This document shows positions 1 to 64,000 of a stretch of DNA of 64,000 bases, in pieces. The DNA comes from Paragordius varius (Eukaryota > Animalia > Nematomorpha). Both the position numbers and the translations under genes were made by a program. Numbering within the stretch: position 1 is the first letter of the stretch; every line of letters starts with the position of its first letter. The notes beneath the pieces were generated by a model. The model saw only the letters and a program-made list of their open reading frames with translations, did no database searches and had not been told where the DNA came from. The stretch is from positions 8,556,001 to 8,620,000 of the forward strand of contig OZ176050.1 of the NCBI GenBank assembly GCA_964247055.1, read 5' to 3'.

Positions 1-447
1 GAAATTAAAAATATGCCTTTTTACTCTTTTAGGCGGATTATATTTCTTGAAAAAAATAAAAATTTAAAAACTCATCACAAACTTTTTTGCCGCCGTTTTG
101 TTTTTTAATGTTTATATGATATACTTTATTAATTTTTTTTAGAATTTAGTGTTAATTCATTTTTTGATATGGAATTAGCACAAACATATCCTAGATGACT
201 CCTAAAGTGCAACAAATGTACTATGAGAATCCTTACATTTTACTATCAAAGTATATATACTTAATCAGAACATTTTTATTACACCCGATCAGCACGCTGT
301 TATATTGGCCATATTTCAATTATTGTTTACTACTTTATCTGATATATTGTTCCATATATTCAGTTGTTTTTAGAGAATTTTTTATATAAATTGCATCGAA
401 ATGCATGTCAAAATACTAACAGACGTTTTTGCTTATGCGTAACTATT

Positions 448-3291
448 ATGACACGGCACTCTAAAAATTGTACGTCAAACCCCGTTTACACCTATCACGA
501 GGCTAAAAAAGATTCTAAAGTCGGAAAATATGGGTCGTTAAATATAAGATATGGAAAAGATGGTATTAAAGATTTTGACTGCTGCTCTATTTCTTTACAG
601 CCTTGTAAAGATCCTGTTATAACCCCACAAGGATATTTATATGATAAGGCCGTCATACTCGGTAATAAGTTTTTTTATAATTCAGAATATATATTAACAA
701 AGAAAAAGGAATTAAAGACTAAATTAGATGAATATGAAAAAAATTTAGAAATATGCCTTACAAACAATGACGAATCCTTGAACAATAAAAGGAAAAAATT
801 TATCGAAAGAGTATTTATAATTTTAATTTTAGGAAAGCGATATCGCAACAGAACGGGAAAATATAATAAGTGATACTAAGGAAATAAAACCGTTATCATC
901 GCAACATGTTAAAAAGGTAAGCATAGAAAATTTTACTACGACTGGTTCTGTTATCAACAATGAAAACGATGATAAAATTAATTTGCCTAGTTTTTGGATT
1001 CCCACATTAACACCCGATGCCTCAAAAAACGATGAAATTAGTATGTTTTGTATCAAAGCACCTATATTTATATAAGAAAAATAATATATATACGGGTTTT
1101 AAAATGGCTAGAGCCCAGATCATTCTTTAAATTAGAGGTACTCATGAACATAAAGAGCCGAAAAAATATTTATCATGTCTCTCACCATAAATACTGGTAA
1201 AAATTTCGTGGCTGCTTGATATATTTGCAGATATTTGTACTTATACGCAAAATTAGTATATCAAAAAATTTGATCGCGGTTTGAGTACCACCGCTTTAAG
1301 TGTTTTAATCCAAATACTAAAAAATATTTTTTTGTTGAACTGCAGATATTGGTATGAAACGAAAAATTATGGAAAACACCAAAGCACCGTCAATGCAAGT
1401 TTTGTGTCCATTTTCTGGTCGACCGCTTAAATTGAAAGATTTGATTCCCGTCAAATTTAAAAAGATTGCTAAAGACGGTTCTCTACCAAGCGGAACTGAA
1501 TCAAGTTATAAAGGTAATTTTTATTTTTTTTACTAATAATTAATCATTCATCGCGAATTTACTGTGGATGAATTATTTATATAATACATTTTTTATGTTA
1601 CCAATTTTGCAGCCAATCTATATCCATTACTATAAATATATTATTTGTTTATGCTCTTTTTACCTAATCGCTATTTCATCAATTAATTAGATTTTAGTAG
1701 TTGATGCTGAAACTTTAATGCTGCATGTAAAATTGTGCTGTTAATTTTTTTTAAATATCCTATATACCAAGTTTGTTCCAAAATCGGGGGGTATAAAGAA
1801 TTACCTGAATTAATGTATACATATGATAGGAAAATGAGTTATGATTATCATGGTGCTTTGTTTGGCTCTTACGAGTGATATAAGAAAGTTATTTACTGTG
1901 GTAAGTGTGCCACATCAGAAAATGACAAATGCGCATATTTTTTTAATATTTTTTTTGGTAAAAGCTAAATGCTTCATTCCAAAAAATATTACTCAATATA
2001 TGATAAACTATCCAGGAAAAGCAAAACAATAGTTTTAAAAAATTATAATTTTGAGATGTGAGCTCTGAAAGTCCCAAATTTGTTGGCTCTTTTAAAATGG
2101 CTCTCTAAACCCAAAAATGCAGGGATTACGAGATAAGAATTTAAAATATATGCTAAATTTTGACATCAATTTTTTTTAAAAAAGTGCATAATTTTTTAAA
2201 AATTTAATATTTAGTAAAAATTTGAACTTTACTTCATACTATTTGGCATGATGGAAACGTTATAAAAACGCTTTTATATATTATAAAACACTTTTATATA
2301 ATTTGATGATGCTGAACATTTCGATTCAGAATTTTAAAAAAATCGTTTACTTTTAAATTTTGGTAAATTTTTTAAAAAAGCACAATATTAAGCATAAATT
2401 TGAAGACGAGAATATATTTATCATAATACTGAGGTGATAAAAATGAAAAATGTTGAGCATCATCAAATTATATAGATAAAAGGTTTTTATGATATCTTAA
2501 AGCATGTTGTTTATACCGTTTCCATCATGCTTCAAACTAGTATGAATACGCTTTAACAATTTGTTAAAAATTAAAATTTAGTATATATTTAATATTTTAT
2601 CGCGCAACCCGGCATTTTTGCGCTTACTCAAAAAACTAGATATTTTAGAACGGCAAAAATTTTTAGATCGCATCCCACAGCTAAAATTTAAAAAAAAATT
2701 GTTTTTAATAGTTTATGATATATTTTAATGATATTTTTTAGAATGAAGCATTTTAATTATTTTAAATGTGCGCAAATTTTGCCAGCGTCTGATATAGAGC
2801 ATTTACCAGAAAAATGTAAAAACTTACTTAGACTACACAAGGGCCATAACCAAAACCACGATAATCCTGATATTATTTTCTATAAGAATATATATATTTC
2901 ATCAGCCATTTTTTGTGAACACTAATCACGTCGAATTATAATATATATCTTTCCAGAGTACAATGCAAATTCTTCCAATTACATTTATGTTTGCCCAATC
3001 ACGGGTGATACCATAAATAACAGTGTCCCTTGTGCCGTGTTAAAGACATCCGGGAGTGTTGTTACCGTTGAATCACTCAAAAAAATATTTGATCTCAAAA
3101 CTTTACTACCTAATAATTATAGCAACAATGGTATTGTTAACAAAGGAAAACTCTTAGGTACCGATCCTATAAATGGGAAATCTCTATATGAATCTGACAT
3201 CATATTGGTTCATAGAGGTGGAACTGGTTTTGCAGAAGCCAATAAGAATGAATTGGCATCGACGGTTAAAAGACCTGCATTACATTTATAG
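448..3291 (+). CDS. NOSIP: Nitric oxide synthase-interacting protein (RING/U-box-like E3 ligase, spliceosome-associated); 5 exons: 448-661, 686-810, 833-1040, 1346-1513, 2957-3291 (349 aa)
   Basis: Translation MTRHSKNCTSNPVYTYHE...KDFDCCSISLQPCKDPVITPQGYLYD, LPSFWIPTLTP, CPFSGRPLKLKDL, YVCPITGDTINNSVPCAVLKTSG and HRGGTGFA match recalled NOSIP motifs. All introns are GT-AG and phases join. Confidence 0.95.
1770..2923. mobile_element. Non-autonomous foldback/long-TIR element, family A (in NOSIP intron 4)
   Basis: Imperfect inverted arms of >100 bp (TGATTATCATGGTGCTTTG... vs ...CAAAACCACGATAATCCTGA) plus inner inverted segments (CATGATGGAAACG at ~2248 vs CGTTTCCATCATG at ~2517). Related copies at ~5215, ~46675 and ~51350. 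Ends are approximate and the superfamily is not resolved. Confidence 0.75.
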
Positions 3292-3626
3292 TTTTTTGTT
3301 CATTTAAAAATATTTGTATATAAAGTTTATTGTAAGCTCTCTAAAATTAAATATGATAATATAAATAAATGTATAATTCATATATTAAATATATTTTATA
3401 TAAGTATGTATTGCTAAATAAGATTAGTTTAAAAAGACACAATCATTTGATTCTTTCTTCAACTTTTTCCATAATTCTAAGTCTCATATTAATTTTGGAA
3501 AATCATAAATTATAAATATAAATTAAAAGTTAAAAATATTTTTATGTTTGCAACAAAAAAAATTTGTTTGGAAGAAAATCAAAATTATATTTGACTTAAT
3601 GCATATATCTAATGGACACAATTATA

Positions 3627-3835
3627 CAGTCATATATCCTTTATTTTATTAAAATTTATTTTTTTTTTCGTTAAATGGGTATAAATATTTGGTAAAGAAT
3701 GGAAAAAACAAGAGCTCTATGGTATTAACAATATATTCATCAAAAAATATAAGAATTACCATAGAGCTCTTGTTTCTTTCATTCTTTACCAAATATTAAA
3801 AAAATAAATTTTTAATAAAAAAGAATACATGACTG
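3627..3835. mobile_element. Tc1/mariner-type palindromic MITE
   Basis: TA|CAGTCAT...ATGACTG|TA termini. Arms pair over most of the length, including a 40-bp inverted repeat with 2 mismatches (3685-3724 / 3757-3796). Confidence 0.75.
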
Positions 3836-4584
3836 TAAATCGCTTCTTGTGCTGCTTACACATTAATATGTGAGTAATTTAGTTTTTTTATGATTCTTTT
3901 TTTAACTACAAATATATTTTGTTAAAATTGTTTAAAGACAAAACTTGCAACTATTTAAGCCGATCGATTCTTTTTTTCCCATTGCATTGTGTACGGTCAA
4001 AATGCCTGCCTCCTTGTTTTGCGCCAATGTATAAGGCTTATGTTGAGGTACTAAAAGGTGTATGATCAGTGGTGAATTAAGGTGAAATAGTTGAGTAAAT
4101 TTATATATAAAATTAAATAATATTTTGAATGATGGTATTTCGTAACATATTGAAATCTATAAAGTATGGTTAATAATGATAAATAAGTCTAATTATTGTT
4201 AAATTCCAATGGCAAATTAGTCAAGACTAGGATAATCATCAACAATATACCTGTTCCATTATCAATAAGGAGGTTAAAGAAGCAAACAAGATTTGGAGGT
4301 CGTTCTAAACAACTTTTTCATTAATGCCATTGCCGTCATTAGGCCCCAAATTTCACTAGAGCAATCATTGTAGGGTTTTGTTAGCTTGTTTCATCGCAAT
4401 TGTTGTAGATTTGTTAGGATGAAAATGATTTTGCTATTGTTGCAATTTGATATTTACATGTGAAGTGCATTGAAAAAAATTCAAATATCCAGGGGAGTCC
4501 TTAACATCTGATTATATCCAGGTACACAGACTACATAAGTACACATGTTTTAAATACTAAAAAGATTTTAGCAAAATTTTGCTT

Positions 4585-17528
<12,944 letters not shown>

Positions 17529-17649
17529 ACTGGTATATTATATTATCCGGATGTTAACTGTAAAACACTATATTTTTTTATTTAAAATTAACTATATATA
17601 ACTTTTATCACAGTAATTTTAGATTGGAATTAATTAATTTTTTAGATAA

Positions 17650-17804
17650 ACCATTTACAGTTCAAATTTACCCTCGAACAATTCATATTCACCCTTGAAC
17701 AATTCAAATTCACCCTAAAAATAAATTATGTATTTTCGAACTATTATAACTCATTATTTTGAGGGTGTTGAATTGTTCAAGAGTGATTTTAAATTGTAAA
17801 TGGT
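17650..17804. mobile_element. MITE family C
   Basis: ACCATTTAC...GTAAATGGT ends with subterminal (GAACAATTCAAATTCACCC)-like repeats. Same family at 62510-62773 and 29760-31648. Confidence 0.7.
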
Positions 17805-20800
17805 ATAATTAGTTAACATATTAGAAAACGTTTAAATTTAAAATGATTATTATTATAATTATCATATAAATTATAATAAGAAAAATTATGTTATGGCGCT
17901 ATTTTAATTGATAAAAAGTCAATTAAGTCTACATCAATATAAATTTGGTATAATGTTCTGAAATATTTGTACATTTTTTACATTGAAATCTTAATGAATA
18001 AAATAATTAGACTTTAAATAACTATAGTAATTTAAGAGAGAGTCTTTAAAACTATCATTTTTATCTATTTTTACAGACTGTATATATGCTAATTAATTTA
18101 AATATTATGATAGGTTAAATGATTGTTATTATGGATACAAGAAAAAATTGGTGCAATATATATGGACTCTTAGGCGCAATTATATATTTTATCAAGCGTC
18201 CGCATAATTGAAATTATGTATATTATGGATATTAGCAGGAAAATGACACCTCATTTTTAACATGGATAGATGGAGATATATAAGAAAAAATGATGTTTTT
18301 TATGCAATTTACATGATAATAATTAATCTCTCAATGTGCGCACTTTTTGATGGATATAAATTTTAAAATGTTGCTACCTATTACTTTTAAAAGTTATTTA
18401 TATTTACATGATGATATAGATGCATTTGATTAATATTTTTAGAAAATAAAAATTTAATTCAATAATTTCATGTTATAATTTATTTATATCATTTGTTGCA
18501 CAAATACATAAATTTATAAATAAAAGTAAGAGTTTAAATAAATGATTTTTAAGTGTGATGCTTAAAACTTATTTTAAAACAAATTTATAGATTTTAGATA
18601 ATAGGTAGGTATGAATATAAAAAAACACTCTCTTATTTTTACTTTGATTATATTAAATAATATATAAATTTTATCTGCCCTAAGGACACAAACACTTGGT
18701 TAACCATTATTTTCATACTAAGTCCAATTTTAAAGGAAGTATATTCGACTAATTTTTATTATTTTTGTTCAACCTTACTTTTAATTCATCCGTCTGAACG
18801 GTGTCAAACACGTGGCCTCTAAGATCATATGTGCGTCCCGTGAAAAATTTTGAAAATTAATAAATAAATGCAAAATAAAATCTTATAAAATTGATATTTC
18901 TTAAACAAATTTTCAAAATATGTCTTTGCAAGTTTTGGTTACGGAATAACTGCCAAAAATTGGTAGCAGAAATAGCATTTATATTTTGGTGTTAATTCTT
19001 TTTACATTATTCTTGAAATGAAATATAAAATCTGTCAATGCCCATATAATTTTTTCGATGCTTCCGCCCTCGTCGGGTTTAACAGAATACAATTAAATAA
19101 TTTTTGAATATAGTTAGCGATACACGAGAAGATTTAAATTTTTACTAAGGTGTAAATAAACGGCCTAAAACTTTATCAGTATTAAAATTAAAAAAGATTC
19201 TTACCTCATACCAAGAAGAGCATGAACGCCATTTTAATAATTAACTTTTTTTGAATTTTGTATAATATTATCAAAAAGAGTGAAGCGTGCTTGTCTGAAA
19301 AAATTAAAAAATTTTTTACCATAATAGATTTAAAATTATATCATTAATTTTATTCATATGTTAAAATTATTATGGCCGCTTTTTTCGCTAAGTAATTTTA
19401 AAAATGTACAAGTTACCGAGGCAATAATGTGTGTTCAGTTTTTTTTTAAAAACAAGTTTTTGTGCAATATATGTACAATTTCATAAGCCATGAATTGTCC
19501 TTCCGCCGTGTAACAAAACATGCCTAATGTATGTGTGTATATTAGATGGGTGCATATTTAATTGCAACATTTTGAATAAATATTGCAATACTAGTTATAT
19601 GTGTGCAAACAATATTATACACAATTTAACGGAAACACAATTTATTATGTTTTTATAAAACGTACTAGGCCAGAAAATGGCTTAAATTATCATAGTTTTA
19701 TGTTAATAAAAAAATCCAATACTTGTTTTACCTTATATAACTAAAATTATACAAAATTTAGACCCAAAAAATTGGTATGATTGACACCCAATTTAGAATA
19801 TGGCAAATTACGGCAATGTTAAATCTCTTTGTATTTTTATTATAAATCTAAGTTTTTCAGATTTATTTCAAATATTATTTTCAGTTATTAGGTTAATTTT
19901 GAATTATAATATTATTTCAATGAGATTACGATTGCTAATTTAGTTTAGTTTACTGGTACTCACCAAAATATTTTGACGGGCCAAATACAATACAGGCAAA
20001 TATTTCATACCTTCTTATGCAGATTACCTTACAAGATTTTTTTCCGGTTATTCACAAATATTTTAATAAAAGCATCTCTTACAAACGGGACATATTTAGA
20101 ATTAACTAATAATTTTTGACAAATCTGGTTATTACAGCAGACCAATTTAATATTATATCCCAATGTCTTATAACATTTATAAACATGCCGTTTCGACGTT
20201 AGGACAAAATAATAACGATAACTTAAGATATATTATAATATTTACAGTATAAATTGAAATGATTCGGACCAAACTTAAAAATATAAAGACAAATATTTTT
20301 GAAAAGGCAACAAAAAATTTACAAACCTTAATTTTCCCTATATAATCCATTTAATTACAATCGTAAAATAGAATTGATTGTTTTACCAATATATATCTCT
20401 ATTTCTCATTTTGCCATTTTAAATATTAGAGTTATTTAAAAAAATCAAGATTTAAAAATTATGGTTTTCTTTTATAAAAAAATATTTGTCTTTATATTTT
20501 TACGTTTGTCCGTATAATTTCAATTTTTACTGTATTTGGCCCATCTTGCCATATACCTTTATCCTTTGCGATTTCGTTTAAATATTTGCCAACTGGAATC
20601 ATTATGATTGATGAATTCAACAAAATGCGTGTAAATTTCAAAAATAATTGAAAATGATTCTCATCAAATAAAATTTTCTATAATTGAGAAATTACCGAAT
20701 CAAACGGAATTTTTTAATTAGGTAAAAATATAAATATCGATCACTTAAATTTTTTGAATATTTTCAGCAAAAAAAAATACCCTTAATTCAGGGCCATAAA

Positions 20801-23017
20801 AAAGCATTTTTAGGGCCGCGGTTTGAGTATCATTGCCTTACTTTATGGAGGCTGGATATATTTGTTTTAATTGCTTTTATATGCGGTACGGTTATCCATA
20901 CACCAATAAGAATACATATAAGTAACAAGCTTTATTTTGTTATCTGAGCAGAATGAAACCTAAAATCCCTGTGTTTTACCCAACTTAAAGGCATATTGTT
21001 AACATTTTTAGAATTATCATTGCGCTATTAAGTCATTAAATGTAAGCAAGTTCTTGTGATAATATTGTTTTTCTTGCTAGTCAAATTATTTTGTTTACAA
21101 ACAAATTAATAAAAACTTTCAGTTAATTAATAAATTAATAGAAAATTTTAATTATAACTGTTTGTACCAGTTACTGCTGTAAACAATACTTTTTCTAATG
21201 CACAACTAACGGTTAAGAAAACTTTTCAAAATATGTAAATAAAAATACATCTTTAAAAGTTTATTGTTTTAATTCAGGAATGTTAGAATTTTTATATTTT
21301 CTTCTTTGAATTTAAAAAATACAATAATTATACTTTATAAAATCTATAACACTGGCACATAAGGAGAGATATTATAAAGTTCACTGTGTTTTTTATACTG
21401 TTATCTTATATTACATATTTTTCCCTGATTATCAATTCTGCCTTACATCGAGAAAAATATAATACCTTTGATCCTGTTGTATTCTTTTCTTCAATCTCAA
21501 TGATTTTTTAAGGCATTTACATCCAAATCTGTTTTTATAGAAATACTTACTTTATAATTATTAACAAAGGTCAAAAGTGTTGGTTTTGTGTATTTATAAG
21601 CAGAGTTTTTTTTCAAAATGGCTAAATCTTTTAAATCTTAACTGATACTATATTTGTATTTTAGACATCGTTTTCCAATTATATTCTGATGTAATAAATT
21701 TTTTATAGTATACCTGTAATTTAATTACTTTTATTCGACTACTATTATTATTAAAATTACTATGTGTAATTAAGTCACCTTTCGCAGCAATTTTAACATA
21801 TATAACAAAACCATAAAAAGGTAAATTATTTTTTTTGCTATATAATATAATATGTATGCACAAAAAGTAAAAATGCAACCTAGATTCGAAGATCATTATA
21901 CTATATTTTTGTGATTTTTTTATTTTTGTTTTTCTTTAAATTTAGTGATTATTCGGATGTATCCCGAATTTGCGTGTTTATTTAACAACATCTCTAATAA
22001 ATTGGCTACCTAACAAAATAAAATATGTACCACGACCAACCAATCAATATTCATCATATTATAATTTTTATTATTTATTCTACAAAACAAATAATAAATA
22101 ACGAAATGGATAGATATTGAACATACACTTATACGAGTAACTGCCGACCTGTTAAAAATTGAGTATTTTTGTTTCGCCATATATGTATACTACAAACAAA
22201 CATCATCTTCAATACAATATATTTTATCGTTTTAATCAACAACTTTAATATTATTATATGTGATGAAGGCTTAACCTAGATAGGATTTTTAATTCAACAG
22301 GAGGCTAAAAATGGTTGCAAATAATTCTGAGAACCCGTTCAAAGGTAAATATTTTTACATAATTCGTTCGGATAACTATTTTTTTATCTTTTCGATAATC
22401 CACCTATTATGCGGACTAACAACAAATCACTCGATTAATAAATGATATATTTTTTAGTGTTTAATCACTAGCTAAAATTTTGGCCCTGAAGAAATAAATT
22501 TGATGTATCATAATTTCTTTTGAACCACGTGTATCTTATTTGCGTTGACATTTTAATTTTAAACCAGTGTTTCACTAAGATTAGATTCGATAAAAAAATT
22601 GTACAATTTGAAAATTTAAAACACGTGATGGCATTGATATATATATAAATGTCTACCCCACTTCAAAGGCCAATTGTTTAAAGTAAGGGGAACTATGATT
22701 GGCCTTTGTAATTGGATAAAACGGAATTTAATTTACATAACTATTGTCATGTAAGAGATTTTTCGTTTTTAATTAGCTACATTTTTTACATATCATTCAA
22801 TGTTTTTCATTTTTTGTAGACGATTACGTTTTGGTTTAGTTTTATACTCAAGATCTTAAAATGTAATTTAAGTACTGATGAAGTTGTTTTGGTTAAAATT
22901 TATCAAACCACCCTGTTCTCCTATCCCGCGGGCTACTTTTTTCTTAGAAAATTTTACGCCGGCCGTATGAATATTATGTAAAAAATTCATTTAACACTTT
23001 AACACAAATAGTGCAAA

Positions 23018-25180
23018 TCTATAAATTTATAAAAATGGAAAATGCTGGCTTTGTGATCTGTTTCCGGAAAACCGGTAGACCCATTCAAATCCAAATGTCG
23101 AAAATATATAATCATTAATGGATGCCCCGACAAGACCTTTGTCCTTTTTTTTGAATTAGGCCCCCAGTTAAGGCCCACCCCGTGTAAAAAACGAGTTTTT
23201 TTGAAAACAAGTTCACAAAAATTGTGTTTTTGAGACAATTTTCCCGAAAACGTGTTGGACCATTCGATTTAAAATATGATTTTTTTACTTATTTTCGATT
23301 GCGCCGAACATAGCCGGCTCAATTTTTTTATTTAGGCCATCTTTTTACCCGCTCCCCCCATAAAATGCCACTTTTTTTAAAAAAAACAAAGTCCACAAAA
23401 ATAATTTTTTGAATCTATTTTTCGCCCAAGGTATGACGTAAAAATTCAATAAGGATTCCAGGTATTTCCTGTTAAAAGGCAAAAATTTTAGTCAAGTTGA
23501 TGATAGCTGCTGGGTAAGGAGATACCAGCTAAAAACTGACCCGTTATATCGGAATAGCGTGCTTTTGGGGCTAAATTTCAGAAAACCTATCAAGCCATAT
23601 GAGTTCAATAGCTGCTTAAAATATTACCCGTAACAAGGCAAATATTTAGATCGTGCGGTTTTTAAAATAAGCCGTTGATTAGGCCCTTTGCGCCCTGAAA
23701 AATGCGCCACCATAGGATAGTTTTTTAATTTTGAGGTAATTTTTCCAAAAACTGATGAAAACATATGGAATCCATCATGATTCCAGGTATTCTCCGTAAA
23801 AAGGCAAAAGTTTTAATCAAGAGCTTTTTTTGTATCAGCCTCTGGGTCAACTGCGCCACCATACCAAAATTGCGTTGTTTAGGAGTTAATTTTCAGAAAA
23901 CTTATCAGGCCATTTAAGTTTTATAAGCGCCTAAAATAATACCCGTAAAAAGGCAAAAATTTAAGTCGAGCGGTTTTTTAAATTAGCGGTTAAATAGGCC
24001 CTTTAGGCCCTAAAAAATGCGCTATCATTGAACTATTACTTAGTTTTGAACCCATTCTTCCATAAACTATTAAGAGCATATGGAATGAAGGATAATTCCA
24101 GGTATTCCCATATAAAGGCAAAAAATATTATCGAACGTCTTTTTTATATTGGCCTCTGGGTAGGGAGCTACCGCCCAAAACTGCGCACCATATCAAAATT
24201 GCGTTGTTTAGGAGTTAATTTTTAGAAATCAGGCCATATAAGTTTTATAAGGGCTGAAATATTACCAGTAAAAAGGCAAAAATTAAAGTCGAGCGGATTT
24301 TTTTAAATTAGCGGTTAACTAGGCTCTGGGTAGGGGGCTACCCGCGTAAAAATGCGTAACTATATTGGTACAGAATGCCTTTGGAGCCAGCAGAAAACTT
24401 ATGACACTATGTGAGTTCAATAAGGGCCTAAAATATTTATTACCCCTTAAAAACTAATATTTTAGTATAGGGGGTTATTTAAATGAGTCGCTAAGAAATG
24501 TTTTATGCCCTGAAAAATTTGCCGCCATAGAACATTTTTTTAGTTTTGAAGCAATCCAAAAACTTATAGGAACATATGGACATTATAATTCCAGATATTC
24601 CTTATATAAACACAAAAATTTCACTCGACGCTTTTTTATACCTCCCTCTGGGTAAGAAGCTAGCCGCCAAAAAACTGCGCCACTATATAAATTGCGTTGT
24701 TTTGGAACTAATTTTAAGAAAACTTATGCCATATGAGCTCATTTAAAACTCGAAATATCACCCGTAACTAGGTAAAAATTAAGGTCAGGCCTTTTTATAT
24801 TAGCCGCTAATTTGGGGCCTTTATGCCCTAAAAATACGCCATCATATAACGATTATTTAGAGTTAAGGTATTTTTCGAATAACCCATGAGACGATGGTCT
24901 CAAAGATGAATCCAAATATCCTAATAAAGGCAAAAAATTTAACTTAGCGCCTTTTCCATGTAGGCCTATGGGTAGGGGTCTACCGGTTTAAAACTGAGAC
25001 GCCATACAAAAATGGCATGGCTTTGGAGCTAATTTTCAAAAAACTTAAGAAGCCATACGAGTTCAACAAAGGCTTTAAATATTACCCATAAAAAGGTAAA
25101 AAATATAGTATAGCAGTTTTTTCCGTTAGCGGTCGATTTGGGGCCTTTACACCAGTAAACAATATAATAGTGAGAATGCA
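23018..25180 (+). mobile_element. Non-autonomous Helitron, family D, with an internal tandem array; 3' end not seen
   Basis: Begins A|TCTATAAATTTATAAAAATGG, sharing its 5' ~300 bp with copies at 26032 and 29942. Internal ~320-bp units recur (ATTCCAG at ~23455, 23781, 24096, 24589). The Helitron call rests on the 29942 copy having a 3' hairpin. Confidence 0.7.
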
Positions 25181-25249
25181 CCGTTTTGAGAATCCTATGA
25201 GATCATAGCTATTAAATAATGTTTCGAAATAATCCACATATATGGATCA

Positions 25250-25349
25250 ATTGTCCCTTTTTTCAAATACCCCGCCCCAGAAGTCCGAAGGACTTCCTCG
25301 GGCTGCGTAGCAGCATGAGATCGCTACTATAATATATATATATATAGAT
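25250..25349 (-). mobile_element. Probable 5' fragment of a second Helitron/Helentron family
   Basis: Minus strand starts ATCTATATATATATATATTATAG and contains a GAAGTCC-GAA-GGACTTC hairpin. Confidence 0.35.
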
Positions 25350-26031
25350 TTACGGATTCAGGTGACTAGCACGGGCCATTAAAAAATAAATATTATGAAT
25401 CCTTATTTTTGAGTACTTATTTATATACCTCCGGTTGGCATAATCAGTACAAATACTATAACATTTACAATATTCAATTTATATAGAATGATAGGAGAAG
25501 CTTTTTATTGATTCCATAATATTCTTTTTGTCTTCATAATTTTTAAACAGCAATTCAGAAGCTTTAATTTTCGTCCTGAAAAGATTTGTTTTGAATTAGG
25601 GATTTCTGATTTTTGTAATTTAAAATTATGGAATTTTTTTGATTTTCGCTATATTTCATGCAGGATTTCTGAGCATTAAGTTTCTCTTTCAATAGCCTGA
25701 TTTTTGATTTGCAAATATCTGAATTGTATCACTGATAGTTTATGTGAATCGTAGTAAAATGTTTTAGACATTTGCTTTTTTAGGCAAAGCCACGATGGTG
25801 GAATATCAAACAAGTACATTTATCATTATTCATTATAAAAAATAATCTTCTTCCCATTCGTTTCTATAACGATGTATTTTAGCATTTTTCTGGCTTAAAT
25901 TTTTAATCATACTAAAATATAAGTTTTAAAGGATAATCGCTACTGTTTTATTTGCTAAATTTATACCATTTCCTAACGAAATCACATATGATTTTAAGTT
26001 CGAATAAAATACATATGATTAAATAAACAAA

Positions 26032-26305
26032 TCTAATATTTATAAAAATGGAAAATGCTGGCTTTGTGATCTGTTTCCGGAAACCCGGTAGAACCATTCA
26101 AATCTAAATGTCAAAAAAATATAATCATTTTCGCCCTTTTTTGGATTAGGCCCCCAGTTCGGGCCCACCCGGTGTAAAAAACGGTTTTTTTGAAAACAGA
26201 ACACAAAAATCGTGGCTTTGAGACAATTTTCCGGAAAACGTGTTGAACCATTCGATTTCAAATATGATTTTTTTACTTATTTTTGATTGCGCTGAACATA
26301 GTAGG
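26032..26305 (+). mobile_element. Helitron family D, 5' fragment
   Basis: A|TCTAATATTTATAAAAATGGAAAATGCTGGCTTTGTGATCTGTTTCCGG... is nearly identical to 23018-23290. Confidence 0.75.
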
Positions 26306-27039
26306 ATTATTATAAATGTGTTTTAACAAAGAAATTTTTTAAACACAAAATTAAAATAAATTGAGTAAAATTTTGTGAAAAAAAAACTGGAGGCAAATAT
26401 ATTTTTTACATTTTTTTAAAAAATTTTAGGCGGGCACGCTTTGAAATCTCGCGGTAACGAAGTCGACTGCGGACTGTTTGGCCACCCCTGCTGTATAAGA
26501 TATAGGTCTTATTACGTTCCCCTATTTTTATTTTTTGCGATGCAGAGTGTCGATTTGAGATCTGAATTCTCCCGCTCTGTGTGTTTATAATATATTAAGG
26601 CGAACAACATGTTTCACAATGTTTAGTTAAATCTAAAATTATCATTTTAAATGGGCAGTAAAAATTATAATGTATATCGTGTTAAATATTTATATTTAAT
26701 ATTAACAAAGCTAAAAATGTACCTTAAAAATACCAGTTTCGGTTTTTGTTGACTTAATCGTATTTGAATTTTGTATTTACCCTATCTCTTTGTTTTACAA
26801 AAACGTATTATACATTTTTGTAGGATACTTTATAAATGCAATCATTCCATTTATAACTAATATCTTATATTTTAATTTTTTTATTAGCCGGAAAAATTTT
26901 ATCGCTTCACAACGTACAACGATACGCAAATTATAATTCCTTGCAAGATAATCCACATAAAAAAGATGGTTCCTACGATGCTTCATGTCAAATCGCAACA
27001 AATGACAACAAAAAATCAGATAAAAAGGTACAACCAATA

Positions 27040-29187
27040 ATGGAAGTGTGTGACAGAAAACCACCATTAACCTGGTCCCAAACACCAAATATTCATGCTT
27101 ATCTAAGACTCATTCTCCTTACTTCTATTGCATGTGGTTTGGAATTTTGTGTGAGTGCCGGATTCGTTTATATACCATCGTTGTTGATGGAAATTGATGA
27201 TTTGGATGGGTTTGAGATGTCAATTATCCTTAGTTTGGCACCTTTGGTTGGTGTTATAACCATCCCCTTCATAGCTAAATTCAGTGATGACTGCCAGTTA
27301 CGATCGGGTGGGCGCAAACCCATCATAATCTTTTTGAGCATTTGCGTATTTTTGTCATTAATATTACTTGGATCTCATCCCAATATAGATGGGCTTTTAA
27401 GCGCGCTACCATCTCATATTCATCAGATTCTTTCTAAATATAGCCTTATTCTTGGGATTTTTGGTTTGGATTATTCGACTCAAATCTGTCTGAATCCTTT
27501 GGAATCCCTGTTATCCGATTTATACAAGGATACTCCTTTAGCTGAATTTTCGTACGCTATATATGCAAGTATGCTAGCTTTAGGTAGTTGTGTAGGTTAC
27601 TTAATAGTTGCCCTTGATTGGGATAAAACCTATATCTCCTCATATTTTATTGATTCACAAGAACAAGCCGTATTTTTTATTCTTGCCATTTTGTTTGTTG
27701 TTAGTTTAGTAGCAACACTTTGGGCCCTAAGGGGCATAAAGCGAGATACCGTTAATAAAACTTTATTGCACAAAAATTCGAATGTTCAATCAAAAGATGT
27801 GAATGATCCGCTAAACCCCAAAGATGATGGATATGAAAGTAATTCCACATACAGTGATTCAGAACTCCTAACATTAGTTTTTGATACTCATAATTATCAA
27901 TCCGATTTCTTACAAAATCCGAACAATATTTTACAAAAAATTACAGTCAATGAAAACCAAATTATACCCATGCATTCTGATGTGGAAGTCAACGATTACC
28001 AAAAAGTCAAACATTATTCCATAAATCGCAATAATAGAAAAGTTGATCACATATACAGGATAGTATCTTCTTTTTATTGTAGCAAAATACTTCATGTCCC
28101 AACAACCAAAGCATTACGATTATTCCTAAAGCTACGTTCCGGGTGGCAATACATAAAGGTTTGGCTCAAGTGGCCCATTGTTTTACGCAAGTTATTTTGG
28201 GCTCATTTGTTTATGTGGACGGCTCTCATGATACATAATTTATTTTATGCCGATTTCATGGGTCGCTATATATTTATGGGTAATCCAAAACGTAATTTGA
28301 CTTCTCTCGTGTCTACGACCCTGCCGTCTTCTCACATATTCTCTACATTTTCACAATATGATTCTGATCAATTGCTCGATTTGGATCATCGCTTATTAGC
28401 AGAGGAAAATCCTGCTGTTATTAATAAATCTATGGGAAGTAATAGTAGTCGTATACAATATGATGCTGGCATTAAATCTGCCAGTTGGGGTTTTCTCTAT
28501 CATTCCTTAACGGCCGCTCTCATAGCACCGATAGTTGAACGTTTTATAATTAATCGCCAAAATATGGATGCCAGACAACTCTATCAATTTAGTCTTTTTA
28601 TTTTTAATGGCGCAATGGCGGTTCTAGTTTTAGCACCTATAGGTTCTGCAATGTTGTGCAATTTCGTAACAACTATTACAGGTCTTACACTTGCCATAGT
28701 TAACTCTATTCCATTCATTTTATTATCGAAATATAACATGTGCAAACCAAAATATTATTTTGATCAATATGCAAAACTTTCGCTCATTAAAAATCGTGAT
28801 AAAAATGAAACATTTAAAAATGGGACACCGGCTAATGTGGGGAAAACAAATTTTTTTAGCAATCGCAAACAAAATATTAATCATTCCCAAAGTAATGGGC
28901 AAATTAAATGTAATGGTAAGAATAAAGACACAGATTCCAAAGAATCCCTTGGTTCCGAGCGACTTTTACTGGGTATAGGAGCAGACATTGCCGTACTAGA
29001 TATCGGATTCTTTTTAGCTCAAATATTTGCTAGTTTAATCATTGGTCAAATCATTAAGCTCACGAATGATCCCAGGTTTTACATGTTATCAGCCTTAGCG
29101 ATTGCAACGTTAGGATGTTTCCTAGCTAAAAATATAATTGTGAATGAATCTGAATTAGATATACTTCGATATACTTACGAGGAATGA
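27040..29187 (+). CDS. SLC45 family (MFS) sugar/H+ symporter, SLC45A3/prostein-like; single exon, first in-frame ATG at 27040 (715 aa)
   Basis: Long uninterrupted ORF (track start 26941 is TTG) with multiple hydrophobic helices. GLEFCVSAGFVYIPSLL, FSDDC..RSGGRKP, DYSTQICLNPLESLLSDLY, LGSCVGYLIVALDW, FYADFMG and GADIAVLD are SLC45-type motifs. Confidence 0.88.
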   Translation: MEVCDRKPPLTWSQTPNIHAYLRLILLTSIACGLEFCVSAGFVYIPSLLMEIDDLDGFEMSIILSLAPLVGVITIPFIAKFSDDCQLRSGGRKPIIIFLSICVFLSLILLGSHPNIDGLLSALPSHIHQILSKYSLILGIFGLDYSTQICLNPLESLLSDLYKDTPLAEFSYAIYASMLALGSCVGYLIVALDWDKTYISSYFIDSQEQAVFFILAILFVVSLVATLWALRGIKRDTVNKTLLHKNSNVQSKDVNDPLNPKDDGYESNSTYSDSELLTLVFDTHNYQSDFLQNPNNILQKITVNENQIIPMHSDVEVNDYQKVKHYSINRNNRKVDHIYRIVSSFYCSKILHVPTTKALRLFLKLRSGWQYIKVWLKWPIVLRKLFWAHLFMWTALMIHNLFYADFMGRYIFMGNPKRNLTSLVSTTLPSSHIFSTFSQYDSDQLLDLDHRLLAEENPAVINKSMGSNSSRIQYDAGIKSASWGFLYHSLTAALIAPIVERFIINRQNMDARQLYQFSLFIFNGAMAVLVLAPIGSAMLCNFVTTITGLTLAIVNSIPFILLSKYNMCKPKYYFDQYAKLSLIKNRDKNETFKNGTPANVGKTNFFSNRKQNINHSQSNGQIKCNGKNKDTDSKESLGSERLLLGIGADIAVLDIGFFLAQIFASLIIGQIIKLTNDPRFYMLSALAIATLGCFLAKNIIVNESELDILRYTYEE

Positions 29188-29332
29188 TTTTTTACGTTTT
29201 CCTATCAACACATAATAATCTAATCATCATATTTTATTCACAAACCTTAATTTATATTACAGTGCTCAATTGTTTTTTTTAGCTAAGGTGGTCTCTAAAA
29301 TTAATATTTCATATTTATTCAAAAATTTATTG

Positions 29333-29368
<36 letters not shown>

Positions 29369-29759
29369 TATTATTTTAATAAACTCTGTAATACAATTAA
29401 TTCAATAATTTTATATGGGGTGCTTGATATTACAACTGTAAAATACTATGCATTTTATCATCATAAGCCAATAATAATTTATAAATGATTAATTTATTTT
29501 TATTTAATAGAAAATTTTATTTGTAACTAATGTAGAGCGAAATAGTCTGACATTGTTAAAAAATCATGAATACTAAAGTGAAATATTTAAATTCCTAATC
29601 AACAAATTTATACCCAAATTACAAGAGTTTGTTGATAACGAATCATTTAGACATTCTTACAAATTTTCGGTGTTTTTATTTAAAAAAGATTATCATAGGT
29701 TTTGTAATTAATTTAAATCAAATTATTACCTCTAAAAAATCTCTGATATTCTTCATATT

Positions 29760-31648
29760 ATACCTTTGAACGATTCCAATTCACCCTCGAACAACTCAAA
29801 TTCACCTTTACACAATTCCAATTCACCCTATAAATTATGTGTAATTGAATATTAAAAACGTATTTTTTTTATATTTTTAAAAAATAAAATTTCGTGTCAA
29901 ATTAACGTAAAACTGAAAAAATAAACTATGCTATAAAGAAATCTATATATATTTATAAAAATGAAAAGTGGTGACTTTGTGATCTGTTTCCGGACCCGTT
30001 CAAATCCAAATGTCGAAAAAATATTATCATTAATGGATGCCTCGACAATAGCTTCGCCCTTTTTTAAAATTAGGCTCCCAGTTCGGGCTCACCCCGTGTG
30101 AAAACGGTTTTTTTGAACACGTCCACAAAAATCATGTCTTTGAGACAATATTGGAAAATGTGTTGGACCATTCGATTTCAAATATGATTTTTATTTACTT
30201 TTTTTGATTGCGCCGAACATAGTCGGCTCGCTTTTTTAATTCAGGCCCTCTTTTTACCCGCTCCCCCCGTAAAATGGCATTTTTTTAAAAAAAAATAAAG
30301 TCCACAAAAATAATTTTTTGAATCTACTTTTCGCCCAAAGCCTGAGGCCGTAAAAATCCAATAAGGATTCCAGGTATTCTCTGTTAAAAGGCAAAAATTT
30401 GGGTAGAGTGTTTTTTTATATTGGCTGCTGGGTAAGGAGATACCCGCTAAAACTGCCCCGTTATATTGAAATAGCGTGTCTTTGGAGCTAAATTTCTGAA
30501 AACCTATCAGGCCATATGAGTTCAATAGCTGCTTAAAATATTACCCGTAACAAGGCAAGAATTTAGGTCGCGCGGTTTTTTAATAGCCGTTAATTAGGCC
30601 CCTCACGCACTGAATAATGCCCCACCATAGAATGATTTTTTAGTTTTGAGGCAATTTTTCAAAAACTTATGAGAGCATATGGAATCAATCATGATTCCAG
30701 GTATTCTACGTAAAAAGGAAAATTTATCAAGCGCTTTTTCTGTATCAGCCTCTGGGTAGGGAGCTACCCGCCTAAAGCTGCGCCACCATATAGAAATTGC
30801 TTTGTTTTGGAGATACTTTACAGAAAATTTATGAAACCATATGAGCTCATTAAAAGCTTGAAATACACCTGTAAAAATTAAGGTCAGGCGTTTTTTTATT
30901 AGCCGTTAATTTGGGGCCTTTTCGCCCTAATACGCTTTAATAACGATTATTTAGTGTTGAGGTATTTTTTCAAATAATCCATGAGACGATGGTATTAAAA
31001 ATGATTCTAAATATTTGTTCTATAAAGGCAAAGAATTTAACTCAGCGCTTTTTCCATATAGGTCTATGAGCAGGAGTCTACCATGTTAAAAATGAGTGGC
31101 CATACAAAAATGGCGTAATTTCGAAGCTAATTTTCAAAAAACTTAAGAAGCCATACGGGTTCAGTTAAACACAGGGGAATTTGTATCATAACATTTTTTC
31201 CTTTGTAAAGGGACCACAAATCATTTACTTTTTATATCCCTTGATCCCAGCTTTGTAAACACAATTTTAAAATATAACTTCATGATTTCGTAAAACGAAA
31301 ATCCTAAAAAAACTAAATGATAGTATATTAATTTAAATATGGTCAATTTTGAGTGAACAATATTTGAGCCTATGCAAAAACCCTTAAAAGAATAATTAAA
31401 GACATTCTTTTTATTAAATATGTTTATTATTTTTATATCTCCATTTCTATTTATTGCAAAAAGAATAATTATCAATGACACTACGTCACAGCGAAGCGTG
31501 ACAGGGCCAGTTATTTTATATTAATGATGAGTTATAATAGCCTGAAAAGACATAATTCATTTTCAAGGTGAATTTGATTTGTTCGAGCGCAAATTTGAAT
31601 TCTTCAAGGGTATATTTTGTTCAAGGATGAATTAGAGGTGTAAATGGT
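29760..31648. mobile_element. MITE family C split by a Helitron insertion (arms 29760-29941 and 31511-31648)
   Basis: Rejoining the arms reconstitutes the reverse complement of the 62510-62773 copy (CTATAAAGA.AT|ATTT.ATATTAAT.ATGAG). Right end is GTAAATGGT. Confidence 0.65.
29942..31510 (+). mobile_element. Non-autonomous Helitron, family D, near complete
   Basis: 5' A|TC start (ATCTATATATATTTATAAAAATG) and 3' GTCAC-AGCGAAGC-GTGAC hairpin (31485-31502) followed by ...CCAG|T (degenerate CTAG|T). No TSD or TIR. Confidence 0.75.
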
Positions 31649-32794
31649 ACATATCGAATGAAACATAGGTATATCGAATACTTTAAACACTCCATGAACC
31701 CCTTTTATTTACCAACTGATGGTGTCTCAACTTATTAAAGATGAGATTATCGCACATATAATGTTTAAAATTGTTGCTTCTTTCGATAGTGTTGGATTTT
31801 CATTTAAAATATCGATGATATCCTAATCCAATTTATTTTTACACCAGATCATTTTTTGTAAAAAAATATTTAAACAGCATATTAGCCTTTTAGCACCACG
31901 AACCCCATCTTCAAAAAATATACATTGAGCCGCAAAAAAGCGTGCGCAATAATATTGAAATTGGGGTTATATTTAATTGTAATATCAGTAAAATACTCTT
32001 AATATTTTACAGCATACTTTCGTGCTACTTTCAGCTTTCGTCTGTAAAATTAAGATTAAATTTAATAATTTGAGAGTAGGATAATAAATTTAAAATTTGG
32101 CGTGAAATATGAAAAATCTAAGCGTTTTATGTTAAATGGATGAACTATTGATCTACAATCAGTAAAATTTAAAATGAAAATAGGGAAGAACGCGTCTTAG
32201 AATATAAAGTAACTGCCCTATTTGTATTCAACGTCATCAATTTTTGCCAAAATTTTGTTTCTTTTTCCCGTTTTCGTAAATGAATTCGGTTTCAGTTCGA
32301 TTCTGTTAAATTCGATTAAGTTTAATAATTTTTCAAAACATGGCTCCGGGTTCAACGATTCAAAACCATTTTTAATTTTTTAGGTGTCAAAAAGTTTACG
32401 AAAAAAGCTAGCTTCCTGTTTTACCAAAATCCTCCGATCCCTAAGTAAATAGGTAAAAAAAATATTTGGCCCAGAATACATTATCGAAATAGAATAATAA
32501 AGTTACCAATACATATAAAGAGACAACTTCTCAACAATTAAAATCAAGTGCGACCCTTAAAGATTGGGTAACTACAATTTAAAGATTTGAATACTTCCAA
32601 TATAAACGTCAATGATGCGCCGTTCGCACCGTTAAACAAACAAAGACTAGGTTTATTTAAAAACCAATGTAAAACAGATTATTTTAAACGGTTGGTCGCA
32701 AAACACATCCCAAGTCCAATATAATTTACACAAACCAAAAGATTCAAAAAGAATTATTTATTATATAATATATCCTTCGTTGTATAACATTAGA

Positions 32795-34542
32795 TTATTT
32801 CTTTTTTGCAGGTTGTTTTTTAACACTCTTTTTTCCCGCGTCCTTGCTTGCCGTTTGAACAGATGGAATTTCCTTTTTACCCGCCTTTCCAACTTGCTCA
32901 GTCTGGGCCTTTTTCACCTGTGTAACGCCACTTTTTGTCTTGTCACTAGCTAACTTTTTTAACGATTGTGAAGGTTTTTTGCCAGTTGAAGCGACGTGCT
33001 CATCAACATCCATACTCGTGGTTGCGGTGCGTTTTCGTTTACGAACTTCATGTTCTGTCTTCCGTTTAGCGACACGTTCTCGCCTAAATTCTTGTAACAT
33101 CCTAGAAGAATAATAGTAAAAAAATATATTTTTTACCAATTAATACGAATATAAAAAGTAAAATTAATGGATAATCTTGCATAAACAGATTAAAAGTTAG
33201 AGATATAAGGTATAAAACATCAGAAGGTTTATAAAACATCTAAAACAAAGTATCTGAAACGAACAAATTGTTATCCACATTACAATCAAATTGTAGATTA
33301 TATCTTGGTGCTCTTATTAAGCTTTGTTAATTCAAAACCCTCGTGTTTATGCTAAGAAATGTAGCGTATTATATTTGTTGCAAATCTATGTTTTAGGCAT
33401 AAATATAGTAGGAAGGTGTGTATGTTCTATGCGATAAGATGTTGTTTGCGGCCCATAAAAAATAAAATACAAAATAAATTAAAAATTTGGAAATTTACAG
33501 CAAATACAATATTGACATTTTTTAAACAATTTCTGATTAAGTCTTCCATATTTCCCCAAAGGACTTCCAACAATTAATGAAATAATATTATTTAAATTGT
33601 GTTCATATATATGTTTAGTTTAAGTTTGAAACCCAATAATATTATATTAATGCCAACAGGCCATTTGTCTTAAGCATTCCTGGTACACTAATGTAAATCT
33701 TGTAAATAAATTTAGTTATATAAGAGAAAAAATCAAAATCAAACGGTTAAGTATATAAGATTAATTTAATTAATTCTAAACGTTGATGCGATTTTATTAC
33801 TTTTCGTATTCGGCCGCCGCTTCTTGACGAGCAACAATTCTCTTACGTTTCAATGCAAGTTGATGACGTTTACGCTGAATCCTAACGGGCGTCACCAATC
33901 TTTGTATCTTAGGTGTTTTGAATCGTGGTTTTTGTGATTTGGCTCCTAAAATTTAAAATAAAAAAAACCTTCTTTGATAGGCAACGGGCGTTTAATCACA
34001 TATTGCCGAACATCATCTTCCTTTCCAAGGTTAAATAATTTTCTAATTTTATTGGCTCTTTTAGGTCCGAGACGCCTTGGAATTTGTTTATCCGTTAATC
34101 CTTCAATTTCTTTTTCTCCTAATACATATAAATTTATTGTTTAACCTTTTCTAACAACAACAAGTGACAATACAGATAAATTAGAATCCACAATGCATCC
34201 TCTGACTGATTTCCTTTTTCTTTCACCCTTTCTTCTTGGGCGATAACAAGTATGACCAGTAGAAAGTAATAATCTTACACGTTTATTTGATAAAACTCCT
34301 TGTTTCATTGGAAATCCTTGTTTATCATTTCCACCTGTAATTTTCAACACATATCCCTTAAATATAAAATTAAATAACAACTTTCCATTCATCGCCTAGA
34401 GAATCGGCAGGGACTTCAGCGGCCATTCTTTTATCATAAAATATTCCCAATTTTCGTTCATCGTCAAATTCAAAAACTTTTTGTGCACCAGTAGCAGGAT
34501 TTGCGATATTTAACTACAAATAAAAGGAAAATATACTTTCAT
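32795..34542 (-). CDS. RPS6: 40S ribosomal protein S6 (eS6) with a long Lys/Ala-rich C-terminal extension; exons 34542-34537, 34513-34382, 34356-34146, 34118-33969, 33945-33801, 33101-32795 (316 aa)
   Basis: [14 protein letters not shown]...[30 protein letters not shown]...[11 protein letters not shown]...[17 protein letters not shown]...PKIQRLVTP is unmistakable eS6. Phases are consistent. Confidence 0.97.
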
Positions 34543-34600
34543 GCTGGACTACGGCGGATGTAGATGAATTTTAACATATGACAAAATGCGATTGTTTTAA

Positions 34601-35182
34601 CACTTCGATTCAAATTGGGGTATCTAAATACCCCAGACTAAATTTAAATTAGGATTTTTAAAAAACTACTGAAGGAAACGGTCTCAATTTAAATTTATGC
34701 TTCTATCCTGATAAAAATTATATAAATATGCCAAAATATTTTGATAAAACTTTGTTTTGAAAAAAAAAGTTCCATCTCAAACTACTTCGACGCCATTTTT
34801 ATTTTACAAAATTTTTGCAAAATATCGTCTACATTTAATTTTAAGGGTAGAACTAAAGCTAAATTTTATTATAAATTACATCCAACATTGATAGAAATAG
34901 AAAAAGCTATTTATTTTGTATTATTTTTTAATTTTACCATTTGACACATGTCACGTTGACGAAATTTTTACCTTTTGGTTTTGGCTAAAATATTTAATAT
35001 CTAATATTTTTAAATAAATTTTTTTATATATTTAGGTTTATTAATGTTATATAAGTGCAAAATTTTGCCATAGATTCGATTCCTTTCATACTTTTTAAAG
35101 TATTTGATTTTAAACAGGCCTGGGGTATCCAATTACCCCAATTTGAATCGAAGGACTAAAATGAGTGTGTTGTATCCAAGTG
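34601..35182 (+). mobile_element. piggyBac-type MITE, family B
   Basis: TTAA|CACTTCGATTCAAATTGGGG...CCCCAATTTGAATCGAAG-GACTAAAATGAGTGTGTTGTATCCAAGTG|TTAA. TTAA flanks and asymmetric terminal/subterminal inverted repeats, as in piggyBac. Confidence 0.88.
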
Positions 35183-35229
35183 TTAATTTTAGGTTATAGA
35201 GTGAAATAAATGCAATGAGGAATATTTAA

Positions 35230-35734
35230 CACGAGGATACAACACCCTTTAAGTTCTTAGATTCAAATTAGGATAGTTGGATACCCAAATTTAAATAATT
35301 CAAAAAATGTAATGAATCGAAACCATGGCAAAAATTTGCACATTTATAGCATATATGAACCGAAATATAAAAAAATTTCATTCAAAACTTGATATTACTT
35401 ATTTTTAGGTAAAATCTCAACCTAAAATTTTGAAAATAAAATAATCACTTTTTCTGTTTCTATCAATGTTAGATGTAATTTAAATGAAAAATTAGCTTTA
35501 TTTTAGCTTTAAATCAAACGATATTTTGCAAAAATATTGTAAAATAAAAATGGCGTCGAAGTAGTTACTATGGAACTTTTGTTTTTAAAACCAAATTTTA
35601 TTTAAATATTTCGGCTTATTTATATAATTTTTATTAGGATAGAAATTTAAATTAAGACCGTTTCTTTCAATACCTTTTTAAAAATTTCAACTTAAATATA
35701 GCCTAGGGTAAGATACCTAATTTGAATCGAAGAT
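35230..35734 (-). mobile_element. piggyBac-type MITE, family B (inverted relative to its neighbour)
   Basis: TTAA-flanked, diverged reverse-complement copy of 34601-35182. Confidence 0.8.
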
Positions 35735-37364
35735 TTAACACTTAAATAAACATTGATAATCTTCCGATTCGAATTCGGTAACACTAACCATACGCCTGTT
35801 TAATATCATAATTTTTGAAATTTTCTTAATAGAATCCTTACCAGCTGGAGTTTCATATCCCCGAGCGATTTGAAATTTGGATATCTAAAACAGGTGTCTG
35901 GAATCTTTTTTGGAGGTGAGCCGTTTCAAAATATAAACGCTTGAAAATATATTTAAAAAAGAACTCTATGTCAATATAAAAGTAAATCAATGAAATGGAA
36001 AAACATTTATTAACATTACATGCTATATAATAATAATGGACTATGATATTACAATGCACTCCTTTATCATTGAAAACCTAAAAATATGAGATATCATTTA
36101 TCATGGCTAGAAAAGTTTATTTATATTCTTCATCTATTGAAAATACAATGCTTTCTGTTCATGAATATTATTTAATAATTCATTTATATCTAGTTTTGTT
36201 TTCGATACAGATCAAGAAGTTTTGCAAATTTTCATCGGTACCTCGTTCCATAGTATGATATTATGAAATTCATTCTTAAAAGAGTTTGTTGGCACAAATA
36301 GGTGCTTGAAAAAATGCAAAGCATTAATTTCGCAAAATCTTTTAGATTGGTAAATTTATTATCTGGTAGATTTGAATTGCAATCAAATAATTTTTCTCAA
36401 AATCATGTTTATATGCATTTTTAGATTGCAAATCAATCTAGTTGTAAATTTCTTGGGGCTTTTACAATATCAAATTTAAAAGTGTTTCTAAAAATTACGG
36501 TTAAGCCTTAATTTATTTTTTTTTATATTTCAAAATACTTTGGCGAGCCATATAAGAGCACACGCCGAACCAAGTTTGGCTCTCGAATAGGTTTCCGACC
36601 CCTGTTTTACAAAACTATTTAAGCTATCAAACCGAATTAAGATATATGCTTTCTTTAGCCTCTTAAGCGCATTGCATTTTCTTAAATGTTAAATTGTAAT
36701 AAAATCTTCATGTAACCATTACCTTTTGGGGTAATTTTATAACCCAGAGAATTAGTTATTTGAATAGCTTAAAAAGTATTTAAGCTATTAAGCCAAATAA
36801 AAATATTTTCTTTAGTCTTTATGAAATACTATACAAAAAAAATCATAAAAAATGTAAAATTTAAAAAAAAATCCTCATGTAAAATTTCCCATTTTTTGTA
36901 TAAATTTTTTAAATGTCTAATATAACAGAAAATTATGTATCTAATTAATTTTAGAAGCTTTTAAGCTGCATAACAGCAAAAACTACATATTTGATTTTTC
37001 AGATTTCGTTTCAATCGTGGTTGATGTCCCATTGTTAGACTCTAAAAGTCATATATCTGAATGCTTGAGAAGAATTTTCGGAAATTAAATAAAATAACTT
37101 TAAAAACAGAGTCTATAACTCTGGGATATCAAACTACCCAAATTGTATTTTAGGATAAAAAAATGAAAATGGTAATAAAGTGTAATATAATCTTTAAATA
37201 ATTTTAAAATAATATTTCAAGTATTTACACAATAAAACAAATATATTCCAAAAAGAGTGATTTCATAAAAGCTAGTCAAAATAAAAGTGCGAGTTGGTAT
37301 GCGCAAAACATATGAGTTTAAAAATGTGGGATAGATCCATATGACACGTTAGTAGTAAAATACC

Positions 37365-42145
<4,781 letters not shown>

Positions 42146-42697
42146 CACATGGTGATTTAATCAGTATTGGTATTGTATACATGCATTAAAAATTGAATGT
42201 GAAAGTTTTTATTTATAAATTTATTTTTATATAAATGCAAATCATCTAGTTATTTAATTAAATTAATATGATAATCAATGCCAAATATTAAATTGTAAAT
42301 AATTGAACCAAATAAATACTTTTTAATTATTAATAGAGTTATTTAAAACTTTGTTAAGGACAATTATTTTAAATCTATTTAAAATATGTATAAACCATAA
42401 TGGTGGTTTAAATTTAGTCTATCGAAGTTTATAAAAAAAATTTGAATTGACAAAAATGAATGAAAGTATTTGTTAATTGTTTATCTCAATGATATTATAT
42501 CAAAACAGCCCAAAAAACTTGGATAAATAATTATATTACGGATGGCTAAATGGCTACAGCAATCCTACGAATAATCAAAATTGAAACACTATGCGCACAT
42601 TATAATATTTTAAAAAAGCTCATTTTTCAATTTAAATATTTTAAAACCTCTTTATACCTTGTGATATTTTATTAAAGACCTGTTATTTATTCCAGAA

Positions 42698-45600
42698 CCA
42701 TCCATCATCCATCCATTCATTTTAGGTCCCAGGGTATCTGGGGTTTCCATGCACCAACTTCCTGAACAATGTCCTATCAAAGACTTGTTCGTGTTCAATA
42801 TTGAAGTGTGATAGATCTTGGGTCAGCTGTTTGGACCATGTGAGCTTAGGGCGGCCTTTTCTGTTTGGGCCGGGTATATTTAAATGTTGTATTTTTTGGA
42901 CCCAGTTATCGGAATTCATACGTTGAATATGTCCGTAATATCGCAATCGATTGCGCTGGATGAATAAAGCTATGGGTTCATCTTCTTCTATGGTATTATC
43001 AAAATTATTGTTGCAGATTTTGAGCATGTGATTTTCAGCTCTAGTAAGTCTATTTAGGTCTGTTGCTGTAAGGGCCCAGGTTTCTGTAGCGTATGTCATA
43101 GCTGGTCTTATTCCCATTTTGTAAATCTTTATCTTGTGATTCGATTTGATATATTTATTAGTTAAAATATATTTTAATTGATTGAATTTGGCCCATCCTT
43201 GTCTGATTCTATGAGAAATGGCATCCCTCAAAGAACCATCAGATGCTATATAATTGCCCAGATATGGGAAAGATGTTACCACTTCTAGTTTATCTCCATT
43301 AAAGTTTATAGTACGTGGATTTGATATTGGCTGTGGTATTGATGAAGCACATGGTGTGCAGATGAAATTATTATTATTAATTAACTTTCCTTTTATGTTG
43401 GAACATTTTTTATGGACCCAATTTCTACATTTTGTACAACAAAGTGAGTTTAGTTTTACCTCAGTGGTGCACACTGGGCATGGGAACTTTATAGTTTTAT
43501 GTTCATCTCCTGTGATTAGAATTTTAGTTTTGTTTGTATTGATTTTAAGACCGTATTTATGCAATTGTTTTGACCATATAAGATATTTATTTTCGAGTAT
43601 TGAAATATCTTCTGCAGTGATTATGAGGTCGTCTGCATAAAGAATTTCATAAGGCAGACCTTCTCTCATATCTTTTGTTATGTAATCAATTATAGCTATA
43701 AAAAGAAGTGGGCTAAGGACAGATCCCTGATGTAGCCCAGTATTTATACTAAAATACTCTGAATTCCCAACAGGAGTAAGAACACAACTGATTGAGTTAG
43801 TGTAGATTAACATAATTAACTTAATGGTATATTCATCTACGTTGTTGTAGCGCAGTGATTCTATTATTAGTGCTCTAGGTACTGAGTCGTAAGCCTTTTC
43901 TAAATCGACAAAAAGGTGGAATAGTTTACGACCTTTTGCTCGGTATTTATCTTGTAATTGTCTGAGTAGGAAAATTGGATCGATTGTGCTTTTGCCCGCT
44001 GAAAAGGCGAATTGCATTGGATTAATTGATATGAGCTGGACGATACGATTTTTGAGGCACATTTCAAAAATTTTTAACCCATGTTCAAGAAGTTTTAAGG
44101 GCCTGTATGAGGAACAGGTTAAGATATCTCCTTTATTTTTGAAAATGGGAAATATAATGCTTTTTTCCCAGTCTTTGGGTATTTTCATTTCAACTATTAT
44201 TTTGTTAAATAAATTTGTTAGAAGCATGGTTATATTGGGTATTAATTTAATGATATCAAAACATAGTTCACTAGGGCCCGAAGCCTTGTTTGATTTCATT
44301 TGGTCTAAAGCAATCTCAATTTCTTGTATTGTGAATGTATTTAATGGGCCACAACAGGGATCTAGGTCAGAATTTATTATGGGTGTTAAAGGGTTGTTTA
44401 GATTTTGCTCCATATATTTTTGCCATATCGATTTAATTAATTCTGGTTGTATTTGTAAATTATTATTATTATCTTTTATATATTTAATCGTTGGTATATC
44501 TTTTTTGTTATTATTGTAAAGTTTCATATGTTTAAAAATTTTATTATTTTGGATTTCCTTTTCCAATTTATCGGCAGTATCTTTAGCCTTTTCATTCATT
44601 AATTTATTAATTTCCTTTTGAACCTTTTTGTTGTATTTATAATAATCAGTTTTGTCGTTTTCTGTTTTCGATTTCTTCCATTTTTTATACAAACGCGCCT
44701 TTTCTTTAAGTAATGGCTTAATTGCATCGTCCCACCACCATTTCTTTTGGGCTTTGCTCTTTCTTCTACCACACCATTTTTCTACATTTTCAATCGTATT
44801 GCTTCTTAGACTTTGCCAGGAGTCTTCAACGTCAAGATTATCAATGTTTAAGTTAAGCGACTTTTTGAAATTATTCATTATATCAGGTTTTTTAAACTTG
44901 TGTATATTAAGTTTAGGTTTGGTTCTATGATTAAAAGGCCTTGAGTTAAATTTGAAAATTGATGTTAAAACTTTATGCTGTGTTTCAGAGTTATAAGTGG
45001 TTGTATTTACCAGATATTTTCGAATGTGTTGACTAGTTAGGATGTAGTCTATTGTTGTATTATTATTGCCAGAAGTGTATGTAATCAGTTTATTTTTGCT
45101 TTTGGTGAATAAAGTGTTTGCTAACTGTAGTCGCTGAGCTGCACAGAATTCTAAGACATTTTCTCCTTCTTTGTCCCGATTATCGAAGTTGTATCCTCCA
45201 TGTATACCAGAAAAACCTTCGCTGCTTCCAACATGTGCATTTAAATCTCCTCCAATCATTATACAGTCTGTTTCGGGTATATTGGAACATATTTGATAGA
45301 GCTGATCCCAAAAATCCAGCTTGCATTTATCGGGCAAGCCTTTTTGGGGTGCATATACGGAAATAATATTGAGGATCAATTTGTTGTATATCATTCTAGC
45401 TTGAATAATTCTATCACTGTGACGGGTCACGGTAATTAGGTTTTGTCGATGTGTTTCTTTCATCATTATAACGACGCCAGATTGTCCTTTGTTCCCACCT
45501 TGGTATAGTAATGAATAACCATCAAAGTGTTTTATACCTGCATTTTTATATCGAGTTTCTTGTAAACAGCATATGTTTAAATCTAAGTTTCGCACCGTAT

Positions 45601-46110
45601 CTATTACCAGCCATTGCTTATTAACCATTGTTCCAACATTCCAAGAGCCAATTTTAAATGGTTCCGATATAGATTTGAAGTTTTTATTTAGATTATTGTA
45701 TCTTATTTTTATTTTTGGTTGTTCATTTGTACCTGGTTTATTTATTATTGTTTTAGAATTATTTTTATTTCTATTATTTATGTAATTTGTATTTATAGGT
45801 ATACTAGCATTATCATAATATATATTATCATTTATATTAAAATTAAAATTTCGTTTTGAAATAGAGGTTTTATTATCATCAATCATTTTTGTAAGTCGTT
45901 TCTTCATGGTTTTGTAATTTGAGGCAAGGTTTTACGGATTATATGCCCTTATAAACCAACCCCTTTAACTCAGAGGTGAGGGTACCTTATTCGCTGCACC
46001 AGGCTAGAGAATGTCTAAAAAGACTACGATTTTCTCAAATCGACCTCCTCCGTTGGCCTTACACATCGTGTAAGTTTCCGGACATCACCACGTGGAGGTG
46101 GAGGTAGGAT
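42698..46110 (-). mobile_element. Non-LTR retrotransposon (RTE-like), apparently full length
   Basis: Single EN-RT ORF, ~200-bp 5' UTR with an AAGGGCAT...CCGTAAAACC motif (recalled as RTE-like) and a very short 3' UTR ending in a (TGGA)n-type tail at 42698-42720. 5' boundary is approximate and no TSD was found. Confidence 0.85.
42722..45907 (-). CDS. LINE ORF: AP endonuclease + reverse transcriptase + PHD finger (1061 aa, uninterrupted)
   Basis: Endonuclease motifs GSWNV, CLQETR, GGDLNAHVG and IDYIL; RT motifs YRPLKLL, FVDLEKAYDSV, GLHQGSVLSPLLF and YADD; C4HC3 finger CPVC..CTKC..WVHKKC..CTPC. Confidence 0.95.
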   Translation of the reverse strand: MKKRLTKMIDDNKTSISKRNFNFNINDNIYYDNASIPINTNYINNRNKNNSKTIINKPGTNEQPKIKIRYNNLNKNFKSISEPFKIGSWNVGTMVNKQWLVIDTVRNLDLNICCLQETRYKNAGIKHFDGYSLLYQGGNKGQSGVVIMMKETHRQNLITVTRHSDRIIQARMIYNKLILNIISVYAPQKGLPDKCKLDFWDQLYQICSNIPETDCIMIGGDLNAHVGSSEGFSGIHGGYNFDNRDKEGENVLEFCAAQRLQLANTLFTKSKNKLITYTSGNNNTTIDYILTSQHIRKYLVNTTTYNSETQHKVLTSIFKFNSRPFNHRTKPKLNIHKFKKPDIMNNFKKSLNLNIDNLDVEDSWQSLRSNTIENVEKWCGRRKSKAQKKWWWDDAIKPLLKEKARLYKKWKKSKTENDKTDYYKYNKKVQKEINKLMNEKAKDTADKLEKEIQNNKIFKHMKLYNNNKKDIPTIKYIKDNNNNLQIQPELIKSIWQKYMEQNLNNPLTPIINSDLDPCCGPLNTFTIQEIEIALDQMKSNKASGPSELCFDIIKLIPNITMLLTNLFNKIIVEMKIPKDWEKSIIFPIFKNKGDILTCSSYRPLKLLEHGLKIFEMCLKNRIVQLISINPMQFAFSAGKSTIDPIFLLRQLQDKYRAKGRKLFHLFVDLEKAYDSVPRALIIESLRYNNVDEYTIKLIMLIYTNSISCVLTPVGNSEYFSINTGLHQGSVLSPLLFIAIIDYITKDMREGLPYEILYADDLIITAEDISILENKYLIWSKQLHKYGLKINTNKTKILITGDEHKTIKFPCPVCTTEVKLNSLCCTKCRNWVHKKCSNIKGKLINNNNFICTPCASSIPQPISNPRTINFNGDKLEVVTSFPYLGNYIASDGSLRDAISHRIRQGWAKFNQLKYILTNKYIKSNHKIKIYKMGIRPAMTYATETWALTATDLNRLTRAENHMLKICNNNFDNTIEEDEPIALFIQRNRLRYYGHIQRMNSDNWVQKIQHLNIPGPNRKGRPKLTWSKQLTQDLSHFNIEHEQVFDRTLFRKLVHGNPRYPGT

Positions 46111-46674
46111 TTTGATGTAATATATCGAACAAATATATATTTCTAAACAGTTTAAAAAACTTCTCAAGTCTAAAATTTGGATATATACTTTGAGTTTGAA
46201 AACTACCCTTAAATACAAGTGTTAAATATTAATAATATTATATTTTAAAGACAACATCATGTATCATTTTTGTATCTTATAAAATACTTGAAAAATTTGT
46301 GACTATATGCTAGAGCCGAAATCGCATGATATGTTTCAGTTTTATTTATATAATGCTCAAAATTGCATTTAAAATCAGAATTAATTATTAATGGTTATTT
46401 ATATTTATTTATATTGCATTACACTCGAATACATAAAACACATCTGTCAAAAATGCAATGACTATATTTATCAGAATATAAATCTAAAACAATTTAAATT
46501 TTGAGAAAATTAAAATTTCAGTGGTATCGGATTTTGAAAAAAAAAGTTTTTTTATAATGTTTACCAATACATATTCGCTAAAGTTACAAAAAGCTGAAGA
46601 GAAAATTTTGAAAACTATACTCTATGCAATGAGCGCAACGTTTATTTATACATTAATGAATTTGATCTATACAT

Positions 46675-47745
46675 TGTCCTAATGGCTTGATGAAATATAT
46701 ATATTCTGATAGAAAAATGTATCAGGATAACTTGGAGTTTTTAGTTTTAGCCCTTGTGAGTAATTTATGAAAGTTATTAACACTTTGTCGTAATAGCTCC
46801 ATATCAGAAAATGGCAAAATTTGCCGATATTTTTTTGGTGATAGAAGCTCCATTCCAATATCACTAAAATATTTTATAAACTACATACAAATATAAACAA
46901 TATTTTCAAATAATTTTAATTAGATGGTAACACCGAAAGTCCCAAATTTTTTTGCATTTCTAAAATGGGCTAGTGCTCTTAATATAAATGCAAAAATGCC
47001 GGAATTACGGGATAAAAATCACAAATATATATCAGCTAAATTTTTATATCAACTAAAAATATTATAAAAACAGTTTTATGATAAAATTCAATGTTGCTGA
47101 GCATTTCTATCGCTGGCGAATTTTATTTTAAAGGTTGTTTTTTTTAAACTTTTGATGAATTCTTGTAAAAAAACAATATTTATTTAACAAAATTTGAAGA
47201 CCTAATTTAAAATTAAATTCTGAGGTGAAAAAAATCTTCAGCATCATCGAATTATATAGATTTTTTATAATATCTTGAAGCGTTATACTGATCCAAAATA
47301 ATAATAAGCACGCTTCAACAAAATTTTGTACAAATTATGTTGAAAAAAGTATGCATTTTTTAAAATATATTTAGTTGATATTAAAATTTAGCTTATAATT
47401 ATAATTTTTATAGCGTACCGGTATTTTGGCCTTTATTAAGGAGGACTAGTCCATATTATAAGGGAGAAATATTTGAGACTTTCAAAGCACACATCTAAAA
47501 ATTAATTTTTTTTGAAAATATTGCTTTGCTTTTATATATGTAGTTTATTATATTTTAGTGATATTTTTTGGAATGAAGCCTCTTTTCAACAAAAAAAATT
47601 ATTTAAAAAATCTGCGCAAATTTTGAAACAGCTACCACAAAAGTGTAAATAAGTATATTAAATTGTAAGGGCCTAAACCAAAAGCACCATGATAATGCTG
47701 ATACATCCTATCTAAATTATTTCAGGTAATCATTTTGTGAACATC
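46675..47745. mobile_element. Family A foldback element
   Basis: Left AATGGCTTGATGAAATATATATATTCTGATAG and right CCAAAAGCACCATGATAATG...TTTTGTGAACA match the ends of 1770-2923. Confidence 0.7.
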
Positions 47746-47869
47746 GATTGTTTGCGCACAAATCGTCTTAGATTCGTAGGACGTTTCACCGAGTCCCCAG
47801 AAAGCTGCTTAGGTGGCATAGTCAATTTTTCCACAAGGTTTCGAAACGTAAAGGACGTCCAATTAACAC

Positions 47870-48297
47870 ATCAATTTAATTGGGGTATCTGAATACCCCA
47901 ATTCGTTTGAAAAAAAAGTTCCATTACAAACTACTTCGACGCCATTTATATTTTTCCAAATTTTTGCAAAATATTGTGTTCATTATAAAGATAATATATC
48001 TTTGATTAAATTACATCTAACATTGATAGTGATTTATTTTATTTTTCAAGTTAGCCGATGCACATATGTTACGTTGACCAAAATTTTACCATTGAGTTTT
48101 ACAATTAAATAAGTAACATCAGGTGTTTTTGAATAATTTTTTTTATATATTTCGGTTTATTAATGTTATATAAGTGCAAAATTTTGCCATGGTTTCCATT
48201 CCTTCCATGTTTTTTAAAGTATTTAATATTAAACAGGCCTGATCCAACTACCCCAGTTTGAATCGAAGGACTGAAATGAATGTGTTGCATCCAAGTG
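47870..48297 (+). mobile_element. piggyBac-type MITE, family B, internally deleted
   Basis: TTGGGGTATCTGAATACCCC...TGTGTTGCATCCAAGTG|TTAA. Confidence 0.75.
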
Positions 48298-48950
48298 TTA
48301 AGAATTATTATAGAAAACGATCTGACTCTTTTAACACTTCATTACTTTTCATTTTGTTCTATACACTTTGAGCTAGTTGTTTTGCATCCCAGAGCTGAAT
48401 ATGATAAATAAACCATATTTTTGGCAGTTAATTTAAAAATTTAATTATCAAACATTGTTCTCATGTATACACAGAAAATTTATATTTTTACAGTTGTCTG
48501 AATTCTAGAGGCTAAAGTTGGGATAGCTTCAAAATACGATTTAAACGAACAGCTGATATTAAAATCATAATATGTCAAATTTCTGTTGATGAAACTTGAA
48601 AGATTTTTAATAATAATTATTTACATTTTATAACCATAACCGTTTATTTGCCTGTTGCAATAGCGTTTAATTTATAAAAAAAATAGCTGCAAAAAGCTTG
48701 AGATGAGCAATTTTTACAAGTTTACTTTTTTTTTAAAAAAAAAATGTAAAATGCGCCTAAAAGACTAAGGAGAGCAAAATTTAGAATTCCGTTTAATACT
48801 TAAAATACTTTAAAAAAATTTCATATTTCAAATAGCTCTTTTGCTACTGTAGATTTGCTAAAAAATTTAATATATAAAAATATGTCATCAACAACAATTT
48901 TTAATGGACGTTTGTCGAAGAAAAAACTTCAAGTTAATGTGGAATTTTAA

Positions 48951-49445
48951 CATTTGGATACAACACATTCATTTAAGTCCTTCGATTCAAATTGGGGTAG
49001 TTAGATTCCTAAGGCTTGTTTAAAAATAAATATACTCATATTAATGATCCGAAAATTAAAAATTATTCATTTAATATTGCTTATTAAGAGGTAAAACTCA
49101 AGGGCAACAATTTAGCCAACATGATTTTTGTTCATAAGCTAAATATAAAAATAATGCATAATATACCTCTTTTCCTGTTCATATAATGTTAAATGTGCTT
49201 TTAAAATAAACTTTTTAGGCTATACGATATTTTGTAAAAATGATGTGAAAAAATGGCGTCCAAAGAGTTTGATGCGAAATTTTTTTTCCAAAACTAAATT
49301 TTATTTATATATTTTGGCTTATCTATATAATTTTTTTAAGATAGAAGCATAAATTCAAATTGGAACCGTTTCTTTCAGTAGTTTTATAAAAATATCAACT
49401 TAAATATTGTCTAGGGTATTTAGATAGGCATTTTAAATCGAGGTG
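48951..49445 (-). mobile_element. piggyBac-type MITE, family B (tandem copy 1)
   Basis: TTAA|CATTTGGATACAACAC...AAATCGAGGTG|TTAA. Confidence 0.75.
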
Positions 49446-49449
49446 TTAA

Positions 49450-50011
49450 CACTTGGAAACGACACATTCGTTTCAGTCCTTCGATTCAGATTGAATTAGT
49501 TGGATACCCCAGGCCTGTTTAAAAATAAATATTTGAAAAATATGGAAGAAATCTAAACCATGTCAAAATTTTGCACCAATATAACATTAATAGACCGAAA
49601 TATATAAAATTTTATTCAAAACTACTTGATATTACTTATTTAATGTAAAACCGAAAAAAAATTTAGTCAACGTAACATATGGGCATTGGCTAAATTAAAA
49701 AATAATACAAAATAAACCACTTTTTCTACCTTTCAATGTTAGATGTAATTTAAATAAACAATTAGCTTTATACCATTAGAACCAAATAAACACGATATTT
49801 TGCACAAATTTTGTAAAATAAAAATGGCGTCGAAGTAGTTTGACATGTAACTTTTTTTAAAAAACAAAATTTATATATATGTTAGCATATTTTTATAATT
49901 ATTAGGATAGAAGCAGAAATTTAAATTGGGGCCGTTTCCATCAGTAGTTTTTTAAAAATCCTAACTCAAATTTGTCTGGAATATTTAAATATGCCAACTT
50001 CAATCGAAGTG
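49450..50011 (-). mobile_element. piggyBac-type MITE, family B (tandem copy 2)
   Basis: TTAA|CACTTGGAAACGACAC...CAATCGAAGTG|TTAA. Shares the TTAA at 49446-49449 with copy 1. Confidence 0.8.
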
Positions 50012-50545
50012 TTAAATGTAGGAATTTATTATTTGTGAAAAAAACTAAAGTTTTTAAATATATATTAAATACGAATGCGAAATATTAACAAGATCTGACA
50101 AAGAGAAAAAGTAATTTTAATTAAGAGAATAAATGATGAAAATCGAATTTTATTGATTTATAAATGTCGGAATTAATAATAAAAATTTGAAGGAAAAAAT
50201 GATTTACACATCAGATTCATAAACAACTGGAATTTATATTCCAAAAATATAATACAGTTAACGGAAATTACCATATCATTAACAAAACTTATACTAATCA
50301 GAAATAATTCTTTAAATCGTATCAAACAAAATAAATTTTCTAACAGTATGATAAATATGCACGCGCCTCGGTTTAATTTAGTCAGAATATGTATATATAT
50401 GCGCTATAATTTAAAGAATGTTATTAGTTACTATAGAGATGAACCATTAGTATGAATATATAAGATAATGTAGGACTTTAATTTTTCCTTTAAAGATATT
50501 AATTTAATCAAATATTTCTTATATGTATAACATATTATTATATCC

Positions 50546-50600
50546 CTAGAAGTCAACCCGACCCCCGCGGCAACTTGACGGCTGTAACTAAACCTCCATT
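50546..50600 (-). mobile_element. Possible Helitron 3' terminus remnant
   Basis: Minus strand reads ...AGTTGCCGCGGGGGTCGGGTTGACTTCTAG, a GC-rich subterminal segment ending in CTAG. Confidence 0.3.
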
Positions 50601-51349
50601 GACTTGTGTATTGAAAATGTCATTTGTGGACAGTGGCGACGTAGGTCTCCTACTAATGTGACCAGATAGACTGTTTTTCGCAGTACAGTACTGGGTTTTC
50701 AGGAAAAAACTGCGCCTGTACTGCGCCCACTTTTGTACTGCTTTTTGAAATTAAAAATTTTTTTTCATTAATATATATTAATTACCTTTTATTTATTCAA
50801 AAAATATTTTATAATTTTATATAGTATACCCTCTGTAAAAATAATCCCATAATTTGTAAAGAAATGGTTTATTTTTCGGTAAAAAACTAAGATTGGCCTA
50901 TTTTTAATTGGTTAATATTTTATTTTTTGCTCGAATTATGCAAAAAATTTAGTTTAGCCTTTCGCACAGTGGCGAAACTCTAAATTTCGGACTCCACACC
51001 GTAAAATCAGGCTAATGGCTCTTTCACTCAGGGCTTCCGCATAAAGAGGGGCCACAAAATAAAATTAATTTATGATGTTAATAAATATTTGATCAGGTTT
51101 AGAAAGTTCATTTTTTGTTCTAATTATCAATTGGAAAATTATATAGAAAATTGTTATTCCCGTAACATATTATTCAAAATTTATTATATATGGCATACGA
51201 TTTCGAAATAACCCTTTTTCGTATTTAAAAATTAAGAGTTTTTTTGTTTTCTATACCTATTAGGTGGGAGGTATGATATTTCTTGATATTTTACCTAAAC
51301 TTTAATTTTTATTAGTATTCTTATTTATTGCATAAACAAATTTGAGATA

Positions 51350-52480
51350 TTTTCTTGAAGTGTACTTCAAAAACATGATGGAAACGGTTTAACGTTTTGA
51401 GATATAATAAAGCCCTTTTAAATAACTCGATGATGTTGAACATTACTATAGGTTCAGAATTTTAATTTAAAGATTTGTTTGCTTGGAAATTTTGGTAAAT
51501 TATTGTAAAAAAACACTTTTATTTCACATAAATTTGAAAAAATATTTAATTCTAGCTAAAAAATTAGCATTATCGATATATATAAAGTGTTATAAAATCT
51601 AACCGTTTATATAGATTCCCTCATGCTCAAAATAGTATGAAGTATGCTTCAAAAAATTTTGCAAAAATTAAATTTTAAGTGTGCATTTTTTTAAAAATAT
51701 ATTTAGTCGATATCAAAATTTAGCAGATATTTAAAATTATTACGCCAATTTTTTGAGTTTATTTTGAGAAAACAGTCCATTTTAACACTTCGATTCAAAT
51801 TGGGGTATCTAAATACCCCAAACCAAATTTAAAGTAGAATTTTCAAAAAACTACTGACGGAAACGGTTCCAATTTAAATTTATTATTCTATCTTAATAAA
51901 AATTATATAAATATGCCAAAATATCTAAATAAAATTTTGTTTTGAAAAATTTTTTTATGTCAAACTACGTGGACGCCATTTTTATTTTGCAAAATTTTTG
52001 CAAAATATCGTCTTCATTTAATTTTAAGAGTAAAATTATAGCTAATTTTTTATTTAAATTATACCTAACATTGATAGAAACAGAAAAGGCGGTTTATTTT
52101 GCATTATTTTTCAATTTCACCAACAAACACATGTCACGTTGATTAAATTTTACCTTTCAGTTTTAGCTTAAAATAAGTAATATCAGGTATTTTTGAATAA
52201 ATTTTTTTATATATTTCGGTTTATTAATGTTATATAAAAGCAAAATTTTGCCATGGTTTTGATTGCTTCCATATTTTTTAAAGAATTTATTCTTAAACAG
52301 GTCTGGAGTATCTAACTACCCCAATTTGAACCGAAGGACTAAAATGAATGTGTTGTATCCAAGTGTTAAAAGAGCCAAAAAATTTGGGACTTTCAGAGCC
52401 CACATCTAAAAATTTAAATCAAAAGCACCATGATAATCAGGATACTTTCCTATCAGAATATATATTTTATCCGAATATAT
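51350..52480. mobile_element. Family A foldback element interrupted by a family B insertion
   Basis: Removing 51786-52365 and one TTAA restores CCATTTTAAAAGAGCC, the reverse complement of 2086-2101. Left boundary is approximate. Confidence 0.7.
51786..52365 (+). mobile_element. piggyBac-type MITE, family B, nested in family A
   Basis: TTAA|CACTTCG...CCAAGTG|TTAA. The TTAA duplication is demonstrable from the uninterrupted family A copy. Confidence 0.88.
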
Positions 52481-52891
52481 TTTTTGTTGAAACGGTGTAT
52501 ATACAACACCGATGGTGTAAAAACAGGCAAAGTATGTTTCAATTTTGTACTGCGTCAAAGTTCAAAATATCTGGTCACATTGTCCTACACCCCTTTCTTA
52601 ATAGAGCTCCTAAAAAGTGAAGTCTTAAAGGCAAAAATGGAAGATGCCAACGACCGATGTTTATGGCAGAAGCTATCCCTAGGGTTACCTCCTTATTTGG
52701 AGAAAAAAGCCCTTAAAAGCTTATTTGGCATATATTACATAACTTTCGTATGATACTTTATACTACTCCTTTACAAGATGTGCTAAATTAAAGATAACCC
52801 TTTAGGCCTTTGTCTGAAGACTATTTTTGACGGCATATTGTAGTGTCAGTACCTATATTTTCATACTGTTACATTTATTTGTAAAGACGGC

Positions 52892-55109
52892 ATGGAACTT
52901 TGTTACAATAAAGGTTGTGGTCAAACATTTTCCGCTTACGATAATACGGATGGTAAATAAAATTTTATGAGTAGAATCATGTCAATATCACAGTGGCGAA
53001 CCTGTTTTTCATGATGCCTACAAATCTTGGTCGTGCTGTTCAAAAAAGTCAATTAATTTTACAGATTTTTTAAATATACCAGTAAAAACATATTTTATTT
53101 ACAGGGTTGTTGTAAAGGCAAACACTCAAATATAAAGCCTTTGACTAAGGAAAAAACAGAACCGGAAAAGTTAAATGTATTTTAATCTTTATTTCAGAAA
53201 AATGAGCCAATAACAAATAAGTATAATGAGGTAATTGATCGCCCTTCTGTTGATGAAAAAATGACATTGTTAGAAAAAATTAAAGAAGCATCTTATAAAC
53301 CAATTGTTCATCAAAATGGTAAAATTTGAATAATGATTAGCTAATTTTTCAACAAAATCTGGACCATCACCTTCTGATATCTGTAAACATAATTCGTGTA
53401 ACACAACTTATGAAGACGCCTGTAATGATAAAAAATGTTGTACATATCACCCCGGTGTTCCCGTATTTCATGAAGGGTATGTTTTTTAAATAATTGCAAG
53501 GTTAAAATATTGGAGTTGTTGTCAAAAACGCACCACTGATTTCGGGGCTTTTTTATCGCAACAAGGTTGCGAAACTGGCCAACATGTTTGGGAACCTGAT
53601 AATATATCTGTAAGTGTTTTTTTTGCATTCTATATCTGAATGCTGAACGAATATTTGAAATTAATATATTTATCGACACATCTATTACGGAAGAATGATA
53701 TTTAGGTTCTAATACCTTGCAAAAAATGTTTTACTTTTTTCGAATTAAGAGTGTCTTTTTACCCAGAATATAGTAAAAAGTATTTGTGAATTTATCAATC
53801 ATTGTATTTATACATTGAACAAAAAACGTAATCTTTACAGTTTCACACTGGTATTATATAAATTGCATTTATTTAACCCTTCGATTCAAATTGGGGTATC
53901 TAAATACCCCAGACTTAATTTTAATTAAAAGTTTTAAAAAACTACTGAAGGAAACGGTCCCAATTTAAATATATGCTTCTATCCTGATAAATATTATAAA
54001 TATGCCAAAATATCTTGATAAAATTTTGTTTTGAAAAAAAAGTTCCATCTCAAACTACTTCGACGCCATTTTTATTTTAATTTTTTTTTGCAAAATATCG
54101 TTTTCATTTAATTTTAAGGGTAAAACTAATGCTAATTTATTATATAAATTTTATCTAACATTGATAGAAATAGATAAAGCGGTTTATTTTGTATATTTTT
54201 TAATTTTAAAATTTGACACATGTCACGTTGACGAAATTTTTTTTTCGGTTTTAGCTCAAAATAAATAATATCAAGTATTTTTGAATATAATTTTTTACAT
54301 ATTTCGGTTTATTAATGTTATATAAGTGCAAAATTTTGCCATGGTTTCGATTCCTTCCATACTTTTTTAAAAATTTGATTTTAAACAGGCCTGGGATATC
54401 CAACTACCCCAATTTGAATCGAAGGACTAAAATGAGTGTGTTGTATCCAAGTGTTAAATGAAACCGCTCATTACAAAAAATAATTTACAAGATTTGCTCT
54501 TAGCATATATTATTTATTTATTAAAATAAAAAATTAAACACAAAACTAAATAATACTAACTAATGTGAATAATGTAAAATAAATTACCCATTTTTTATTA
54601 TATTTATGATTAATAAAATACGTTTATATATTATCGCTTAACGGTGTCATATATAATTTCTTGATGGTCAACGAAATATTATATAGCTTTGATTTAAATA
54701 AATAATATCTACGAATTGAAATTCAATTATATTTTCTAAAAAGTGTTTAAAAGTACATTAATATGTTTTTTATAATTTGAAACCCCTTTACAATCGCATT
54801 TTTTTGTTATAGATTGATGTTGATCATTTTTTCATTTCTTAATGAACCTTGAAAATCTTTATTTTTGTTTTACATAGAATAATTCGGAAGAATGTAAGTA
54901 TGATTGGCATCAAACATCTCAATGGACCTATTTGACTTTTTATGCCAAAAACTCAGATATAGATGCAACTACCATTAAAGCCAACCAAATTAAATTGGAA
55001 ATAAATCTGATTTACAAGGGAAATCAGGCTACGAACAATACTTTTACGTTTAACAAAAATTTTATACTCTACGATGTAATAATTCACATAATCTTCACAT
55101 TTTTAATTC

Positions 55110-55140
<31 letters not shown>

Positions 55141-55253
55141 AGTCCATCGATCCTTCACTCAGCAAAGTTCATTTTTATGGTACTAAAGTCGAGATTCGGT
55201 TGTGGAAAAATCGGACAAAACATTGGAAAACGTTTGAATATACACATACATAA
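52892..55253 (+). CDS. CHORDC1: Cysteine- and histidine-rich domain-containing protein 1 (CHORD-CHORD-CS, Hsp90 co-chaperone); exons 52892-52952, 52975-53081, 53105-53176, 53198-53318, 53341-53476, 53501-53609, 54878-55075, 55143-55253 (304 aa)
   Basis: [38 protein letters not shown]; [40 protein letters not shown]; CKYDWHQT...FYAKNS (CS domain). Confidence 0.95.
53877..54453 (+). mobile_element. piggyBac-type MITE, family B, in CHORDC1 intron 6
   Basis: TTAA|CCCTTCGATTCAAATTGGGG...CCAAGTG|TTAA. This copy begins with the canonical piggyBac CCC. Confidence 0.88.
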
Positions 55254-55500
55254 TTTTATTACAATAAATTTATCAGCTTTTGAAATTTTTTACAATTTAT
55301 TATATACAATGATAAAGTAGATGTTGTTTCCTAGTTAAAAGCTAATTTCCATTTCATTTCTATTTGCATTAATTTTATGATACATTATGCGTCCTTGTGG
55401 AATTTTCGCCAATAACTAGATCCAGTTTGTATTAGGCGTCCGTATTTTTTCTTTTGAGCATGTTTATGCTAAAGAAAATATTTAATAGTAAAAAATGTTT

Positions 55501-58500
55501 TTAAACATTATATCTATAAAATTCAATGCTGCTAAAGATCACCTTTGGTTGTAAACAATATCGTTCGTCTTAAAATTTGGTTTCATAATAAAACTAACGA
55601 ATTTTTTAATTAAAATTATGAGAGGTTTTCAACAAAAAAATTTTATTCGTTATAAAAAAGAAATATGGAATATATACGCATGTGGCTGTATGTATTGTGC
55701 ATTAACTTGATTTCGATTAAAGTTTGAAAGGTTGGGCGTATAAACTGATGAATCTAATATATAATAAATTTAATTTTGTAAAAAATGAAAATTAATAATC
55801 TTAATTCATATAGATTTATTACAAATTAAAAATACCTTGTAACCACCTAACTTGGGTAGCTGGCCCGTAACCTTTTTCGTTTTTAGCAGCAATACGAAAA
55901 ATTATAGCGGGTTTATTTGATGATGAAGATATATCTATTTGTGCATTGGATAAGATTGTATTATGGACAAGGCAGGAGGGCGATTGTCCTGAATAAACTC
56001 GAACAAATTGTAATTGACTATTGCTTGAACTTGTTTTAGGGGTTGGGAAAGAATTACTTAGGTTCAAAATTGAAATATATAAAAAATATAGATTTAATAA
56101 TATGTAATTAGAAACTTGACTAGCAATGTCTTACACATAATTATTGTTTTTAGATAAAATGTTTCATGGGTATGTCGTAAAATTGGATGAAAATTAAAAT
56201 AAAAAGTATTAAACCTTTATAAATTACACTGATTTTTAGCATTAGTTATACTTTTTTTAAAAATATAAAATATTAACTAAATACAATTATATTCAATTAA
56301 AATAGCCGATGTGACGGATATTTTAATATTTTTTAATAAACTGTCCTAAATTATAATTTAAGAAACGTATAATTACATAAAAATTTAGTATTAAAAATAA
56401 AATTTTACTTTATTTGATTGCGTATGGCAAGATAAACCGAATATTCAACAATCTTTCCAGCACTATTTTGGGGTGGTTCCCAAGCTAAATTCGCTCCATC
56501 AACAGACTGTAATTATAATATAATGTTATAAATTCAATTTTCGCATAATATGTGGTTCTTTTCTATAATTTTAAAAACTTTCATACAACATTGATAAAAA
56601 TGTATGATTCATTATAAGCTTGAAATACTATGGATTTTTTCGTATTTGTTAACGTTGGAATTTGAAATCCATTGGGTCAAAAATAAAAAAAAATTATTAT
56701 AAGAATCTAAATCAGGTATCGGTATTGCCAAAATTCAGAATATTGCTTCTACAAAAAGTTTTTATCAATTTATTATTTATTGTGCATAACAAAACGAGAA
56801 CACATACGTTAGTGAAAATTTAATTTTTAAAAACATAACAAAGGTCATGCATATTTAAAAAACCATAATTTTAACAAGTAATTTTTCAAATAAAACCTAC
56901 CGTTTTGGGTTGAAATATGAAGAATAGAGATGTATATATTGGTAACAAATTTTAAAATTTTAATAATATAGTTTATGTAAAAAAATCAATGGGAATGACT
57001 ATTTAAATGCAAAAAACTTTGTCTTTACGTTTTAATGCTTTTTCTTTGTAATTTCTATTGTATTAAAAACAAACTTTTCACAAAAAAATAGAAAGAAATG
57101 AATGAATATAGTTCATTTGTCTCATATTTTTGAATTAAATGTATTAATATTTTATAAACTATTCATATTTTGCTTAGTATTTTCAAACACAAAAATTTAA
57201 GTAAAACATCCTTCTTAACCAAAATTCGCAGTCTACTAATTCAACAATTTATTTTGTAAAGAAAGACAACCCTTACTTTAGTAATTTTTATGGATGAAGG
57301 CGCTCCAGGAAATCCTGGAACGCATGTTTTGAAGGCCGCAACCTCGGACCAAGGACCCCTACCGCAGGCATTTATCGCGGCAACTCGAAATTTATAAGCC
57401 GTGGCAGGTAACAGGTTTTGGGTAATGTAAGTGTTGGATGTTTCATCGTCGTTTTCTGTGTGGCTTGCGGGTAGGCTTGAATCGAATGATGTCTAAAAGG
57501 TAATATGTGGAGTTTTAAATGTGAAGAAATTTCGGTCAAATAAACATTTAAGAATGAGTTATTTTATATATATTTAAAAATCTGTTAAATTTTATAAAAA
57601 GGTAATGCGTGGATGCGTAAATTGGGCCAAGTACAAATAATAAAAAATCAATTTTATGCGACGTATGAAATACAAATTTATATTAACCTTGTAGTTTTCA
57701 CATATTGTTAAAAAATATAACTAAAATTTTGGCTAAATAAACTTAAGATATGGAATAAATACTCCAAAAATCATTTGAAAATAAGGCCTATTATATTTTT
57801 ATCAATGATGTTTTTTAGTATTTAATAGCATAACATATTTTACCAAGTGATTGAGTTTAATTTTGTAATTTGTGACTAGACAGGTGTTTAGAGGTGTTAT
57901 GCAAATGTCATGCCAATCGTCAGCATCTTTGTCCGTATCTTCGCTTTTTATTGTCTATAATAGATATATTAATTTTGTAAAAAAACCTGAGATGGCGATT
58001 TAACTTCATTCGTTTTTTGAGATGGGCCTAAAACACAAAAAAAGAATTATAAATATCTTGTGTGACATAAAATTTTTAAAAAAGTAAGTATAAATGAAAC
58101 AAAAGATGTGGGTAAACATTTAAGCCGGATAGTCTACCACAAAAAATCAACCCAAAAAACAATATATAATCTTAAACTGCAGTTAGAATTATCATTTGAT
58201 AAAACCAAACTTTACAAATGTATATTTAACTAAAACATAAAACCATAAACTATAAAATCTATGTAAATATGTGAATTATTTTTAGAGAGTTAGTAATTTA
58301 TTTATATTTGTTACTTTCTAAAATATAATATACAAATTATGGTAATAGCCAAACATATATTTCTGAATAAAATAACTTATAAAACAAAAACTTTTTGAGA
58401 TTTGAGTTTCTGTGGTCGTTGTTAGAGGTGTTGAAGATTGATTTATGGAACCAAAAATATTACTATTACCATTTAAATTATTGAGTTGACCACTTAAATC

Positions 58501-61500
58501 AATTAAACCGTTTGTTGTGTTATTTATGCTATTATTATTATTATTATTTAAATTGTTAAAAGTGGATGGTAATATTGAGGGTAAAATATCATCCAAAAGA
58601 GAGGAGGATGTTGGACTTCCCAAAATTTCATCGAATGGTAAAGCTTGGCCATTAACAAAAGATTTCGTGTCTAGGTAAGAAACACAGATTTATTAATAAG
58701 TATACTTATTTTTTTCTCGGATATTAAAAAAGAACAAATCTTTGATACTTCGTTAAATATTAATAAACTTTTTTGTTATTTGATATTCTTAACCAATGAA
58801 TTATACGTGGTTTAAGAATAAATTATAAAAGAGAATTTTATTTAAAACAAAATGCCATTTCATTATTTACTGATTAAACTATATATATTAATTACGATTT
58901 TTCTTAATATGCAATCTATTATTGTTATGCGAAAACGTAGATATTCATAATTTAAAGGATTAAAAAATACCTATAGGTGAAAAAAGACTATCAGGGAGAA
59001 TAAGATTTTCAGGAAGCGTAAGATTGCTTAACCCATTTGAATTTGCTAAATGTGGAGTTAAATTGCTGTTAATAATAGAGGTTGGCGTTAAAGATGAAAT
59101 TTTAGGGCTGATAGAATTAATAGCATTGACATTATTTTCAACTTGATTACTCGTTGAATCATTATTTTTAAGGGAAGATATTATTCGATCGATCGCTATG
59201 TTAGCCTCTGTCGTGCTCGTTAAATTTAGTGTATTTGGTCTAAATTACAGTAAAAATTAAAAAGTATATAAAGACAACAACTTATTTATATAAAGAAATT
59301 TTTTTTATTCTTTTGTAGCCTATTTAATTAGGATGTAAAAAATTATACTTTTTACTTAAATTTTTATAATAATATATCATGTTTAAAGATGTTGTTGTCA
59401 TATAATAAAATATTTTTGTACCAATTAAATAATAATATGTAACAAACAATTAAAATTTCGGTAATCCTTGAAATTATAATATTTACAAACATTAATTAAA
59501 TAATATCAAAGATAGGATATCCGTTTTTTAAAAAATAAAAATATCTATAAACAAAAACCTATTATTTGTATTGATGGTGGTCGATAAACTATTCGAGATA
59601 GTTGAAACAAGGGCGTCGCCGATTACCGAAACATTATTCGTTGTACCGTCAGTGGAAACATCCTTGACATTAATTAAACTTTGTCGTTCTTCAATGGTGT
59701 TTTCGACTTTTATTGATATGTTATCATTGGATTGCGCATTGTTATCGTTGCTTTCTGTGATGAATGGTAGCACAAATAAAATCCAATGATACATATTAAA
59801 TTTTTTTATTCATAATCTTTATATTACTTGGTAATTTGAAGCGATTTTTTACGTAACGCATGCCCTTGTGTACAATTAATGATTTTACAGATCATTAGAA
59901 ACTGGCCTTTGCCATTAGCGCATTTTCAAAGCCCAGCCAACACCGCGAGGAGGTGGAAACAGGAATGAGTTAATTAATTGATATGTGCAAGAATTCTATA
60001 AGTGAACCATTAAAGCAATTTATCCTTTAAAAATTCATAAAATTAGCGCGTAAGCTCTATAGTACTTATCAAATTTTTCAAAATATATCATAGATTTTCG
60101 CTGAATCATTACTATTTTTTAAAATATATAAAAAATAATTATTACCCGATGTTGTTTCAGTATTTTGGGAGGGTGAGGTTGGCGGTGTTCCACAATGAAT
60201 ACCATCATCGCATTTTTGTTTTGTATCTTGTTAATAAATAGTGTGCATAATTTATGACCATATTTTTGTAATTAAATACTGATTAAATTGATTTTTTTTA
60301 TTTAAGTTGATCATTTTATTATCAAAATAATTTTTTAAAAACTTTTTTAGTGAAATGTATAACTCTTAAACTTTAAAATTTGAATAATTACTTTGCGGTG
60401 AGCTAGGTGGTGTACCACAGTGTATTCCGTCATCGCACTTTTTATCAATAGATGCACCTTATCAAAACAAATTATTAGAAAAAATTTATTAAAAAAATAG
60501 TAATGTTCTTTTGTAAGCTAATTTATTTTACTTGATGTGCTGGGTGGAGTGCCACAATGTATACCATCATTGCATTTTTTATCATTAGATACATCTGGTA
60601 AAAACAAAACAATTGTGTAAATATTATATGCATGCCATTAAAATATTCGAAAATTGAAATTTCAAAATTTTATAAAAAATTTAATTCTATTTACTTGGTG
60701 AGCCGGGTGGTGTACCACAGTGAATTCCATCTTCACATGTTGTGGTTTCTGAAATTATTTATTTTGGATATAAAGTATATATAAGGTCAATCGAAAATTA
60801 AGACATTTAGGATAAAGGTAACAATACTATTAAATCACTTAAATATATTAATTATATTTGCAAATTTATATATAAAATCAATATTTTCATATACTAATTA
60901 ATATAAATTATATAATATAATTTAAAACTTGATGGAACTTCTGAAGTGAGGATGGAATTCTTAGGTATTTTGTTAGTATTGTCAGGAAGTGTAATCTAAA
61001 ATAAATTTAAACAAAATAGTTAAATTATATATATACATTATTGTAATATAATTACTTAAAAATATTTAGTAAATTATATTTATCATCGTATCCAAAAATT
61101 AAATTATATGATAAAAACTTTTTTAGTTTCTATGAGATTAGATGCATTGTTGGAGACAATAGGTTTGGCGATTTGTTGTTTAACGTTAAATACGTTAGGA
61201 TTATTAACTAGTTTGAGTGTAGAAGCCACGGTTGTATTATTTGATGTGTTTGTAGGAGGATTCATTAACTTTATGAAGGTTGCTCCCTGTGGTATATTTA
61301 TGATACCTTTACCCTAAAAAGTTAATAATTAACTGATATAACATCATTAATTTATATAAATATGTCTTTATGGATAAATAATGTTAAATAATTTAAGCAT
61401 TTTTCGCAAGATTGACCCTATCATAATTATAAAACATCAAGTTCGATTTGTATTATTATTTGGGTATGACATATAGGTTACTTACCTATATATCTTTTAA

Positions 61501-62397
61501 AAAATAATTTAAAAAAGTAAAAGTTACCGCTTCATTTAAACGCAATTAATCGTTTATATAAAAATTAACGAAATATAATTTTAATAAAATTGGTACCAAA
61601 ACATTGACTTGTTGCATGGGTAATTGTGAAACGTTTCCCGTATTCTACAAATCAAAAAATTATAAAAGATAAAGCAATATTCAACACAAAACTTTCCAAA
61701 TTTTATATGATAATAAAAAAAATAATAACTGGTGCTAATTGCAAATTTCCTTGAGAGGTTTTTATAAGAGTAATGATTTGTGGAGTCGTAGCAGATTTTC
61801 CAGTTTGGGTTAAATTAGTTATTGCAGAGGGATTATTAAATCTATTGACGCCGCCTGTTAATGCTACATTTGAAGCCACCATTGAATTCAGTTTCCCAAT
61901 GTTTGGATTTTTAATCATTGGTTGCATTACATTTTTTATTGGTTGTGATCCTAATAATATAAATGTTTGTGAGACAAAAATGTGGTAGATTATAAATTAT
62001 TATAACAATAACCCCGTATTAAAGGAATTATATAGAAAAAATTTACATGAATGATATAATTTAAACTAATTTATGTAAATAGGTATTATGTATAGTTAAC
62101 ATTAAAAATGTATGATCTCATTATCAAAGGAGAGAGAGAGACAAGCTATTATAAGATTCATAAATTATGTTAAAAATATTTATTAAAACATTTTCACATT
62201 TAGGTAATACATATTAATATATATAATCCGCTCCTTAGAAGAACAAAAGTAGAAATGTTAACAAATTAGCGATAAAAATGTATTTTACCGAGTGACAAAA
62301 TTTTTGGGTTAAGTGGACCCTGTTTCACGTTAAACGCTGATGATGATTGCGCGGCAGCGGCTGCTAATGCTAAAGCATCCATACCAGTTTGCTGTTG
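55501..62397 (-). CDS. HCFC1: Host cell factor (HCF-1-like), partial (Kelch region lies beyond the window); exons 62397-62289, 61950-61730, 61644-61603, 61313-61119, 60995-60929, 60748-60695, 60594-60532, 60457-60392, 60226-60146, 59754-59559, 59239-58971, 58670-58392, 58027-57987, 57954-57844, 57492-57277, 56506-56409, 56056-55836, last exon 55568-55501 tentative
   Basis: [13 protein letters not shown] (start of the basic region), [67 protein letters not shown] and [33 protein letters not shown] match recalled HCF-1 FN3 regions. All listed phases join. Confidence 0.92.
60146..60748 (-). repeat. Four tandemly duplicated coding mini-exons (54, 63, 66, 81 nt) in HCF, each encoding C[E/N/D][10 protein letters not shown][S/T]
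   Basis: AG/GT-bounded exons, all phase 1-1, with an invariant 9-aa core and synonymous-only differences. Confidence 0.9.
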
Positions 62398-62509
62398 CTA
62401 ATAAAAATATTGTTAATTTTACAATAAAATTAAAGGGAGAGTAAAAAGTAAAAGACAAACATTTTTGGGATACAAAAAACTGGTTTTTTGTTGATCCTTA
62501 ATTTTATAA

Positions 62510-62773
62510 ACCATTTACAGTTCAAATTTATCCTTGAACAATTCATATTCACCCTAAAAAACAATTCGAACTAGTATAACTCATTATTAATATGAAATAT
62601 ATCTTTATAGCATAGTTTATTTTTCCAGTAGCATTTTAATTTACAATAATCTTTAAAAATTTATTAAATATAGGTAACTTTTAATTATATAAAACACATA
62701 ATTTATTTGAGGGTGAATTATTGTTTAATAGTGAAAATTGTTCGTTGTTTAAGGGATATAAATCGTAAATGGT
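62510..62773. mobile_element. MITE family C in an HCF intron
   Basis: ACCATTTACAGTTCAAATTT...GTAAATGGT, same family as 17650-17804. Confidence 0.7.
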
Positions 62774-64000
62774 ATATAAAACCTATTTGATTACGATTTG
62801 TGATATAAGAAATAAAGATAAGAATTGCCAAGACAATAATTTTTAATATAACAATTGTAATCAAAAATAGTTTTCTTAAAAAACGTAAGTTTTTTAATTT
62901 TCATGTGTCTTGATAATTTTCTATTTTCCTTGTAAATAATTAAATTTGGAATATAAATTACACTGGACAACAAATTTTTTCTGCCACTCGAGTTTTTTGA
63001 ATTTTCTGATATTTAGTATCATTTTAACAGTAAATCTGAAATAAAAATTATAACTCGTTGGAAGAATTTTGTATAATTTAAATTTATTGATTATGCGCCC
63101 TCTTTATAAAAATTTTACTAAAAAATATTTTTCTTTGAAAATATAAAGGTAATGCCCGTTTGTAATATATCATTCGAAAGAGTAATAAAAACTCTATAAT
63201 ATGCATACTAATATGTATTACATCGACAGTTTATTGGACACAAAGAGCGACAAACGCGCGAAGCGAGAGCATTTTTTTTAATTATTATATTTTTAAAACT
63301 AATGGATGAAAATAGCTCAAACTTTGTTTAGATGGTGATGAATGTCCAAAAAAGATAACACAAGAAAGTTTTTTTGATTAAAACATTTTTTTATTGCTTT
63401 TATGTCACTCAAAACAGCCATTTTTAAGTTTTTTGTTTTTTTAAAAATTACCATCTCATCAATATTAATTTATTTTCTTTACAAGGCTGATAATTTCGAA
63501 ATTTTAAAGATAGAAACAAAGTTTAAGGTATTTTTGATCTTTTATAGCCATTATATAATAAATTTACAGTTATAACTATGCATTTTAGTATCCACTAGGT
63601 AAAATATTTATTATATTTTTAATTTTTATTAAAAAAGCAAACCAAAAACTTTTTCAAACATTTTTTTTAAATTAAATACTAATATAACCCTAATAATTAT
63701 ATTAAAATAATTTATATGATTTTTAAATTAGTTTGTCTGTAAAATTCTTGACTTATTCAGGATTTGAAAATTTCGACCATTTAAATCCAAATAACTTTTA
63801 CATCCGAGTGATTTAAATGACTTACTCCCATTTAAAAGATGCAGTTTTTTGCGCTCTTTCGAATGATATAAAATACATGGCTTCATATTTAAAACTTTTA
63901 ATTTTCGAAATTTCGAGTTTAATGTTAAATCGTGGCCAAAAATTATCGATAAACTCTAATATAAAAATATTCTTCCATGCTAGACCAATTTTCTTTTCAG

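What the first reader, a model, noticed from the sequence alone, without database searches (positions are those of the whole stretch)
60146..60748. Invertebrate HCF with its own exon-encoded repeat array (4x C[12 protein letters not shown]/T) in the central processing region
Seen: four separate minus-strand exons (60748-60695, 60594-60532, 60457-60392, 60226-60146) translate to [54 protein letters not shown] and [19 protein letters not shown]. In the DGIHCGTPP core, 8 of 9 codons vary between copies and every change is synonymous, which indicates purifying selection on the peptide. All exons are phase 1-1 and multiples of 3, so copy number can change by duplication or skipping. Established: vertebrate HCF-1 has 26-aa HCF-1PRO repeats (CSNPPCETHETGT) at this position, between the basic region and the C-terminal FN3, cleaved by OGT; Drosophila HCF is cut by Taspase1; the PRO repeats are considered vertebrate-specific. 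Inference: this could be an independently evolved processing or regulatory module. Each unit contains T-P-P-x-[S/T], followed by Pro in 3 of 4, matching the GSK3/Fbw7 phosphodegron pattern of Myc T58/S62. It also has an invariant D-G dipeptide (but not the full Taspase1 QxD/GxDD site) and a C-x4-H-C possible metal ligand set. I know of no description of this motif.
Basis: partly seen in the sequence, partly recalled or inferred. Interest (0 to 1): 0.82.

Follow-up and report, generated by a model that had tools for sequence, protein, structure and literature searches.

The report
Widespread Cys-His peptide repeat in HCF
Four small exons of this invertebrate's HCF gene each encode one copy of a short cysteine-histidine peptide (C-x-D-G-I-H-C-G-T); this is not a private invention but an apparently undescribed repeat found in HCF and other proteins of many invertebrate phyla, at the place where vertebrate HCF-1 carries its OGT-cleaved repeats.

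Summary
Four minus-strand exons (54, 63, 66 and 81 nt, AG/GT-bounded, phase 1-1) each encode C[10 protein letters not shown]. At least 10 codon changes lie in the 9-codon core, and all are synonymous. The motif occurs nowhere else in the 110.6 Mb genome. The gene is HCF: Kelch_HCF exons lie upstream and Fn3 exons downstream.

The core C-x-D-G-x-H-C-[GN]-[T/E] forms tandem arrays of 2-34 copies in the central linker of HCF from ticks, spiders, horseshoe crabs, heterodont bivalves and a nemertean. It also occurs in MAP1-like, HDAC6, SNAPC4 and XK-related proteins, and in several proteins with no recognised domain. Other molluscs and amphioxus carry C-x5-C/His variants in the same part of HCF. 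These units never co-occur with Taspase1-type sites or PRO repeats.

No Pfam model covers the motif, and no paper in the searchable library prints it. No RNA data were available.

The function is inferred. The most likely reading is a metal- or redox-binding Cys/His mini-loop that acts as a multivalent docking module. The main rival is a third class of HCF maturation signal. The TPPxS phosphodegron idea rests on flanks specific to this species.

The parts
60695..60748 (-). Repeat exon 1 (54 nt, phase 1-1), encodes [17 protein letters not shown]
   Evidence: AG acceptor and GTAAAT donor
60532..60594 (-). Repeat exon 2 (63 nt, phase 1-1), encodes ...[17 protein letters not shown]
   Evidence: aligned by tblastn to a Limulus HCF repeat
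60392..60457 (-). Repeat exon 3 (66 nt, phase 1-1), encodes ...[18 protein letters not shown]
   Evidence: aligned by tblastn to a Limulus HCF repeat
60146..60226 (-). Repeat exon 4 (81 nt, phase 1-1), encodes ...[19 protein letters not shown]...
60929..60995 (-). Proposed upstream exon (67 nt; starts in phase 0, ends in phase 1) that would join repeat exon 1 through a Lys codon. Its donor is weak (GTTTTA).
   Evidence: inferred from frame and splice signals only
61119..61313 (-). Central-linker coding stretch upstream (open frame, N/S/T-rich). Its proposed end at 61119 has a weak GTTTTT donor; its 5' boundary is not determined.
   Evidence: inferred
59531..59754 (-). Downstream linker exon. 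The acceptor at 59754 is in phase 1 and joins exon 4 through a Glu codon. The 3' end is not determined.
   Evidence: inferred
57277..57474 (-). HCF C-terminal Fn3 exon ([10 protein letters not shown]... block)
   Evidence: Pfam fn3 7e-08; tblastn 64-85% identity to arthropod HCFs
56417..56509 (-). HCF C-terminal Fn3 exon
   Evidence: tblastn, 61-65% identity
55822..56088 (-). Last conserved HCF Fn3c exon
   Evidence: tblastn, 62-64% identity

Best explanation
Shown: the four exons are coding exons of this animal's single HCF gene. They encode four copies of a peptide repeat that is widespread in animals and, as far as I could search, undescribed. Its core is C-x-D-G-x-H-C-[G/N]-[T/E]. In HCF the repeat sits in the disordered central linker, in the same position as in chelicerate, bivalve and nemertean HCF. 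It is therefore most simply an inherited HCF feature that here has been split into one repeat per exon.

Inferred mechanism: each unit is a seven-residue Cys-x5-Cys loop with a D-G turn and a His. It chelates a metal ion (most likely zinc), or forms a reversible disulfide, alone or together with neighbouring units. The array then gives the flexible linker a row of small metal- or redox-dependent knobs for multivalent docking of a partner. The Thr that follows is set in a Pro-directed context here and in a CK2-type acidic context in other lineages. It is replaced by Glu in some lineages, which makes it a likely phospho-switch beside each knob.

Confidence is about 0.9 for the identity part and about 0.4 for the mechanism.
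For: Exons and selection.

Gene identity and position.

The family:
- Seven metagenome contigs carry arrays of up to 17 copies.
- 63 database proteins have at least 2 units, giving 483 distinct units. C, D, G, H and C are 100% invariant, the next residue is G 88% or N 8%, and the one after is T 83% or E 12%. The periods are 12, 14 and 18 aa.

Hosts: HCF of ticks, spiders, horseshoe crabs, heterodont bivalves and a nemertean; MAP1-like proteins of echinoderms and hemichordates; a moth HDAC6; a sea-cucumber SNAPC4; a soft-coral XK-related protein.

What survives in the divergent HCF variants (oysters, caenogastropods, limpet, abalone, amphioxus) is the C-x5-C spacing plus His (Glu in abalone), not the D-G. 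That pattern fits ligand geometry better than a protease P1/P1' site.

HCF linkers without such units are almost free of Cys, 0-1 residues.

AlphaFold2 gives no fold without a ligand (pLDDT 49.5), as expected for a linear or metal-dependent motif.
Against: - No experiment or structure shows metal binding.
- One unit offers three or four ligands with His and Cys adjacent, which is an unusual geometry.
- AlphaFold2 gave no hint of a knuckle.
- The strict invariance of D-G in 483 units is also what a D/G-cutting protease would impose.
- The units replace Taspase1 sites and PRO repeats in the same part of HCF and never co-occur with them, which points towards processing.
- Splicing and expression of the four exons were not observed.
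Confidence: 0.4

Rival explanations
1. A third class of HCF proteolytic maturation signal. The units would be cut, at D|G by a Taspase-like or other protease or next to the first Cys. This would yield N- and C-terminal HCF subunits, as Taspase1 does in Drosophila and OGT does in vertebrates.
For: The units occupy the same linker position as PRO repeats and Taspase1 sites (literature). Among 143 HCF-family proteins, 46 carry Cys-His units, 13 carry Q-[FILVM]-D-G-x-x-[DE] sites and 23 carry PRO-type P-P-C-E, with no overlap. There are switches within gastropods, within arthropods, and between annelids and nemerteans. This HCF has no canonical Taspase1 site within any single exon. D-G is invariant.
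Against: Arrays of up to 34 units with a 12-aa period, and hosts such as HDAC6, SNAPC4 and XK-related proteins, look more like a binding module than a cut site. Variants in amphioxus, limpet and abalone lack D-G. Many HCFs have none of the three elements. P3, P2, P3' and P4' do not fit the Taspase1 consensus. The counts are not phylogenetically independent, and selected for the motif.
Confidence: 0.22
2. An OGT docking or O-GlcNAc acceptor module related by descent to the vertebrate HCF-1PRO repeat. P-P-C-T in the bivalve and tick arrays would be the glycosylated counterpart of P-P-C-E.
For: The host protein and linker position are the same. Bivalve and tick arrays read ...T-P-P-P-C-T-D-G..., resembling the engineered E10S acceptor described in PMC4840301. 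The amphioxus unit aligns as P-C-x-T-x-H-x-x-G-T with the PRO core. Invertebrate OGTs keep residues needed only for PRO cleavage. A sea star HCF has a true PRO-like element, so PRO-type sequence predates vertebrates.
Against: Alignment of the units to the PRO consensus is no better than for shuffled units: p is 0.05 for amphioxus and 0.1-1.0 for all others, including this genome. There is no Thr-rich tail. In this genome the residue after the first Cys is E, N, D and D, not Ser or Thr. Spider, coral and this genome's units lack the P-P before Cys.
Confidence: 0.1
3. One reading: each unit is a GSK3/Fbw7-type phosphodegron (T-P-P-x-S/T-P) that controls HCF turnover.
For: T-P-P-x-[S/T] is present in 4 of 4 units here and is followed by Pro in 3 of 4.
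Against: The +4 Ser/Thr is not conserved in the family, where the flanks are PPP-C, PEP-C, DDE, DSE or EEKE. The hydrophobic residue usually required within three positions before the Thr (degron consensus recalled from memory, not tested against a database) is absent here, where the sequence is H-C-G-T. Selection acts on C, D-G and H-C, not on the degron positions.
Confidence: 0.07
4. The four stretches are not expressed: chance open frames or decayed exons.
For: There is no RNA evidence. No annotated protein containing them was returned from the protein collection. The two upstream donors in my model are weak.
Against: Ten synonymous-only changes, GC islands, AG/GT boundaries and a preserved frame. 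A phase-matched downstream acceptor. Homologous units at the same place in other HCFs. Intron-free Logan contigs of other species encode units plus the HCF Fn3 in one open frame, which suggests expression there.
Confidence: 0.02

Closest known systems
HCF-1PRO repeats of vertebrate HCF-1 (cleaved by OGT)
   Same: Short Cys-containing peptide units, repeated in tandem in the central linker of the same protein, between the Kelch/Fn3n part and the C-terminal Fn3 part. The core is highly conserved and the spacers are variable.
   Different: The sequence differs: C-S-N-P-P-C-E-T-H-E-T-G-T-T against C-x-D-G-x-H-C-G-T, and the similarity is no better than for shuffled units. There is no Glu at a fixed cleavage position and no Thr-rich OGT-TPR-binding tail. 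The units also occur outside HCF. Here each unit has its own exon, whereas PRO repeats lie in one large exon.
Taspase1 cleavage sites (Drosophila HCF, MLL, TFIIA)
   Same: An invariant D-G dipeptide. In HCF the position in the linker is the same. The two elements are mutually exclusive across HCF orthologues.
   Different: The consensus Q-[FILV]-D/G-x-D-D is not met. P3 is Cys, P2 is polar or acidic, and P3' and P4' are His and Cys. Taspase1 sites occur once or twice, not in arrays of up to 34.
Small Cys/His metal-binding motifs (CCHC zinc knuckle, metallothionein-like Cys arrays)
   Same: Invariant Cys, His and Asp at fixed spacing in a very short unit, with Gly at turn positions. The units form tandem arrays in otherwise disordered sequence.
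   Different: The spacing C-x-D-G-x-H-C fits no described knuckle; CCHC, for example, is C-x2-C-x4-H-x4-C. There are only three or four candidate ligands per unit. No Pfam model matches. Metal binding has not been tested.
Fbw7/GSK3 phosphodegron (Myc T58/S62 type)
   Same: T-P-P-x-S/T(-P) follows the core in the four units of this genome.
   Different: This pattern is not conserved in the repeat family. The upstream hydrophobic position is missing.

Membership tests
HCF (host cell factor) gene | N-terminal HCF-type Kelch propeller | tested here: met
   Five exons just beyond the window's end (L002) match Pfam Kelch_HCF colinearly at profile positions 3-49, 50-102, 100-160, 151-222 and 287-336, each at E 1e-22 to 1e-28. 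tblastn gives 56-87% identity to arthropod HCFs.
HCF (host cell factor) gene | C-terminal Fn3 pair in the same gene, colinear with the N-terminal part | tested here: met
   Pfam fn3 at E 7e-08. Three C-terminal exons align at 61-85% identity to HCF residues in the right order.
C-x-D-G-x-H-C-G repeat family (defined here) | Core C-x-D-G-x-H-C-[G/N] followed by T or E | tested here: met
   4 of 4 units. The family profile comes from 483 units.
C-x-D-G-x-H-C-G repeat family (defined here) | At least two tandem copies with a period of about 12-28 residues in a low-complexity linker | tested here: met
   The exon lengths give periods of 18, 21 and 22 residues between the four units, with an N/S/T-rich linker on both sides.
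C-x-D-G-x-H-C-G repeat family (defined here) | In HCF: located between Fn3n and Fn3c, as in chelicerate, bivalve and nemertean HCF | tested here: met
   tblastn places Limulus HCF residues 1229-1251 on exons 2 and 3, between the Fn3n and Fn3c exons.
HCF-1PRO repeat | Core C-S-N-P-P-C-E-T-H-E-T-G-T-T with Glu at the scissile position and a Thr-rich tail | tested here: not met
   The pattern is absent. Local alignment of the units to the PRO consensus is no better than for shuffles, p 0.15-0.5.
HCF-1PRO repeat | Cleavage or binding by OGT | not testable with these tools
   This needs an in vitro OGT assay.
Taspase1 substrate site | Q-[FILV]-D/G-x-D-D | tested here: not met
   Only D-G is present. 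No [QE]-[FILVM]-D-G-x-x-[DE] occurs in any minus-strand frame from 54000 to 74000 in extended coordinates. A site spanning an exon junction would have been missed.
Fbw7/GSK3 phosphodegron | T-P-P-x-[S/T] with a hydrophobic residue within 3 positions upstream, conserved in orthologues | tested here: not met
   T-P-P-x-[S/T] is present in 4 of 4 units, but the upstream residues are H-C-G, and the +4 Ser/Thr is not conserved in the family. The degron consensus is taken from memory.
CCHC zinc knuckle | C-x2-C-x4-H-x4-C spacing; Pfam zf-CCHC match | tested here: not met
   The spacing is different, and no Pfam family matches the arrays at E <= 1.

The most novel reading that the evidence does not exclude
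The C-x-D-G-x-H-C-G units, and their C-x5-C/His variants in molluscs and amphioxus, are an ancient third class of HCF maturation or enzyme-docking signal. They would have been present in HCF of the protostome ancestor at least, and repeatedly exchanged for Taspase1 sites (flies, barnacles, annelids, heterobranch snails) or for PRO repeats (vertebrates). The same signal would mark MAP1, HDAC6, SNAPC4 and XK-related proteins for the same unknown enzyme or partner. Together with the PRO-like element in a sea star HCF, this would overturn the view that invertebrate HCF linkers have no repeat module and that the PRO repeat appeared from nowhere in vertebrates.
Probability: 0.2. Interest if true: 0.85.

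Novelty: new variant of a known kind. Interest (0 to 1): 0.62.

Why it matters
HCF-1 is a textbook case of convergent proteolytic maturation, by OGT in vertebrates and by Taspase1 in flies. The published view (PMC4840301, PMC6582346) is that the repeat module is limited to vertebrates and that invertebrate linkers are non-conserved.

The evidence here shows that many invertebrate HCFs carry their own tandem Cys-His units at that place. Eight positions are essentially invariant from cnidarian proteins to arthropods. The units are mutually exclusive with the two known signals.

That gives HCF and OGT researchers a concrete, testable candidate for how HCF is regulated or processed in ticks, spiders, bivalves and this animal. 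It also defines a short motif shared by otherwise unrelated proteins, which implies a common but unknown partner, metal or enzyme.

For this genome specifically, the one-repeat-per-exon, phase 1-1 layout would allow the copy number to vary by exon skipping.

Tried and rejected
Its 150 best hits were all giant multi-Fn3 proteins with no HCF among them, so it was uninformative.

2. RNA evidence: no run on record as RNA holds the stretch. Three small runs guessed to be RNA laid nothing, so splicing is unproven.

3. Viral origin: there were 0 matches to the motif pattern in viral contigs. The one hit in bacterial genomes is a single copy without the first Cys and looks like chance.

4. AlphaFold2 on a 12-unit array with a 9-row alignment gave mean pLDDT 49.5 and no secondary structure. 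This neither supports nor excludes a metal knuckle.

5. The ESM Atlas search had no usable feature hit. Its structural hits rest on a model with pLDDT 0.43 and are meaningless.

6. Exon structure of the repeats in a spider HCF gene could not be checked, because no DNA was served.

7. Homology of the units to the PRO repeat was not supported by the shuffle test.

8. Tandem exon-plus-intron duplication as a recent event was rejected, because the introns are unrelated.

9. A phase-1 GT[AG] donor from the 61107-61313 open frame was not found. A consistent path exists only through a 67-nt exon and two weak GTTTT donors.

Full report
OBSERVATION

Their lengths are 54, 63, 66 and 81 nt. Each is preceded by AG and followed by GTAA, and each reads in phase 1-1. 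They encode [14 protein letters not shown] followed by G-S-P, S-T-S, S-S-P and T-S-P.

Eight of the nine core codons differ between copies. The minimum of 10 changes is entirely synonymous, with P about 8e-7 for random single-base changes.

The back-translated core, and a looser C-x-D-G-x-H-C-G pattern, occur only at these four places in the 110.6 Mb genome.

The exons are GC islands of about 41% in introns of 15-18% GC, and the three introns between them are unrelated to each other. The copies are therefore old, and the peptide is kept by selection.

A low-coverage DNA contig labelled as another organism covers exons 1-2. It has three intron changes and one synonymous exon change.

No RNA run holds the stretch, so splicing itself remains unobserved.

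THE GENE

The window is G000:C1:8556001-8620000.

- Just beyond its end, five exons match Pfam Kelch_HCF colinearly.
- Inside the window, an exon matches fn3.
- tblastn with three arthropod HCFs maps Kelch, Fn3n and three Fn3c exons in order.
- The same search aligns two repeats of the horseshoe-crab HCF to exons 2 and 3.

The array therefore lies in the central linker of HCF.

A phase-matched acceptor at 59754 continues the frame downstream. Upstream, a 67-nt exon (60995-60929) continues it, though through weak GTTTT donors.

No Taspase1 consensus and no PRO-type sequence occur in any minus-strand frame of the gene region.

THE MOTIF IS NOT PRIVATE TO THIS ANIMAL

Scanning public metagenome contigs for the back-translated core gave seven contigs with tandem arrays of up to 17 copies at 12-15 residue periods.

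- Three of them are bivalve HCF genes, with the whole array in one open frame.
- One is a MAP1B homologue (Pfam MBL_MAP1B, E 1e-93).
- Two encode a Gln/Pro-rich protein.

These open frames served as references for three word-index protein searches. The searches returned arrays from the following hosts:

- HCF of ticks (Ixodes, Amblyomma, Dermacentor, Rhipicephalus), with up to 25 units in one protein.
- HCF of horseshoe crabs and of many spiders.
- HCF of heterodont bivalves (Ruditapes, Mya, Mactra, Mercenaria, Dreissena).
- HCF of the nemertean Tubulanus.
- MAP1-like proteins of sea stars, sea cucumbers and hemichordates.
- A moth HDAC6.
- A sea-cucumber SNAPC4.
- A soft-coral XK-related protein.
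- Several unnamed proteins.

Over 63 proteins and 483 distinct units, C, D, G, H and C are invariant. The next residue is G (88%) or N (8%), followed by T (83%) or E (12%). After that come PPP, PEP, DDE, DSE or EEKE. The commonest periods are 12, 14 and 18 residues.

The units of this genome fit that profile. Their T-P-P-x-S/T tail is a local version of T-P-P-P.

No insect HCF, and no protein of this genome, was returned by the motif search, whose length window was 832-2648 residues.

VARIANTS AND MUTUAL EXCLUSION IN HCF

Other HCF orthologues carry different but clearly patterned C-x5-C units at the same place:

- C-T-D-G-H-N-C-P in oysters, a pearl oyster and a unionid.
- E-C-D-G-[IV]-H-G-C-P-G in caenogastropods.
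- D-C-G-T-P-H-G-C-P-G in a limpet.
- D-C-G-R-P-E-G-C-G-T-P-P-P in abalone and Gigantopelta.
- P-C-G-T-I-H-G-C-G-T-D-D-E in amphioxus.

The 143 HCF-family proteins in hand fall into these classes:

| Class | Proteins |
|---|---|
| Strict unit | 29 |
| Variant unit | 16 |
| Both strict and variant | 1 |
| Taspase1-type Q-[FILVM]-D-G-x-x-[DE] (annelids, heterobranch snails, a barnacle) | 13 |
| PRO-type P-P-C-E | 23 |
| None of these | 61 |

No protein combines a Cys-His unit with a Taspase1-type or PRO-type element. HCF linkers without units are nearly free of Cys.

These counts are not phylogenetically independent, and one of the searches selected for the motif.

WHAT IS KNOWN

The Herr laboratory papers state that the PRO repeat is present only in vertebrate HCF-1 and lies in a single large exon. 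They also state that fly HCF is cut by Taspase1, that Trichoplax HCF has no evident site, and that the linker between Fn3n and Fn3c is non-conserved (PMC4840301; PMC6582346).

Twelve fragments of the units, searched as substrings in about 8.4 million full texts, gave no paper. Pfam has no model for the arrays. I therefore regard the repeat family as undescribed within what I could search.

MECHANISM

Nothing here shows function; what follows is inference.

The residues under absolute constraint are two Cys at fixed spacing, a His, an Asp and two Gly. In the divergent variants the C-x5-C spacing and the His (or Glu) survive, while the D-G does not. The units form dense arrays in disordered linkers of unrelated proteins.

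This fits best a small metal- or redox-dependent loop used as a multivalent docking element. The Thr beside it would be phosphorylatable: it sits in a Pro-directed context here, in a CK2-type context in spiders, and is replaced by Glu in horseshoe crabs and the nemertean. I put this reading at about 0.4.

The main rival, at about 0.22, is a third kind of HCF maturation signal. It is suggested by the shared position in the linker, the exclusion pattern and the invariant D-G.

Descent from, or kinship with, the PRO repeat is not supported by a shuffle test, so I put it at about 0.1.

AlphaFold2 predicted no structure for a 12-unit array (pLDDT 49.5), which does not discriminate between these readings.

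CONTEXT

Notes of other agents on this genome call it a horsehair-worm-type genome with ultra-short introns. I did not test this. In my own comparison, its HCF is about equally distant (68-74% over conserved exons) from chelicerate, mollusc and amphioxus HCFs.

If that placement is right, the units occur in Nematoida, Chelicerata and Spiralia. They were then most simply present in HCF of the protostome ancestor.

VERDICT

It is wrong that the module is independent or unique. The value of the finding lies in the family it belongs to.

Noticed in passing
P0204 (Patiria miniata HCF) residues 985-1005: A single vertebrate-type HCF-1PRO-like element, C-E-N-P-P-C-E-K-F-E-T-..-N-T. It shares 11 of 21 residues with the vertebrate consensus (score 61 against 25 +/- 5 for shuffles). 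The literature places PRO repeats only in vertebrates; other echinoderm HCFs in the set lack it.
   Followed up: partly
P0159, P0167, P0170, P0171, P0176, P0197 and relatives (HCF of molluscs and amphioxus): Lineage-specific C-x5-C/His repeat variants, 6-17 copies each, sit in the HCF central linker at the place of the strict units.
   Followed up: partly
L005, P0153, P0289, P0298, P0299, P0304, P0305, P0323, P0313, P0152: The same units, often with N instead of G after the second Cys, form arrays in several non-HCF proteins: directly after the MBL-like domain of MAP1-like proteins of echinoderms and hemichordates, between the deacetylase and zf-UBP domains of a moth HDAC6, in a sea-cucumber SNAPC4, and in the C-terminal tail of a soft-coral XK-related protein.
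   Followed up: partly
window 63000-64000: This stretch, inside a large HCF intron, is a dispersed repeat with at least 40 copies at 93-96% identity across the genome.
   Followed up: no
window 59841-59979: A GC-richer island in the intron after repeat exon 4 has very high contig depth (about 246) in the DNA run labelled organism B. It is probably a short dispersed repeat.
   Followed up: no
window 61119 and 60929 (minus strand): The only frame-consistent path into repeat exon 1 uses two donors reading GTTTT rather than GTAA. Either these are unusual donors or a small exon has been missed.
   Followed up: partly
window 42725-45931 (minus strand): An uninterrupted 1069-codon open frame lies in an otherwise intron-rich region. 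It was not examined; it may be a retroelement.
   Followed up: no
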